The position numbers were made by a program, and so were the translations under genes. A stretch of 64,000 nucleotides of DNA from Candidatus Eiseniibacteriota bacterium (GTDB lineage Bacteria; Eisenbacteria; RBG-16-71-46; CAIMUX01; VGJL01), in assembly GCA_041946735.1 (NCBI GenBank), contig JBHGAY010000002.1, forward strand, positions 64,001 to 128,000, read 5' to 3'. Below, piece by piece: positions 1-64,000 of the stretch; the first letter of the stretch is position 1, and each line of letters begins with the position of its first letter. The notes under the pieces were generated by a model that was not told the origin of the DNA, did not search any database, and saw only the letters and a program-made list of their open reading frames with translations.

Positions 1-1201
1 AGGCGTCTTCGCCGGCTCGTGCCGCGATCCGAAGCGCGCCGGGAACGGGCAGGCGCCGCCACGGTGCAGCGAGCGCGAGCGAGACGCTCGTGTATGAGGA
101 GCCGATCGTTGCCCGCGCGTCGAGCCAGCCCGACCTCGCGGGGAGGACCGACCCGGTCAGCCGCGCCGCGGCGCGGCGCGACCCGGAGAGCACGGTAGCG
201 GCGAGCCGCGCGCGCAGGCCTGCGAGGGAGCGATCCAGGCGAAGGTCGGCTCGCGCTGCCGCTCCATCTCGACGACGCCCGAGCGACAGGGCGGCGCCGG
301 CATCGATGCGCTGCTGTCGATCCTGGAAGCAGAACGAAGCGATCGGTGGACAGCCGGAGGGCCTCTCGAGACGAGCCGAGACGTGCAGTCCGGCCGGCGC
401 GAATCCGATTCCGCCACCGGCGCCGCGCCCCGGGCGCATCCCGGCCCAGAGGACGGTGCCGCGGCCGCGCTCCCGGAGGAGCAGAAAGCCGGGCGTCCCC
501 CCTCCCTCCCCTTCTTCGCGCCAGAGTCCCGCGAGAAGGCCCGGGAGGGAGAAAGCCGCCCCGGCAACGGCGCGGTCCTCGCGAAAGACTCCCGAAGGTG
601 CGCAGAGAACACGGGGCGACGCGGATGCGAGCGGGTCGGCCCAGGGATCGCCGCCGCGGACTCCGAGACGCACGGTTCCGGCACGCGCACGCCAGGGCGG
701 GCGCACGCCACGCGCGATCGCAAGCGGGTCGGCGGCCATCTCGATCGCTGCGTGCGTGAGTCGCGAGGAACGCCCGCCGCTGCCCTCGCTCGCGATCTCT
801 GCACGAACACGCCCGGCGGCGACCACCGTGCGGGACGCAATTCGCGCGCGAGAGCCGGCCGGACGCAACAGCGAGAGCCGTGCCGACCCGCGCCCGCCGG
901 CCGATTCATCCGGGAGGTCGAAGCACGGAAGCCACTGCAGCAACCTCTCGCGCGGGATCCCCGTGCGGTCGAGACGCTCTTTCAGGTCTCCGGGTCCCGG
1001 CCCGGCGATGGACAGGATCGCCTCGATCTCTTGCGGCAGGATCCCGGGAAGTCGCGCAACTTCGGCCGGATCCGGATCGAGGAGATCGATGCGCGGCGCG
1101 GTCTCGATCGATTCGCCCGGACGAGCGGGCGACGGCGCCAGGAAGACGGCGACGAGCAACGTCGCGACACCAGCGCGGCCGGGCCTCAGTCGAATGCGCA
1201 C
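1..1201 (-). CDS. Helix-hairpin-helix (ComEA-like) domain envelope protein, 3' end outside window
   Basis: Not in the ORF track because it runs off the edge. Read by hand from GTG 1201: VRIRLRPGRAGVATLLVAVFLAPSPARPG (signal-like), then RIDLLDPDPAEVARLPGILPQEIEAIL (HhH-like). Overlaps the stop of the upstream gene. Confidence 0.55.
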   Translation of the reverse strand, partial: MRIRLRPGRAGVATLLVAVFLAPSPARPGESIETAPRIDLLDPDPAEVARLPGILPQEIEAILSIAGPGPGDLKERLDRTGIPRERLLQWLPCFDLPDESAGGRGSARLSLLRPAGSRARIASRTVVAAGRVRAEIASEGSGGRSSRLTHAAIEMAADPLAIARGVRPPWRARAGTVRLGVRGGDPWADPLASASPRVLCAPSGVFREDRAVAGAAFSLPGLLAGLWREEGEGGGTPGFLLLRERGRGTVLWAGMRPGRGAGGGIGFAPAGLHVSARLERPSGCPPIASFCFQDRQQRIDAGAALSLGRRRDGAAARADLRLDRSLAGLRARLAATVLSGSRRAAARLTGSVLPARSGWLDARATIGSSYTSVSLALAAPWRRLPVPGALRIAARAGEDA

Positions 1202-2103
1202 TGCACTCCCCATCGAGTGCCGAGGGACGATGCCGGCTCCGACCAGATGCCGACACGAAGCCGGTCGCGCACGCGGATCTCGAGCGCCGGGGCGAGCGAG
1301 AGATCGGGAAGCCGCACGATCTGCACGAGGCGGATGCCTTGCGGACCCCACCACGAGATGCCCGCGCGCGCGGCGGGCGCCCGCGCGGGAGCGGGCGAAC
1401 CCACGGCCCATGCGATCGCCGATTCAACCGCGAGCGTCGGCGCAAGCGGCACCGATGCCGACCCGACGAAGCGCGAAACGGGAGCGCTCGACTGCGTGGG
1501 GCCGATCGCCATATCTTGTGCGACTGCGGCAAAGCGGAGTGGCCCGGCGCGCAAGGTCCCGCCGAATGTGAAGGCCGCGCCCTCGCGTGCCCGCGCGCGA
1601 TCTCCCCAGGCGACTCTCCAAAGTCGTACGCCGGCGCAGAGGGGCCCGCGGCGGCACGAAACGCCGGCCGCCTCCTCTCGATAGAGGTCTTCGCACGCAA
1701 GCGTGAACGCCTCGATCTGCCACGCGGTCTTCCTGCGGCGCAGGCCGAGAGTCGCGTGACCCCAGGAGAGCCCGGCCAGCTGCGCGGGCTGCGCGAAACC
1801 GAGGGAGGCGGTCCATCCCCCTTTTGTCGCGTCTCGCGCGCCGCTCGCGAACGCGTCGTCGGAGAGGATCCAGCCCCAGTCGCCCATCGCCGCCGGCGCG
1901 CGGCCGGGGATCGTCTCGAAGCAGGCCGACACGCGCGATCCCGGTATCGAGAGGAAGAGGGCGAGAGCGAGAGCGAGGACGCGGAGCCCGAGCCTCCGTC
2001 GCCTTCCCGGATCGCTCGCCGTCGCGGCCTCGGCGATCGGCGCCATCGTCGCCACCGTCGCCCTCGTCGCCACCGTCGCCCTCGTCGCCACCGTCGCGCT
2101 CAT
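1186..2103 (-). CDS. Putative outer-membrane beta-barrel (PorV/PorQ-like)
   Basis: ATGA overlap at 2100-2103, hydrophobic signal segment, CFETIPGRAPAAMGD resembling the GARAxAMG N-terminal motif of FadL/PorV barrels, alternating beta-strand pattern, ends VQCAFD. Confidence 0.45.
   Translation of the reverse strand: MSATVATRATVATRATVATMAPIAEAATASDPGRRRRLGLRVLALALALFLSIPGSRVSACFETIPGRAPAAMGDWGWILSDDAFASGARDATKGGWTASLGFAQPAQLAGLSWGHATLGLRRRKTAWQIEAFTLACEDLYREEAAGVSCRRGPLCAGVRLWRVAWGDRARAREGAAFTFGGTLRAGPLRFAAVAQDMAIGPTQSSAPVSRFVGSASVPLAPTLAVESAIAWAVGSPAPARAPAARAGISWWGPQGIRLVQIVRLPDLSLAPALEIRVRDRLRVGIWSEPASSLGTRWGVQCAFD
2045..2098. repeat. 18-bp tandem repeat x3 (encodes ATVATR)
   Basis: cgtcgccaccgtcgccct repeated directly. 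Confidence 0.85.
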
Positions 2104-3995
2104 CGCGACGACCCGGGCGGAGCGACGGCGATCGCAGCGCGTCGCGCCTGCTCGCGCTTGCCCGCGCGCTCCATCTCCAGCACGACGACGTAGAGCCCCG
2201 GCCTGGCCGGGCGCGACTGCTCGTCCGTTCCGTCCCAGAATGCGACCAGACGGCCGGCAACCTTGAGGCCGCTCAAGAGACAGCGGCGCGTGGCGCCACA
2301 GAGGTCGAGGATTCGCAGGTCGACGGTCGCCGGCTCGGAGCCGATCTCCGCCTGGATTTCGCACCGGTCCTCGCCAGGCGACAAGACGCGCGGCCGGACG
2401 GCGATCCCTTCCGCAGCGGCGATCGGATCACGCGACGGAGAGCCGAGCGCTCCCGGGCTGCTCCCCGCCGGATCCGTGCAGGCGATCCAGTCGGAGGGCG
2501 ACTCCGCCGATCCCGATCCCCAGCGCTCGAGCGAGATCCCTGCGGCCGGCGAGGGGCCCGGCATCGCCGCATCGAGAACGATCCCCCGAGCATCCCGGAG
2601 TCGGATCGTGTCGGCGATCCCTCCGTCGCTCGCGTCGTTTCGCAGGCGCGGCCAGCTCCCTTCGTACGAGAGCAGCCGCGCGGCATCGAGGCCCGGATGG
2701 GCGGCGAGCATCCGCAGGGAATCCTCGGCGACGAGCGCGACGGCGCCGCCTTCCGCGCTCGAGTCGGCGGCGAAGCGAGCACGGGCGGCCTCGGTGGGGC
2801 GGATCGAGCGGCCTCTCACCTCGATCGAGAATTCGAGGATTGCCGCACCGGCCCGCCGGCCCCCGACACCGAACGCACCCGGCGCAGCGACCGTCGAATC
2901 GGGCGGTTGTCGGGGCGAGGCGAGAGCAATCTCGATCCATTCGCAGCCATTCTCGTGCGGCCTCGCCATCACCTCGGTCACCCGCACCGGGGCCGCTCCG
3001 ACTCCGACGCGAAGCGTATCCGCATCGTTCTCCGGAACCGGGTCCCGGCTCGCGATGCGCACCGTCCATCGGGTTTCCCCCGGATCGCTGGGCGCCCGGA
3101 GACGCACCACGCGCTCGCGCTCCTCTCCCGGCTCGAGCGTTTCCCCGAACCCGACGACGACCGCCCCGGCGCCCTGCGTCTCGAGCTCGACGTCGGGCGC
3201 TGGACCCCGAAAACGTCCGCGATTCGTCACCGCGATCCTCGCTACGACCTCCGCCCCCTCGCGCGGCCGCTCGGGAGAAATGGCGAGCCAGCGAGCCGAC
3301 CAGTCCTCGTCGGGACGGTTCGGCCGCCCGGGACTCGGTCGCGCGGACTCGAAGTCGGCGGAGTTGTCGTCGGTGTCGATGCCGTCGAAGCGGCGGGCGA
3401 GGCTGCAACCGGATCGAGCGGCGGGCGCGGGACGTCCCTCCACGAAGCTCGGATCGAGCGGAGCGCCATAGCCGATCCTGTCGAGCACGACGCCGTTCTT
3501 GCAGAGACGGATGGCGTCGGGACCGTTCTGCAGGCCGAGGTCCGCCTCCTCGCCTTGCCCCGGACCGGGCGCGCCGATGCGATAGAACCCGCCGGGTGGG
3601 ATCGCCCGCCCGCTGCCTCCTCGCCAAACCGTCTTCCATTCGCCCGGATGCGAGCCGTTGCCCGCCTCGACGGTGAGGCCGTCGAGCGGCGCGGCGAAGA
3701 CCGAGGTATTCACGAGCTCGACGAACTCCTGTCCCGCGTCCGGTCCGGCGGGATCGTAGAGCAGCTCGTTGACGAGGAGCGAAGCGTTCGAGCCCGCCGT
3801 CGCGACGAGGAGGCCCAGCGCGGCAACGAAGAGGCCCAGCGACGCAACCGCGAGCCTCCGGCGCACCAGGCCCGGACCGAGAGCGAGAGCGAGAGCGAAC
3901 GCGAACGCGAGAAGAGCGAGCGCGAGAAGACGACCGAACGCGAGAACACGAGCGAGCGCGAGCAAAACCGGATCCCTCCCTGCGCGGCGGCCCAC
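2100..3995 (-). CDS. Secreted lamin-tail-domain protein with CARDB-like and C-terminal FlgD-Ig domains
   Basis: LLVNELLYDPAGPDAGQEFVELVN and VTEVMARP..CEWIEI (two LTD-like starts), DPVPENDAD (CARDB-like), FWDGTDEQSRPARPGLYVVVLE (FlgD-Ig). Start uncertain. Confidence 0.75.
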   Translation of the reverse strand: MGRRAGRDPVLLALARVLAFGRLLALALLAFAFALALALGPGLVRRRLAVASLGLFVAALGLLVATAGSNASLLVNELLYDPAGPDAGQEFVELVNTSVFAAPLDGLTVEAGNGSHPGEWKTVWRGGSGRAIPPGGFYRIGAPGPGQGEEADLGLQNGPDAIRLCKNGVVLDRIGYGAPLDPSFVEGRPAPAARSGCSLARRFDGIDTDDNSADFESARPSPGRPNRPDEDWSARWLAISPERPREGAEVVARIAVTNRGRFRGPAPDVELETQGAGAVVVGFGETLEPGEERERVVRLRAPSDPGETRWTVRIASRDPVPENDADTLRVGVGAAPVRVTEVMARPHENGCEWIEIALASPRQPPDSTVAAPGAFGVGGRRAGAAILEFSIEVRGRSIRPTEAARARFAADSSAEGGAVALVAEDSLRMLAAHPGLDAARLLSYEGSWPRLRNDASDGGIADTIRLRDARGIVLDAAMPGPSPAAGISLERWGSGSAESPSDWIACTDPAGSSPGALGSPSRDPIAAAEGIAVRPRVLSPGEDRCEIQAEIGSEPATVDLRILDLCGATRRCLLSGLKVAGRLVAFWDGTDEQSRPARPGLYVVVLEMERAGKREQARRAAIAVAPPGSSR

Positions 3996-4108
3996 GCGGC
4001 CGCGCAGGAGAGGCTTTGGCAGGATCGATGCCGGGTGGCAGCGCCGCCCGGCGAGGCGTGCGACCCTTCCTCAGGGAAGCAGGCAGGACGGGATCGTACA
4101 GCCGAGCG

Positions 4109-6478
4109 TCAGGCGAGGCCGGTGCGCCGGCGCAGCACCCACTCGACCGACAGCACGACGACGAACGCGAGGAACAGCGCGAGGTGGTTCCACAGCTCGA
4201 TCTCGCGCACTCTCGTCATCTTGCGAACGAGATCGGGAAGGCGTGAGAGCAGCTCGTCGATGCCCGCGCGGTCGGTCGCCGTTCCGCCGCTCGCCGCGCC
4301 AATCTGCTCCATCGTCCCCGGGTCCGGCCGCAGGCGCGTGAACTCCGGCCCGTTGACGTCGACCCAGAAGCTCGCCGTGGACTTGCCGAGCGTCTGCGAT
4401 CCGTCGGAACTCTGCGCCTGCGCTTCGACGCGGTATGAACCGGGCGGCAGAGGATCGATGCGGCCGCCGTAGCTCCCTTCGGCGGAACCCGGGCGCAGCT
4501 CGAATGGCTGCGCGTCGACCGGCGGAGTGCCGGCGTCGGCAGCCACGACGCGCGCCGTCACGCGCGCTCCGGGAATGGGCGCGTAGCGTTCGTCCCAGAG
4601 GCGCGCAGCGAACTCGGGCGCATCGCCGTTCTGGAAGACGCCGCGGACCGGCTCGACGAGGAAGCGCTCGCGTTGCACCGGCTCGGCGAGCCAGCGGACG
4701 ATCCTCTGCGCGAACTCGGGAAACGGATCGGGCCCCTGCCGCACGTCGCCGTGCGGCAGGAAGTCCCAGCGCCAGAAGTCGCGCGCGTTCAGAGCGGCAA
4801 TCTTCCCCTCGCCGGCGAAGCCGGCGGCGAGGGCGGGCAGTCCTCCATCCGCCGAAGCGAAGCTCAGCAGGACCGGCGCCGACGGCTTCGCCCGTACCCT
4901 TCCGTTCCCGGGCCACACGGGCGGAAGCCCGGCCCAGACCGCATCGGCCCGCCGGCCTCCCTCCTCGAGCGCCGTGATCGGATGGGTCACGCCGGGCGTC
5001 TCGAGTCGGACGGTCGAAGGACGATCGAAGATCCCTCCGCCGGCCAGCTCCAGCGGCAGGAGCGGTTCGAGCGGCGTGCCGCGCAGCCGCGACAGGCCGC
5101 TGCGGCCCGCGAGGACGAGAACGCCGCCGCCTCTCTGCGCGTAACGCGCGAGTTCCGCGTAGAGCCCCGGGCCCGCGAGCGACGCGGGAACGTCGCCGAG
5201 CAGGATAGCCGCGTATTCGGACAAGTCCCCGAGGCCCACCATTCCGGCTCCGGCGGCTCCGGCGGCTCCCGCTGCTCCCGCGGCTCCGGCGGCCCCCGCA
5301 GCTCCGGCGGCTCCCGAAGCTCCGCGCCCCTCGGGCGCGCCCCCGGAGAACCAGCGTCCGTCTTTGCCGGCGACGAGGAATCGATACGCGAAGGAGCTGT
5401 CGGACTCGAGCGCGCGGCGAAGAAAGGCGTGATCCCAGTCGAGGGTGCCATCGAGCACGAGCACGCGCGTCTTGCGCTCGAGCACCTGAACCGCCACCGA
5501 CCGCGAATCGTTCTCGGGCACCGGATCGTTCGCCCCCGCGAGCTTGATCTCCCACCGCCGCATTCCGGGAGCGCCCGGGCGCACGTCGAGACGGATCGAC
5601 TGCTCTCGCTCCTCTCCCGCCTCGAGCGTGACGTTCTGCGTCGCGAGCAGCCGACCCTGATCCTCGACGCGGATCTCGACCGTCTTCCCGGCGAGCCCCG
5701 CGCTCGCGATCTCCACTTCCACCGGAGCCGGCTCGCCGGCGAAGGCGACCGGATTCGCGCGGACCTGCAGGATCCTCGCATCGGGAGGCGCAATGGGGGC
5801 GCCGACGCGAATCGGAAAGACCGGCACGCCGGTGGCGCGCGCGGCCCCGATCGGATCGATGCCGGACGTATTCGCCCCATCACTCACGAGGAGCACCGCG
5901 CCGACCGGCCGCGCGCCGCGCCGGCTCGCGATCCTCTCGAGCGCGGTGCCGATCGCCGTATTGCCGCCCGCATCCTCCCCGCGGCCATCCGCCGCCGCCG
6001 CTGTGCTGCTTCCCGCCTGCTCCCTCGGCTCCTTCGACCCCGCGGGACCGCCGGCCTCGTCCCCCACCGGAGGCCGCTCGCTCGGCACGAGCGAGCTGCT
6101 GAAACGAAACCAATCGAGGCGGTAGCGACCCGACAGCTTCTGCTCGATCGCTCCGACGATCTCCTTCGCCTCGTCGGCTCGTGATCGCTCCCCCGACACT
6201 CCCGCCGGAAGGGCCATGCTGGCGGAGGAGTCGACCAGGACGGCGAGGCCCGGCTTCCCGGGCTCCGGGAGCACGAGCGTCAGGATCGGCTCGGCGAGCG
6301 CGAAGAGGACGATCAGGAACGCGAGCCCTCGCAGCACGCGGAGCACGGTCCGGGTCGGCCGCTCGAGGGGTGCGAGCGTCCGGTAGTAGACGAAGATCGC
6401 GAGCGCAATCAGCACGGGAGCGAGGACGAGCCAGAGGGTGGCGTGTGAGGAAAGGAATTCCAGGGAGAATCGGCTCAT
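4109..6478 (-). CDS. Membrane protein with VWA and glutamine-amidotransferase-like (DUF1355-type) domains
   Basis: N-terminal TM helices, VLVDSSASM MIDAS motif, LLVSDG, GGGVLVLAG, C-terminal EWVLRRRTGL. Confidence 0.8.
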   Translation of the reverse strand: MSRFSLEFLSSHATLWLVLAPVLIALAIFVYYRTLAPLERPTRTVLRVLRGLAFLIVLFALAEPILTLVLPEPGKPGLAVLVDSSASMALPAGVSGERSRADEAKEIVGAIEQKLSGRYRLDWFRFSSSLVPSERPPVGDEAGGPAGSKEPREQAGSSTAAAADGRGEDAGGNTAIGTALERIASRRGARPVGAVLLVSDGANTSGIDPIGAARATGVPVFPIRVGAPIAPPDARILQVRANPVAFAGEPAPVEVEIASAGLAGKTVEIRVEDQGRLLATQNVTLEAGEEREQSIRLDVRPGAPGMRRWEIKLAGANDPVPENDSRSVAVQVLERKTRVLVLDGTLDWDHAFLRRALESDSSFAYRFLVAGKDGRWFSGGAPEGRGASGAAGAAGAAGAAGAAGAAGAAGAGMVGLGDLSEYAAILLGDVPASLAGPGLYAELARYAQRGGGVLVLAGRSGLSRLRGTPLEPLLPLELAGGGIFDRPSTVRLETPGVTHPITALEEGGRRADAVWAGLPPVWPGNGRVRAKPSAPVLLSFASADGGLPALAAGFAGEGKIAALNARDFWRWDFLPHGDVRQGPDPFPEFAQRIVRWLAEPVQRERFLVEPVRGVFQNGDAPEFAARLWDERYAPIPGARVTARVVAADAGTPPVDAQPFELRPGSAEGSYGGRIDPLPPGSYRVEAQAQSSDGSQTLGKSTASFWVDVNGPEFTRLRPDPGTMEQIGAASGGTATDRAGIDELLSRLPDLVRKMTRVREIELWNHLALFLAFVVVLSVEWVLRRRTGLA
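5243..5325. repeat. 9-bp degenerate tandem repeat encoding a (GAA)n peptide insert
   Basis: ccggcggct/ccgctgct-type units; protein reads GASGAAGAAGAAGAAGAAGAAGAAGAG. Confidence 0.85.
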
Positions 6479-6487
6479 ACGACCGCC

Positions 6488-7255
6488 CTACACCCCTGCC
6501 CGCCGTCCCGGTTCCTCCGGGATTCCGATCTCCTCGAGAAGGAGGGGCAGGACCGTGGCCGCTGTGCCTCGCAGCGAGATGTCCGCTTTCGCGGAATGGG
6601 GGGTGTCCTCCGGATTCACGTCGATCACGAACGCCCCCGCCTGGCGCGCCATGGCGGAGAACCCGGCGGCCGGATAGACGAGCCCCGAGGTTCCGACGAC
6701 GAGGCACACGTCGGAGGAGATCGCCGCCGCCATCGCCTTCTCGAGGAGATCGACGGGGAGCATCTCGCCGAACCAGACGACGGCCGGACGCAGCATCTCA
6801 CCGCACGAGCAACGGGGAACGGCAGCCCTGGGATCCTCCACCGGCTCGGCTCCGCAATTGCGGAAGCAGCGAGAGGCGAGGATGTCGCCATGGATCTCGA
6901 GGACGTTCCTGCTTCCGGCCCGCCGGTGCAAACGATCCACGTTCTGCGTGGCAAGGCAGAAGCGTTCGACTCCCCGCTCGAGGCGGACGAGCGCGTGGTG
7001 CCCGGCGTTCGGCTCGACGGTCGCGAGATGCGCGCGGCGCGAACGGTACCATCTCCAGACCATCTCGGGATCGCGAAGGAACCCCGCAGGACTCGCGATA
7101 TCCTCCGCTCGCCTGCCTTCCCAGAAGCCGCCCGAGCCGCGGAAGGTGGGAACGCCGCTCTCCGCGGAGATCCCCGCTCCCGTCAGGACGAACCAGGAGC
7201 GAGCGGCGCGCAGGCGGTCTCGCTGGGAGTCGGATGGCAATCGCGAGTCGCTCAC
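6488..7255 (-). CDS. cobB: NAD-dependent protein deacylase (class III sirtuin)
   Basis: GAGISAESGVPTFRG, TQNVDRLH, HG, RPAVVWFGE, VGTSGLVYPAA, WYRSRR (YxxR). GTG start overlaps the upstream TGA at 7252-7255. Confidence 0.95.
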   Translation of the reverse strand: MSDSRLPSDSQRDRLRAARSWFVLTGAGISAESGVPTFRGSGGFWEGRRAEDIASPAGFLRDPEMVWRWYRSRRAHLATVEPNAGHHALVRLERGVERFCLATQNVDRLHRRAGSRNVLEIHGDILASRCFRNCGAEPVEDPRAAVPRCSCGEMLRPAVVWFGEMLPVDLLEKAMAAAISSDVCLVVGTSGLVYPAAGFSAMARQAGAFVIDVNPEDTPHSAKADISLRGTAATVLPLLLEEIGIPEEPGRRAGV

Positions 7256-8289
7256 CCGCTCGTCTCCCCGCCTCCGCTCTTGCGCCCTCCGCTCCTCGCG
7301 GCCGGCGGAGCATCGCCGGATTTCACGGCGGGACCTCCCGCCTCGCGCCCACGGTCCGTCGCTGGACCGGGACGCGCGTCGCGCGGCGTCGGAGCCCCGC
7401 CCAGGCGCAGGCCCCAGCGAGTCACGCCGTAGCCGGCTTGAGCGGGCCGGCGGAAGTTGATCCATCCGATCAGGAGAAGATGCAGGGTGGCGGTCACGAA
7501 GAGCAGCGTGATCGTTCCCTCGAGGAGAATCAAGCGAGTCTCGGGCCAGTCCCAGGAGCCGCTGAGCATCAAGAGGATCACGGCCGCGCCGGTGACGATC
7601 CCGCTGCCGCGCCCGAACGGCGTCGGCTTGATCCAGATCCGGCCCCGCAGCAGATAGAGTCCGAGACATCCGCCGAGCAGAACGCCGTAGCGCAGCAGCA
7701 CCGCTCCCATCGTCACTTCTCCGATCCGGTCCCGCAAATAGAGCGGGATGAAGACGGCGAGCTGCATGCAGACGTCCCCGATCGGATCGAGCACGAAGCC
7801 GAGCCGGGTCTCCTCGTGCCGGCGTCGCGCCACGATGCCGTCTGCCACGTCCGTGAGCGCGATCAGCAGATACGCAGCGGTCGCCGCCACCCACTGCCGC
7901 TCCAGGATCAGCCACGCGAGCGTCGGCAGGAATCCGATGCGCAGGAAGCTGAGCACGTTCGCAGGGCCGACGCGCGCGACCGGATTGCCTGCGAGATCGG
8001 TGAGGAAACCGATGTTCAGCAGGACGACCCAGCAGACGATCGAGATCCAGAACAGGTGCGCGAGCACCAGAGCGAGCACGCCCCCGGCCGAGAGCAGCGC
8101 GGCCAGGGGAATGTCGACGGCGAGCGCGGCAAGCGAGAGCCAGAGGCCGGTCTGGATGACCGCGCGCATCCCCTCGGGATTCTGGCGGAACCCGACCTTT
8201 CCCCGGTCCCAGACGAACTGGGTGGCCTGGGAGATCCCCCAGCGGATCAGACCGCTCCGGATCCGCGCCCGGTTCCGCCCCCCGGTCAA
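7252..8289 (-). CDS. CDP-alcohol phosphatidyltransferase family protein
   Basis: ANVLSFLR and TDVADGIVARRRHEETRLGFVLDPIGD signature. Start uncertain (alternative ATG 8169). Confidence 0.9.
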   Translation of the reverse strand: MTGGRNRARIRSGLIRWGISQATQFVWDRGKVGFRQNPEGMRAVIQTGLWLSLAALAVDIPLAALLSAGGVLALVLAHLFWISIVCWVVLLNIGFLTDLAGNPVARVGPANVLSFLRIGFLPTLAWLILERQWVAATAAYLLIALTDVADGIVARRRHEETRLGFVLDPIGDVCMQLAVFIPLYLRDRIGEVTMGAVLLRYGVLLGGCLGLYLLRGRIWIKPTPFGRGSGIVTGAAVILLMLSGSWDWPETRLILLEGTITLLFVTATLHLLLIGWINFRRPAQAGYGVTRWGLRLGGAPTPRDARPGPATDRGREAGGPAVKSGDAPPAARSGGRKSGGGETSG

Positions 8290-8319
8290 TCGACTCCGAT
8301 CATCTGCATCGCGATTGCC

Positions 8320-11121
8320 TCATGCCGTTCTCGTCAACCCGACCCCTCCCTCGGCGCGAAGGGTCGCCTGCGCCGCGGCGAGCCGCGCGATCGGGACGCG
8401 GAACGGCGAGCAGCTGACGTAGTCGAGGCCCGCGTCGAAGCAGAAGTGGATCGAAGCGGGATCGCCCCCATGCTCTCCGCAGATCCCGACCTTCAGGTTC
8501 GGCCGGGCCTTCCGCCCCTTCTCGACAGCGATCCGGACGAGCTGCCCGACGCCGGTCTGATCGATGCTGACGAAGGGATCGTGATCGAGGATGCCGACCT
8601 CGAGATACTCGCGGAGGAACTTCCCCGCGTCGTCGCGCGAGTAGGCGAAGGTCATCTGCGTGAGATCGTTCGTCCCGAAAGAGAAGAACTCGGCCTTCTC
8701 CGCGATCGCGTCGGCGGTCAACGCGGCGCGGGGCACCTCGATCATCGTTCCGACGAGGAACGGGACCTCCACCCCCTCGGCCCGCTGCACCTCCTGCGCG
8801 ACCTTGCGGACGACCGCCGCCTGGTTCTCGAACTCCTTCACCTCGCCCACCAGCGGGATCATGATCTCGGGCAGCACCTCGATCCCTTCCTTCTTCAGCC
8901 GGCAGGCGGCTTCGAGGATCGCCCGGACCTGCATCGCCGTGATCTCCGGATAGGTGATGCCCAGGCGGCAGCCCCGGTGCCCGAGCATCGGATTGAACTC
9001 GTGCAGCTCCTCGACACGCTCCAGCAGGCGCCGCTTCTCGGCGATCCGCTGCTCGGGGACCTTCTGCTCCTCCATGCGAGCGATCTCGACGAGCAGGTCT
9101 TCCCGGTTCGGCAGGAACTCATGGAGAGGAGGGTCGAGCGTGCGGATCGTCACCGGCAGCCCGTCCATCGCCTTCAGTAGTCCGTAGAAGTCGTCGCGCT
9201 GGAACGGAAGAATCGCGGCGAGCGCTTCGTCGAACTTCGCCTGCGGGCCGGCCAGGTCCTTCTGCTTCGCCGCCAGCCGCGCGGCGATCTCCTTCTTGCG
9301 GGGGCCGTCCGCCGACGCCATCTCGGCTTCCAGGCGCGCGACCTCGCCACGCAGCTTCTTGGCCGAGGCGGCATAGAGGATCATCTGCTGGACGTACGGG
9401 AGCCGCTCGGCCGCGAAGAACATGTGCTCCGTGCGGCAGAGGCCGATCCCCTGCGCGCCGAACTTCCGCGCCTGGATCGCATCGCGCGGCACGTCCGCGT
9501 TCGCTCGCACCTTGAGCTTCCGCACCTCGTCGGCCCATTCCATGAAGATCCGGAACTCGTCGGCGACTTCCGGCTCGAGAGTGGGGACCTTCCCTTCGAG
9601 GACCTCGCCCGTCGATCCGTTGAGACTGATCCAGTCCCCCTTGGCGACGCGCGTGCCGCCGAGATCGACGTACCCCTCGGCCTGATGCACTTGCGCGGCG
9701 GAGCAACCAGCCACGCAGCACTTCCCCATGCCGCGGGCGACGACGGCGGCGTGGCTCGTCATTCCGCCCGTCGCCGTCAAGATTCCCTGCGACGCGTCCA
9801 TCCCGTGGATGTCGTCGGGTGTCGTCTCGGGACGCACGAGGACGACCTTCTCGCCGCGCTTCGCCCACTCGACCGCCTCGTCCGGATCGAAGACGACGCG
9901 CCCGACCGCCGCCCCCGGCGACGCGGCGAGCCCGCGTGCGAGCACCTTCACCTTCGCCGTCGGATCGATGCGCGGATGGAGCAGCTGATCGAGCTGCTCG
10001 GGCTCGATCCGGGTGAGCGCCTCGCTCTTCGTGATCAGCCCTTCGCGGACCATGTCGACCGCGATCCGCACCGCCGCCTGCGCCGTGCGCTGCCCGCGCC
10101 GGGTCTGCAGCATGTACAGCGTCCCTTCCTCGACGGTGAACTCGAAGTCCTGCACGTCGCGATAGTGACGCTCCAGGCGATTGGTGATGTCGCGGAGCTG
10201 CCGGAAGACCTCCGGCATCTCCTTCTCCAGCTCCGCAATCGGCTTCGGAGTCCGGATCCCCGCGACGACATCCTCTCCCTGCGCGTTCATCAGGAACTCG
10301 CCATAGAACTCGGGGACGCCGGTCGCCGGATTGCGCGTGAATCCGACCCCGGTCGCCGAGCGGGATCCCTTGTTCCCGAACACCATCGCCTGGACGTTGA
10401 CCGCCGTGCCGAGATCGTCCGGGATTCCCTTCTGCTTGCGGTAGTAGTTCGCGCGGTCGTTGTTCCAGGAGCGGAAGACCGCGTCGCGCGCCATGTCGAG
10501 CTGCTGCCGGGGATCCTGGGGGAACTCGATTCCCGCGTGATCGCGCACCACCTTCTTGAACCGCTCGATCACCTTCTTCAGATCTCCCGCGCTCAGATCG
10601 ACGTCGGTCGCCGCGCCGCTCTCGCTCTTCGCAGCCTGCAGCTCGACCTCGAAATGGTCCTTGTCGATTCCGAGGACGACGTTGCCGAACATCTGCAGGA
10701 AGCGCCGGTAGGAGTCGTAGGCGAAGCGAGGATTGCCGGTCGTCTTCGCGATACCCTCGACCGAGCGATCGTTCAAACCCAGGTTCAGGATCGTGTCCAT
10801 CATCCCGGGCATCGAGAACTTCGCTCCGCTGCGGACGGAGACGAGAAGCGGATCGTTCGGATCGCCAAGCCCGCGTCCTTGGAGCTTCTCGAGCTTCGCG
10901 AGCGCCTCGGCCTGCTGCTCCAGCACTTCGCTGGAAACCTGTCCGCCCCTCTGCAGATACAGATTGCACGCTGCGGTGACGATCGTGAATCCGGGAGGGA
11001 CGGGAAGACCCGCGTTGGTCATCTCCGCGAGACCGGCGCCCTTGCCGCCGAGCTGGTCCCGCATCTCGCCGTCTCCTTCCGCCTTCCCACCACCGAAGAA
11101 ATAGACGTACTTCGTGGACAT
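8320..11121 (-). CDS. ppdK: Pyruvate, phosphate dikinase
   Basis: MSTKYVYFFG start, LGGKGAGLAEM, SVRSGA, GGMTSHAAVVARG (phospho-His), GLCRTEHMFF, FSFGTNDLTQ, GICGEHGG. Confidence 0.98.
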   Translation of the reverse strand: MSTKYVYFFGGGKAEGDGEMRDQLGGKGAGLAEMTNAGLPVPPGFTIVTAACNLYLQRGGQVSSEVLEQQAEALAKLEKLQGRGLGDPNDPLLVSVRSGAKFSMPGMMDTILNLGLNDRSVEGIAKTTGNPRFAYDSYRRFLQMFGNVVLGIDKDHFEVELQAAKSESGAATDVDLSAGDLKKVIERFKKVVRDHAGIEFPQDPRQQLDMARDAVFRSWNNDRANYYRKQKGIPDDLGTAVNVQAMVFGNKGSRSATGVGFTRNPATGVPEFYGEFLMNAQGEDVVAGIRTPKPIAELEKEMPEVFRQLRDITNRLERHYRDVQDFEFTVEEGTLYMLQTRRGQRTAQAAVRIAVDMVREGLITKSEALTRIEPEQLDQLLHPRIDPTAKVKVLARGLAASPGAAVGRVVFDPDEAVEWAKRGEKVVLVRPETTPDDIHGMDASQGILTATGGMTSHAAVVARGMGKCCVAGCSAAQVHQAEGYVDLGGTRVAKGDWISLNGSTGEVLEGKVPTLEPEVADEFRIFMEWADEVRKLKVRANADVPRDAIQARKFGAQGIGLCRTEHMFFAAERLPYVQQMILYAASAKKLRGEVARLEAEMASADGPRKKEIAARLAAKQKDLAGPQAKFDEALAAILPFQRDDFYGLLKAMDGLPVTIRTLDPPLHEFLPNREDLLVEIARMEEQKVPEQRIAEKRRLLERVEELHEFNPMLGHRGCRLGITYPEITAMQVRAILEAACRLKKEGIEVLPEIMIPLVGEVKEFENQAAVVRKVAQEVQRAEGVEVPFLVGTMIEVPRAALTADAIAEKAEFFSFGTNDLTQMTFAYSRDDAGKFLREYLEVGILDHDPFVSIDQTGVGQLVRIAVEKGRKARPNLKVGICGEHGGDPASIHFCFDAGLDYVSCSPFRVPIARLAAAQATLRAEGGVGLTRTA

Positions 11122-11267
11122 TTCCTCAACCTCCCAACCCGGAGAACGCCGCCGTTGCGGGCGCCCGTACGCAATTCGGCCGGGCCGAACAACCCTTCCG
11201 CGCAACGCGCGGCCATCTCGAGGTCGTCTTCGGCCCGGAAGTTTCGAGAACCGACAGGCTCGTGGGC

Positions 11268-11297
11268 ATTGTAGGTACGCCCGTTCACAAGGGTCAA
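11268..11297 (-). promoter_or_regulatory. Putative sigma70 promoter for ppdK
   Basis: Minus strand TTGACC-N18-TACAAT. Confidence 0.6.
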
Positions 11298-13426
11298 GGC
11301 GAGCGGACCGGCGCGAGCGGCTCCAGAGCGCTCGTGAAGAGACGCCATAGCGCGACGCTCGCCGAATCCGGTTCGCCTCCCGGCGGCGCCTCTTGGGCCG
11401 GAGGACGCCTGGACGCGAGCGATGCCAGAAGGGCCTTCGCAAGCCCGTCCCGCCGGTCGGGCGGCACCGCCACCTCCCGCAGCAGATCGCCGATCCAGCG
11501 GGTGGCGCGCGGCGGATCGAGAGCCGTCCAGGCGGAAGCGCGGAGCACGGGAGCCCGGCCGTCGCTCCATCCGAGCGCGATCGAGGAGTCGAACGCAGCC
11601 GCCGCTCGCTCCCAATGCTCCTCGCGCAGCGCGATCAGGCCGCGGTAGTACCAGGCGTAGGAGTCGCGCTGCAGCGCCGGCCGCTCGAGGAGCCGGGACG
11701 CTTCCGCGTCCGCGCCCCGCCGCACCAGGCAGGCGGCGAGTTGGAGCGCCGCCGCCGGCGAAGCGGGCGCTGCGCGCACGGCCGCGCGCAGGTCCTCCTC
11801 CGCTCCACGGAAGTCCCGGGATTGCAGGCGCAGCGAGCCACGAGCCGTCCGCAGCAGCCCGCCGTCCGCTCCTTCCCGCATGCCGAGATCGAGGATCGCG
11901 AGCGCCGCCGGCGCTCCGCCGCTCTCCGCCTCGAGCGATGCCCACCGCTCCCACACGACCTCGCGCGCGGGATCGAGGCGCGCGGCGCGCTCGTAGCCAC
12001 GCTTCGCCTCCTCGATCCTGCCGTCGCGCTCGAATGCCGCCGCCCATTGCGCCGCCGCGAGGCCGTCCTGCTCGCGCGCCGCCCGGCCGGCCGGGACCAA
12101 CGCCATGGCGAGGAGGATCGCCGCCGCGATCGAGGCGCGGAGTCGCGCCGGAGGCGGCGCGTCCCGCCACGAAACCAGCGCGCGACCGGAAAGGATCGCG
12201 AGAGCGGGGACCGACTCGCACTGGTAGCGCGACGCGACGTAGAAGAGGAGGCAGGTGGCCAGGCCGGTGGCCGCGAACAGAACCAGGAGGCCCTCTCGCC
12301 GGTCGCGCGGAGGACGAAGGGCGAGGCCGGCGACCGCGGGGATCCAGAGAAGCGGGAACGGCACGGCGAAGAGGTCGAGGCTTGCGACATCGCCACGCTC
12401 GACGGCATAGGAGTAGTTGTCGGCGTAGGCGTGCGGCCCGGCGAAGCGGATCAGCTTCCACCCCCAGAGACGCGCCGCATGCCCGGGATCCGCGAGGAGG
12501 CTCGAGAGTCCCGCGCGAAACCAGTGCGCCGAGGCCTCCGAGGGCCGGAGCGGCCTTCCCGCTTCGCGCGAGGCCGCCTCCCGGTCGATCCGCGCCTGCT
12601 CCACCGCGTTCGCCGCCGCTCCCACTCGATCGTCCGGCTCGAGCAGGCCGTAGCGCGCCGCCGCGTTGTTGCCGTGGTAGAAGGTGATCCCGCCGTTCGC
12701 GCTGACGAGAACGAGGTCCCGCCCGTGCACCGCGTTGTGGAGTGTGGCGGGCGCGATGGCGAGGAGGGTCCCGAGCGCGAGCGGAGCGATCTCCCGGCGC
12801 AGGAGGGCGAGACGATCCTTCGACGCGAGAGCGATCGCAGCCGCGCCGACGAGGACGAGCAGCAGATCGGGGCGCGCGAGCACGCCCACTCCGAGCGCCA
12901 GGCCGGCGAGGAAACGCGTCCGGCCCGTCGTCGCGGCCGTCCCGAGATCGAGGGCGACGACCGACAGGAAGATCCCGATCGAGGTGGCGAGCAGCTTCGT
13001 CTCGTGCGACGCGAGCGGACCGTAGAGGCCGAGCAGCAGCAGAGCGGCGAGCGCCGCCCGCGGACCGTAGAAGCGCCGCGCGATCCGGTGCACCAAAGCA
13101 AGCGTCGCGATCCCGAGCAGGACTTGCGCGAGGACGATTCCCGCGGCGGGATCCCTTGCGAGCGCGAGCGCCGGCGCGATCACGAACGGATAGAGGGGCG
13201 CGCGGTAGAAGACCGGCTCGGGGAGCGATCCGGCGGCGATCGCGCGGCCGAGGGTGAGATAGGCGATCGAGTCGGCGAGCGGCTGCCGGAGCGCCGGAGT
13301 CCGGGCGATCGCTTCGATCGCGTAGACGATCCGCAGGGCGGCCAACGCGAGCCATGCGAGAAGGGCGAGGCGATCGTCGACCGCCCCGCCCTTGCCCAAC
13401 CCCTCCGGCTTGCGCCCGAGTTTCAC
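11294..13426 (-). CDS. GT39/ArnT-PMT-like membrane glycosyltransferase with C-terminal TPR repeats
   Basis: LADSIAY, YRAPLYP, multiple TM helices, NGGITFYHGNN, YVASRYQ, Ala-rich TPR-like C-terminus, ATGA overlap. Confidence 0.85.
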   Translation of the reverse strand: MKLGRKPEGLGKGGAVDDRLALLAWLALAALRIVYAIEAIARTPALRQPLADSIAYLTLGRAIAAGSLPEPVFYRAPLYPFVIAPALALARDPAAGIVLAQVLLGIATLALVHRIARRFYGPRAALAALLLLGLYGPLASHETKLLATSIGIFLSVVALDLGTAATTGRTRFLAGLALGVGVLARPDLLLVLVGAAAIALASKDRLALLRREIAPLALGTLLAIAPATLHNAVHGRDLVLVSANGGITFYHGNNAAARYGLLEPDDRVGAAANAVEQARIDREAASREAGRPLRPSEASAHWFRAGLSSLLADPGHAARLWGWKLIRFAGPHAYADNYSYAVERGDVASLDLFAVPFPLLWIPAVAGLALRPPRDRREGLLVLFAATGLATCLLFYVASRYQCESVPALAILSGRALVSWRDAPPPARLRASIAAAILLAMALVPAGRAAREQDGLAAAQWAAAFERDGRIEEAKRGYERAARLDPAREVVWERWASLEAESGGAPAALAILDLGMREGADGGLLRTARGSLRLQSRDFRGAEEDLRAAVRAAPASPAAALQLAACLVRRGADAEASRLLERPALQRDSYAWYYRGLIALREEHWERAAAAFDSSIALGWSDGRAPVLRASAWTALDPPRATRWIGDLLREVAVPPDRRDGLAKALLASLASRRPPAQEAPPGGEPDSASVALWRLFTSALEPLAPVRSP

Positions 13427-15201
13427 CGGACGACGATGAAGTATCCCTTCGCCTCCTCGGAATTCAGCCGGGTCGAGATGTAATAGATGTAGACGCCGCT
13501 CGTCACCGCCTCGCCCCGCGCGTTCTTCAGGTCCCAGCGCTTCGCCGAGGAGGTTTCACCGAAATCGCCCGGTCCGTGCTCGAGCGTGCGCAGCAGATCG
13601 CCGGAAGTCGTGTAGATCCGGATCGTGGCCTGCTCGGGCAGGTTCCGGAACTCCACGTGCTCGCCAAGCTCGCGATCCCACGGCACCTTCCCCGCCTCGT
13701 ACGGATTGGGCACGACCACCACGCGACCGAGCAGAGGAGCGCTCGTTTCGGCTGCCGAGTGGGCCGTGACCGGCGTCGGCGGACCGTTGGGATCGGCGCG
13801 ATACCATCCTTCGTCGACCGTGTTGAGCAGAACGTCGAAGACCGATCCGCCCAGATACTGCCGGCTGAACGCCGTGATGCTGTAGTACCACGGGAACCCG
13901 TTGTGCGGTCCGGCGAGCGGGTCCTCGCCTGCCCCCCTACCCGCGACAAGCGAATCGGGGTCTGTGAAACGGCGCTCCGAGCCGACGAACGTCCAGGTCG
14001 AGTCGCCGAATCCGAACATCCGGACCAACTGCGCGTCCTCGGCTCGTGGCGTCTCGCTTCGCCAGATCATGTAGCCACCGAAGCAGACGGGATCGCGGGC
14101 CGAAGGCTGGCAGAAGCCGGTGCGGTAGTACGGGATCGTCCCATCGGGAAGCGCGACGAAGATCGTGCGGCCAAGGTCCGCGACGCGGGCGGCGGTGATA
14201 TCCCCTTGCGTCGCGAGATCCGCCTGCCTGTAGAGGCGGCCGTCCTTGCCGTCGTAGATCGCGAAGTCGCCGGTCCTCTGAAGCACGTAGACGAGAGCCC
14301 CGTCGGGATCGCGGATCCCGAGCATCGGATCGGTGACGGTGCCGGTCTCCTTGGTGAACCGGCTCGTCCACGAGCGCGTCTCCCATCCGACCAGGCGCCC
14401 GCCGGCGTCGAGGGAGAAGAGCCGGGCGAGATCGGCGGAGAAGACGAGATCGCGGATCTCGCTCTCATGCGCTTGGAGGCGCTGGAAGATGCTGCTGCTC
14501 GCGATCGGCTGGTAGATGCGCACGTTCCCTTGTGCGTCCCCCGCCGCGAGGAGCGAGCCGTTCGTGGCCAAGGCCATCCGGACGGTCGGGCTTCCTGCCG
14601 TCGCGATCTTCCGCAGCAGGCTCCCAGGTCCCGCCCACACCTGGATCGTGTCCGACTCGCCCGCCGTGACGTAGCGCAGCTCGCTCAGCTCGTTCGAGTT
14701 GACGAGGAACCGGACGATCCGCGCGTTGGTCCTCTCGGCGGCATACACATCCCACGTATCGGTATCGAGATTCCAGAGACCCACCGTCCCGTCGGCGAAG
14801 CCGGCGAGGACGATCCGGCCGCTCCCGTGCACGACGAAGTCGGCGATGGGCGACGGCGGCTGGGGAGAGATCTTCTGGACCGCGCCCGACACCTCGTCGA
14901 TCACGTAGATCCGTGGGTCGAGCGATCCGACCACGAAGAGCTGCGTCCCGCCGTTGGTCCGCAGCATCGACGCAGCGCCGGCCCCGGCGGGCGCCGGCAG
15001 CGTCCCTTCCTCCTCGAGAACCGTGTTGCCTTGGAAGTAGGGGTCCAGCCCGTCCAGCGGCTGCCAGGACCAGGTGATCTTCCGATCTCCCAACACGGGG
15101 GGGCCGGAGAACTGGACCTTCTGAGCCCAGGCGCCGCCCGCGACCCCCGCGACCAGCGCGAGAAGCAGCAGACCCGCGAACCCCCGAGACGCGAACCTCA
15201 T
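13423..15201 (-). CDS. Secreted WD40 beta-propeller protein with FnIII-like and T9SS-like C-terminal domain
   Basis: Signal peptide; WD-like blades (GFADGTVGLWNLD, AGDAQGNVRIY, AHESEIRDLVFSAD); FGGYMIWRS..NGFPWYYSITAF; VVPNPY..FRNLPEQATIRIYTTSGDLLRTL..WDLKNARGEAVTSGVYIY. Confidence 0.8.
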   Translation of the reverse strand: MRFASRGFAGLLLLALVAGVAGGAWAQKVQFSGPPVLGDRKITWSWQPLDGLDPYFQGNTVLEEEGTLPAPAGAGAASMLRTNGGTQLFVVGSLDPRIYVIDEVSGAVQKISPQPPSPIADFVVHGSGRIVLAGFADGTVGLWNLDTDTWDVYAAERTNARIVRFLVNSNELSELRYVTAGESDTIQVWAGPGSLLRKIATAGSPTVRMALATNGSLLAAGDAQGNVRIYQPIASSSIFQRLQAHESEIRDLVFSADLARLFSLDAGGRLVGWETRSWTSRFTKETGTVTDPMLGIRDPDGALVYVLQRTGDFAIYDGKDGRLYRQADLATQGDITAARVADLGRTIFVALPDGTIPYYRTGFCQPSARDPVCFGGYMIWRSETPRAEDAQLVRMFGFGDSTWTFVGSERRFTDPDSLVAGRGAGEDPLAGPHNGFPWYYSITAFSRQYLGGSVFDVLLNTVDEGWYRADPNGPPTPVTAHSAAETSAPLLGRVVVVPNPYEAGKVPWDRELGEHVEFRNLPEQATIRIYTTSGDLLRTLEHGPGDFGETSSAKRWDLKNARGEAVTSGVYIYYISTRLNSEEAKGYFIVVR

Positions 15202-15229
15202 CCCATCCTCCTCCCGGTTCCGGGACCTG

Positions 15230-17509
15230 CTAGTAGTCCTGACCGGTCATCAGCCAGTTGATCGCCGAGGTCCCCGCATCCGCTGCCGGACCCTCCTGGA
15301 ACGGATAGGGCTGGAACAGGAACAGCACCACGCGTCCTTGCTGCTGCCCGCGGAGCGTGTCGGCGGCGGTCGACTCGTAGCGCTGCGCAATCACCGATCC
15401 ATCCCAGGTCGTGGGAGGGAACCCGCCCCAGTTGTACCCGACCGAGGTGTACAGGGTGTCGAGGCCTGCCTCCGGGAAGAACGGCGAGTAGGCCCGATCG
15501 AAGAGCACGCCCTCGAAGTCGCGGATTCCGCCCGTAGGAGGCGAGTTCGGGCCGCAGTCCGCCAGCGCCTCGGTATCGTGCTTGGCCGGATCGATGTAGA
15601 GATCCGGATAGGCCGGATTCGTCGAGACGCACCGGATGAGGCCATCCCTCCAGGACTGATGCTCGAGCTCGATCGTGAGCGAGCAGCGGAACTGGTCGAG
15701 CCCGACGATCTGGCTCCGGATGTGCAGGAATCGGTACAGGAACGAGGTGTCCGAGAAGTCCTGATCCGAGATGCCCGCCTGCGGCGGCAGCTTCGGATAG
15801 TCGCCGCCCGGAACGCCGATCGGGCTGAGAATTGCCGAGAGCGAACGCCCGCCGAAGAGGAACAGCTTGCCCCCGGCGGCGAGGTATGAGGAGAGCAGCC
15901 GGCGATCGCCGCCGGTGGCCGCCTCGTGCTCGTGCATCCAGATGCCGCTCCTGTCTCCAGTGGTGAAGTTGAAGCTCCACAGCAACGCGGAATACTGCGC
16001 CATCTCGCTCAGCTTCAGCGCCTCGTTGTCGGTCGGCGGCATAGCCTCCGGCGCGTTGCCGCGCGGGCGGTACATGCTGCGCTTGTCGAGACCATCCGGC
16101 GCGTAGGCCCGGATCCTCCCTATGAAGCGATCGATGAACGCGTCGTGGACCTGGTCTTGATTCGTGCCGTTCAGTCCGTAGAGCACGCGCGCGTCGTCGA
16201 CGAGCAGAGCGGTGCGCGCGAACCGGAAGGCGACCACCCTGATCACGATCGTGCAGAGCTGCTCGGACGAACGCAGATCGCTCGTATCTCTCATGCGGAT
16301 GTAGAGGACGTGGGTCTGGCCATCCTCGGTGTCATCGAAGATGAGCGGGTTGACCATCTTGTCCCACTTGCCCCATCCGATCCAGCCGCCGATCCCCTGG
16401 GGATCTCGATAGCGGTCGTCTTGTGGATCGGGCACATCCAGACCGTAGTTGACGTTCCCCGGTTTGCCGCCGTAGTAGTCCGCGTCCCCGACCCACCGGA
16501 ATCGGATCTCCGTGTTCGTCGGGACCTCGACGTTCCAGATCGGTCCATCGGACGGGAACTTGTGCCGGCCGAGGCTTCGCTCGAGCACCGTGACGTACGG
16601 CTGGCTCGGGGTGGCGGTCACGTGGAAGCGGAACCAGTTCAGCCCTTCCTCCAGCACCGGCTCCGTGGCGCCTGCCTCGTCGATGGCCCGGACGCCGAAG
16701 ACGAAGATCTCTCCGCCGGTCTCGGGAAGGTCGCGCAGCGTGCGCTGCAGGACGTCCCCGCCGACGCGGATCCATGCGGTCCGATCGCCGGTCTGAAGCG
16801 TGTCGAGGAAGGTGTTCTGGCGCGTGAGCAAGGAGTCGACGATCGCCTCGGGGGTGATGAACGCCGACTTCAGGCGGATCATCTTGTACTCGAAGTACCG
16901 GGGCGTCTGGTCGGGCTGCGAGCTGTCGAGATCCTCGCCCTTCCACTCCACGACGAACGTCTTCACCAGGCTGCTCGTGCTCCCCGAAGGCAGTTTCGGG
17001 AAGGTGATGGTCGCGGTCGGCGCGATCGTCTTCGCGTTGAAGAAGCGCTTGTCGATCGCGCTCGTGGCGTACTCGTTGTCGACGGCCCGAATGTAGAAGG
17101 TGTGCCAATCGGTGAAGGTCCCGTCGTCCGCGTAGGTGTTCGGATGGGAAGCCTCGAACTTCAGCAAGGCATTGAAGCCGGTCGTGTCGTGCCAGGCGGA
17201 TTCGGAGATCGTGTCGTCGATGGCGTACTGGAAGCGGATCACGACTCCATCGTCGTCCGATCCCCGCCACTGGAAATGGACTTTGTAGTCTACCCCCGCG
17301 GAGTCCGCCGTAGCCGCCCCTGCGGTGATGTTGACGCGCGGCGCGCGGTTTTCGACCCGCTCTCCGGTCGGCTTGTCGTCGGGGATCAGCAGGCAGCCGG
17401 CAACGAGGAACAGGGCGAGAGCCGCGAGCGATCCGAGCTTCATCCGGAACTTGTCGTTCTTCATGACACGCCTCACACGCCTCAGAAAACTCCTCATCAC
17501 TCGCCTCAT
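15230..17509 (-). CDS. Putative lipoprotein with tandem Ig/FnIII-like domains
   Basis: Lipobox LVAGC, WRGSDDDGVVIRFQYAID..HTFYIRAVDNE, FGVRAIDEAG, C-terminal alpha/beta domain (YLAAGGKLFLFG). ATGA overlap. Confidence 0.75.
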   Translation of the reverse strand: MRRVMRSFLRRVRRVMKNDKFRMKLGSLAALALFLVAGCLLIPDDKPTGERVENRAPRVNITAGAATADSAGVDYKVHFQWRGSDDDGVVIRFQYAIDDTISESAWHDTTGFNALLKFEASHPNTYADDGTFTDWHTFYIRAVDNEYATSAIDKRFFNAKTIAPTATITFPKLPSGSTSSLVKTFVVEWKGEDLDSSQPDQTPRYFEYKMIRLKSAFITPEAIVDSLLTRQNTFLDTLQTGDRTAWIRVGGDVLQRTLRDLPETGGEIFVFGVRAIDEAGATEPVLEEGLNWFRFHVTATPSQPYVTVLERSLGRHKFPSDGPIWNVEVPTNTEIRFRWVGDADYYGGKPGNVNYGLDVPDPQDDRYRDPQGIGGWIGWGKWDKMVNPLIFDDTEDGQTHVLYIRMRDTSDLRSSEQLCTIVIRVVAFRFARTALLVDDARVLYGLNGTNQDQVHDAFIDRFIGRIRAYAPDGLDKRSMYRPRGNAPEAMPPTDNEALKLSEMAQYSALLWSFNFTTGDRSGIWMHEHEAATGGDRRLLSSYLAAGGKLFLFGGRSLSAILSPIGVPGGDYPKLPPQAGISDQDFSDTSFLYRFLHIRSQIVGLDQFRCSLTIELEHQSWRDGLIRCVSTNPAYPDLYIDPAKHDTEALADCGPNSPPTGGIRDFEGVLFDRAYSPFFPEAGLDTLYTSVGYNWGGFPPTTWDGSVIAQRYESTAADTLRGQQQGRVVLFLFQPYPFQEGPAADAGTSAINWLMTGQDY

Positions 17510-19104
17510 CCGTTCGCAACGACCCGGAACACGACCGAACGCTCACGCGAGCGCGTTCCGCGCGAGCTGCCCCCCTGCTGGCTGTTGTCTTCCGCGCGCA
17601 CCCAGATCTTGTACGTTCCCGGCTGGAACGATCCCCCCGGGGGCGTCGCCAGGGTCTCGTACGGGACCAGCTGGTTGAGCGTCTGGAAGTCGCGATAGAG
17701 GAACTCGCCGTCGAAGCGGTAGCCGTACCGCATCTGCTCGCCGGTTCGCGCATCGCGGTCGGTCGCGAGGAACCGGATCGGCAGGCCTCCGGCGACGTCC
17801 TCCAGGCGGAAGGAGTCTCCGGGCATCGGCGTCTGCTGGAACGGTCCGGTGGCGGTGGAGTCCGCCTGACTCACGAAGAGGGGCTGCAGATTCACGAAGA
17901 AGAGCAAGGTATCGGGCGTCGACTCGACCCGGTCGAGCTTGTCCACGCCGCGGGCCATCACGACGTAATCCCCGGTGATGACGCCGGCCAGCTGGATCGG
18001 CGCATCCGCGGTCACGACTCGCCACGGGTTGAAGACCGCGCCGGAGGTCGACCGCCACTCGATGTTCGTCACGACCGGATCGCCGTCGGGGGGATCCGGA
18101 TCATGGGAGCTCGCCTCGAGCGTCACGTTGGGAAACGCCTGCGCCGGATCGATCGGCAGCGGAATCGTGTCGCCGCTGAAGAAGGAGACATCGTCGGCCC
18201 GGAAGCAGGGGACCGGACCGACACCCGGCTTGTCGCAGCGCTGGATCCGGGTCACCGGATCCTGATTCCAGACGAAGCTGATCGTCTGGAATCCGCTCCC
18301 GGAAAGGCCGCCGTCGTCCTGGGCCCGGACCTGCATGGCGTAGTTGGAGCCCGAGGGAACCCGGGTGAAATACTCCGGATCGTACTGGGCGGTCGTGTCG
18401 CTCAGCGTCCCCCCCATCCATTCCGATTCGATCGGAAGCAGGCGGCGGAAGAACCGCTCCACGCGACCCACCTGGATCTCCTGCCCGTCGCGGTCCACCG
18501 CGCGGTCGCCGTCGCTCCCCGACCAGGCGAACGAGACCCCCCAACCGTAGGGAATGGTATCGGTCGGGAAGTCTGGATTGGTGGAGGTCAGCTCCCGGAT
18601 CTCGCCCTGTGGGCCGAAAGCATAGTTCCTGTAGAAGTGCACCTCGGGCGGCACGTTGTCGCGAGCGCCGAAGAACACCCACGCGGGCGTCTCATCGATC
18701 TTCCCCTCGTTGTCGACCGCCCGCACGTAGAACCGATGCCCGAGCACCTCGCGCGTCTCTTCGACCTGGAAGGTGATGAGGCTGTCGGTCCGCTGCGTGC
18801 GTCGCCAGGTGAACTCATCCTCCGTCGGCAGCGAGTCCGTGATTGCGACGTCGTACCCCGTGACCGCCCCATCTCGATCGGCTCCCGACCAGTAGAGCCG
18901 GACCCGGTAGAACGTGGTCTGGCTATCGCCGGGCGCCGACGTCAGAAAGGTTTCCGGGGGAGAGTTGCGATCGATCGGCGCGGTGCTTTGCTCCCGGCAT
19001 CCTCCCAGGAGCCCCCAGAGGGCCGCTACCGCGACGAGCGATGCGATGGAGAACTGGATGCCACGCAGAATCGAGCCGCCAGAAGGAAGACGGCGAGCGG
19101 ACAT
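17506..19104 (-). CDS. Putative lipoprotein with tandem Ig/FnIII-like domains
   Basis: Lipobox LLGGC, NSPPETFL..WSGADRDGAVTGY..HRFYVRAVDNEG. Start moved to ATG 19104 because ATG 19146 lies inside the predicted -10 box. Confidence 0.75.
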   Translation of the reverse strand: MSARRLPSGGSILRGIQFSIASLVAVAALWGLLGGCREQSTAPIDRNSPPETFLTSAPGDSQTTFYRVRLYWSGADRDGAVTGYDVAITDSLPTEDEFTWRRTQRTDSLITFQVEETREVLGHRFYVRAVDNEGKIDETPAWVFFGARDNVPPEVHFYRNYAFGPQGEIRELTSTNPDFPTDTIPYGWGVSFAWSGSDGDRAVDRDGQEIQVGRVERFFRRLLPIESEWMGGTLSDTTAQYDPEYFTRVPSGSNYAMQVRAQDDGGLSGSGFQTISFVWNQDPVTRIQRCDKPGVGPVPCFRADDVSFFSGDTIPLPIDPAQAFPNVTLEASSHDPDPPDGDPVVTNIEWRSTSGAVFNPWRVVTADAPIQLAGVITGDYVVMARGVDKLDRVESTPDTLLFFVNLQPLFVSQADSTATGPFQQTPMPGDSFRLEDVAGGLPIRFLATDRDARTGEQMRYGYRFDGEFLYRDFQTLNQLVPYETLATPPGGSFQPGTYKIWVRAEDNSQQGGSSRGTRSRERSVVFRVVANG

Positions 19105-19144
19105 AGGACCCCCCATCCCCGAGACCAACCCCAACCGTGCGTTC

Positions 19145-19174
19145 ATCGTACGGTCCGGTTCGAAGGAGTGTCAA
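19145..19174 (-). promoter_or_regulatory. Putative sigma70 promoter for the lipoprotein operon
   Basis: Minus strand TTGACA-N18-TACGAT. Confidence 0.7.
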
Positions 19175-19349
19175 CGGAGATTCCCCCTTGGCCTTCAAGC
19201 CGATCGGAGGCCAACGGCAATCCTCCGGCGAGCCCAAACGACCCCGCAGCAACGCACTTGCCCTCTCGGGCCGGCCCGCGCCGACGTCCCTTCCCGCGTC
19301 GTCCGCGAGGACCCCGCTGCGGCGCGGCTCGCCGGCCTGCTCCGCATCG

Positions 19350-20375
19350 TCAGGGAGATTCCCCGGCCCCGGGGTCCGCGCTTGCCAGCTCCCGGAGCAG
19401 GACCGCGACGGCGTTCAAGGTCGGATGGAGGTAGTCGGCGGGGATCGCCGGCCGGCCGAGGGACTTCGGATCGGGCGCGCCGAAGCTGCCATCCGGGTTC
19501 TGGCGCTCCAGGAGCACACGGACCCCTTCCCGGTAGGCGTAGGTGTCCCGCATTCCCGCGACCTGCAGGCAGCAGAGAAGCTCCCCCACGATGTCGATGT
19601 TGTTCAGGACCGAGTAGAGGACGGTGAAGAACGGCCCGACCCGGAGGAGCCAATCGCCCTCCGCCGGAGAGAGATCGAGGCGGGCACCGGTCGCGTAGTC
19701 GGTGTAGGCGAAGATCTCGTGCGTCAGGTAGTACGCGGCGGCCAGGTCCATCGCCGTCTCGTCCGGGCGCGATGCGAGCAGCCCACGCGACCGGAGAGCC
19801 GCCGCATCCACTCCGGGATCGATTCCTGCGGCGGGCAGGTAGACCGCGTAGAGAGCGGCCAACGACGGTGGCACCCGCTGGACCTCCCGCCGCAGCCTCG
19901 CCTCCCTGCTCCGCAGCGCGTCGCCGATCGGCCCGGGGTCCAGACCGTGGATGCGGCAACGCGAGGCGAGAAGCGCGAACTCGGTGAACGCCTCGCTCCC
20001 GCCCGGGGAATCGAGGACCGCGCCGAGCCGGTCACGGTCGAGCGCACGGCGGAGACGCGACTCCACTTCCCGGCGCGCCTCGTCCTTTCGCGGCCCCGGC
20101 CGCTCGAAGACCCAGATGCGATGCCACGTCTCGACCTCCGTCACGAACCGCCGGAAGTCCATCGCGTCGCCGGTGAACGGATCGACCTGCACCGTGCGGA
20201 GCCAGGCCACCGCACGCCCCGCCGAAGCGGCGAGCGGCGCGCGGTCCATCGGGGAGACAGCGCGGGCGCGGCCGGAGGCAAGCAGCAACAGGAGAAGCGA
20301 GGCGAGCCAGAGCCCGCCTCCCGCAGACCCTCGCCGTCTCCTCGCCCGCAGTCGTGATACCCCTCGGCTCCTCAA
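19350..20375 (-). CDS. Secreted alpha/alpha-toroid (prenyltransferase-repeat-like, DUF6895-like) protein
   Basis: Signal peptide, YYLTHEIFAYTDY, DIVGELL, LLERQNPDGSFG (QW-like motif), YLHPT. TTG start overlaps the upstream TGA. Confidence 0.6.
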   Translation of the reverse strand: MRSRGVSRLRARRRRGSAGGGLWLASLLLLLLASGRARAVSPMDRAPLAASAGRAVAWLRTVQVDPFTGDAMDFRRFVTEVETWHRIWVFERPGPRKDEARREVESRLRRALDRDRLGAVLDSPGGSEAFTEFALLASRCRIHGLDPGPIGDALRSREARLRREVQRVPPSLAALYAVYLPAAGIDPGVDAAALRSRGLLASRPDETAMDLAAAYYLTHEIFAYTDYATGARLDLSPAEGDWLLRVGPFFTVLYSVLNNIDIVGELLCCLQVAGMRDTYAYREGVRVLLERQNPDGSFGAPDPKSLGRPAIPADYLHPTLNAVAVLLRELASADPGAGESP

Positions 20376-22075
20376 TGCTTCTCCTCGATTCGGTAGAGCA
20401 GGATCGACGTTCCCGCCCGCCCGGCCGGGCGCTCGCGGCTCGGCCAATCGATCCCCTTCTCCCGCATCCGTATGACGAAATGCGAGCTGATCGCATAGTC
20501 GCCCGGCTCCCGCGCCCCGAGTTGGGCGAGGCTCGCCGGCTCAGCCGGAATACGGTACCAGGCGGGATCCGCGGTTCCGAAGTAGAAGAGCCGGACGCTC
20601 TCGAAGCCCGCCGCGCGCATCGCCGCGGGGAGCTGCTTCAGATCCTGGCCCCAATCGATGTTGACGTCGTCGAGCAGGCGCGGCCCGTTCCTCCACCCGC
20701 CCGCCGGCTCGTTGAAGTAGGCGAGGTAGTGGGGCCACGCGACGGACGTCGTGACGGCGAGCCAGAGAATCGCCGCGGCGGCCGGCAGAGAGCGCCATCG
20801 CCACGGGCGCCACGCGGGAGGAGCGAGGCGGCCGGCACTCACGGTGAGGACGGGAAGGACCGGCAGAACCCGCCGGATTCCGGCAGGTATGGCGTCGGCG
20901 GAAGCGACGGCGAGCAGCAGCAGAGCTGGCAACCACAGCGCCAGTTCCCCGGCAAGGCCCGCGGTTCGACGCCGGAGAAAGAAGACCGACGCGATCCCCA
21001 TGCCGATCACGGGCACCGATCCTTTCAGCGCCAGCACGACGGGATAGTAGTAGGGAATCGGACTTTCTCGGAATGCCCCGAACAGGTACCAGTGATACTC
21101 TCCCGTCCCCTTCACATTCCGGTAGACATTCCCCAGATTCGCGAAGTACCGGCCGGGCTGCGGCGGAAGTCCGAACGCCAGGACGACGAGAAGGGCGGCG
21201 GGCAGCAGCACCCAGCCGGTCCGGATCGCGACGGCCCGCACGCGACCACGCCAGCCGGCTCCCGCCTCCACCCAGCCTCCGCCCGGCTCTCTCCCGCTCG
21301 TGGCCAGCAGCACGGCAGGAACGACGGGAAGCAGCAGGAGCGCCGTGAACTTCGTCAGAAGAGCGAGGCCGAGCGCGACGCCGGCGATGAGCAGCCCCGA
21401 GGGGGAACGACGCCGCGCCCCCCGCCACAGGAGATAGGCGGCGGCAAGCATCGAGGCCGCGCAGGGGAGATCGGCCGAGACGACCCCCGCGAAGGCGATC
21501 AGGTTCGGGGAAAGCGCCGTCAACGCGAGCGTGAGCATCGCGCCCGGCGTTCCCCAGAGATCACGGCTCCATAGCCCTGCGGCCGCGAGCAGGAGCAGGC
21601 CGAACGGAAGGAGGACGGCGAGGCGGCTCGCGAAGAGCACGCGGTCGGCGTCGGCCGCGCCGCCGTAGAGCACCGACGTCGCATACGGATACTCGCGGCC
21701 GAGGCTCTCCTGGAACGGGAGGCGCGAGCCCGGGATCGTGAGACCGGCCGCGCGCGCCCCGAGGCCCGCGAGAGCGCCGACGAGCGGAGGAGCGTCGTCC
21801 TTCATCGTGAAGTCGTGAAGCGTCACCGACGCGAGGCCGCCGACGACGTAGACCGGCTCGTCGAACGTGGCGGAGGTGGTTTGAAGGCTCGTGACGGTGA
21901 AGGCGAGAAAGACGATGCCGCTCAGCAGTATGGAGACGAGCAGGATGCGCCGGGAACCGAGAGCGCGAGCCGGCGCGAACGGCGATTTCGCGCTCCGTTC
22001 TGCCACGCGCTCTTCGCCACGCGCGCCTGTCGTCTCCCGGCCCGCCCCCCGCGCACGCTTCACGCTCCCGCTCAT
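20372..22075 (-). CDS. GT39/PMT-like membrane glycosyltransferase
   Basis: SATFDEPVY, PPL, ALLTKFTALL, YLAYFNE, DVNIDWGQDL, many TM helices. Start uncertain. Confidence 0.85.
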   Translation of the reverse strand: MSGSVKRARGAGRETTGARGEERVAERSAKSPFAPARALGSRRILLVSILLSGIVFLAFTVTSLQTTSATFDEPVYVVGGLASVTLHDFTMKDDAPPLVGALAGLGARAAGLTIPGSRLPFQESLGREYPYATSVLYGGAADADRVLFASRLAVLLPFGLLLLAAAGLWSRDLWGTPGAMLTLALTALSPNLIAFAGVVSADLPCAASMLAAAYLLWRGARRRSPSGLLIAGVALGLALLTKFTALLLLPVVPAVLLATSGREPGGGWVEAGAGWRGRVRAVAIRTGWVLLPAALLVVLAFGLPPQPGRYFANLGNVYRNVKGTGEYHWYLFGAFRESPIPYYYPVVLALKGSVPVIGMGIASVFFLRRRTAGLAGELALWLPALLLLAVASADAIPAGIRRVLPVLPVLTVSAGRLAPPAWRPWRWRSLPAAAAILWLAVTTSVAWPHYLAYFNEPAGGWRNGPRLLDDVNIDWGQDLKQLPAAMRAAGFESVRLFYFGTADPAWYRIPAEPASLAQLGAREPGDYAISSHFVIRMREKGIDWPSRERPAGRAGTSILLYRIEEKH

Positions 22076-22205
22076 TCGCCGGAGTCTAGCCGAGGGCGGG
22101 GCCGAGCGTCCAACAGCGCCGCGTGCCTCCGCGCCGCCGTGCCGCCGCACCGGCCGCGGCGGCCGTCGCGGCCGTGGCGCAGTTCGAGCGAGCGCGGACG
22201 ATACG

Positions 22206-22238
22206 GAAAGGCCCCCGGCTTCGAGCCGGAGGCCTCTC
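22206..22238 (-). terminator. Intrinsic terminator after the 1139-aa gene
   Basis: Minus strand GAGAGGCCTCCGGCT-CGA-AGCCGGGGGCCTTTC hairpin. Confidence 0.65.
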
Positions 22239-22271
22239 CTCGTGCGTGATCTTCCCGAGCGTCCCGAAGGA

Positions 22272-25200
22272 CTACTTCAGGATGACCATCTTCTTGTTGG
22301 AGACGTAGGAACCGGCCTTCATCTGGCTCCAGTACACGCCCGATCCGACCTTCTGGCCGGAGTCGTTCGTGCCGTCCCAGGTGATGGCATGGTTGCCGGC
22401 GTCCATCTTGCCGTCGACGAGCGTCTTCACCAGTCGACCGTTGACGTCGTAGATCAAGAGCTCGACCGGGCCGCTGGAGGCCAGGGCGAACTTGATCGTC
22501 GTCCTCGGGTTGAACGGGTTCGGCTCGTTCTGGAAGAGACGGTTGACCAGCACGTTCCCGCCGTTCTCATCCACACCGGTCGGGATGTTGTACGTCCCTT
22601 GGCAGGTCGCGAGCGCCTCGGCGCTCGTCAGCTTCGGGATCGCCCCGTAGCTGGCCACGCCGAAGCCCCACTTCAGAGCCGCGCCGATCTCGGACAGCGA
22701 AGCCTCCACGATGGACGGCGCATCCGTCGGGCAGACATCGTTGCCCTGACCGGACGGGTTCCGCTTCGCCATGTGGTGCCAGCTGACGCCGTCGACGACG
22801 GTCCGGTAGTTGCCGCTCGCGTTCGAACGGACCACCTGCTCGTAGAAGGCATCCTTCTGACCGTCCTCGGCATGGTAGCTGCGGTTTCCGATCGCGCCGT
22901 TGGTCGGCGAGTAGACGTTGAAACCGAGCAGCGCGGGGCAGTAGTTCCCCCACGCGTCGATATCGAGGTCGGTACCGAACGCGCCACCCTGCACCGGCAT
23001 CAGCCGGACGCAGTACGAGGTGTTCTCCGGGCTGCAATCCGGGTCTGACGAGACGCCGTTGAAAGCGTCGCAGAACAGGATCGCACCGAGCGTGTTGGTC
23101 ATGAACGGCTGACCGTAGAGAGGCCAGTTCTCCAGCATCTCGCCGATCTTGTCTCCGTTCATCACCATCACCTGACGGTTGGTGTTCGCGTTGCAGTCCG
23201 GAGTGACGAGCCACTGATCGAAGAGCTGGAAGTCGACTTCGTCCATAGCACCCGAGCTGTAGGCGCCCGTGTTCACGAGGATCGCCTGGTAGCCGAGCAG
23301 CTGGTTGACGGTCATTCCGGCGTTGCTGCCAGGAATCGGTCCGCGCGCGAACGGGACCTTCCAGTTGGAGGAGCCGTCGAGGTAGTCGTAGCGGTCCCAG
23401 TTCCGGTCACGCGGGATCACGCACCCGTCCTCCTCGAAGCACGGGTCATACCCGTTGAGGACCGTACGGAGAGCGTTCTCGATGTAGAACTGGGCGCCGG
23501 AGTTGATCACGTCGATGTAGAGAGTGGCCGGCTGGTACGCGCAGTAGTTGAATCCTGCGCCTCCGCAGTTCGGCACGTACGCGTCCCGCACGCCCGGCAG
23601 GACCTCGAACTCCAAGAAGAACGAGCCCGTCGTGTCCGGGTAGTAGTACAGGACGTTCGGGGTGTTCGTGTAGTTCGAGGTGATGAAGTACTCGATCTGG
23701 GTCCCCGGATAGAGGATGTCGTCCCAGATCATTTCGGTCTCCGCGTTACCCTCTCCCACGAAGTCGTCGTCGTTCTCGCGGAAGTTCGAGAGGAACGTGT
23801 TCCTCGTCGGAACGGAGCCGACCTGCATCGAGTCCATCCAGCCGAAGGTGAACTGCGGCTTGTAGGGCCGGTCGATCAGCTTGCCGTCGGCGACGCGATC
23901 CTTCCACGTCTTGTAGCGGCTGGTGACGCCGTTCTCCTTGTCGGCCTGGAAGGCGCCGCGGCGAGCGACGCGCCACCACATCCGGGCCTCCCAGCGCTTG
24001 TTGGGGTCGTTGCCCGGGTTCGGGCCGGCCACGACGAGGCTGTCACCCGCCTTGTCGGTCTCTTCCATGTTCTGCATGTTCTTGTCCGTCGCGATGTTCG
24101 CCGGACCAGGAGCGCGAACGTTGAAGAGGTTCGACGGGTAGCTGCCGACATCCTGGAAGCGAGTCCCGTTATTGAAGCTGATGATCGGGGCGTTCACCGC
24201 CGCCTCGGTCACGCCGACCGCCAGGTTGTCGAGGAGCGGCGTATAGTTCGTGATCCCCGTGCAGTTGGTGATCGCGAACGCGGCGCAGTCCGATTGCAGC
24301 TCGTACAGCATCTTGACGTAGCGAGCGTTGGCGGGGACCGGCTCGCCGGCGGTCTCGAGCGTGGTGCCGCCGTAGCGGGACGTCGCGCAGACCGGGTCGG
24401 CGCCGACGTAGTACCACGTGTCGATTCCGATTCGGTCCGACCACCGGACCGCTCCGGTCACCTCACAGACGGAGGGGTAGTATCTCCAGCCTGGCCGGTA
24501 CAGCACGCCGTTCTCGACCGGCAGCTCCGAGTACTGGTCGAATTCCATGAAGATCGTCTTGAGGTTCTCGTTCCCCGTATCGATGATCGGGCTTTCGAGC
24601 ATGATGAGCTGGCCGACCGGGTGCTCGCCCGCGTCCCCCTGTCCGGAGTGCATCTCGAGGACGTTGCCCTCGAGCTTGCAGGCGCACGGATCGAGGATCG
24701 TGTAGGCGCTGACGTCCACGATGTTGACGTAGTCGCCGACCGGGGAGCAGAGCGTCGGGGTCCAGGTGCCGAGACCCGACTCGAAGTTGTAGGTCTGGTT
24801 GATTCCGCCGCCGTTGATCGTGACGTCGTCCGCGCCGAACGGACCCCAGACGGTCGGGTAGGAGCAGTCCTCATCCGACCAGCCGCCGTCGGAGATGAAC
24901 TCGAAGACGATCTTGATGTTCTGGGCGGCGCCGATCTCCGCCTGCGTGATGTTGCGGGTGAAGGTCAGCGGAGCGGAGTACGAACCCAGCGAGTCGGTGA
25001 ACCCGTGGTCCAGCTCCCAGTCCGGGTTGGCGGCGCACTCACCGGCAGGATACGGGTTGAGGAGCAGCTCCTCGTTGTTCTGCCGGCGCATGTACACCTG
25101 GGTTCCGTCGTAGCAGGGCTCGGTGTTGTTGAAGTACTTGAAGCTCAGCGTGACCGTCCCCGAGCCGTTGTAGGCCAGGGGCGCAGACTCCACGCGCTGG

Positions 25201-25691
25201 CACCAGGTGTTGCCGTAGCCGGCTCCGCACGGCCAGCAGAGCGCATCCGCCTGCGGCTTGTCGGCGCCGACCCAGAGGCTGCGGGTGCCGGCGATGATCG
25301 GGGCCGGAACGCCGAGACCCAGGTTCAGGCTCGCGTCGATGGCCTTGAAGTAGGTCGCGATGTTGGCCGTCTCGTCACGAACCGCCCAGCCTTCTCCGTT
25401 CTCGATGACGTTCGGATCGCCGAAAGGACCGTTGCCGCGATCGAACGTCCACATGACCGACTCTTTGCTCAGGCTGGACCTCGCATAGTACTGGCCGCCG
25501 ATGATCTGGAAGTCGCCGTACCACGTGGTGTCGGCGCGCAGCACATCGGTGACGCGCACCGGGATGTCGCTGCCCTGATCAGCAGGCGTCAGCCAGCGGC
25601 TTGCCGGAAGCGTGCCTTCCGTCGATACCGCGAATGCCGACACCGCCGTCAGGAGCAGGAGCCCGGCAAGGATGGGAAGAGTAACCCTCAT
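22272..25691 (-). CDS. Large Cys-rich secreted protein with FlgD-Ig / T9SS type A-like C-terminal domain
   Basis: Signal peptide MRVTLPILAGLLLLTAVSAFA; C-terminus LFQNEPNPFNPRTTIKF..IYDVNGRLVKTL..WDGTNDSGQKVGSGVYWSQM..KKMVILK; GGAGG SD. Confidence 0.9.
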   Translation of the reverse strand: MRVTLPILAGLLLLTAVSAFAVSTEGTLPASRWLTPADQGSDIPVRVTDVLRADTTWYGDFQIIGGQYYARSSLSKESVMWTFDRGNGPFGDPNVIENGEGWAVRDETANIATYFKAIDASLNLGLGVPAPIIAGTRSLWVGADKPQADALCWPCGAGYGNTWCQRVESAPLAYNGSGTVTLSFKYFNNTEPCYDGTQVYMRRQNNEELLLNPYPAGECAANPDWELDHGFTDSLGSYSAPLTFTRNITQAEIGAAQNIKIVFEFISDGGWSDEDCSYPTVWGPFGADDVTINGGGINQTYNFESGLGTWTPTLCSPVGDYVNIVDVSAYTILDPCACKLEGNVLEMHSGQGDAGEHPVGQLIMLESPIIDTGNENLKTIFMEFDQYSELPVENGVLYRPGWRYYPSVCEVTGAVRWSDRIGIDTWYYVGADPVCATSRYGGTTLETAGEPVPANARYVKMLYELQSDCAAFAITNCTGITNYTPLLDNLAVGVTEAAVNAPIISFNNGTRFQDVGSYPSNLFNVRAPGPANIATDKNMQNMEETDKAGDSLVVAGPNPGNDPNKRWEARMWWRVARRGAFQADKENGVTSRYKTWKDRVADGKLIDRPYKPQFTFGWMDSMQVGSVPTRNTFLSNFRENDDDFVGEGNAETEMIWDDILYPGTQIEYFITSNYTNTPNVLYYYPDTTGSFFLEFEVLPGVRDAYVPNCGGAGFNYCAYQPATLYIDVINSGAQFYIENALRTVLNGYDPCFEEDGCVIPRDRNWDRYDYLDGSSNWKVPFARGPIPGSNAGMTVNQLLGYQAILVNTGAYSSGAMDEVDFQLFDQWLVTPDCNANTNRQVMVMNGDKIGEMLENWPLYGQPFMTNTLGAILFCDAFNGVSSDPDCSPENTSYCVRLMPVQGGAFGTDLDIDAWGNYCPALLGFNVYSPTNGAIGNRSYHAEDGQKDAFYEQVVRSNASGNYRTVVDGVSWHHMAKRNPSGQGNDVCPTDAPSIVEASLSEIGAALKWGFGVASYGAIPKLTSAEALATCQGTYNIPTGVDENGGNVLVNRLFQNEPNPFNPRTTIKFALASSGPVELLIYDVNGRLVKTLVDGKMDAGNHAITWDGTNDSGQKVGSGVYWSQMKAGSYVSNKKMVILK

Positions 25692-26120
25692 GATCGATGC
25701 CTCCGTCTCTCCTTGGGTCGACTACGGAGGAAGCTCGGCCTCTCGCTGCAGCAGAGAGTGAGCCCTCCGCAAACTACGCCCTAGATTCTCTCGGCTGGGT
25801 CAGGGGATCCGGGGATCGTCCGTCCGCCGGTAGGGGAGGGACACCGGAGCCCAGGCTCTCCCTGCTCCGTCCGTCAAAGGACTTCGCATCACCTCCCCGG
25901 AGTCAACCGGCGGACCTGTGGAGAACAGGCTCCGCATGATTGACGGCAACGGACCCCAAGCGCCACGCGGACGGCTCCGCCAAGCGGTCCGCCGTTCGCA
26001 GTCTTCGTTCGCTCCGCGGTTTGCGACTCCCACAGGGAGTTCCGCACGCGAAGGGGGGACCCTGTGCACCTAGAAGTCAGATCCGCGATGCTTACGAGCA
26101 CAGTCCGGTAGGTCAGCCTG
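25692..26120 (-). promoter_or_regulatory. Long structured 5' leader with alternative SD-sequestering pairing
   Basis: Several nested stems. CCUCCGU (25730-25724) can pair with the SD-containing ACGGAGG (25706-25700) or with GCGGAGG (25770-25764). Confidence 0.55.
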
Positions 26121-26126
26121 TGGGGA

Positions 26127-26155
26127 AGTATAGGAACGGCCCAGGAGGGAGTCAA
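26127..26155 (-). promoter_or_regulatory. Putative strong sigma70 promoter
   Basis: Minus strand TTGACT-N17-TATACT. Confidence 0.75.
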
Positions 26156-26231
26156 TAGACCAAGATCCTTGGGCTTTTCGGATTGTTCCTCTTTCGATGT
26201 CTTTCGGTGCTTCGGCCGTCTCCGGGAGCCT

Positions 26232-27434
26232 CTAGGCGTCTCTCGGCGCCGCCTCGAGCGCCGCACGCTCGACGACCCAGAAAGGCACCTGATGACGTTC
26301 GGCGGCTGCCCGGACATCCTCGAACTCGACCATCGGCCGCGGAATCCCCCCAGGCCGGCTCCACTTGATCCGAATGTCCCCAAAGGGAGTCGCGACCGGC
26401 TCGATCCGCCGGAGCAGCTCCCGCCGTTCCTCGCGGCGCATCCGCAGCCCCAGACTGGTCGTTTCGCGGAGCAGGCAGGCGGCGAGGTTCTCCTCGTCCT
26501 CCGGCCGGCAGAGAACGGTCAGGAGCACCCCTTGCCGGCCTTTCTTCATCGCTACGGCCGTCCGGAAGACCTCGAGGGCCCCCGCCTCCTCGAGCCGGCG
26601 GACCGCCTCCGCGATCTGCCTTGGCTCCTGATCGTCGACGTTCGCTTCGAGGATCGACACGAACCCCGCCTCGATCTCCGCTTCGCGGTTCTCACCCTTG
26701 CTCGCCGAAGAGTCTCCTTTCACGGAACGTCCAAGGAGCAGCCGTACAATGTTCGGTCTCCCCTCGAGCTTCCGCGTTCCCGCACCGATCCCGACCCTCT
26801 CGAGGACGATCGAAGGGGGAGGCCCGAAGGAGTGCACCAGCCCGCCGAGAATCAGCGCGCCTGTCGGTGTGAGCCACTCCCCCTCGAACGGAAGCCAGCG
26901 GAGCGGCAGGCCCTCGAGGAGGTGCAGAGTGGCCGGGGCGGGCAAGGGCAGGAGGCCGTGATCGGTCTGCATCTCCCCGCGGCTGACCGGAACCGGCCCG
27001 CTGGCCAGCCGGTCGATCCCGAGCGCCTCGAGGCCGGCGACGGCGAGGACGATGTCCGCGATCGAGTCGATCGCCCCCAGCTCATGGAAGTGGACCCGGT
27101 CGGGCACCGTGCCGTGGACGCGCGCCTCCGCCTCGCCAAGCCTCTCGAACAGAGAGAGGCTCCTCGCCTTGACCGTAGCGGGGAGCCGGGAGCCTTCGAG
27201 AAGCCTCCGGATCTCCACGAGCGACCGCGCCGGCGGCTCCTCGGCCGCTTCGACCCGGATGCCAAGCCCCACGATCCCCTGGTGCGTCCGACGCTCGACA
27301 GTCACGCGGATCTCGGGCGCCCCGATCGCCTCGATGGCGCCGCGCATCGCCTCCTCGGGCCAGCCGGCGTCAAGGAGCGCGCCGACCATCATGTCGCCGG
27401 CGAGGCCGACGGTGAGATCGAGATAGGCCTGCAT
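26232..27434 (-). CDS. larC: Nickel pincer cofactor biosynthesis protein LarC
   Basis: GLAGDMMVGALLDAG, AEARVHG..VHFHELGAIDSIADI, PAPATL, TPTGA, EANVDD, MKKGR, ETTSLGLR. Confidence 0.95.
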   Translation of the reverse strand: MQAYLDLTVGLAGDMMVGALLDAGWPEEAMRGAIEAIGAPEIRVTVERRTHQGIVGLGIRVEAAEEPPARSLVEIRRLLEGSRLPATVKARSLSLFERLGEAEARVHGTVPDRVHFHELGAIDSIADIVLAVAGLEALGIDRLASGPVPVSRGEMQTDHGLLPLPAPATLHLLEGLPLRWLPFEGEWLTPTGALILGGLVHSFGPPPSIVLERVGIGAGTRKLEGRPNIVRLLLGRSVKGDSSASKGENREAEIEAGFVSILEANVDDQEPRQIAEAVRRLEEAGALEVFRTAVAMKKGRQGVLLTVLCRPEDEENLAACLLRETTSLGLRMRREERRELLRRIEPVATPFGDIRIKWSRPGGIPRPMVEFEDVRAAAERHQVPFWVVERAALEAAPRDA

Positions 27435-27459
27435 GAACGATCCTCCTCCCTGGTGTCCC

Positions 27460-27524
27460 CACGGGGCTCTCCCGCGGCTGTCCCGCGGCTGTTCTGCGCT
27501 GTTCCGGGGCTGTTCCGGGGCTCC
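27460..27524. repeat. ~11-bp degenerate intergenic tandem repeat x6
   Basis: cacggggctct/cccgcggctgt/cccgcggctgt/tctgcgctgt/tccggggctgt/tccggggctcc. Confidence 0.75.
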
Positions 27525-27577
27525 TCGGGCGACGGCTCAGGATCGGGGATCTTCGTGTCGGGGGGAAGAGAGGAGAG

Positions 27578-28225
27578 TCAGGAGGACGAGAGGAGAGCCG
27601 TCGCGTCGGCGCGGATCGCTTCCGCGAGGGCATCGACCGGCAGAGTCCCATCCAGGACGTGAACTCGTTCCGGCTCCCGGCCGGCGATCGTCAGGTAGGC
27701 GCGCCGCACCCTTCGGTGAAACTCGATCGCCTCGCTTTCCAGGCGGTCCGGCGCGCCGCCACGCGACCGCACCCGCAGGGCTCCGTCCTCAGGCGCCAGA
27801 TCGATGAGCCAGGTCCGCTCGGGCTTCAGTCCGCCCGTCGTCCAGTGGACGAACGAGCGAGTGGCGGCGATGCCGAGCCTTCGTCCGCCCCCTTGATAGG
27901 CGACCGTCGCGTCGCCGAAGCGATCGGCGAGCACTATCGCGCCGCGATCGAGGGCGGGACGGATGACGCGCGAAACGAGCTGCGCGCGCGCGGCAAGGTA
28001 GAGGAACAGCTCCGACCGCGGATCGATCGGCTCGCTCTCCTGGGAGAGGACGATCGCGCGAAGCCGCTCGCCGAGATCGGTCCCGCCCGGCTCGCGTACC
28101 GCGACGACGTCACGCCCGCTCGAGCGAAGCCAGGCGAGGAGGATCTCCGCCTGCGTCGTCTTGCCCGCCCCCTCGACCCCTTCGAGCGTCCAGAACCGCC
28201 CGCGCGCGCCTCGCTCCACGTTCAT
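27578..28225 (-). CDS. tmk: Thymidylate kinase
   Basis: EGVEGAGKTTQ P-loop, REPGGT, LYLAARAQ, DRFGDATVAYQG, DRLE. Confidence 0.97.
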   Translation of the reverse strand: MNVERGARGRFWTLEGVEGAGKTTQAEILLAWLRSSGRDVVAVREPGGTDLGERLRAIVLSQESEPIDPRSELFLYLAARAQLVSRVIRPALDRGAIVLADRFGDATVAYQGGGRRLGIAATRSFVHWTTGGLKPERTWLIDLAPEDGALRVRSRGGAPDRLESEAIEFHRRVRRAYLTIAGREPERVHVLDGTLPVDALAEAIRADATALLSSS

Positions 28226-28240
28226 CGCCGGCCCGTCCGG

Positions 28241-28846
28241 CTAGCGCGGCGCGCTTCCACGGCGCGCCTCGCGCCGCACGAGGGCGAGCCGTTGGAGGAA
28301 CGTGATGTGACTGCCGAGCGCAAGGGCTCCGAGGACCCAGACGTCGGAACGCGGACCGAGCAGGCAGGCGATCCCGAGAAGCACGAGCCTCTCCGGACGT
28401 TCGAGCAGCCCCACCTCGCAGCGCATTCCGAGGCCCTCGGCGCGCGCCCGCACGTAGGACGTGAGGAACGATCCGGTCAGCGCGAGGGCGAAAAGCCAGA
28501 CGAAGAGGGCCGGCTCCCCGCGCTCGATGCCGGAGATCAGGATTCCGGTCAGGATCAGCGCCTCCGCATAGCGGTCGAGCGTGGAGTCGAGCGCCGCGCC
28601 GAAGGGAGTGCCGGTGCCGCCGTGCGCGCGCGCCACGGCGCCATCGAAGAGATCCGCGAGGCTTCCGAGGATCAGGAAGACGAGGCCTCCGATGCGCGAT
28701 CCGTGAGCGAGCAGCAGTCCGCTTGCGGCGGCGAAGGCGAAGCCGGCGAGGGTCACCGCGTTCGCCGAGACGCCGATCCTCGCGAGCGCGACGCCCACCG
28801 GACGGGCGAGGGCGCGCACCCTTCCCTTCATCGGATCACTCGGCAC
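28241..28846 (-). CDS. CDP-alcohol phosphatidyltransferase (PIP-synthase/PgsA1-like)
   Basis: GVSANAVTLAG, DLFDGAVAR..FGAALDSTLDRYAE, SYVRARAEGLG..VGLLERPER. Start GTG 28846 or ATG 28831. Confidence 0.9.
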   Translation of the reverse strand: MPSDPMKGRVRALARPVGVALARIGVSANAVTLAGFAFAAASGLLLAHGSRIGGLVFLILGSLADLFDGAVARAHGGTGTPFGAALDSTLDRYAEALILTGILISGIERGEPALFVWLFALALTGSFLTSYVRARAEGLGMRCEVGLLERPERLVLLGIACLLGPRSDVWVLGALALGSHITFLQRLALVRREARRGSAPR

Positions 28847-29648
28847 GACTGTCCTCCGATCCGCTCTCCCCTGATCCGCTCTCCCCTGATCGACCTTCCT
28901 CCGCTCGGGCTGCGAGGACGATCGTGAACTCCCCCTTGCGCGGCCGCTCGAGAAGCTCCTCATGGAGCGCGGCCGCCGTTCCGCGCAGCACCTCCTCGAA
29001 GCGCTTCGTCATTTCGCGGCAGAGCGCGAGCGTGCGCTCCGGCTCGAGAGCGGCGAGAGCGGCGAGGGTCTTCTCGATCCGGTGCGGCGTCTCGAACAGG
29101 ACGATCGTGCGGGGAGAATCGAGCGCCGCCTCGAGGAATCTCCGGCGCCCTCCTTCCCGCGGAGGGACGTAGCCCGCGAAGCAGAACTGCTCCGAAGGCA
29201 TCCCGCTTGCGAGCAGCGCGGCGAGGACCGCGGACGCGCCCGGCACCACCTCCACGCGAATACCGGCGCGGCGCGCCTCCCGCGCGAGCAGGAAGCCCGG
29301 GTCGGAAATGCCCGGAGTCCCCGCGTCGGTGACCAGCGCTCCACGCTCGCCGCTTCGGAGGCGGTCGACCAGCTCGGCCGCGTTGCGATGCTCGCTGTGG
29401 GCGTGGTGAGAGATGAGGGGCTTGCGGATGCGATGGTGATCGAGCAGGATGCGCGTCCTCCGGGTGTCCTCGGCCGCGATCCAGTCGACCTCGCCCAGGA
29501 CGCGGAGGGCACGAAGCGTGATGTCCTCCAGGTTTCCGATCGGTGTCGCGACCAGATAGAGGATTCCGGGGCTCCGATCGGACCCGGAATCACCGCCGGG
29601 GGCGATCCGGTGAGCGGTCCCCGCTTTTCCGACCGGCTCTCGCTTCAC
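28836..29648 (-). CDS. rsmI: 16S rRNA (cytidine1402-2'-O)-methyltransferase
   Basis: LYLVATPIGNLEDIT, AEDTR, DAGTPGISDPG, FETPHR, REMTKRFEE. Confidence 0.97.
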   Translation of the reverse strand: MKREPVGKAGTAHRIAPGGDSGSDRSPGILYLVATPIGNLEDITLRALRVLGEVDWIAAEDTRRTRILLDHHRIRKPLISHHAHSEHRNAAELVDRLRSGERGALVTDAGTPGISDPGFLLAREARRAGIRVEVVPGASAVLAALLASGMPSEQFCFAGYVPPREGGRRRFLEAALDSPRTIVLFETPHRIEKTLAALAALEPERTLALCREMTKRFEEVLRGTAAALHEELLERPRKGEFTIVLAARAEEGRSGESGSGESGSEDSRAE

Positions 29649-29662
29649 CGGTCCGCCGGTCT

Positions 29663-29959
29663 CTAGCTGGTTGCCTGCGCGTCCTCTTTGGCCACGCGGT
29701 CCTTCAGCTCCTTGGACACCTTGAAGACGGGCACCTTCCGCGGAGGAACCTGCACCTGCGCGCCGGTTCTCGGGTTGCGGGCGATACGCGGCCTGCGGTC
29801 CTTCACCTTGAACGTGCCGAAGCCGCGGATCTCGATGTGCTTCCCTTGAACGAGCGCTTTGGAAACCGCTTCGAGGAAGAAGTCGACCGTTTCTGCGACG
29901 TCCTTCTTGGTCTGCCCGGTCTTGTCGGCAATCTCGTCAACAAGGTCGGCCTTCGTCAT
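29663..29959 (-). CDS. HU/IHF family DNA-binding protein
   Basis: MTKADLV, IEIRGFGTF, ARNPRTG, VPVFK. Confidence 0.95.
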   Translation of the reverse strand: MTKADLVDEIADKTGQTKKDVAETVDFFLEAVSKALVQGKHIEIRGFGTFKVKDRRPRIARNPRTGAQVQVPPRKVPVFKVSKELKDRVAKEDAQATS

Positions 29960-30054
29960 CCTGATACCCCTCCTTCGGAGTTCGGCCGGCGATCGGCACG
30001 GCAGCTTGAGAGCCTCTCGCAGACGGACCAACTTGCGTAATCGCAAGCGGGTAC

Positions 30055-30083
30055 ACGCTAACAACCACCCGTCGGGGTGTCAA
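30055..30083 (-). promoter_or_regulatory. Putative sigma70 promoter for HU/IHF
   Basis: Minus strand TTGACA-N17-TAGCGT with TG extension. Confidence 0.6.
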
Positions 30084-30107
30084 GGCGAAAAAAGGGGCCT
30101 CGTGGGA

Positions 30108-31097
30108 CTAACTCTTCGCCCCTGTAGAGGTTGGCGCGAAGGTCCCGGTTCGGCTTCTGCCCAGGCGGACCGTGACGCTCTCCGGCTCGGTCCGGATCGT
30201 CAACGGAGCGCGCGGGGACACCCCGGGAAGGACAGCCCGCAGCCGTACGCGCACGGCGCCGGCGGCGTGCGGGGGAAGCTCCGCGATGAGCCTCGCCCTT
30301 CGCGGATCGGCCGCCTGGACGACCGACGAGGCGCCGGCAAGAACGATCGTCGCCGAGTCGGGATCGAGGGAGAGCAGGGCCGGCCGCTCCCCCTGCGAGG
30401 GAACCACCTGCACCGGCAGGAAGCGCAAGAAGCGCATCACCTTCTCCCCCGTCTCCACCTGGACGGTCACTGTCTCCCGGTCGAGGGAGAGGCCGCTGGG
30501 CGCGTCGAGATCGACCGTGAAGCTGTGTTCGCCGCCGGCGCGACCGAGATCGATCGGGACGGTTCGAATCGAGTCGACGGCGGCGACCTTCGAGCGGCCT
30601 CCGGTCGCGCGAACACGAGCGGGAGCCGCGACCGGCCTGCGCAGGAGAGCGCGGTCCGTCGGCAGGTACCCCTCGACCCTCACCGCGACCGGCTTCGACT
30701 CGGTGACGACCGGTTCGAGGGTCAAGTGCACGACCTGCGGCTCGAGCACCTCGATGAGCGTCGTCGGAATCGTGCGAGGGATTTCCACGTCGGAGCCGAG
30801 AACGGGGCGCTGCAGCTCGCCGGCCCGCGCCTGTTGGAGACTCAGCTCCACTTCGAACGGCCGCGTGCGCAGCTTGATCAGGTCCTTCCCCGACGCGCGC
30901 ACGCGCACGCGGGCCTTCTCGGGCGGGGAATCGGCGAGGGCGAGGCCGGCCGGAATCTCGGTTATGCGGAGGGGCACCTCATAGACCACCTCGCGGTCCT
31001 GCGTCGAGAGGACGTGCACGTACGCGGCGAGCGCGAGGATCAGCGCCAAGGCTTTCGTTCCCAGGTCCTGAAAGAGAATCGACCGGAGTCCCGACAT
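30108..31097 (-). CDS. CdaR/YbbR-like domain membrane protein
   Basis: DLGTKALALILALAAYVHV N-terminal anchor followed by repeated YbbR-like beta domains (P..VRVRASG, P..VRATGG, P..ATIVLAG). Real start ATG 31097. Confidence 0.8.
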   Translation of the reverse strand: MSGLRSILFQDLGTKALALILALAAYVHVLSTQDREVVYEVPLRITEIPAGLALADSPPEKARVRVRASGKDLIKLRTRPFEVELSLQQARAGELQRPVLGSDVEIPRTIPTTLIEVLEPQVVHLTLEPVVTESKPVAVRVEGYLPTDRALLRRPVAAPARVRATGGRSKVAAVDSIRTVPIDLGRAGGEHSFTVDLDAPSGLSLDRETVTVQVETGEKVMRFLRFLPVQVVPSQGERPALLSLDPDSATIVLAGASSVVQAADPRRARLIAELPPHAAGAVRVRLRAVLPGVSPRAPLTIRTEPESVTVRLGRSRTGTFAPTSTGAKS

Positions 31098-31264
31098 CCC
31101 AACCTCGATGCGCGAAGCGACGACCGGCGAGACGGCCCACGGCCCGTGACGGGTCGAGCGTAGAGCGCGCGACCGCCCGGCGCCAGATCGTATCGGATCG
31201 CACCGGCCGCGCGCGCCCGCCCGGGACCGCCCGCGCTCACCTGGGTTCGCCTGCGTCGCGCCGC

Positions 31265-32692
31265 TCAGAACGGGTGTGTGAGCGAGACGTTCAGAATCCA
31301 GAGACGGAAGTCGTCGATCGATCTCTCGTGGAACTCCTCGTCCCACTGGATGAACGCCTCCCCGCGCACCCACGGGATCGGCGCCCACTGCGCAAGCAGC
31401 GTCGTGCGGAGGTAGGTGAAGTCGCTCGACGCGAGGCTCAGGTTCAACCCTTCGAAGACCAGCGATCCGCTCGCGCTCCCATGGTAATCGCGCCGTCCCA
31501 CCTCGACGGTGGCGTCGAACCAGAACCGCTCCGCCCCTTCCTTCGCCAGGCCGAGAAGGCCGCCGAAACTGTCGTAGTCGGCGAGGATCGAGAGGCTGTC
31601 GGCCGACGGCGAGCTCGTGCGCAGGACCTCTCCGCGCGCTCCCGCGCGGAGACGCCAGTCGGGCCCGAGCGCGATCCCGAGCACCGGGTCGTTCGAGGCG
31701 CCGAGAGTGATGTCGGTGCCGGCCTGCCCTTCCCAACGCCAATAGTCGACGAATGCGCTCGCCGAGTCGCCGCCTCGATAGTCCTCGCGCTCCCATCGCT
31801 GATCGACGTAGGGGCGCAGGCGCGAGCCGATCGACCTTTCGAAGCGCCCCTCCAGTCCCGCCGTCCGCGACGATGGAATGCCGATCTCCGGATGCTCGTA
31901 CTCCCGATCCTCGAGACGGACCGTGAGATCGATCCGCCCCCGCGAGCCCACCGCGCCTTCGGCCGACAGCTCGCCGAGGCGCGAGTCGTAAGAAGCGGCC
32001 GACTCGTCCACGGCGTCCTTCGCGCGGTAGGAGAACATCCCGCGCAGATCCAGGCCGGGAAGGATCGGGCGAATCAGCTCCGCCTGGGCGCGCAGCATGC
32101 GGTAGTCGAAGATCTGCTCCAGGCTGTCCCCTCGAGTCTTGGAGAAGTCGGCTCCGAGGCGTAGCGAAGAGCGGAGCCTCCAGGGCAGGCGACGATCCCA
32201 GGCGGCGAGGAGCGAATGGAGCGAGCCGGCCGCCGGATCGTCCTCTCCGCCCTGCGCATCGAACTGATCCTCGAAGCGGAACCGATCGCTTCGCGTGCGC
32301 AGCCCCGCCTCCAGGTGCAGATCGGCGCGACGCCGCTCGCGCCCGAGCCTGCCGACCCCGCGCAGGTCGAGCCACTTGCGCTCCGTGTCGCCGATCGTTC
32401 CGTGAAGGTCGAGAAGGCCGAGGAGCGCCGTCGAGCGCGAGCGCACCGGCCGCTGCTCGAGCACGTCCTCGATCGATCCTCCGATCCGGACCCGGTCATC
32501 GAAGATCCCGTAGGACTGATAGGACTCCTCGAGCCCGTCGACCTCGAAGCCGACGCGCCCGCCGAAGTCCGCCGCCGGCGCTCTCGCGAACCACGCGAGA
32601 AGGAGATGGAGGAGGGTCGAGGCGAGGAACGCGGGAGGGATCGAACGGCCCCGCCCGGATCCGTGAGCCCGCCGCCCCTTCCTGCGGGTCAT
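31265..32692 (-). CDS. Putative outer-membrane beta-barrel protein
   Basis: Signal-like N-terminus, amphipathic strands, C-terminal LWILNVSLTHPF (terminal Phe). Confidence 0.65.
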   Translation of the reverse strand: MTRRKGRRAHGSGRGRSIPPAFLASTLLHLLLAWFARAPAADFGGRVGFEVDGLEESYQSYGIFDDRVRIGGSIEDVLEQRPVRSRSTALLGLLDLHGTIGDTERKWLDLRGVGRLGRERRRADLHLEAGLRTRSDRFRFEDQFDAQGGEDDPAAGSLHSLLAAWDRRLPWRLRSSLRLGADFSKTRGDSLEQIFDYRMLRAQAELIRPILPGLDLRGMFSYRAKDAVDESAASYDSRLGELSAEGAVGSRGRIDLTVRLEDREYEHPEIGIPSSRTAGLEGRFERSIGSRLRPYVDQRWEREDYRGGDSASAFVDYWRWEGQAGTDITLGASNDPVLGIALGPDWRLRAGARGEVLRTSSPSADSLSILADYDSFGGLLGLAKEGAERFWFDATVEVGRRDYHGSASGSLVFEGLNLSLASSDFTYLRTTLLAQWAPIPWVRGEAFIQWDEEFHERSIDDFRLWILNVSLTHPF

Positions 32693-32707
32693 CGGGGAGA
32701 ATGGTAC

Positions 32708-33859
32708 CTAACGAATGCCCGCCGCTTCGACAGCCCGTCTCAAGAGCGCCTCGGCGATCCGGGCCGACTCGATCGCCTGGGACGTCTTGCCGGCGGCGAG
32801 CTGCTCGGCCGCCTCGGAGCGGCGCTCCCGCGCGGAATCCAGGAGCGTCACCGCTTCCCTCGATCCGGAGGCGCGGATCTCGGGGCTCACGTCGTCGATC
32901 AGCTCCTCGACGACGACGAGGGCTCGCTCGACCTCGTCGGGCGCGGGATCGCGGGCGAGAAGGAACAACGCCTGCAGCCCCAGGTCGCGGGCACGAGCGC
33001 TGAGCCGCACCGCTTGCGGCCGCCGGCCTTCCCGCGCCATCTGCCGCGCCTTCTCCTGCAGATCCCTCGCCTGGCCGTATAGGGCCGCCGCCTTGTTATC
33101 CGAGCGCTCCCGCAAGGCGAGGGCGACCTCTTCGAGGAGGGCATCCGTGCGCTCGAGCGCGATGCCGGGATCTGCGCCTGCCGCCGCGCGGTCCGTGGAT
33201 CGCTGGAGCGAGCGTTGCACAAGATCGCGCGCGATCGCCGCCAGGCGAATCGCCATCCGGTACTCGCCGCTGCGGTAGGCGTCCTGCGCGCGGCCGAGCT
33301 GCCAGACGCCGCTCTCCAAGAGACGGGTCGCCTCGGGATCGCCGCGCTCCCGCACCGCCGGCGTCGCCTCGTCGATCAGATCGCGCGTCGACTCGATCAG
33401 CTCCCGGATGCTCTCGTGCGCCTTCGCCTCGATGTCGGCCGACTCGATCGCCTTCCTCGCGAGATCGAGGGCCTGCTGCGTGAGGGAGAGGGCCGCCTTT
33501 CGGGAGTTCGGGCTCCCCGCCCGGAACGATTCCCACGCCCTCCTCTGCAGCTCGATCGCTTGCCCGAGCAGCATGCCGGGCCGCGAGCTGACCGAGGCCG
33601 AAACCTGCTCGCGCGCCCGCTCGAGCACCCGATCGGTCCGCTCCAGGATGTCCCGGACGCTGTCGAGCTGCGGCTGGGCATGGACGGTCGAGCTCGCGAG
33701 CGGCACGAGCGCCAGAGCCCAGAGGAGAGCGAGGAGGAGACGGACCCCGGTCCATCCCCGCCGGCCGCCCAGGCCGTGCCGGCCGCCCAGGCCGCGGGGC
33801 CAATGCCGATCCTCGAACGGGCGGTCGAAGAAGCGATGGGACATGGCGATCAACCGCAT
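32708..33859 (-). CDS. Secreted all-alpha repeat protein
   Basis: Signal segment LLLALLWALALVPLASSTVHA; four related helical repeats (LERTDRVLERA, IESTRDLIDEA, LERTDALLEEV, LVVVEELIDDV). Start uncertain. Confidence 0.7.
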   Translation of the reverse strand: MRLIAMSHRFFDRPFEDRHWPRGLGGRHGLGGRRGWTGVRLLLALLWALALVPLASSTVHAQPQLDSVRDILERTDRVLERAREQVSASVSSRPGMLLGQAIELQRRAWESFRAGSPNSRKAALSLTQQALDLARKAIESADIEAKAHESIRELIESTRDLIDEATPAVRERGDPEATRLLESGVWQLGRAQDAYRSGEYRMAIRLAAIARDLVQRSLQRSTDRAAAGADPGIALERTDALLEEVALALRERSDNKAAALYGQARDLQEKARQMAREGRRPQAVRLSARARDLGLQALFLLARDPAPDEVERALVVVEELIDDVSPEIRASGSREAVTLLDSARERRSEAAEQLAAGKTSQAIESARIAEALLRRAVEAAGIR

Positions 33860-33928
33860 GGCGGGCGATGGACCGGATGGGACAGACGGCGCCGGGCCTG
33901 CACCGGCAGGGACAACCGCGGCTCGCCG

Positions 33929-35323
33929 TCAGGTACGAATCCCATGTCGCTCCATCCTCGAGTAGAGGGTCCTTCGGGTCATCCCGAGCAGGGCAGCCGC
34001 CCGGCTCTTGTTCCCCCCCGCCTTCTCGATCGCGGCGAGTATGTAGCGCCGCTCCAGGTCCTCCATCGAGACCCCCTCGTCCGGAATCTCCGGCAGATTC
34101 GAGGGTTGGGACGTCACGGCCGGCCGGAGGGAGGGAAAATGCTCCGGCCCGAGCGGTTCGTCCTCCGCCAGGATCAGAGCCCTCTCGATCAGGTTTTCGA
34201 GCTCCCGGACGTTCCCCGGGAAGGGGTGCGTCGCGAGGAGTCGGAGGGCTTCCGGCCTGAAGCGTCCCGGGTCTACCCCTCTCTTTATCAAGAAGTGTTC
34301 CACCAACAGCGGCAGATCCTCCGGCCTCTCGTGCAACGACGGGAGGGTCAGAGGGAAGACGTTGACCCGGTAGTAGAGGTCTTCCCGGAAGGCTCCCTCC
34401 TGAACGGCGCGATCGAGATCCCGGTGCGTCGCGGCCAGGATCCGGACGTCGGAGGTGATCGGCCGGGTCCCGCCGACGCGAAGGAAACACTTCTCCTCGA
34501 TCGCCGAGAGGAGCTTCACCTGCATCGCCAGCGGGAGGTCTCCGATCTCGTCGAGAAAGAGCGTCCCTCCTTCGGCGACCTCGAACAGCCCTTCCTTGCG
34601 GCGGATCGCGCCGGTGAACGCGCCCTGCTCGTGGCCGAACAGCTCGCTCTCGAGCAGGTTCTCCGGGATCGCGCCGCTGTTGACCTTCACGAACGGCGCT
34701 CCCGCCCGCTTGCTGTAGTTGTGAATCGCCGCGGCGAGGACCGATTTGCCGGTGCCGCTCTCGCCGCGGATCAGGATCACGGCGTCTGAGCGGGCCGCCT
34801 TGCGAGCGAGCGAGAAGACCTCGAGCAGCTTCGCGCTCCTGCCGACCAGGTTCTCGAATCGTCCCTCCTCGAGATCCTCTCCTCCGGAACGGGCCGCCCA
34901 GCGCCGCAGCCGCTCGCGCTCGGCGAGCAGGTCCCATCGCTCGCGCACGCGCTCGACCTTGACGGAAAGGTCGAAGGAGCTGACCGGCTTCGAGAGATAG
35001 TCGAAGGCTCCGTCGCGGATCGCTTCCCGCGCGCTCTTCGGGTCCTCCAGTAGCTCGGCCTGCCCGGTCAGGATCAGCACCTCGACGAGCGGGCGCTCGC
35101 GCTTCACCCAGCGCAGCAGCTCGAGCCCGTCGGGCGGCGGCATGCGGACATCGGTGATGAGGAGGTGGAACTCCTCCGCCTCGAGCCGCTCGAGAGCCTC
35201 GCGTCCCGACGGGACGGCGACGACGTCGTAGCCCTGCCGCCGCAGCGACGCCTGCATGTCCTCGCGGAACGCCGGCTCGTCCTCAGCGAGCAGGATCCGG
35301 AACGATCCGAGCTTCCCCGGCAT
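33929..35323 (-). CDS. Sigma54-dependent response regulator (NtrC family)
   Basis: Receiver (AEDE, ITDVRMP, SKP), [39 protein letters not shown], Fis-type HTH. Confidence 0.97.
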
Positions 35324-36701
35324 CTCCCTCGTCGTCTCCCTTCTCGTCGACCGGGAGCCAGAGCGTAAAGACGCTTCCCTTGCCCGGCTCCGACTGCACC
35401 TCGATCCGGCCTCCGTTCCTGCGGAGGATCGAATCTACCACCGCGAGCCCCAGCCCCGAACCGGAGCGGCGGGTCGTGAAAAACGGCTCGAAGACGCGAT
35501 CGCGCACCGCACGGTCGATCCCGACGCCGGTGTCGCGGACGGCGAGCCGCACCCACCCGTCGCGCCGCTCGATCCCGATCGACAGCTCCCCGCCTTCGGG
35601 CATCGCCTCCCGCGCGTTCAGGCAGAGATTCAGCAGCGCCTGGCGCAGCGGTCCCGGCCCGATCCGCGCGCGGAGCCCGGCCGGGCCCGGATCGACGGCG
35701 ATCCGGATGCGGCTACGCGCCATCTCCTTCTCGAGCAGCTCGACCGTCTCCTCGACGACGCGCGCGACGCCGGAGGAGGCTGATTCCTCGCGGACACGCG
35801 CGAGCGAGAGGTAGTTCGTCAGGATCCGGTCGAGACGGCGCACCTCGCTCGGGATCGTGTCGAGCAGCCGCTGGATCTCCGCGCGGTCGGTCCCCGCCTG
35901 CAGCTCCTCCTGCACCCGTTCGGCGCGCGATTGCAGCACCTGAAGCGGATTGCGGATCTCGTGCGCGACCGCCGCGGCAAGCTGCCCGGCGCTCGCGAGA
36001 GCCGTCGCGCCCCGCAGTCCCTCTTCATAGCGGGCGAGCGCGCGCAGCACGCCGATCAGGAGGATCGCGAGGACGACGGCGATCATCGCGGAGCCGATGC
36101 CGGTGACGAGCCAGATGCGACGCAGCGAGGAGAGGATCGCGAAGAAGCCGCTCCCTCCTTCCACCGCGACGACCCCGTGGATCGTCCCGGAGCTGTCCTC
36201 GATCGGGACGAAGCCGGTCTTGAAGAAGACCTCCGGCACCCCTTCCGCCTCGTAGGTCGGCGTCGCGGCGGGGATGCCGGCGAGCGCCGCGGCGAGCTCC
36301 GGCTGCGCGCCGAGCAGCGGGTCGCGCGTTCCGAAGGGAACGTCCGGAGCGGAGCCGGCCAGCGTGCGGCGCTTCGTGTCGAGGATCTCGATGCGGCCCA
36401 GCCGGCTCTCCTCCGCGATCCGCCTCAGGTCGCGGCCGAGCGGAGCGAGCACCCGCGCAGAATCGGAGGAATCGGCCGCGGCGGCCGCGAGGAGCGGTTG
36501 CGAGGAGACGGTCTGCGCGATCGTGCCGCCGATCGAGAGCAGCCGCGTCTCCAGCTCCTGCTCGACCTGTTCGCGAACGTGGCGGTACGTCCAGAAGGTC
36601 GTGCCGACGACCAGGGCGAGGAGTCCCGCAAGGAGCAGCGCGACGGCGGTGAGATAGAAGCGCCGGGGCGATCGCCCCGCTTTCGTCCGAAGCCAAGACA
36701 T
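35283..36701 (-). CDS. Membrane sensor histidine kinase
   Basis: Two TM helices flanking a periplasmic domain, AHEIRNPL, NLCLNA, DTGVG, FEPFFTT, GSGLGL. Confidence 0.97.
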   Translation of the reverse strand: MSWLRTKAGRSPRRFYLTAVALLLAGLLALVVGTTFWTYRHVREQVEQELETRLLSIGGTIAQTVSSQPLLAAAAADSSDSARVLAPLGRDLRRIAEESRLGRIEILDTKRRTLAGSAPDVPFGTRDPLLGAQPELAAALAGIPAATPTYEAEGVPEVFFKTGFVPIEDSSGTIHGVVAVEGGSGFFAILSSLRRIWLVTGIGSAMIAVVLAILLIGVLRALARYEEGLRGATALASAGQLAAAVAHEIRNPLQVLQSRAERVQEELQAGTDRAEIQRLLDTIPSEVRRLDRILTNYLSLARVREESASSGVARVVEETVELLEKEMARSRIRIAVDPGPAGLRARIGPGPLRQALLNLCLNAREAMPEGGELSIGIERRDGWVRLAVRDTGVGIDRAVRDRVFEPFFTTRRSGSGLGLAVVDSILRRNGGRIEVQSEPGKGSVFTLWLPVDEKGDDEGDAGEARIVPDPAR

Positions 36702-36741
36702 TCGATCTCCGGCTTCCGGGCGGAACGGCCCCGTTCGAGGA

Positions 36742-37557
36742 CTACGAGACGGGGTCGGGCACCTCCCCGAACTCGAAGCCGATCTGCCTCAGGTGCTCGA
36801 CCGAAGGCTCCCACGCCTCCTCCTCGACCTCAAGCGCGATCGGGCAGGAGAGATCGGCGGACTTCAGGGCGTCGAAGACCATGTCGTATCCGACCACGCC
36901 CTGGCCGCAAGGCAGGTGCAGATCGTCCTGCCCGTCGTTGTCGTGGAAGTGGAGCATCGCGATCCGGTCCTTGAACCCCTCGATCCACTCCTCCGGAGCC
37001 ATGCGCGAGTAGCAGGCGGTGTGGCCGAGATCGATGCAGGCGCGGAGGTAGGGCGAGTTCACGCTCTCGAGGATCGAGCGGAGCATCTCGCCGTCCGGCT
37101 CGAAGGTGTTCTCGATCGCGAGGACGATGTCCTCCTCCTCGGCGTTGCGCAGGATCTCCTGGATCCCTTCCAGGAAGCGTTCCCGCCAGGCGGCCTGGCG
37201 CGAGGGCCGGATCTGGTTGCTGAAGCCGGCATGCAGGACGGCGATCCGGCACTTCAGCACGCCCGCCATCTCGAGCCCCTCGAGCAGGCAGTCGCGCGCG
37301 TAGTCGTGCACGCTCGCGTCCTCGCTGCCCAGGTGCAGGTCGCGATAGGGAAGGTGGCAGGTGAGCGCGATCCCCTCCTCGTGGAGGTAGCGGCGCAGGT
37401 TCTCCAGGTCGGCGAGCGAGACGTCCCGGTTGAACGCCGTGTCGGAGAGGGCGAGGTCGAGGCCGACTCCCTCCGCACGGAGCGCCGGGAGCATCTCCTT
37501 CAGCCCGGGAACCGCTGCCGCGTCGAGCCTCTTCTGCCTGTGCAACCGATACTTCAA
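36742..37557 (-). CDS. Sugar-phosphate isomerase/epimerase family (AP endonuclease 2 TIM barrel)
   Basis: HLPYRDL, LAIEN, DLGH, HFHDNDGQDDLHLPCGQG, ALE. Confidence 0.9.
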   Translation of the reverse strand: MKYRLHRQKRLDAAAVPGLKEMLPALRAEGVGLDLALSDTAFNRDVSLADLENLRRYLHEEGIALTCHLPYRDLHLGSEDASVHDYARDCLLEGLEMAGVLKCRIAVLHAGFSNQIRPSRQAAWRERFLEGIQEILRNAEEEDIVLAIENTFEPDGEMLRSILESVNSPYLRACIDLGHTACYSRMAPEEWIEGFKDRIAMLHFHDNDGQDDLHLPCGQGVVGYDMVFDALKSADLSCPIALEVEEEAWEPSVEHLRQIGFEFGEVPDPVS

Positions 37558-37612
37558 GGTTTCCTCCCCGCTCGGCGGTCCCTGCGCGGGGGCCGGGCTC
37601 TGTCTCTCATTC

Positions 37613-38101
37613 CTACCGGGACCCCTTGCGGAGTCCCGCCAGCCGCCGTTCGCGGCGCTCGATCGCCTGCGCGTTGCGACGGCGGTCCTCGTCGGTCTCG
37701 AGCACGAGCGGCGGCACCGGAACCGGCTGCCCGTAGTCGTTCACGGCGACGAACGTCGCGTACGCCGAGGCGGTGTGCAGGGTCTCGCCGGTCCTCGGAT
37801 CCTCCGACAGGACCTTGACCCCCACCTCCAGCGAGGTCTTCCCCGTATAGTTCACCGAGGCTCGCAGGATGACGAGCTCCCCCAAGTGCACCGGATGGAG
37901 GAAGTCGATCCGGTCCATCGACGCGGTGACGACGCGGCGCCGGCAATGGCGCAGCGCGGCGATCGCCGCGGCGATATCAATCAAGTGCATGATCTTTCCG
38001 CCGCTCGCCGTGCCCAGCGGATTCGTGTCGTTCGGCTGGATCATCTCCACCATCTCGACTCGAGAGGCGGAAACCGGTTTCGGCGTCAGTTCGGCCGTCA
38101 T
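37613..38101 (-). CDS. Acyl-CoA thioesterase (hotdog, YciA-like)
   Basis: PNDTNPLGTASGG, VTASMDRIDF, GKTSLEVGV, TFVAV. Confidence 0.92.
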   Translation of the reverse strand: MTAELTPKPVSASRVEMVEMIQPNDTNPLGTASGGKIMHLIDIAAAIAALRHCRRRVVTASMDRIDFLHPVHLGELVILRASVNYTGKTSLEVGVKVLSEDPRTGETLHTASAYATFVAVNDYGQPVPVPPLVLETDEDRRRNAQAIERRERRLAGLRKGSR

Positions 38102-38105
38102 CGGC

Positions 38106-39092
38106 TCAGGAGGACCTCATCTTCCTTGCCTCCTCGGTGAAGATCGGGAGGATCTCGAAGAGGTCGCCGACGATCCCGTAGTCGGCAGCCTTGAAGATCG
38201 GAGCGTCCGGATCCTTGTTGATCGCGACGATGCAGCCGGACGTCCGCATTCCGGCCAGGTGCTGGATCGCTCCGCTGATGCCGCAGGCGACGTAGAGCTT
38301 GGGCGCCACCGTCACTCCGGTCTGCCCCACCTGGTGCTGGTGATCGATCCAACCGGCGTCGACGACCGCGCGGCTCGCGCCGACCGCGCCGCCGAGCGCC
38401 TCGGCGAGATCGCGGACGAGCGCGAAGTTCTCGGGCGACTTCAAGCCACGGCCTCCGGAGACGATCACCTCCGCCTCGGTGAGATCGACCGCCTGCCCCT
38501 CGGAGGCGACGACGTCGACGACGCGCACGCGCGAGGCGAGCGGATCGGCGGGGGCGGGAATCGCGTTCGTCGCCCCGGCGCGACCCGGCTCGCTCGGCGC
38601 GGCGGTCACCGCGCCCGGCCGGACCGTCACGACGTAGGGCGGCTGCCCCTTCGTCTCCTGGTTCGCGAAGAGCTTGCCGCCGTAGACCGACTTGCGCGCG
38701 CGCACCCGGCCGTCGGCCGTCGCCGCCACCTCGATCGCTTCGGCGATCCAAGGGCGGCCGATGCGGGCCGCGAAGCGCGGGGCGAGGTCGCGTCCCATCG
38801 CGGTTGCGGGAAGGAGGACCAGCGAGGCGCCGGACGCTTCGAGCGCCGCCTTCAGCGCCGCCGGATAGCCGGTCGGGTGGTAGCGGCGGTAGCTGGGATC
38901 CTCGACGACATGGACCGTGTCGGCGCCGGCCGCGAAGAGATCGCCGGCGAGGCTGGCGACGCCGTCGCCGAGGAGCGCCGCATGCACCTTCCCGCCGCCG
39001 GCGAGCTGGCGGGCGAGAGTCAGGCACTCGAAAGCGCTCCTCTTGAAGGCTCCCTCGCGCTGCTCGGCGAAGACCAGGACGTCGAAACCCAT
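38106..39092 (-). CDS. etfA: Electron transfer flavoprotein alpha subunit
   Basis: [41 protein letters not shown]. Real start ATG 39092. Confidence 0.97.
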
Positions 39093-39112
39093 CCGCTGCC
39101 TCCCTGCCTGCC

Positions 39113-39904
39113 CTACAGCAGCTTGCGCTCCTCGCGGAGCGCCTTGAGCACCGCGAGGACCGACTCGCGTGCGTCCCCCTGCAGCTTCTTCCCTTCGGCG
39201 CGCGGCGGAATCGGCTCGAGCGCGACGGTCTCGAGCTGCGCGCCCGACGGTCCCAGCGCGTCGGCTCCCTGGCCGAGAGAGGCGGGATCGACCGCCTCGA
39301 TCGGCTTCTTCTTCGCCTTCATGATGCCGGGCAGGGAGGGATAGCGAGGCTCGTTGAGCCCCTTGTTCGCGGTCAGCACGGCGGGAAGCTCGACCTCGAC
39401 GAGCTCCGCCGCGTTCTCGATCTCGCGGCGCGCGCGGAGGCGCTTCTCGTCGGTCCACACGATCTCGGTGACCGCCGAGACGTGGGGCATCCCCAGCTCT
39501 TCAGCGAGGGCGACGGCGACTCCGTGGTTCTCGACGTCGATCGAGACCTTGCCGGCGAGGACGAGATCGGCCTGGAGCGGCCGGATCACGCCGGCCAGGA
39601 TGCGGGCGGTCTGCAGGTCGTCGCCCCCGAGGAGCGAGTCGTCCTTGACGATCAGCGCCCGGTCGGCGCCGAGGGCGAGGCAGGTGCGCAGCGCCTCCTC
39701 CGCCTTGGCCGGACCAATCGAGAGGACGGTGATCGTCGATCCCGCGAAACGGTCCCGGATCCGCAGCGCCTCCTCGATCGCGTACTCGTCGTAGGGGTTG
39801 ACGACCATCTCCGCGCTGGCGCGGTCGATCGACTTGCCGTCCGGAGCGATCTGCACGCGGGCCTCCGAGCTGGGGACCTGCTTCACGCAGACCACGATGT
39901 TCAT
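39113..39904 (-). CDS. etfB: Electron transfer flavoprotein beta subunit
   Basis: VCVKQVP, NPYDEYAIEEA, ALGAD, NEPRYPSL..IMKAKKK. Confidence 0.97.
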   Translation of the reverse strand: MNIVVCVKQVPSSEARVQIAPDGKSIDRASAEMVVNPYDEYAIEEALRIRDRFAGSTITVLSIGPAKAEEALRTCLALGADRALIVKDDSLLGGDDLQTARILAGVIRPLQADLVLAGKVSIDVENHGVAVALAEELGMPHVSAVTEIVWTDEKRLRARREIENAAELVEVELPAVLTANKGLNEPRYPSLPGIMKAKKKPIEAVDPASLGQGADALGPSGAQLETVALEPIPPRAEGKKLQGDARESVLAVLKALREERKLL

Positions 39905-40125
39905 CGAGCCTCCCGGTCGCTACCCGGACCGAACCGATCCGGCTCCCAATGGATCTCCCTCCCCGGAACGACGAAAAACGCCTCCCGGTCCCCGAAGCCT
40001 GCTGGAAATCGGAACGGGGAATGGATCGAGTGGACGGTATCAGAGCATTTCACGGAGGGGCAAGACGAAATGGCCCGCCGGGAAGGGGGCGGCCGGACGC
40101 CCACGCGGGCCTGGAACAAGGGAAA

Positions 40126-41082
40126 CTACCGCCCTTCGGCCCCCTCCTGGAGGATCCGGACCAGCTCCCGGTCGGTCAGGCGGCGGAAGCTCGCCGGTTT
40201 GGGCAAGCGGAAACGCCCCGGATCGGTCCCCGGGTCGGGGCCGGCGGCGGTGAGCCTCGCGTCTACGCGGAGCGAGGGGCGCATCGCCTCGATCCGCAGC
40301 GACCGGGGCAGGTCGATCCCGTTCGTGGAGCGGAAGGCGGCTCTCTCGATCCGGATCGCGACGCCGCCGTCCCGGTCCGGGATCTCGATCGTGTCGATCC
40401 GCTCCCCCTGGCCGGTCAGGACGAGGCGCGGCGCGGGGGCCCCCGCGGCCCCGTCCTCCGCCATGGCCCCGGCCCCGGGGCCCGCCCCGGCCCCGGCCCC
40501 CGCCGGGCCCCAGGCTGCGGAGAGCTTCCAGGGGTCGCCGGCCTTCTCGAGCACCGGGTCGCGAAGTTGCGCGACCAGCGGGGAGGGGCAGAGCAGCCAG
40601 AGCAGAGCGGCCGAAGCGATCGAGACGTCCTCGCCCCCCGGGCTGCCGCCCGGGCTGCCACCCGCCCGGCCGCCGGCCGACCAGTACGCCTTCTTTTGCG
40701 GCAGGCTCACGAAGGCCGAATCTCCGCGCAGGACGATCGAAGCCAGCGGCACGAAGGCGCCGAAGCGCAACTGCAGCCGGGCCTGGTCCGGCCAGGCGGC
40801 GCGGAGCGCCCCGTCCAGGCGCACCGGGCTTCCCTCCGCCGGGACGATCCGCAGGTCGAGGTTGGCGGCGAGGTCCGCCGGACAGGGGCGCGCGGCCAGG
40901 ATCTCGGCGAGCCGCCGTCCCCCTTCCGCGCCCGTCTCGAGTTGCGGCAGGCGCGGCGCCCGCGCGGCGCAGCCCGCCAGGACCGCGGCCGTGGCGAAGA
41001 GGATCGCGAAGCGGATCGACGTCGACGACTTCGAGCGGATCGGCCTCCGCGACTGCAAGCGGATCGACGTCGACGACTTCAA
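40126..41082 (-). CDS. Putative lipoprotein (LolB/DUF4292-like)
   Basis: Lipobox VLAGC, DQARLQL..GDSAFVSLPQKKAYW, LPRSLRIE. TTG start overlaps the upstream TGA. Confidence 0.6.
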   Translation of the reverse strand: MKSSTSIRLQSRRPIRSKSSTSIRFAILFATAAVLAGCAARAPRLPQLETGAEGGRRLAEILAARPCPADLAANLDLRIVPAEGSPVRLDGALRAAWPDQARLQLRFGAFVPLASIVLRGDSAFVSLPQKKAYWSAGGRAGGSPGGSPGGEDVSIASAALLWLLCPSPLVAQLRDPVLEKAGDPWKLSAAWGPAGAGAGAGPGAGAMAEDGAAGAPAPRLVLTGQGERIDTIEIPDRDGGVAIRIERAAFRSTNGIDLPRSLRIEAMRPSLRVDARLTAAGPDPGTDPGRFRLPKPASFRRLTDRELVRILQEGAEGR

Positions 41083-41086
41083 GCGG
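41010..41086. repeat. 24-bp tandem repeat x3 in the lipoprotein N-terminus
   Basis: agcggatcgacgtcgacgacttcg / agcggatcggcctccgcgactgca / agcggatcgacgtcgacgacttca. Confidence 0.85.
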
Positions 41087-41468
41087 ACGGGAACTCCGAA
41101 GGGCTGCGGCCGATCGCCACGATCGAGCACGCCTCGATCGGGTTCATCCCGAGCGACTCGATCTTGGCGATCAGCTCGGGGCTTCCGGCTCCCGGGTTCA
41201 CGTAGACGTCCCGCACCCCCTTCGCCGGTGCCTGCTCGACGACCGAGAGGCCGTTCTTCGGCGGGACGTAGAGGCTCATCCAGGCGGCGCGACCGGGGAC
41301 ATCGGCCACGGTGGGCGAGCAGGGAAGCCCCTCGACCTCCCGGTCGATCGGATGGACCGGGTAGACGATCCAGCCCAGCTCCTTGTAGGCGCGGACCGCC
41401 TTGTTCGCGAAGCGGTCGCGCTTGTGCGACGCCCCGACGATGATGATGCTCCTCTCCTCCAGATCCAT
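41079..41468 (-). CDS. CoA-binding domain protein (YccU-like)
   Basis: IIIVGAS..RFANKAV, VYPVHP, VEGL, NPGA, ACS. GGAGG SD before ATG 41468. Confidence 0.9.
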   Translation of the reverse strand: MDLEERSIIIVGASHKRDRFANKAVRAYKELGWIVYPVHPIDREVEGLPCSPTVADVPGRAAWMSLYVPPKNGLSVVEQAPAKGVRDVYVNPGAGSPELIAKIESLGMNPIEACSIVAIGRSPSEFPSA

Positions 41469-41691
41469 CGCATCCTCCCGTGCGGCCGGCCGGGCCGCCG
41501 CCCCTTGCGCGTTCGCGCCGTGCTCGCCCACACTGGCGGTTCGCGCCGTGCTCGCCCGCGCTGCCCGCACATGGGCGCCGGGCGGTCCAAGCCGCGCAGG
41601 GCGGCGTCCCCACCTCGTCCGAGCCTAGACGAGACGGGAGGGTCTGTCACCTCGGGCGGATTCCGGCGGCGAAGGAGGAGAACCGGCAACG

Positions 41692-42381
41692 ATGCGGCTG
41701 CGCGACTGGCAAGCGGCGGCGACCCTCGAGGAGCTGCAAGCGCTCCTTCTCGACGGGCCCTCTCTCTTCCCGCCGGATCGTCCCGCGCTCGACGCTCCCT
41801 TCGATGCCGTGCCGTTCTGCTTCTTCGACGTCGAGACGACGGGACTCGACCCCGAGCGCGGCGACCGGATCGTCGAGATCGCGGCTGTTCGGATCGATCC
41901 CGGCGGCCGCGAGCGGCGCCACGTCGAGATCCTCGATCCGCGCCGCGACATCCCCGACGAGGTGCGCGCGATCCATGCGATCCGCCCCGAGCAGGTGCGG
42001 TCGTGCCGGCGCTTCGCCGCGGGGCGCGACGAGATCCTCTCGCTCTTCGACGGCGCCGTGGCGGTCGGACACAACGTCGGCTTCGATCTTCGCTTCCTGA
42101 GGTGGGAGCTGCGCCGCGCCGGCGCGGATCTCCCGCCGCTGCGGGTGCTCGACACGTGGTGCCTCGCGCGCCGCTGGTGCCACTTGCGCAGCTACTCGCT
42201 CGAATCGGTCGCGCGGCATCTGGAGATCTCCCCGCGCGATCTGCACAAGGCTCTGGACGACGTCCTGACGACGCGCGCGGTTCTCGAGCGGCTCGCGCCG
42301 CGCATCGAGCCGCCCGCCGCGCGGCTCGTCGATCTTCTGAATGCGATGCTGGCGCCGCTTCCCGAGAGCGTGAAGGAGTGA
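41692..42381 (+). CDS. DEDDh 3'-5' exonuclease (DNA Pol III epsilon-like)
   Basis: FFDVETTGL, IVEIAA, VGHNVGFDLRFL, LDT, HKALDD. Confidence 0.93.
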   Translation: MRLRDWQAAATLEELQALLLDGPSLFPPDRPALDAPFDAVPFCFFDVETTGLDPERGDRIVEIAAVRIDPGGRERRHVEILDPRRDIPDEVRAIHAIRPEQVRSCRRFAAGRDEILSLFDGAVAVGHNVGFDLRFLRWELRRAGADLPPLRVLDTWCLARRWCHLRSYSLESVARHLEISPRDLHKALDDVLTTRAVLERLAPRIEPPAARLVDLLNAMLAPLPESVKE

Positions 42382-42453
42382 CCCGGACGGGGAGGGGACG
42401 GAGTGATGGCGGTGGCGGAGTGACGGCGGTGAAGAAGTGACGAGGGGGAAGGA

Positions 42454-43608
42454 GTGACGGTGGATCCGCGGATCGGATGGACGAGCTGGGTCGAAGTGGA
42501 AGAGAAGGCGATCGTCGCGAATCTTGCGTCGTTCCGCCACCGCCTCGCGCCCGGCGCCGCGCTGATGGCGGTCGTGAAGAGCAACGGCTACGGCCACGGG
42601 ATGGAAGAGGTCGCGCGGATCGCGGCGGCTCACGGAGCCGACGCGTTCGGCGTGCACACGGTCGCCGAGGCGGAGAGGCTCGGGCGGCTCGGACTCGGCA
42701 AGCCGGTCATCATCCTCGGATACACGGCGCGGGCGGAGGCGGAGCGACTCGTCGCGAGCGGCGCGGAGGCCACCGTCTACAACGTCGAGACGCTCGAGGC
42801 GCTGTCGGCGGCCGCGAGCGCGCGCGGCGCGGTCGTCCGCTGCCACGTCAAGGTCGAGACGGGCGTGCAGCGCCAGGGGATCTTCCTCGAGGATCTCGAG
42901 CCGTTCCTCGCGCGCCTCGCCTCGCTGCCGGGGCTCGCGCTCGCCGGAGTCTCCACGCACTTCGCCAACATCGAGGACACGACCGACCACTCCTACGCGC
43001 GCCGCCAGCTCGCGATCTTCCGCGAAGCGGCTGAGCGCGTGCGTGCGCGCGCGCCCGAGGCGCTCCGTCACTGCGCCTGCTCGGCGGCGGTGCTGACGAT
43101 GCGCGAGACGCTCTTCGACATGGTGCGCGTCGGGATCGGCCTCTACGGCATCTGGCCGTCGCGCGAGACGCTGCTGTCGTGCCGGATGGCGGGAGAGGAC
43201 GAGATGCCGCTGCGCCCCGCCCTGTCGTGGAAGGCGCGGCTCGCCCAGGTGAAGCTCGTGCCGGGGGGGGCGTACGTCGGGTACGGCTGCACCCACCGCA
43301 CGACCCGGCCGACGCGGGTCGGCGTGATTCCGATCGGCTACGCGGACGGCTACGACCGCGGCCTTTCCGGGATCGCGCACGTGCTCGTGCGCGGCCGGCG
43401 CGCGCCGGTCCTCGGCCGCATCTGCATGAACCTCTTCATGGTCGACGTGACCGACATCGAGGGCGTCGGGCTCGAGGAGGAGGTGGTCCTGATCGGACGG
43501 CAGGACGGGGAGCAGGTGACCGCGGCCGACCTGGCCTCGCTGTGCAACACGATCGCCTACGAGATCGTGGCCCGCATCGGACCGCATCTGCCTCGGATCG
43601 TCGTGTAA
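42454..43608 (+). CDS. alr: Alanine racemase
   Basis: AVVKSNGYGHG (PLP Lys), HVKVETG, THFA, MVRVGIGLYG, VGYG, GYADG, GRICM, TIAYE. Confidence 0.97.
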   Translation: MTVDPRIGWTSWVEVEEKAIVANLASFRHRLAPGAALMAVVKSNGYGHGMEEVARIAAAHGADAFGVHTVAEAERLGRLGLGKPVIILGYTARAEAERLVASGAEATVYNVETLEALSAAASARGAVVRCHVKVETGVQRQGIFLEDLEPFLARLASLPGLALAGVSTHFANIEDTTDHSYARRQLAIFREAAERVRARAPEALRHCACSAAVLTMRETLFDMVRVGIGLYGIWPSRETLLSCRMAGEDEMPLRPALSWKARLAQVKLVPGGAYVGYGCTHRTTRPTRVGVIPIGYADGYDRGLSGIAHVLVRGRRAPVLGRICMNLFMVDVTDIEGVGLEEEVVLIGRQDGEQVTAADLASLCNTIAYEIVARIGPHLPRIVV

Positions 43609-43657
43609 CGACGCGTAGCGTCGCCGTTCCGGTCCGGTCGGCTCCCCCGCGCCGTCG

Positions 43658-43951
43658 AATGCGGCATCGAGCTTCCCGAACGGCGTTCGACCGGCGAGGC
43701 ACGTGGCATCGACCTTCCCGCTTCGCTTTCGACCGCGGTCGGATGCAACGCCCACGTTCCCCGGCCGCGTTCGACCGGCGCCGCACGTCGCATCGACGTT
43801 TCCGGTACGCTCTCGCCCGCGGTCGGATGCGGCGCCCACGTTCCCCGGCCGCATTCGACCGCAGGAGAACGTCGAGGCGACCTTTCGGATCTGCATTTTC
43901 CGGGCAGAAAACGTCGAGGCGAGCCTTGCCGGTCCGAAGCTCCGCCGGGAG
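43658..43951. repeat. Degenerate 42-nt-period tandem array (7 units, 84-nt higher-order pattern)
   Basis: Gap-free alignment of units starting at 43658, 43700, 43742, 43784, 43826, 43868 and 43910; units 2~4, 3~5 and 6~7 are most alike. Confidence 0.85.
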
Positions 43952-44155
43952 GAAGCGCGGGCGAGAGCCCGGACCGGCACGCTTCAGGCAGAAACTGCGG
44001 GACTGCCCGCGCCCCCTGCTGGTATCCTCATTTCGCCGAAATGAGAGAGGGACTCGGTCCGGCCGCGACCGTATCCCGGTCCTCGATCGGAGCGCGGAGA
44101 CCTGCTCCGCCTCCCGGCCGCTCAGGCCCCGCTCCCCGGCAGACGGAGGTCGCCT

Positions 44156-46798
44156 ATGTCTTGCGCGCGCCACGGTGCGATCGTCGCGTTCCCCGTCCTC
44201 GCCTTGCTGCTCCTCGTCTTCGCCGCTCTGGCCGATCCTCCCCCGATCTCGCAGGAAACAGGCCTCGACCACGGCTTCCGGTACTCCTACGACGCGACCA
44301 TGGCGATGGCGGCGTCGGCCGCCCTCAGCGACTCCTCCGTCCTCTTCTGCTGGAGCGAGGACTCCCACGTGATGGCGATCCCGTTCGGCAGGAGCGGGGA
44401 ATCGATTGGAGGCAACCGCACGGTCCTGTTCGAGGGATCCTATCCGGACCTCTCGTCGCCGGATGCGAGCGGCTGGAAGATCGCGGCGCGCGGCGGGGGC
44501 ACTCTCCACGTCCGCAACCTCGATCCCGCCTCGCTCGCGACGACGATCGACCGCACGATCGGGACGACGCCGGGCGCGGCGATCGAGAACCCGGAGATCG
44601 CGAAGATCGGCGACGCGCACGTCGTCGCCTGGCAGGAAGCGGCGGGCTCGACGTACGCGTTGCGTATGCAGCGCTTCGACTCGCTCCTCGAGCCTCTCGA
44701 TCCCGAGCCGATCGACCTCGGTCCGTGCAGCGAGCGGACCTGCGATCTCGCGTCGACGGACAGCGGCGGAATCCTGATCTACGTCGATGGTGCCGGGGAG
44801 GCGGCGGTTCGGCTCCTCGGAGCGGACGGCCTCCCAGCCGGCGATCCGCGCCCGCTCGACGCTACAGAGACGTACGATCCCGAAGTGGCGGCGTGCCCCT
44901 GCGGGGATGGATGGTTCGTCGCCTGGAGCCGCACGTCCGGGATCGGCGCCGCTTTCCTCGCGGCGGACGGCTCCCTCCTGGCTCCGGGGATCCTCGGCCT
45001 CTCTCCGTACCCGGACTACGGCATGTCCGCATCCGAGGATGCGGAAGGCGGCGTGCTCCTCGCGTATCGCGAGGACGGCTACGCCATCTGGGCGCAACGT
45101 CTGCGGGCGGGAGTGGGAGCGGTCGGAAACCCGCTCATCCTCTCCGGCGACGCGCCGTACCTGGCGTTCGGCTTTCCAATGGATCTCCGGGAAGTGGCGT
45201 GCGCGTGGACAGGCGAATGCTTCGCCGTCGCGTGGACCAGCTATCACGACCCGCCCGTCGGCGGCGATCGTCGCGAGGGCGGTGGCGCGCGGGATCGCAA
45301 CTGGTTCGGCGCCTTCCCGGTCTACTCCCAGTGGGTAGCGCCGGACGGCGGGTTGCTGTACGGCAATCCGTTCCCGATCAACGTGCTGAGCTCGCCGGCC
45401 GAGGCGACCGTCGTTCGTCACCGGGACACGTCCCTCGCGATCGTACGGGACGGGATGCGGGGCGAATGGCTGCACACGCTCGTCCTCGGCCCCGAGGGCG
45501 GCGTCATCGAGACCCCCGCGCGTTACCGCACCGCCGCGGAGCCGGACGACTGCGAGCTGTGGGATTGTGAAACGTGGAGTATCGATCAATTGGCCGCAGC
45601 TCGAGACGGGACGGGCGCGGCGGTCGGCTACCGGCTGCGCACTCACTTTTCGAACGAGTACTACGAGATGGACGCGGCCTATCTCGTGATCGATCGCCTT
45701 GCGGCGGACGGCTCGTTCCTCGATCGCGCTTCGAGCTCCCTCTACATCGGAAACAGCGAGCTTACGTCCTTCGCGATCGTCCCGATCAACGAGACGCGCA
45801 TCCTCGGGGCGTACACGGCCGACGATTGGGGCGGCCGCGCACCCGAGAGCGGCTACGTGCAGCTCCTCGACTGGAGCACCGGCGAGCCGATGGCGAGCTG
45901 GCGCCTTCATCGGGAGGACAACTTGACTCCGGTGACGGGAATCACCGCAGCGCCCCTTCCCGGCGGCACGCGGTTCCTGATCGCCTGGAACGAGGGCGGC
46001 GCGCTGCGCGCGGGCGTTCTCGACCTCGACGATCCTCCGGACGAGATCGTCGGCGCCGTCGTGCCTCCATCTGCGCCTCTCGCCGGCCGCCCGCGGCTGA
46101 TCGCCGGTGAGAGTCAGGTTCTCTGCGCGTATCCGGCCGAGCGGGCCGATGGGTCGGACATCGAGGCGGTACGCTTCGACGCGCAGGGCGAGCCGATCGA
46201 CGCGACGCCGATCGTCCTCTGCGGGATCGCCGGATCCCAAGGGAACGTGGACGGCACGTGGGACGGGGACCGCTGGCTCGTCACCTGGTCGACCACGGGC
46301 TACGGCGTCCCCCACGAGCTGCGTGGCAACCGCGTCGATCCGGCCGGGGTCGCTCTCGATGGCGACGGCTTCGCGATTGCGCCGGACATCCGGGTCCCCG
46401 CGAGCGTCTCCTCGGACGGCGGCGGCCTCGTTTCGCTCGTCCACAGCGCGCGGCGCTTCCTCTGGATCGACGATACGGAGGGATCGTCCGCCGTGGAGGA
46501 GCAGGCGACGGCTGCGCTCTCGCTCTCGGGCGTGCGCCTGGGCCCGAGCCCGACGACCGGGACGGTGCGCCTCGCCGCGCCGCTCGCCAGCGGCACGCGC
46601 GCGAAGGTCACGATCGTCGACGCGGGCGGGCGTGTCGTGGCGGTGCGCGCCCTCGACGGCTCGGGCGGCCTCGATGCACGCCTGCTCTGGGACGGCCGGC
46701 GTGACGACGGCACACGCGCTCCCGCCGGGCTGTACCTGGTCCGGATCGAGTCGCCGGAAGGCGCGGCGACGGCGCGGAAGATCTTGCTCGTCCGCTAA
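44156..46798 (+). CDS. Secreted beta-rich (propeller-like) protein with FlgD-Ig C-terminal domain
   Basis: Signal peptide; repeated VAW/VTW strands (WTGECFAVAW, WDGDRWLVTW); LWDGRRDDGTRAPAGLYLVRI..KILLVR; GGAGG SD. Confidence 0.8.
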   Translation: MSCARHGAIVAFPVLALLLLVFAALADPPPISQETGLDHGFRYSYDATMAMAASAALSDSSVLFCWSEDSHVMAIPFGRSGESIGGNRTVLFEGSYPDLSSPDASGWKIAARGGGTLHVRNLDPASLATTIDRTIGTTPGAAIENPEIAKIGDAHVVAWQEAAGSTYALRMQRFDSLLEPLDPEPIDLGPCSERTCDLASTDSGGILIYVDGAGEAAVRLLGADGLPAGDPRPLDATETYDPEVAACPCGDGWFVAWSRTSGIGAAFLAADGSLLAPGILGLSPYPDYGMSASEDAEGGVLLAYREDGYAIWAQRLRAGVGAVGNPLILSGDAPYLAFGFPMDLREVACAWTGECFAVAWTSYHDPPVGGDRREGGGARDRNWFGAFPVYSQWVAPDGGLLYGNPFPINVLSSPAEATVVRHRDTSLAIVRDGMRGEWLHTLVLGPEGGVIETPARYRTAAEPDDCELWDCETWSIDQLAAARDGTGAAVGYRLRTHFSNEYYEMDAAYLVIDRLAADGSFLDRASSSLYIGNSELTSFAIVPINETRILGAYTADDWGGRAPESGYVQLLDWSTGEPMASWRLHREDNLTPVTGITAAPLPGGTRFLIAWNEGGALRAGVLDLDDPPDEIVGAVVPPSAPLAGRPRLIAGESQVLCAYPAERADGSDIEAVRFDAQGEPIDATPIVLCGIAGSQGNVDGTWDGDRWLVTWSTTGYGVPHELRGNRVDPAGVALDGDGFAIAPDIRVPASVSSDGGGLVSLVHSARRFLWIDDTEGSSAVEEQATAALSLSGVRLGPSPTTGTVRLAAPLASGTRAKVTIVDAGGRVVAVRALDGSGGLDARLLWDGRRDDGTRAPAGLYLVRIESPEGAATARKILLVR

Positions 46799-46882
46799 CA
46801 GGACGATCCGCCTCGCCGCGCCGCTTGCGGCGGAGACGGCGGCGGTCGGCTCGCGTGGCCGGCCGCCGCCGTCTTGCTGCGA

Positions 46883-47317
46883 TCAGTGGATCGCGGAGCC
46901 GGGCGGCACCTCGCGAAGCGGCGTCAGGATCGAGACGGTGCCGGCGCCGCTCGCCGCGAGCAGCATCCCTTGCGACCACTCGCCGCGCAGCTTCGCCGGC
47001 TTCAGGTTCGCGACGACGACGATCGACTTCCCTTCCAGCTCCTCCGGCTGATACCAGGGCGCGATTCCCGCGACGATCTGACGCTCGCCGCCCCCCTCGG
47101 GCCCGAGGTCGATCGCGATCTTCAAAAGCTTCTCGGCGTTCGGGTGCCGCTCGACGCGCACGACCCGCGCCACGCGCAGGTCGAGCTTGCCGAACTCCTC
47201 GATGTCGATCTCGGGCTTGCCTTCCGCCGGGCGGGTCTCGCCGGCCCCCTGCGGAGCGCCGGTTCCCTGCGGAGCGCCGGTCGCGGGCGGACGGGCCTCC
47301 TCGTTCTCGCTGCTCAT
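46883..47317 (-). CDS. Stand-alone tRNA-binding OB-fold protein (MetG C-terminal/Trbp111/CsaA-like)
   Basis: IDIEEFGKLDLRVA, HPNAEKLL, RQIVAGI, VANLKPAKLRGEWSQGMLLAA. Confidence 0.92.
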   Translation of the reverse strand: MSSENEEARPPATGAPQGTGAPQGAGETRPAEGKPEIDIEEFGKLDLRVARVVRVERHPNAEKLLKIAIDLGPEGGGERQIVAGIAPWYQPEELEGKSIVVVANLKPAKLRGEWSQGMLLAASGAGTVSILTPLREVPPGSAIH

Positions 47318-48243
47318 GTTTCCTCCGGGGACTCCGTCCCCTCGCTCGCGATCCCCTTCTTCTCGCGCGCTCCCCGCTTCTCGGCCTCGAGGAGCGCCGT
47401 GTACTTCATCCCGGCGTAGAGGGCGTCCATGACGGCGACGACGAGCCCCGTCCTGCCGTCACGGAATCCTCCGCGGACCAGGTAGCCTTTCACGAAGCGC
47501 AGCGGCGGACGGAAGAGCAGATCGAGGGCCGTCGTTCTGCGGCCTTCCGCGCGCGCCTGTTCGGCCCACAGCCGCGACCACTCGCCGATCTTCTCGAAGT
47601 GATGCGCGACGTCGCGATAGCTCTCGTGCCAAAGGATGCCGCGCAGGCGCGCGGTCGGGCCGTCCACCCGCACCTGCTCGTGCACGGAACGGTCGTCGAT
47701 GCGGGCGCGCTCGCGATCGAAAAGACGCAGCACCGAGTCGCTTCCCCAGTTTCCGTGACGGATCTCCCGGCCAAGATACCGGCTCCGCCGCCGCATCCAG
47801 AACCCCGCCTTCCCGCGCGGCTCGGCGGTGGCGGCCGCGCAGGCGGCGGCGAGGTCCGGATCGATCCGTTCGTCGGCATCGAGCCAGAGGATCCAGCGGT
47901 GACGCGCGCGCGCGATCGCGAAGCGCTTGGAGCCGGCGAACCCTTCCCACGGACGGACGATCACCTCGGTCGCGAGCGGCCGCGCAAGCTCGGCGGTGCG
48001 GTCGCGCGTCGTCTCGTCGACGACGACGATGCGCTCCGCCGCCCAGGCCGCGGAGCGGAGGCAGGCCTCGATCCGGTCCTCCTCGTCCTTCGCGACGACG
48101 ACGACCGAGACCGGCGCGGGGCGCGCGGCGGAGGGATCGGGCGGCGCCGGCGTTGCCGGCGCCGTTGCCGGCGGCGCCGTTGCCGGTGCCGGCGGCCGCG
48201 GCCGCGGCCGCGGCGGCTCAGCGGCGTGCGCCACGGGGGCCAT
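47314..48243 (-). CDS. Glycosyltransferase family 2 (WaaE/KdtX-like)
   Basis: VSVVVVAKDEE, WILWLDADE, LRLF, VHE, GFRDGRTG. Confidence 0.92.
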   Translation of the reverse strand: MAPVAHAAEPPRPRPRPPAPATAPPATAPATPAPPDPSAARPAPVSVVVVAKDEEDRIEACLRSAAWAAERIVVVDETTRDRTAELARPLATEVIVRPWEGFAGSKRFAIARARHRWILWLDADERIDPDLAAACAAATAEPRGKAGFWMRRRSRYLGREIRHGNWGSDSVLRLFDRERARIDDRSVHEQVRVDGPTARLRGILWHESYRDVAHHFEKIGEWSRLWAEQARAEGRRTTALDLLFRPPLRFVKGYLVRGGFRDGRTGLVVAVMDALYAGMKYTALLEAEKRGAREKKGIASEGTESPEET

Positions 48244-49411
48244 GCGACCTCCTCCTCTCCCGCTCCTCCGCGGCGGCCTCGACGATCTCGAGGGCGCGGC
48301 GCGACGTGCGCGCGATGTCGAAGCGCTCGCGAACCCGGCGGCGTCCCCGCTCGGCGAGCGAGCGAGCGCGCGCCGGCTCATCGAGGAGCGAGGCGATCGC
48401 GCCGGCCAGCGCGCCGGGATGCGCGGGCGGGACGAGCACACCCGCGTCGCCGACCGTCTCGGGAATCACGTGAACCTCGGTCGCGACGAGCGGAACGCCG
48501 AGCGCCATGTACTCGAGCGCGGAGCGGCAGACCGCCTCGCTGCCGGTCGAGGCGATCACCGCGGCGTCGAGCCCCGCGGCGAGCGCGAGCGGATCGTCCA
48601 CGGCCGGCAGGACGGCGAAGCGGTCCGCGATTCCCGCCTCTCGCGCCATCGTCTCCACCGCCTCCCGGCCGAGCTGCCCCTCCGGTCCTGCGCAGACGAA
48701 CCGCAGCCTTTCGGCGAGCGCCCCGCGCGCCGGATCGAGCAACGACCGCGCCGCGGCGACGAGGTCGGCGTGCCCCTTGACCGGGCTGTAGCGCGCGAGC
48801 ATCCCGGCCACGACGGCGCCCTCCGGCCACCCCCGCTCCTCGCGCAGGCGCCGGCGCGCGCACTCGCGATCGATCGTCCCACCGGTCTCCGGATCGATCC
48901 CCGCCGGGAGCACCTCGATCCGCTCCGCCGGGACGGCGAGACGCTCGAAATATCCGGGGATCATGAAGCGTCCGGACGGAAGGACGCGGTCGCTCCCCTC
49001 CACGTAGAGCCAGCGCGCCGCCGGGCCCGCGGCCGGCCGGCGTATGTCGGCGCGGAACCGGAGAAGCGGGCTCCTCGTCGCCCGCAGCGCGGCGGCGGCC
49101 GCGAAATGCCCGGAGCCGGTGTGCACGAAGACGGCAGCGAGGCGCCCCGACACGGCCGCTTCCCGGAGGTCGCGGAATGCGCGGAGCCACCGATCCGGGC
49201 GGCGCGACGCGAGATCCCGCCAGCGCGAGCCGTCCATTCCGGCGCTCGCCGCGCGGTCGGCGAGAGGGCTCGACGGAGGCGCGACGATGCGCGAGGCGAA
49301 CCCATGGCGGCGCACCCCCTCGGCCAGGGAGAAGGCATGGTAGGCAAGGGCGCTCCACCATCGCACCCAGGCGAGATGCAAGACGTATCTCTCGGACTCC
49401 GGCTCTTCCAC
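48218..49411 (-). CDS. Glycosyltransferase family 4
   Basis: ARYSPVKGH, SEAVCRSALEYMALGVPLVAT, PETV. GTG 49411 is supported by the upstream promoter. Confidence 0.9.
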   Translation of the reverse strand: MEEPESERYVLHLAWVRWWSALAYHAFSLAEGVRRHGFASRIVAPPSSPLADRAASAGMDGSRWRDLASRRPDRWLRAFRDLREAAVSGRLAAVFVHTGSGHFAAAAALRATRSPLLRFRADIRRPAAGPAARWLYVEGSDRVLPSGRFMIPGYFERLAVPAERIEVLPAGIDPETGGTIDRECARRRLREERGWPEGAVVAGMLARYSPVKGHADLVAAARSLLDPARGALAERLRFVCAGPEGQLGREAVETMAREAGIADRFAVLPAVDDPLALAAGLDAAVIASTGSEAVCRSALEYMALGVPLVATEVHVIPETVGDAGVLVPPAHPGALAGAIASLLDEPARARSLAERGRRRVRERFDIARTSRRALEIVEAAAEERERRRSHGPRGARR

Positions 49412-49421
49412 TCGGACGGTG

Positions 49422-49450
49422 AGGCTAGCATGCGGGACGGAGGGCCTCAA
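49422..49450 (-). promoter_or_regulatory. Putative sigma70 promoter for the GT4 operon
   Basis: Minus strand TTGAGG-N17-TAGCCT with TG extension. Confidence 0.45.
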
Positions 49451-49603
49451 TCGGGGCGGCGACTCGACCAGCGGCGCCGCCCTTCGCGACTCCGGCCCGC
49501 GCGGCCGGTTTCGCGTGGACTTCCCGTCGCCGGCGACCCTACAGTGGACCGCGATCCTGCCCGGCGTCCCGGGCGCTCGATGCTTGGCGATGAGGCTCTG
49601 CCG

Positions 49604-51631
49604 ATGCCGTTTCGAAGGACCGGATCCGTCTTCCTCCTGCTTCTCCTGCTGTGGGCCGCGACCGCCGCTTCCCCGGCATTTGGGCCGCCGGCTTCCGGGC
49701 CGCTCGCTTCCGAGCGGCTCGCCTCCGAGCGGCTCGCCTCGGTGCCGCTCCCGAAGGGACAGGCGTTCGTGGATCCGCCGGGAGGCGCGATCGGTCCGCT
49801 CCAGACGATCCGGATCGTTTCGCGATGGGACTCGGCGGGCTACGCGATCGCCCCCGACTTCTCGGAGCTGGAAGGCGGAGAAGCGGGCGACTTCGCCGTC
49901 GCGGACAGCGGCAACGGCTCCTACCTGATCGTGTATACGACCGGCCCGATGGCGGGGCTCTCGAGCGCCGCGGGCCTGACGATCCCGATCCAGGCGACGA
50001 ACTCGATCCAGGGGAGCTTCACCGATCGCACCCTCCGCGCATGCCGCAATCTCGGCCGCCGGCCTGAGCACATCGCGACCGAGATCGTTCGCCCGCTCGA
50101 GGTCTACCATCCCGGCGACTCCCTCGTCGTCCGCACGCGCTGGCAGCAGGGCGACGCCTCGGGGATGACCGTCACCGCGGATTACGCATCGCTCGCTAAG
50201 CCGGGCTCCGGCGTGCCGGCGCAGACCGTCGCGATCGTCGACACGCTCCTGCAGATCAAGGAGTACACCTTCTCGTGGAAGATCCCGGGGGTCGGGCAGC
50301 TTCTCCAGGAGGGCAACGACCTGCCGCTCACCTTCGTCGGCCGCGATGCGCTGTGCAGCGAGGTGCGGGTCTCCCCGGTGACGATCGACCTCCGCCTGAG
50401 CGGCGCCCCCGCGCTCCTCTCGCACCGGGTCCTCGAGCCGGCCGGCCGCGGCGTTCGTGCCGGGGACACGCTGATCCTCTCCTGCGTCTGGGACCGGCCG
50501 GGCTACGACCTGCGGCCGGACTTCTCGGCGCTAGATGGCACGAGCGGCGACGGCAGCTTCGCGGTCGTCGACCTGGGAGGCGGCAGCTACGAGATCCGCC
50601 ACACGGTCGCCCCGCTCGGCGATCTTCCCGACGCGCTCGTGCCGGTGCCGGTCACGGCGACCGATCCGTTCGGGGATCGTTTCACCGACAACTCGATCTC
50701 GATCAGCCGCAACCGGTCCACGCCGGGGCCGGTGCATCTGGGAACCGACACGCGGCGCTCGCGCCGCGTCTACAAGGGCAACGACTCGCTCGTCGTCGTC
50801 AGCCGCTGGACGCACCCGGCCGGCCTCGGCATCCAGATGCGCCCGCTGTTCACCGGGCTCGTTCCCACGTTCGCCGACACCGAGGCGGTCGTGACGCGGC
50901 GCGGCGTCCCTTCCTCGGTCGACACCTTCTTCGTCGCCTACCGGCTCCCGCAGAAGGAATCGGGGCTCCTCGCTCCCGACGGAGAGCGGATCCGCATCGG
51001 CGTCGTCGCTCGCGACTCGCTCTGGACCGAGGTCGTCTACGACTCGATCCTCGTCGATCTCGACACGAAGGCGCCGCCGGCCTCGCCCACGCTCGACCCT
51101 TTGCCGGCGAGCACCGACGTAAGTCATATCCTGGTGACCGGCATCGCGCCGGAGGCCTACGCCGTCGCCTTCATCCGCAACGACGTGCTGCGCTTCCGCT
51201 CGCCGGTCGACAGCTTGACCGGACGGTTCGAGGCGGAGATGGATCTCGTTCCCGGCTCGAACAAGATCACCGCTTGGGGGGAGGACTTCGCCGGCAACAA
51301 GACCCCGCTCGGGAACAACGTCTTCACGAACTACATCACCGGCAGGGTCACGAGCTACCCGACGCCGTTCCGCCCGGAGGACGAGATCTCCGTCGGCGAT
51401 CCGGAGGGAATGCAAGAGGCGCTTGTGCAGATCTACAACCTGGAAGGGGACGTCGTTCGCGAGTTCCGCCAGGAGGGAGGAAGCTTCTTCGAGGCTCGTT
51501 TCGAATGGGACGGGAAGGACGTCGACGGGAGGATGGCGCAGCCGGGCTACTACCTGGTTCGCATCCACCGGACGTCCACGAGCGGGAAGACGCGCAACGA
51601 GGTGAGCTCGATGCTCTTCCGGACCAACTGA
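49604..51631 (+). CDS. Secreted protein with four Ig-like repeats and FlgD-Ig C-terminal domain
   Basis: Signal peptide; repeats RWDSAGYAIAPDFSEL / VWDRPGYDLRPDFSAL; DTKAPP..DFAGNKT; YPTPF..IYNLEGDVVR..WDGKDVDGRMAQPGYYLVRI. Confidence 0.8.
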   Translation: MPFRRTGSVFLLLLLLWAATAASPAFGPPASGPLASERLASERLASVPLPKGQAFVDPPGGAIGPLQTIRIVSRWDSAGYAIAPDFSELEGGEAGDFAVADSGNGSYLIVYTTGPMAGLSSAAGLTIPIQATNSIQGSFTDRTLRACRNLGRRPEHIATEIVRPLEVYHPGDSLVVRTRWQQGDASGMTVTADYASLAKPGSGVPAQTVAIVDTLLQIKEYTFSWKIPGVGQLLQEGNDLPLTFVGRDALCSEVRVSPVTIDLRLSGAPALLSHRVLEPAGRGVRAGDTLILSCVWDRPGYDLRPDFSALDGTSGDGSFAVVDLGGGSYEIRHTVAPLGDLPDALVPVPVTATDPFGDRFTDNSISISRNRSTPGPVHLGTDTRRSRRVYKGNDSLVVVSRWTHPAGLGIQMRPLFTGLVPTFADTEAVVTRRGVPSSVDTFFVAYRLPQKESGLLAPDGERIRIGVVARDSLWTEVVYDSILVDLDTKAPPASPTLDPLPASTDVSHILVTGIAPEAYAVAFIRNDVLRFRSPVDSLTGRFEAEMDLVPGSNKITAWGEDFAGNKTPLGNNVFTNYITGRVTSYPTPFRPEDEISVGDPEGMQEALVQIYNLEGDVVREFRQEGGSFFEARFEWDGKDVDGRMAQPGYYLVRIHRTSTSGKTRNEVSSMLFRTN

Positions 51632-51661
51632 GCGCTGGATGAAGGACGGGACGGAGCAAGG

Positions 51662-52681
51662 ATGATCGATCGCCGCGACCCGGCAGCCGCCCGCGGGCAG
51701 GCGCCCACGATCTCGACCTCCCTCTCTCGCCGCGTGCGCGGCCCGCTGTCGCTCGCTCTTCTCGCGGCCTCGCTCGTCGCGATTCTCGCCTGCGCGGCGC
51801 CCGCGCGCGCGCAGGTGGCCGGAGCGTTCCCGCATCTCGAGCCGTGGCCGGCCGCCCTCGCCCTCGGAGGCGCCGAGGAGGGGCTCGGGCGCGGAACGGA
51901 GGCGACGCTCGAGAATCCCGCCGGGATGCTGGCCGTCCCGGGCAAAGGTTTCGCCTTCTCGCACGCCTCGCTGTTCGAGGGCGGGCTCGTGCACCACCAG
52001 GCGGCGGCGATCTCCTGGGCGCGTTCGGCGAAGCGGATGCGCTGGCAAGGCTCGAACATCGTCACGGAGGCCGGCGAGGTGCGATCGGCGTGGGGCCTCG
52101 CGTTGACGAACCTCTCCGGCGATCTCCCGGGGAGCGACACCTACGGCGAGCTGCAAGTCGGCGTCGCCTACGCGCGCCGCCTTCCGCTCGCGATCGACGG
52201 CGGAATTCGCGTCCGCTTCCTGCAGGCGCGGAGCACCGTCGACGGCTCCGATGGAGGGGGCTACGCGCTCGACCTCGGCCTGTCCGGCGAGATCGCCGGC
52301 TTCCGCCTCGGAGGCGTCGCGCGCTCCTTCTTCTCCGACACGCGTTGGGACCGCTCGCTGGACGAGCCGCTCCCGGCCGGCTTCGACCTCGCGCTCGAGC
52401 GCCCGCTCGCCGGCGGCGTCTCGTCCCGCTTCGGCGCGACGATCCGCGAGAACGGGGAGCCGCAGCGGGTGACCGGCGGGGCGTCGTGGGACGTCCCGGG
52501 AATGCCGCTCGCCCTGCTCGGGGCCGCCTCGCTGCGCGATACGCGCGCCGAGAACCGCGTGGAGCCGTCGGCCGGCGCCACGTTCCGCGTCGGGATCTTC
52601 GCCGCCGCCTACGCGGTCCGCTTCGGTCCGGCCGGACTCGGCGAAATCCATCGCTTCAGCCTCCGCGTCGCAGTTCCCTGA
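51662..52681 (+). CDS. PorV/PorQ-like outer-membrane barrel
   Basis: Signal peptide, AALALGGA..ATLENPAGM (NPA motif), FAFSH, ALDLG, LGEIHRFSL C-terminus. Confidence 0.75.
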   Translation: MIDRRDPAAARGQAPTISTSLSRRVRGPLSLALLAASLVAILACAAPARAQVAGAFPHLEPWPAALALGGAEEGLGRGTEATLENPAGMLAVPGKGFAFSHASLFEGGLVHHQAAAISWARSAKRMRWQGSNIVTEAGEVRSAWGLALTNLSGDLPGSDTYGELQVGVAYARRLPLAIDGGIRVRFLQARSTVDGSDGGGYALDLGLSGEIAGFRLGGVARSFFSDTRWDRSLDEPLPAGFDLALERPLAGGVSSRFGATIRENGEPQRVTGGASWDVPGMPLALLGAASLRDTRAENRVEPSAGATFRVGIFAAAYAVRFGPAGLGEIHRFSLRVAVP

Positions 52682-52683
52682 TC

Positions 52684-52761
52684 GCTCGGCCGGAGAGCTC
52701 GGCTGGAGAGCTCGGCTGGAGAGCTCGGCCGGAGCGCTCGGCCGGAGCGCTCGGCCGGAGC
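52684..52761. repeat. 13-bp intergenic tandem repeat x6
   Basis: gctcggc(c/t)ggag(a/c) x6. Confidence 0.9.
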
Positions 52762-52865
52762 GCGGCGGGCCTCGGCCGCTCGGAGGCCGCAGGCCGGCGA
52801 CGCCGGCCGTTCGGCGTTGGCGGGGCGGCGCAATCCGGAAGCCGCGAGCCGGCGGAGTCGATCGA

Positions 52866-52894
52866 TTGCCCCGCCGGAAGCGTGGTGATAGTGT
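52866..52894 (+). promoter_or_regulatory. Putative sigma70 promoter for speA
   Basis: TTGCCC-N17-TAGTGT with TG extension. Confidence 0.5.
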
Positions 52895-52989
52895 GAGGAC
52901 CCTTGCGGCCGACGAGCGGGCGTCTCGGGGTTCCGATTGCCCGTCGGCTCTGAACCGTTCACCCTACCTCCCTCGGAGAAAACGCCCTG

Positions 52990-54951
52990 ATGGATGCGAC
53001 GTATCGGATTTCGATCCCCGTTCTCTATGGCATCGAGAACTGGGGCAGCGGTTACTTCGACGTCAACGCGGCCGGCCACCTGATGGTGAAGCCGTTCCGC
53101 TCGGGCCCCGGCGTCGACCTCTTCCAGGTCGTCGAGGAGCTGCGCAAACGCCGCTGTCCGACGCCCGTCCTGCTGCGCTTCCCTCAGGTGCTGGAGACGC
53201 AGATCCGTCATCTCCACCAGGCGTTCCAGAGCGCGATCACCGAGTTCCAGTACGGAGCCCGCTACCAGGGCGTGTTCCCGATGAAGGTCAACCACCGGCG
53301 AGACGTCGTGGAGGAGCTTCTTCGCGTCGGCAGCCGCTATGACTTCGGCATCGAGGTCGGCTCGAAGGCGGAGCTGTACATCGCCCTTTCGATCCCCCAG
53401 CCGGAGGACAGCCTGCTGATCTGCAACGGCTTCAAGGACGACTCGTTCATCGAGATGGCGTTCTGGGGACTGAAGACCGGCAAGCGCGTCGTGATCGTGA
53501 TCGAGCAGGTGCGTGAGATGTACGCCATCTTGAAGCGGATCGAGGAGACCGGGCTGGTCCCGACGCTCGGCCTGCGCGGGCGCCTCTACACGCGGGGCAG
53601 CGGCAAGTGGGAGGAGTCGGGAGGAGAGACGTCGAAGTTCGGGCTCTCGACCGTCGAGATGATCGACTGCCTGCGGATCCTCCAGGGGCGGGGACTCGAA
53701 GGGGCCCTCAAGATGCTCCACTTCCACATCGGCAGCCAGATCACCGACATCCGGAGGATCAAGGCGGCGGTGAAGGAGGCGAGCCGCGTCTACTCGAAGA
53801 TCCGGAAGATGAAGGTCCCGGTCGAGTACCTGAACGTCGGAGGCGGCCTCGGGGTCGACTACGACGGGTCGAAGACGCCCTCCGACTCGAGCGCGAACTA
53901 CACGGTGCAGGAGTTCGCGAACGACGTCGTCTACACGATCCGCGAGATCTGCGACGCGGAGGACGTGCCGGTGCCGACGATCGTCTCGGAGAGCGGGCGC
54001 GCGGTCACGGTCTATCACTCGATGCTGATCGTTTCCGCCGAGAACCGCTCGGACGCGAGCACGCTCACGCGCAACGAGATGATCAGCGCCGAGTCGGACA
54101 ACCAGGTTTTGCGTGAGCTGTTCGAAATCGCCCGCGACATCAGCGTGAAGAACTTCCGCGAGTACTACCACGACGCGCTGCAGCAGCGGGAGGAGCTGTT
54201 CACCCTCTTCGATCTCGGCTACATCGACCTGCTCGAGCGCGGGCGCGGCGAGGCTCTCTTCGAGGAGATCTGCACACGCGCGCTACGCTTCGCGAAGCAA
54301 ACGAACTACGTGAGCGACGAGTTCGACCTGCTCGAGAAGGCGCTCCGGAAGAAGTACGTCGCCAACTTCTCCGTCTTCCAGTCGGTCCCCGACTCGTGGA
54401 GCATCGGGCAGCTCTTTCCGGTCCTCCCGATCCACCGCCTGAACGAGTTCCCGACCGAGAACGGCATCCTGGTCGACCTCACCTGCGATTCCGACGGACA
54501 GATCGACAGTTTCGTCGACGTGAAGGACATCAAGGAGATCCTGGAGCTGCACCCGACGGTCAACGGCGGCCCGTACTACATCGCGATCACGCTTCTCGGC
54601 GCCTATCAGGACGTGATGGGGGACTTCCACAACCTGTTCGGATCGGTCAACGAGGCGCACGTCGTCGTCGACGAAAACGGGCGCCATCACATCAGGAAGA
54701 TCCTTCGGGGGAACTCGATCGAGGAGATGGCGCGGATCGCGGGCTTCGAGATCGAGGATCTGCAGAAGGAGTTCTCGTTCCGGATCGCGACCGGCGTGCG
54801 TCAGGGCCGCATGAGCGAAGCCGAGGGGGCGAGCCTGCTCGAGGCCTACCGGACGCGCGCCAGGGAATCGACCTATCTGAGCCCGTATCCACCAGCGGCC
54901 GAACAGCCGGCGGCCCCTTCGAACGGGAACTTCCGGCAGGCTGAGGCGTAG
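52990..54951 (+). CDS. speA: Biosynthetic arginine decarboxylase
   Basis: YGIENWGSGYF, FPMKVN, EVGSKAE, CNGFKD, HFHIGSQI, GGGLGVDYDG, ESGRA, DLTCDSDG, GAYQ. Confidence 0.98.
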   Translation: MDATYRISIPVLYGIENWGSGYFDVNAAGHLMVKPFRSGPGVDLFQVVEELRKRRCPTPVLLRFPQVLETQIRHLHQAFQSAITEFQYGARYQGVFPMKVNHRRDVVEELLRVGSRYDFGIEVGSKAELYIALSIPQPEDSLLICNGFKDDSFIEMAFWGLKTGKRVVIVIEQVREMYAILKRIEETGLVPTLGLRGRLYTRGSGKWEESGGETSKFGLSTVEMIDCLRILQGRGLEGALKMLHFHIGSQITDIRRIKAAVKEASRVYSKIRKMKVPVEYLNVGGGLGVDYDGSKTPSDSSANYTVQEFANDVVYTIREICDAEDVPVPTIVSESGRAVTVYHSMLIVSAENRSDASTLTRNEMISAESDNQVLRELFEIARDISVKNFREYYHDALQQREELFTLFDLGYIDLLERGRGEALFEEICTRALRFAKQTNYVSDEFDLLEKALRKKYVANFSVFQSVPDSWSIGQLFPVLPIHRLNEFPTENGILVDLTCDSDGQIDSFVDVKDIKEILELHPTVNGGPYYIAITLLGAYQDVMGDFHNLFGSVNEAHVVVDENGRHHIRKILRGNSIEEMARIAGFEIEDLQKEFSFRIATGVRQGRMSEAEGASLLEAYRTRARESTYLSPYPPAAEQPAAPSNGNFRQAEA

Positions 54952-54980
54952 AGGGAGCGTATCGACCTCTCGCTGCAGGG

Positions 54981-55020
54981 GCGGGGCGCTGCTTCCACCA
55001 GAGCGGCGCCCCGCTCTTTT
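54981..55020 (+). terminator. Intrinsic terminator after speA
   Basis: gcggggcgctgct-loop-agcggcgccccgc followed by tctttt. Confidence 0.8.
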
Positions 55021-55045
55021 CGTCTCCGGCCTGAGTCAGACCTGG

Positions 55046-55450
55046 TCAGAGGATCTGGCGCTCCGCCCAGCGGCCGAGATACGGGATCCGGTACCAGCGT
55101 CCCTGATGGGCTTGCCAGAGCAGGTAGATCCAGAGGACGAACAATCCCACCCGGAAGACGTAGAGGAGAGTCCCGTAGAGGAATCCCACGAACGGGAAGA
55201 AGGTGAGCAGCCACAGCGCGAACCAGACGAGGATCGCGACCGCCGTGGCGGCGATCGACTGGAGGCAGTGGAACTGCACGAACCGGTCCTCGCGCTTCCA
55301 GACGAGAAGGACCACGCCCGAAAATCCGGCGAGGGCATAGGCGAGCGCTGCATGCAGCCGCGAGGAGGGCAGCAGATCGAGCGAGGCGCCTCGCCCGCGC
55401 TCCCCCCCTTCCAGAACGTTCAGAGGATCCGCTCCCCGATCCGGTCCCAT
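55046..55450 (-). CDS. Small membrane protein (DUF4870/Tic20-like)
   Basis: AALAY, DRFVQFHCLQS, three TM helices, YRIPYLG. Confidence 0.85.
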   Translation of the reverse strand: MGPDRGADPLNVLEGGERGRGASLDLLPSSRLHAALAYALAGFSGVVLLVWKREDRFVQFHCLQSIAATAVAILVWFALWLLTFFPFVGFLYGTLLYVFRVGLFVLWIYLLWQAHQGRWYRIPYLGRWAERQIL

Positions 55451-56121
55451 CGTATCCGCCTCCAGACCGACTTGGCGTCGTTCGGCTCGAGCGACCAGTA
55501 GACCGCCATCGCCTTCCCTATCACGAGGCGGCGGTCGAGGAAACCCCAGACGCGCGAGTCGGAGCTGTTGTCGCGGTTGTCCCCGAGCATGAACAGGTGG
55601 TTCGCGGGGACCCGCACCGGACCGTAGTCGTCGAACGCCGCGGCGTGGCGCGCCGGGTCGATCTTACCCCCCGGCGGCAGGCTCACCCGCTTCCCGTCCA
55701 CGTAGAGGACCTTGTCGCGGATCGTCACCATCTGCCCGCCCACCGCTACGCAGCGCTTGATGAAGGTGGCTCCGTCCTCGTTCGGCGAGCGGAAGATCAG
55801 AATCTCGCCCGCGCGCGGCTCGCGAAGCGCCGGAGTACGGAGCCCGATCAGCGGCAACCGCGTGCCGTAGAGGAACTTGTTCGCGACGACGCGATCCCCG
55901 GGAAGGATCGTCTCCTCCATCGAGCCCGATGGGATCTTGAACGCCTCGACGACCGAGACGCGGATGAGCAGCGCCAAACCGACGGCCAGCAGGACGGTCC
56001 GGACGTACGGGAGGGCGAGGTGGTTCGCGGAGCGCCGGATCGGACGGGGGAGGAGGTTAGGATCCGAAGCAGGGTCTTCAGCTGGGAACGAAGCGGGAAA
56101 GAGTGGTGAACGACTCGACAT
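55420..56121 (-). CDS. lepB: Signal peptidase I
   Basis: AFKIPSGSMEETILPGD (catalytic Ser), FIKRC (catalytic Lys), MLGDNRDNSSDSRVWG. Confidence 0.96.
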   Translation of the reverse strand: MSSRSPLFPASFPAEDPASDPNLLPRPIRRSANHLALPYVRTVLLAVGLALLIRVSVVEAFKIPSGSMEETILPGDRVVANKFLYGTRLPLIGLRTPALREPRAGEILIFRSPNEDGATFIKRCVAVGGQMVTIRDKVLYVDGKRVSLPPGGKIDPARHAAAFDDYGPVRVPANHLFMLGDNRDNSSDSRVWGFLDRRLVIGKAMAVYWSLEPNDAKSVWRRIRWDRIGERIL

Positions 56122-56159
56122 GACACCAAGTTAGCATGAACCGGACGAAGCAAGGGGGA

Positions 56160-56465
56160 GATCGTTCGGGACTGCTGCGCCGGCCACGGGGCGAACAGGA
56201 AGAGAGCCGCCGGAATCACTCCAGCGACTCTCTTCGGAGGTTCGGCCGCTTGCCCCAGGTTCGGTCTCCGGAACCCATCTAGCCACGCCGTGGGTCAACG
56301 ATGAATTCCGGCGACCGAAGCATCTGCAGGTTCGCAGCCAGAATCGGGGATCGGGGGCCCGCCGGTCACGGAAGCAACCTTCGGTTCCGGCATTCGCCGG
56401 CATCCGGATTGCGCTTCTGCCGGGGTTGGGAAACAGTCCGTACCCAGCGAGCGTCCCGATCTGCC
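56160..56465 (-). ncRNA. Candidate unannotated structured RNA (~300 nt)
   Basis: 5' and 3' ends pair (UCGGGAC/GUCCCGA plus further stems); 16-bp hairpin at 56199-56235; long hairpin at 56260-56319; G-U wobbles form only on the minus strand; begins just downstream of a sigma54-type promoter. Confidence 0.6.
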
Positions 56466-56474
56466 GCTCCTATG

Positions 56475-56491
56475 AGCAGCCGGCATGCCAG
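56475..56491 (-). promoter_or_regulatory. Putative sigma54 -24/-12 promoter
   Basis: Minus strand CTGGCATGCCGGCTGCT = TGGCA core with exact GG-N10-GC spacing. Confidence 0.6.
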
Positions 56492-56762
56492 AACGGGTTG
56501 AACTCCCCGAAGGTTGTTAACTCTATTGCGGATCAAGAGGATAGGAGGTCGTCGCCGCCGCTCGAGCGCGCGAAGGTCGAGGAGGGCTCGCGATGTCGGA
56601 GGCTGGCGCGGTTCCCGGCGGGCGACGCCGCGCGCCCTCCGCCTGTAAACGGTTGTCCTGACAAGGCTTGGTGGTGGTTCCACCGGTACCACCACTTCGG
56701 CACCGGTGGTCGCAACTTCACTCACTCCCTTTCAGGAAAGAGGAACGCGATTCGCGTGGCGC

Positions 56763-56791
56763 AAAGAAAAGCCCCCGGACGACCGGGGGCT
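56763..56791 (-). terminator. Intrinsic terminator after the FadL-like barrel gene
   Basis: Minus strand AGCCCCCGG-TCGT-CCGGGGGCT-TTTCTTT. Confidence 0.85.
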
Positions 56792-56858
56792 CGTTCGAGC
56801 GCGGATTGCCGGACCCGCGGGCGTCGCGAGCGGACCCGCGGCGACCCGGCGGCGCCTG

Positions 56859-58334
56859 TCAGAGGCTCAGACCGGCGGTCAGCCTCAGCATTGCCACGCG
56901 GCGGTCGACATCGACGACCGTGGACTGCGGGTTGATGAAGGGATCGCCGGGCGACTCGTAATAGAACTTCCTCAGCTTGTAGTCGACGATCTCGTAGGCC
57001 ACGTCATAGCGAAGATTGCCCGTCTCGAATCCGAGACCGAACGTGAAGGAGTCGGTGTCGATGTCGCCTCCCGCCCACTGGTCCGGATCCGGGCCGCCGT
57101 TGAGCTTCGCGACGGACAACGGTCCTCTGTGATATCCGATCCGCAGGGGAAGGTCGATTTGCTTGAACCGCAGCCAACGTCCCTCGGCTCCAATGTGGAA
57201 GCTCGTGACGTCGCGAAGCGGAAGCGACGGGTTCGATTCCATCCCCAGGAAATCCTCCCGGTACTCGATCTTCGTCTCCGACCAGTTCTGGCGGTTCACC
57301 TCGACCGCCACCCGCACCTGTGGGATAGGCTGGAACCAGCCGCCGATCGACAGGAGCGCCGGGACGTCCATGTCGTAGCCCGCGATCCTCCCGAAGATGC
57401 GCTGCTGCGGAGCGCCGGGAGCACTGAGAACGAGGTAGTCCAGCCGGCCGCCGGTCACCTCCACCGTGTAGCCGGGCGTGAACCGCACGCCGATCCCGCC
57501 GAAGTTCGGGCGCCGCGCCTGGATGCCCAGGTCGGCCGAGATGCCTCGATAGCGATAGCGCGTCTTCAGGTATCCGCCCGCCGAGTTCGCGCCTCCGGTC
57601 GCGACGATCGACTCGATCTTCGAGCTGAGGCGGCCGGTCAGGTAGTTCAAGTTCGCCCCGACCGACACCACATCGGGGATCAACTGCGCGGCGGCGGAGG
57701 CGGAGGCCGCGTCGACGCCTCCCTCTTCCTTGCCATCGACCGCGAGAGTCACCGGGAAGGCGAGCCCTTCGCCGAAGACAAGATCCGAGACGATCTCCTC
57801 CGGATAGGACGTGTCGAGGTAGCGGCGGAAGCTGATCGCGCCGGCGACCGGACGCCCGAGCAGCTCGCCCGAGATCCCCGCGCCGAGCATGTTGCCCCGG
57901 AGGTTCGACTTCAGATTGACGTCGTACCGCTGCACGGCGAGCAGCGGCGAGTTGGGAATATTGAACGTGTCGGGATATCCCGAGGTCGAGCCCGAGGATC
58001 GGATCCAGCGAAGGTCGCCGGTCACGTTCGGGCGCTGGAGCCATCCCAGCCCGGCCGGGTTCCACGAGATCGCCTGCAGATCGGTGGCCTCGCCGACGTA
58101 GGCGCCACCCATTCCATGACCCACCGCGCTCGCGCGCACTCCGGTCATGTCGAGCGGCCGGAAGACGAGCGACGGCTGGAGCGTCTCCAGCGTGGCGATC
58201 CCGATCGTGCCGAGGTCGGTCTCGACCAACTGTGCGGAGACCGGCGAGGGCATGAGAGCCGCGGCGCAGGCGACGAGAGCGAGCGCGAAGATGGCCGGGG
58301 CTGCGAGACGACGAACGACACCCACTCCTCTCAT
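56859..58334 (-). CDS. OmpP1/FadL-family (PorV-related) outer-membrane barrel
   Basis: Signal peptide, SAVGHGMGGAYVG..AISWNPAGL hatch motif, amphipathic strands, ATGA overlap. Confidence 0.8.
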   Translation of the reverse strand: MRGVGVVRRLAAPAIFALALVACAAALMPSPVSAQLVETDLGTIGIATLETLQPSLVFRPLDMTGVRASAVGHGMGGAYVGEATDLQAISWNPAGLGWLQRPNVTGDLRWIRSSGSTSGYPDTFNIPNSPLLAVQRYDVNLKSNLRGNMLGAGISGELLGRPVAGAISFRRYLDTSYPEEIVSDLVFGEGLAFPVTLAVDGKEEGGVDAASASAAAQLIPDVVSVGANLNYLTGRLSSKIESIVATGGANSAGGYLKTRYRYRGISADLGIQARRPNFGGIGVRFTPGYTVEVTGGRLDYLVLSAPGAPQQRIFGRIAGYDMDVPALLSIGGWFQPIPQVRVAVEVNRQNWSETKIEYREDFLGMESNPSLPLRDVTSFHIGAEGRWLRFKQIDLPLRIGYHRGPLSVAKLNGGPDPDQWAGGDIDTDSFTFGLGFETGNLRYDVAYEIVDYKLRKFYYESPGDPFINPQSTVVDVDRRVAMLRLTAGLSL

Positions 58335-58798
58335 GACCTCTCCCCCAGGAGCAGCGTCACGATGACGGCCCCTGTCGTCCAGAAGCTCGCCGAGCGAGCG
58401 GTCCGCGCGATGTCGAAACGCACCTGGTCCACGTTGGTGATGTCGCTCTTCAGCAGCATCTTGTCGGGAGCGGGAGGCTCGAGCGAGACGCGGGCGTTCT
58501 CGAGACGCGAGACCTGCTTCTCGACCCCGTCCGCGTCGCGGATCGGGACGAGTCCGGTGAGGACGATCTTCTGGTCGTCGACCTCCTTCACCTTGCCTTC
58601 CGAGACGACCCGGGGCTCGCGGAGCACGACGTTCTGGCCCGGAGCGATCCGGCCCTCGATCTGCTCTCCGGTCCTGAAGGTCAACACGACGCGCTGATGC
58701 TCGTCGTACGTCAGATCCTCGACCGGAACGCGCTTCGCGCAGCCGAGCGCAAGCAGGAAACATCCGATCATGGCCAAGAGCCACGGGACTCGTTTCAT
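58331..58798 (-). CDS. Putative lipoprotein with C-terminal hydrophobic segment
   Basis: MKRVPWLLAMIGCFLLALGC lipobox, GGAG SD, C-terminal GAVIVTLLL. Confidence 0.75.
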   Translation of the reverse strand: MKRVPWLLAMIGCFLLALGCAKRVPVEDLTYDEHQRVVLTFRTGEQIEGRIAPGQNVVLREPRVVSEGKVKEVDDQKIVLTGLVPIRDADGVEKQVSRLENARVSLEPPAPDKMLLKSDITNVDQVRFDIARTARSASFWTTGAVIVTLLLGERS

Positions 58799-58940
58799 TG
58801 CGTCTCTCCGAGGTCGGCAGGTGACGTCCGGGAAACGAGGGGGGTCTGACGACCTTGCAGCATCCCCAACAGCCACGCCTCCAACCACACCTTGTGCCCG
58901 GATCCCCCGGCGGATCCGAAGCCGGTCATCCAACGCCGCG

Positions 58941-58969
58941 ACTCTAGGAGAACGGGGGGCGAACGTCAA
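58941..58969 (-). promoter_or_regulatory. Putative sigma70 promoter for the lipoprotein-barrel pair
   Basis: Minus strand TTGACG-N17-TAGAGT. Confidence 0.6.
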
Positions 58970-58993
58970 GGGGGAGGCCCGGCGGCCTCCCCC
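58970..58993 (-). terminator. Hairpin, probable terminator after glnA
   Basis: GGGGGAGGCC/GGCCTCCCCC 10-bp stem with a 4-nt loop and only a short T run. Confidence 0.5.
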
Positions 58994-59148
58994 GCAAGCT
59001 CAAATCCCGAAAGGCACCTACGGCGCTGCGGCTGCTTCCCTCCGGCTCCCCTGTCTGGCCTCCGGCCGCCGATCCTCCGGCCGCCGATCCGCGGCGCCTG
59101 GATCCGCAGCGCCTGCTGGATCCGCAGCGCCTGCTGGCCCCGCAGTCC

Positions 59149-60498
59149 CTAGAGGAGGGGCAGGTACCGCTCGATCTCGTATCCGGTCACCTGCACGCGA
59201 TAGCGGTCCCACTCGATCTTCTTGTTCTCGAGGAACTTCGTGAAGACGTGCTCCCCCAGCGCCTCCGCGAGCAGCTCGCTCTCCTCGGCGATCTGGATGG
59301 CGGCGAGGAGCGATCCCGGGAGCGTGTCGATCCCCCGGGAAAGCTTCTCGGAGGCGGTCATGTGGAAGATGTCCTCCTCGACGGGCGGCGCAAGATCGTA
59401 GCCCTCCTGGATCCCCTTCAGTCCCGCCGCGAGCATCACCGAGAAGGCGAGGTACGGGTTGCAGGCGGGATCGGGGCAGCGGTACTCGATCCGCGTCGCC
59501 TTCTCCTTGCCGGGCTTGTACATCGGCACCCGCACGAGGGCCGAGCGGTTGCGTTGGCCCCAGGCGACGTAGACGGGAGCTTCGAAGCCGGGAACGAGGC
59601 GCTTGTAGGAGTTGATCCACTGATTGGTGACCACGCACATCTCGCGGGCGTGCCGCATCAACCCCGCCATGAATGCGCGACCCACCTTCGAGAGGTGGTG
59701 CGGATCGGAGGCATCGAAGAACGCGTTCTGCTCCCCCCGGAAGAGCGACTGGTGCACATGCATGCCGCTGCCGTTCTCGCCGAAGAGCGGCTTCGGCATG
59801 AACGTCGCGTAGGTGCCGTTCGCACGCGCGATCCACTTGACCACGTAGCGGTAGGTGATCGTCGCATCCGCCATGAGCATCGCTTCCTGGTACTTCAGGT
59901 CGATCTCGTGCTGGCTTGGCGCGACCTCGTGATGCCCCACCTCGACGCCGATCCCCATCGCCTGCAGCGCCTGGATCGTCTTGTGGCGCAGCTCGGTCCC
60001 GAGGTCGTCCGGCGTCTGGTCGAAGTAGCCGGCGATGTCCATGGTCACCGGCTCGCTGGGACTCTTCAGGTAGAAGTACTCCAGCTCGGGACCGACGTTG
60101 AAGCTGTAGCCGAGGTCGCGGGCGCGCTGCAGGTTCCTCCGGAGGACGTGACGCGGATCGCCGACGTAGGGCTGCCCGTTGGGATTCAGGATGTCGCACA
60201 TCATCCGCGCGTGCAGCTCGCCGTCGATGCGCCAGGGCAGCAACTGGAAGGTGGAGAGATCGGGGACGGCGATCAGGTCCGACTCGTAGATCCTCGCGAA
60301 CCCCTCGACCGAGGAGCCGTCGAATCCGAGCCCTTCGTCGAGCGCCTCCTCGAGCTGCATGGGGGTGATGCCGAACGACTTCAGCATCCCGAGGATGTCC
60401 ACGAACCAGAGATTGATGATCTTGATGCCGCGCTCCTCGATGAAGCGCATCACGTTCTGGCGGGTGAGGTTGGTGGGGTTCACGCTTTCCTGGGCCAT
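59149..60498 (-). CDS. glnA: Glutamine synthetase type I
   Basis: FDGSSVEGF, GPELEYF, HHEVAPSQHEI, ATFMPKP, NGSGMHVHQS, NSYKRLVPGFEAP, NRSALVR, RIEYRCPD. Confidence 0.98.
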   Translation of the reverse strand: MAQESVNPTNLTRQNVMRFIEERGIKIINLWFVDILGMLKSFGITPMQLEEALDEGLGFDGSSVEGFARIYESDLIAVPDLSTFQLLPWRIDGELHARMMCDILNPNGQPYVGDPRHVLRRNLQRARDLGYSFNVGPELEYFYLKSPSEPVTMDIAGYFDQTPDDLGTELRHKTIQALQAMGIGVEVGHHEVAPSQHEIDLKYQEAMLMADATITYRYVVKWIARANGTYATFMPKPLFGENGSGMHVHQSLFRGEQNAFFDASDPHHLSKVGRAFMAGLMRHAREMCVVTNQWINSYKRLVPGFEAPVYVAWGQRNRSALVRVPMYKPGKEKATRIEYRCPDPACNPYLAFSVMLAAGLKGIQEGYDLAPPVEEDIFHMTASEKLSRGIDTLPGSLLAAIQIAEESELLAEALGEHVFTKFLENKKIEWDRYRVQVTGYEIERYLPLL

Positions 60499-61241
60499 CC
60501 GGGTCCCTCCTGGTCGGTCGGGTCGCGTTCGACGAGCGCGGCCCGCTCGTGGGGGGAAAGGGGATGGATACCGCCCAGGAGCCGGGCCGTCAAGAGCGCA
60601 GAAGCGACCTGTTCGAGCCGCTCCATGCGCCGTTCCGCATCTTCCGGGTCGCGGCCGAGGGCGACCGCCCCGTGGTTGGCGAGGAGGAAGGCCCAGTGGC
60701 GCCGGGCGAACGGCTCCGCCGCCGCCACCGCCTCCTCCGTCCCCGGCCGGGCATAGGGAACGACCGGCACAGGACCGAGCGCGGCGGCCGCCTCGACGAG
60801 CGCATCGTCACGGATCGGGCGATGGGCGATCGCGTAGCCGGTGGCGACGGGCGGGTGGGCGTGGAGGATCGCTCCGATCTCCGGTCGCCAGCGATAGACG
60901 GCGAGATGGAGGGGCATCTCCGACGAGGGGCGGGCGCCGAACCCGGCATCCTCCACGATGCGACCGCCCGCATCGACGCGCACCAGGTCGGCGCGTGTGA
61001 GCTCGTCCTGCCGGCAGCCGGAGGCGGTGATCCAGATCGTCCCGTCGGGACAGCGGGCGCTCAGATTTCCGTCGTCTGCGGCGAGGAGTCCGCGCGCGCC
61101 GAGACGGCGGCCGACCCGGCGCAGCTCCTCCGCGAGGCGTTCGATCTCCTCGGCCTCGGATCGATCCGCTTCTCCGGCTCGATCCCCGGCCCCGGCTCGA
61201 TCCCCGGCTCCGGACCGGTCAATCGGCGGTATCGATCCCAT
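60480..61241 (-). CDS. Class II aldolase/adducin family protein
   Basis: GNLSAR, ITASG, PSSEMPLHLAVY, HAHP, LLANHG. Confidence 0.92.
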   Translation of the reverse strand: MGSIPPIDRSGAGDRAGAGDRAGEADRSEAEEIERLAEELRRVGRRLGARGLLAADDGNLSARCPDGTIWITASGCRQDELTRADLVRVDAGGRIVEDAGFGARPSSEMPLHLAVYRWRPEIGAILHAHPPVATGYAIAHRPIRDDALVEAAAALGPVPVVPYARPGTEEAVAAAEPFARRHWAFLLANHGAVALGRDPEDAERRMERLEQVASALLTARLLGGIHPLSPHERAALVERDPTDQEGPGWPRKA

Positions 61242-62838
61242 TCCAGACGTCCGCGAGATGATCCGGCACTTCCCCGGGAAGCGCTCCGCGCTCGCCTGCC
61301 CGCGCGACCGCGAAGTCGGCCGCCGCGCCGTGCGCATACACCGCGCACGCGGCCGCCTCGAAGGGAGAGAGACCCTGCGCGAGCAGCGCCCCGAGAATGC
61401 CGGAGAGGACGTCGCCCGACCCTCCGGTCGCCATTCCCGGATTGCCGCTCGTGTTGACGAGGACCCGGCCATCGGGGGAAGCGACGATCGCCGGCACGGT
61501 CTTCAGAACCACGATCACGCGCGCCTCGGCGGCGAGCCTCGACGCGGCCGCGATCGGGTCGGAGAGAATCTCCGGGATCGAGGCGCCGGTCAGCCTCTCC
61601 ATCTCGCCGGGATGCGGAGTGAAGACCGGCGTGACCCGATCGGCCGCCCGAAGCGCAGGACGGAGAGGATCGAGACCGGCGGAGGCGATCGCGTTCAGAC
61701 CGTCGGCATCGACGACGATCGGTCCGAGCCATCCGGCGAGAAGCTCGACCACGAGCGCGTCGGTGTCCGCGTGGCGAGCGAGGCCGGGACCGAGGACCAG
61801 CGCGTCCCATCGATCCCGAAGCGAGATGAGAAACAGCAGATTCGAGGAGGCGAGAGTTCCGGTGTCGGTCTCCTGCAGCGGGAAGGTCATCGCCTCGGTC
61901 AACTTCGCCTCGAGGATCGGGTTCAGCGAGCGCGGGACGCCGGCGCGCACCAGCCCGGCGCCGGCGCGCAGCGCTCCGATCGCCGCGAGGGATGGCGCGC
62001 CGGTCAACCCCGGAGAGCCGCCGGCGATCAGGACGCGCCCGCGCGTCCCCTTGTGCGCCTGAGGCTCGAAGCGAGCGATCCGACCGCGAAGATAACCGGC
62101 CGCCAGCAGTCGCACGCGGCACCCGGCGGCCTCCTCCGCCTCGCGGGGAATCCCGATGTCGGCGACGTCCCAGAGACCGACGTGGGAACGGGCCGGCCAG
62201 AAGAGGAACGAACGCTTCGGGTAGGCCATCGTGATCGTGCGCTCCGCCCGGAACGCCTCCCCGTCGACGGCGCCCGAGTCGGCGGAGAGTCCGCTGGGAA
62301 TGTCGACGGCGATTCGCCGCGCCGGCGAGCGGTTCATCGCGGCGATCGCCTCGGCCTTCGGGCCTTCCAGCCGGCCGCGGAATCCGGTGCCGAGGACAGC
62401 GTCGAGGAGGAGATCGCCCGGCTCGAGACGCTCGATCGCGGCGAGGCGCTCGGGCGTCAGGGGCTCGAGCGCGACGCGGCGGGCGAGGAGCGGCGGCACC
62501 TGGAGCGCCGCGTCGCCGGCGATCGACGCGACCGGATCGGTGAGGAGCACGCGCGGGTTCGCGCCGGAATCGTGCAGCAGCCTCGCGACGACGAGGCCAT
62601 CGCCTCCGTTGTTCCCGCGGCCGCAGACGATCCAGACGCGCCGGCGCGCGAGGCGCGGGTAGTGCCGCCGCAGGGCGCGCACGATCCCGATCCCCGCGCG
62701 CTCCATCAGCGTGGGACCGGGGACGCCGGCGCGCTCGATCGCGAAGCGGTCGCAGGCCCGCATCTCCTCCGCCGTCACGAGCGGCGGCGGGAGCGGAGGC
62801 GAGACGGAGATGGGGTCAGGAGGTGGCGGCGTTTCCAT
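61219..62838 (-). CDS. nnr: Bifunctional NAD(P)H-hydrate epimerase/dehydratase
   Basis: LMERAG, CGRGNNGGDG, DAVLGTG, AVDIPSG, HKGTRG, GPGL, VDADGL, TPHPGEM, MATGGSGDVLSG. Confidence 0.97.
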   Translation of the reverse strand: METPPPPDPISVSPPLPPPLVTAEEMRACDRFAIERAGVPGPTLMERAGIGIVRALRRHYPRLARRRVWIVCGRGNNGGDGLVVARLLHDSGANPRVLLTDPVASIAGDAALQVPPLLARRVALEPLTPERLAAIERLEPGDLLLDAVLGTGFRGRLEGPKAEAIAAMNRSPARRIAVDIPSGLSADSGAVDGEAFRAERTITMAYPKRSFLFWPARSHVGLWDVADIGIPREAEEAAGCRVRLLAAGYLRGRIARFEPQAHKGTRGRVLIAGGSPGLTGAPSLAAIGALRAGAGLVRAGVPRSLNPILEAKLTEAMTFPLQETDTGTLASSNLLFLISLRDRWDALVLGPGLARHADTDALVVELLAGWLGPIVVDADGLNAIASAGLDPLRPALRAADRVTPVFTPHPGEMERLTGASIPEILSDPIAAASRLAAEARVIVVLKTVPAIVASPDGRVLVNTSGNPGMATGGSGDVLSGILGALLAQGLSPFEAAACAVYAHGAAADFAVARAGERGALPGEVPDHLADVWNGIDTAD

Positions 62839-63511
62839 TGAGACGGTCCACGATCGCGAGGAGATCCTGGATGTCGTCGATCTCGTAGTCGGCCCCGGAC
62901 TGGGCGACCCCTTTGGTGTCTCCGTAGCGCGCGAAGACGGTGGGAATGCCGAGACGGGAGGCGCCGACCATGTCGCGGTCCGGCCAATCCCCCACCATCA
63001 ACACCTCGGAGGGACTCATCTGCAGCAGCTCGAGCGCGCGCCGGAAGCCGATCGGGCTGGGCTTGCGCTCCTGGGTGTCGTCGAAGGTGATGACGAACTC
63101 GAAGATGTGGTGCAGGGCGAGGTGGTGCAGGCGCATCCACGCCTGGAGCGCCGGCGCGTCGGACAGGACAGCCAGCCGGATGCCGCGACGGAGCAGCTCC
63201 GTCAGCGTGAGCCGCACGTGGGGATAGAGGACGAGGTAGGAGTCGCGCACGCGCCGGTACGCCGTGATGGCGGCCGCGAGCACGCTCGGCGACACCTTGT
63301 CGAACTGCTCCTTCAGGAACTGATCGAAGACGTTCTGATACTCGATCCCCTGCCTGTCGTAGATTTCGAAGATGCGGGCGCGCGCCTCCTCACGGCTCAG
63401 CGGGAGGCCCATGTCGATCATCCCCTCGACCGCGGCGAGGATCGACGCCTCCTTCATCTTCATGAAATCGGTCAGTGTGTTGTCGAGATCGAAGAGGATC
63501 GCTCGGATCAT
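62816..63511 (-). CDS. HAD-superfamily hydrolase subfamily IA
   Basis: LFDLDNTL, LSD, KPSP, MVGDWPDRD. Confidence 0.93.
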   Translation of the reverse strand: MIRAILFDLDNTLTDFMKMKEASILAAVEGMIDMGLPLSREEARARIFEIYDRQGIEYQNVFDQFLKEQFDKVSPSVLAAAITAYRRVRDSYLVLYPHVRLTLTELLRRGIRLAVLSDAPALQAWMRLHHLALHHIFEFVITFDDTQERKPSPIGFRRALELLQMSPSEVLMVGDWPDRDMVGASRLGIPTVFARYGDTKGVAQSGADYEIDDIQDLLAIVDRLNGNAATS

Positions 63512-63550
63512 CGCGACATGCGCCTCCGAAACGGCTCCTCGACGGCGACG

Positions 63551-63748
63551 CTACTTCGAGGAGTGAATGATCGATCTCCCGTAGCTGATCTCGCCGTTGT
63601 CGATGCGGATGTTGAAGCCGCATTCGGGATTGGAGCAGACCCAAGCCTTGAAGTTGATCGGAGCACCTTCGCGACCATAGTCGGAGAGCGGGATCAGTAC
63701 GCCGTCGTGGCACTTCTTGCAGTCCGGGTACGGCTGTCCCACGTCCAT
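63551..63748 (-). CDS. Small putative zinc-ribbon protein
   Basis: CKKC..LIPLSDYG..KAWVCSNPECGF; GGAGG SD before ATG 63748. Confidence 0.75.
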   Translation of the reverse strand: MDVGQPYPDCKKCHDGVLIPLSDYGREGAPINFKAWVCSNPECGFNIRIDNGEISYGRSIIHSSK

Positions 63749-63929
63749 GGTCTTTCCTCCCCTCATCACACTCATCTTCTCCCCAACCTCACTGCCCTAC
63801 CCGGCCTCCCAAAACCCATCCGGGGCGGACGATGGATCGCCCCGGCGACGTCGGACCCGTCCTTTGCCGGACGGCTCAGGTTTTAGAGCATCGCCATCGA
63901 CGCCCCGGTTGTCAAGAGGAACGACGGCA

Positions 63930-64000
63930 TCAGGTTTTCCGCTCCTGCTTCTTCGCGGCCGGGAAGAGGATGTTGTTCAGGATGAGACGGTACCCGGGCG
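63930..64000 (-). CDS. C-terminal end of a conserved protein (start outside window)
   Basis: PGYRLILNNILFPAAKKQERKT-stop; recalls a conserved FCB-group family often labelled asparagine synthetase B (label unverified). Confidence 0.6.
   Translation of the reverse strand, partial: PGYRLILNNILFPAAKKQERKT

Follow-up and report, generated by a model that had tools for sequence, protein, structure and literature searches.

The window analysed here is the whole stretch of 64,000 nucleotides from the Candidatus Eiseniibacteriota genome. On its minus strand, downstream of a lipoprotein/barrel operon, a structured non-coding RNA of about 270 nt is encoded by an independent gene that occurs once in the genome; the gene is followed by the signal peptidase gene lepB and a gene encoding an arginine decarboxylase (Table 1). 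The upstream gene on the same strand ends at 56859, and the promoter of the RNA gene is located about 280 nt past the intrinsic terminator of the operon. This terminator, which had already been noted in the first-pass annotation of the stretch, insulates the RNA gene from read-through.

Table 1. Features of the RNA gene and its surroundings (positions refer to the window).
Feature	Position	Strand	Description
Intrinsic terminator of the lipoprotein/barrel operon	56769..56792	-	10-bp G+C-rich stem followed by TTCTTTG
Putative activator site TGGTACCGGTGGAACCA	56675..56691	.	palindrome TGGNW-N7-WNCCA, centre about 195 bp upstream of the -24 GG
Sigma-54 promoter TGGCATGCCGGCTGCT	56475..56490	-	TGGCAT-GCCGG-CTGCT; GG at 56489-56488, GC at 56477-56476
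Predicted transcription start	56462..56466, about 56464	-	from promoter geometry
Domain 1	56349..56460	-	long irregular stem P1 closes a three-way junction
Stem P1	56460-56438 with 56373-56349	-	helices 1 and 2; 15 of 17 pairs change on both sides
Hairpin P2	56417..56436	-	CUGUU/GGCAG; stem never varies
Loop of P2, UCCCAACCCC	56431-56422	-	invariant, 10 nt, C-rich; proposed functional site
Hairpin P3	56374..56412	-	base GCAAUC/GGUUGC nearly invariant, top variable
Domain 2	56244..56339	-	long irregular hairpin closed by GGCUGC/GCGGCC
Terminator hairpin of the RNA	56199..56235	-	stem of 16 bp, then CCUGUUCGCC; predicted 3' end
Segment able to pair with the 5' strand of P1	56166..56190	-	beyond the terminator; only in this genome, z = -4.0

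Several further signals were detected around the gene. The lipoprotein/barrel operon is preceded by a sigma-70-like promoter (TTGACG-N17-TAGAGT; 58798-58990, minus strand; loci L279-L293) with a conserved CCTAGAGT or TATAGTG box. About 150 nt of G-rich leader sequence are conserved in this operon and may have a regulatory function of their own; in family f1 they contain a hairpin whose stem varies and whose loop reads GCCGGG or ACCGGG. A sub-threshold match to Guanidine-II (56771-56818, plus strand; 21.8 bits versus 32) overlaps the operon terminator on the opposite strand and is most likely a chance likeness of a G+C-rich hairpin. Directly before lepB the minus strand shows TGCTA-N10/11-ATG (56121-56145), and the same arrangement is found before small open reading frames about 60 to 90 nt after the terminator in L002-L005; judged by its spacing, this TGCTA box may be a promoter close enough to the start codon for a leaderless mRNA. 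No promoter of the type preceding the RNA was detected directly before glnA, which is located two genes upstream.

The dinucleotides GG (-24) and GC (-12), with the spacing of TGGCAC-N5-TTGC, characterise sigma-54 promoters. The promoter with this GG-N10-GC signature that had been reported about 12 nt before the RNA was confirmed, and the signature precedes 22 of 23 copies of the element including the distant short forms, the remaining copy (L035) having GG-N10-GA with GA at -12. The transcription start at about 56464 was placed by the distance rule for sigma-54 promoters. Transcription from these promoters requires RpoN and an activator ATPase, so that the promoter points to an enhancer-binding protein as the driver of the gene; since the promoter is silent without its activator, the RNA also marks a specific signalling pathway.

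Upstream activator sites of sigma-54 systems are located about 100 to 250 bp from the promoter. The palindrome TGGNW-N7-WNCCA was detected about 220 nt upstream of the RNA in 19 of 22 loci, in 17 of these 19 between -206 and -231 from the RNA start, compared with one of 22 downstream regions of equal length and 23 of 2200 shuffles. The three loci without the palindrome contain near-matches instead. It is presumed to be the binding site of the enhancer-binding protein, whose involvement had been postulated in the first-pass annotation and is supported by both the promoter and the palindrome. The A+T-richer patch following the palindrome may in some loci resemble the IHF consensus.

The 306 nt following the promoter on the minus strand are predicted to fold with -155.2 kcal/mol (z = -4.39), which was matched by none of 100 dinucleotide shuffles, and the corresponding z-score of the plus strand amounts to only -2.33; the strand originally proposed for the structured RNA is thus corroborated. 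Rfam 15 provided no match at the gathering threshold, neither in the 64-kb window nor in 12 homologous loci. The best hits of a permissive Rfam scan of 1 kb were at chance level, namely ncS01 with 24.4 bits against a threshold of 58 and the Deinococcus Y RNA with 17 bits against a threshold of 80. Bacterial Y RNAs are associated with Rsr/Ro60. A TROVE protein was predicted in two of the 151 genomes of the phylum, and Ro60 (TROVE) was not found in the RNA-bearing families f1 (0/4) and f2 (0/10), so that an identity as Y RNA was excluded.

The 6S, RNase P, tmRNA and SRP RNAs of the genome were all located outside the element, and its identity with one of these housekeeping RNAs, none of whose hallmarks had been recognised in the sequence before, was therefore rejected. 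The 6S RNA forms a rod-like structure of some 180 nt that is interrupted by a central bubble, and is encoded by one housekeeping copy per genome; the canonical copy was detected elsewhere in the genome (70.9 bits), and the element consists of two domains with a three-way junction. Sponges of the CsrB/RsmZ type present many GGA motifs in loops. Although CsrA is encoded in the genome, a CsrA sponge seems unlikely since the alignment has no column with GGA in at least 60% of the 29 sequences (median of six GGA per sequence). A literature search on Eisenbacteria revealed no paper on RpoN, and the search for noncoding RNA gave unrelated work alone.

According to a blastn search the element is present in 20 of 61 related genomes, including its own. 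RNAalifold predicted a consensus structure of 54 pairs from a MAFFT alignment of 19 sequences, 29 of the pairs showing compensatory changes, and the covariance model R1 was built from this alignment. Further sequences were obtained by pattern scans of public genome and metagenome collections. Among 71 genome loci 22 represent true members, 14 of them labelled as Candidatus Eisenbacteria or Eiseniibacteriota and eight as "bacterium", and in the other 49, which belong to other phyla, the short motif alone had matched; the 62 metagenome loci contributed ten full-length and seven short clear members.

In the resulting alignment of 31 sequences (29 distinct), which was fitted to the model and with which the plain MAFFT alignment agrees in direction, 94.2% of the cells pair and 33 of the 54 pairs show changes on both sides. 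In 500 column shuffles none of the five measures was ever reached, and control structures slid by one to three columns showed only 10 to 17 pairs changed on both sides versus 33 for the real structure. Forty alignment columns are invariant, including a run of 15 columns, CCCAACCCCGGCAGA (alignment A3, columns 41-55, 29 distinct sequences).

These data also bear on the question whether the locus contains an RNA gene at all. Stop-free stretches of 40 to 80 codons occur on both strands and could belong to a small protein gene; such stretches are expected at 65% G+C. However, a 1-nt indel separates families within the most conserved block and the RNA lengths fall into all three classes modulo 3, which excludes a conserved reading frame. 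The two open reading frames have no Pfam match, in agreement with the earlier statement that the element contains no credible one. A DNA-level repeat, either as an alternative to the protein gene or as the MITE/REP-like element considered beforehand, is contradicted by the presence of a single copy in the genome of 4.9 Mb. Taking furthermore into account the compensatory substitutions, we consider a small protein gene or a DNA-level repeat exceedingly improbable.

The conserved structure comprises two separate domains. Within domain 1, which the short forms found in families f14 and f8 also contain, the top of the P2 stem consists of two weak G-U pairs, and 99.4% of the cells of helix 4, the base of P3, are paired. 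In domain 2, 15 of the 24 pairs of helices 6 to 9 change on both sides, and CAG/CUG and the 3' strand CCUGGGGCAAGCGGCC are conserved.

The first-pass annotation had described instead a multibranch RNA of about 300 nt whose ends pair with each other. The RNA itself was confirmed, but its predicted extent is about 266 to 272 nt, with two domains and a terminator, and its ends do not close the fold. The closing stem does exist in the sequence of this genome (56459-56436 with 56190-56166) and is as stable as the internal alternative (-39.3 versus -39.5 kcal/mol); however, it is a peculiarity of this genome. Among the 16 other loci tested there are 15 in which the 5' strand of P1 pairs with downstream sequence no better than with shuffled sequence, the sole exception (L038) containing N's in the stretch concerned, and the covarying partner of the 5' strand is internal (56373-56349) and closes the 5' domain only. 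Two of the hairpins drawn inside the multibranch structure, CCGGCA/UGCCGG and CGGAA/UUCCG, had to be abandoned since they clash with the covariation-supported helices CUGUU/GGCAG and GCAAUC/GGUUGC. The long hairpin at 56319-56260, in contrast, corresponds to the consensus helices 8 and 9, in which 12 of 13 pairs changed on both sides.

The uninterrupted 16-bp hairpin that had been counted among the parts of this structure is indeed present, but it lies outside the conserved core and represents a terminator of variable sequence. This assignment is based on the observation that strong hairpins, often with a U-run, follow domain 2 in 15 of 18 loci without conservation of their sequence. With this hairpin as terminator the RNA spans from about 56464 to about 56195 and thus about 270 nt.

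The poor U-tract of the terminator in this genome would be compatible with a cis-acting leader or attenuator of the following gene, that is lepB in this genome and a Ser/Thr kinase in family f14, where a protein kinase gene on the same strand comes next in four of five loci. The strong hairpin at the end of the RNA in most loci argues against such a function, as does the fact that the following gene differs between lineages. Among the 17 full-length loci the next recognisable downstream gene is a convergent arginine decarboxylase gene in ten, and lepB follows the RNA in this genome only, so that its neighbourhood to the signal peptidase gene, the relevance of which had been left open, is regarded as not functional. 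A role as cis-acting leader is thus very highly improbable. On the upstream side the RNA follows the lipoprotein/barrel operon in 16 of the 17 full-length loci of the order. The exception is the second of two full-length copies in genome G015 (C7:1491284-1491504 and C8:61455-61685; L029 and L047), which is located away from the barrel operon, with a degenerate form of the palindrome upstream and a DoxX gene downstream.

In family f14 the gene neighbours are different ones, and the RNA itself has another architecture: a conserved 3' domain unrelated to domain 2 takes its place and is joined to domain 1 by a purine-rich linker whose length varies. In the loci of this type (L041, L042, L044-L046, L124, L132, L133, L148 and L180) the 3' domain is found about 250 to 370 nt after the promoter; it comprises about 105 nt, is highly conserved and closed by GGCUCCC/GGGGAGCC, and ends in a U-rich tail. 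Its predicted hairpin presents the C-rich loop CUCCCUU. Owing to a very low sequence variation, only one of its 33 pairs is compensated.

The models R1 and R2 detected the RNA in five of the 17 families sampled in the phylum (151 genomes). It is present in f1 (4/4), f2 (10/10), f4 (1/1), f14 (5/5) and f8 (2/2), and it was not found in f3 (0/12), f12 (0/60), f11 (0/32), f10 (0/7) and the smaller families sampled. These tallies include the unpublished genome G066, which has no match and supports none of the conclusions, and the absences are given as "not found" since the filters were strict and many of the genomes are incomplete. A match of model R2 in f13 was discarded as a false positive because of its coding-like sequence and lack of a promoter. 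The family is uncatalogued, and its occurrence is confined to some lineages of the Eisenbacteria. The RNA is missing from all five f3 loci that are syntenic for the upstream barrel gene. One of the f3 genomes (G014, L238) contains a palindrome-like region and an A+T-rich patch about 190 to 250 nt after the barrel gene (GTGCCACCACC...CAATTG...TTCAATGAGTTGC), which by this resemblance may be a remnant of a lost RNA gene.

The genome encodes about 30 sigma-54 activators, the nearest of them 22 kb from the RNA, and 17 to 43 PF00158 matches per genome were counted in G000, G004, G009, G015, G025, G114 and G010; these genomes are unusually rich in sigma-54 activators, and the host organisms carry many such signalling pathways. 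In six genomes, this one and five others, no activator gene was detected within 8 kb of the RNA, save for one at a distance of 8 kb from the second copy in G015, and none adjoins the RNA. A reciprocal-best-hit comparison of this genome with an RNA-bearing genome of f14 and an RNA-less one of f3 reduced the activators to five candidates. The best of these is a REC-AAA-HTH protein with an identity of 60% between the two RNA-bearing genomes. It is missing only from f3 and is not diagnostic for the RNA because orthologue-level matches occur in most of the RNA-less families.

The palindrome TGGNW-N7-WNCCA occurs seven times in the genome, and only that of the RNA gene has a sigma-54 promoter within 400 nt. 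Given that no second pair of palindrome and promoter was detected in the genome, the RNA may be the main output of its activator. Strict sigma-54 promoter-like boxes amount to only 47 in G000, and nothing stood out when the transcripts downstream of these sites were considered as targets of the RNA.

Sequences matching the element were detected in the RNA-labelled soil library X9. A contig of 231 nt (depth 8.9) aligns to 56244-56449 and continues for 22 nt into its own terminator region; it originates from a relative, as indicated by eight differences and four gaps. A second, more distant contig covers 56355-56451. These contigs show the core of the RNA to be present in an RNA library, in the form of a relative and without information on strand or exact ends; parts of the stretch that are not covered in such contig runs are uninformative. 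A contig of a second study (X11), whose library is labelled RNA but probably represents DNA, also ends at 56449, and a DNA run continues across this position. The ends at the equivalents of 56449-56451 weakly suggest that the RNA may begin about 15 nt downstream of the predicted start.

The first-pass claim of an undescribed non-coding RNA under a sigma-54 promoter is thus upheld by the missing Rfam match, the strong covariation, the promoter and the upstream site. As to its function, we propose that the gene would remain silent as long as a dedicated enhancer-binding protein, bound at the palindrome, has not been activated by a signal. The activated protein would then remodel the sigma-54 holoenzyme by DNA looping, remodelling by the activator being an established property of sigma-54 systems. 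The RNA would act in trans as a regulator, its working part being the invariant core of domain 1, in which the exposed loop of P2 is presented on a stem topped by G-U pairs, while P1 and domain 2 would serve as scaffold and stabiliser. Target mRNAs may be bound by base pairing of the loop with G-rich segments, for instance in G-rich leaders or at ribosome-binding regions, and the leader of the neighbouring lipoprotein/barrel operon would be a candidate target. Pairing is favoured because of the invariant C-rich loop on its G-U-topped stem, the second C-rich loop in f14 and the G-rich operon leader. A gene controlled by sigma-54 and its activator whose RNA acts in trans by pairing of the C-rich loop is, taken jointly, the best explanation, which we hold with moderate confidence.

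The search for targets of the loop provided mixed results. In 8 of 16 genomes no other window of the locus forms a better duplex than the operon leader. Seeds shuffled without a change of composition pair with the leader about as well (mean z = -0.61), and in only one of 16 genomes were fewer than five of 300 shuffled seeds as good as the real one; the duplex thus shows only that the leader is G-rich. Exact complements of at least 9 nt to the loop occur at 305 sites in the genome. The best of them, 13 nt at codons 5 to 9 of an nrnA-like gene, was rejected as it lies in a conserved coding stretch for Gly-Arg-Gly-Trp and is lost in f2. Regarding the traits of Hfq-dependent sRNAs, a seed-like loop and a terminator are present, and a search of the genome (94.8% complete) revealed no Hfq.

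Like the loop, the stems of P2 and P3 are invariant, a pattern that a binding site for a protein or ligand would explain at least as well as a pairing seed. The RNA may therefore act as a decoy which titrates a protein, with the invariant three-way-junction core of domain 1 as the binding site. In line with this, the freely covarying P1 and domain 2 contrast with the P2 stem and the base of P3, which are invariant throughout the phylum, the size and extensive structure of the RNA are unusual for a pairing sRNA, and specific target complementarity was found neither among the genome sites nor in the operon leader. A precedent is provided by CrcZ and CrcY, which sequester Hfq/Crc and whose transcription starts from RpoN promoters controlled by CbrB (PMC8657755). 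However, a repeated motif is missing in the RNA described here, the lack of a conserved GGA column speaks against CsrA as the sequestered protein, and neither Hfq nor, in f1 and f2, Ro60/TROVE was found as a partner. Since there is also no protein gene co-occurring beside the RNA outside one order, a decoy function is possible but seems rather unlikely.

An invariant junction core surrounded by variable, covarying peripheral helices could also be expected of a sensor or catalytic fold, i.e. a riboswitch-like aptamer or a ribozyme with ligand-dependent activity, and domain 1 has been retained in lineages that differ in the 3' part. We nevertheless regard this as highly unlikely, given that no Rfam aptamer or ribozyme matches, no conserved downstream gene is available for regulation, and domain 1 forms a simple three-way junction without a predicted pseudoknot; the one candidate long-range pairing, CCCCGG/CUGGGG, is broken where CAG/CUG covaries to GAG/CUC.

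It is conceivable, if unlikely, that the core of domain 1 is not a pairing seed but a binding module for a conserved cellular partner, either a novel global RNA-binding protein or a metabolite, and that the lineages swap output domains around it. The RNA would then be a modular trans-acting sensor under sigma-54 control, with domain 2 as the output in f1, f2, f4 and f8, and the purine-rich linker together with a domain exposing an anti-Shine-Dalgarno-like loop as the output in f14. Independently of its function, the exchange of 3' domains between lineages that keep the same 5' core represents a natural experiment on the build of regulatory RNAs.

To our knowledge, regulatory RNAs are essentially unknown in candidate phyla without a cultured member. 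The locus described here presents a complete unit of activator site, sigma-54 promoter, structured RNA and terminator, and about 40 natural sequence variants are available, which is sufficient for an Rfam family and for structure probing. The gene is well supported and represents a new family of a well-known kind of regulator, the sigma-54-dependent sRNAs.

Among the known sigma-54-dependent RNAs, CrcZ, CrcY and CrcX of Pseudomonas are described in PMC8657755 as long structured RNAs that act in trans and have a sigma-54 promoter with an NtrC-family activator upstream. The Eisenbacteria RNA resembles them as a structured sigma-54 RNA that has an upstream site, appears to be the principal output of its activator and is proposed to act in trans. 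It differs in that it shows no sequence or Rfam match, is encoded in a genome in which Hfq was not found and has no adjacent activator gene; furthermore, RNAs of the Crc type carry repeated A-rich Hfq/Crc motifs, which it lacks. GlmY and GlmZ of Enterobacteriaceae are stem-loop RNAs of about 200 nt under the control of sigma-54 and GlrR, and GlmY titrates the adaptor protein RapZ. They share with the RNA described here the sigma-54 promoter, the upstream activator site, a possible bending site in between and the single-copy gene, whereas the three-way junction and the long hairpin set the latter apart, which matches no Rfam family either. Pxr of myxobacteria and Qrr of Vibrio are simple sigma-54-dependent pairing sRNAs of about 100 nt, and Qrr requires Hfq. 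Unlike these, the Eisenbacteria RNA comprises about 270 nt with 54 conserved pairs, has no counterpart in Rfam and belongs to a genome in which Hfq was not found; it shares with them the sigma-54 control and, in the favoured model of loop pairing, a conserved single-stranded seed on a hairpin.
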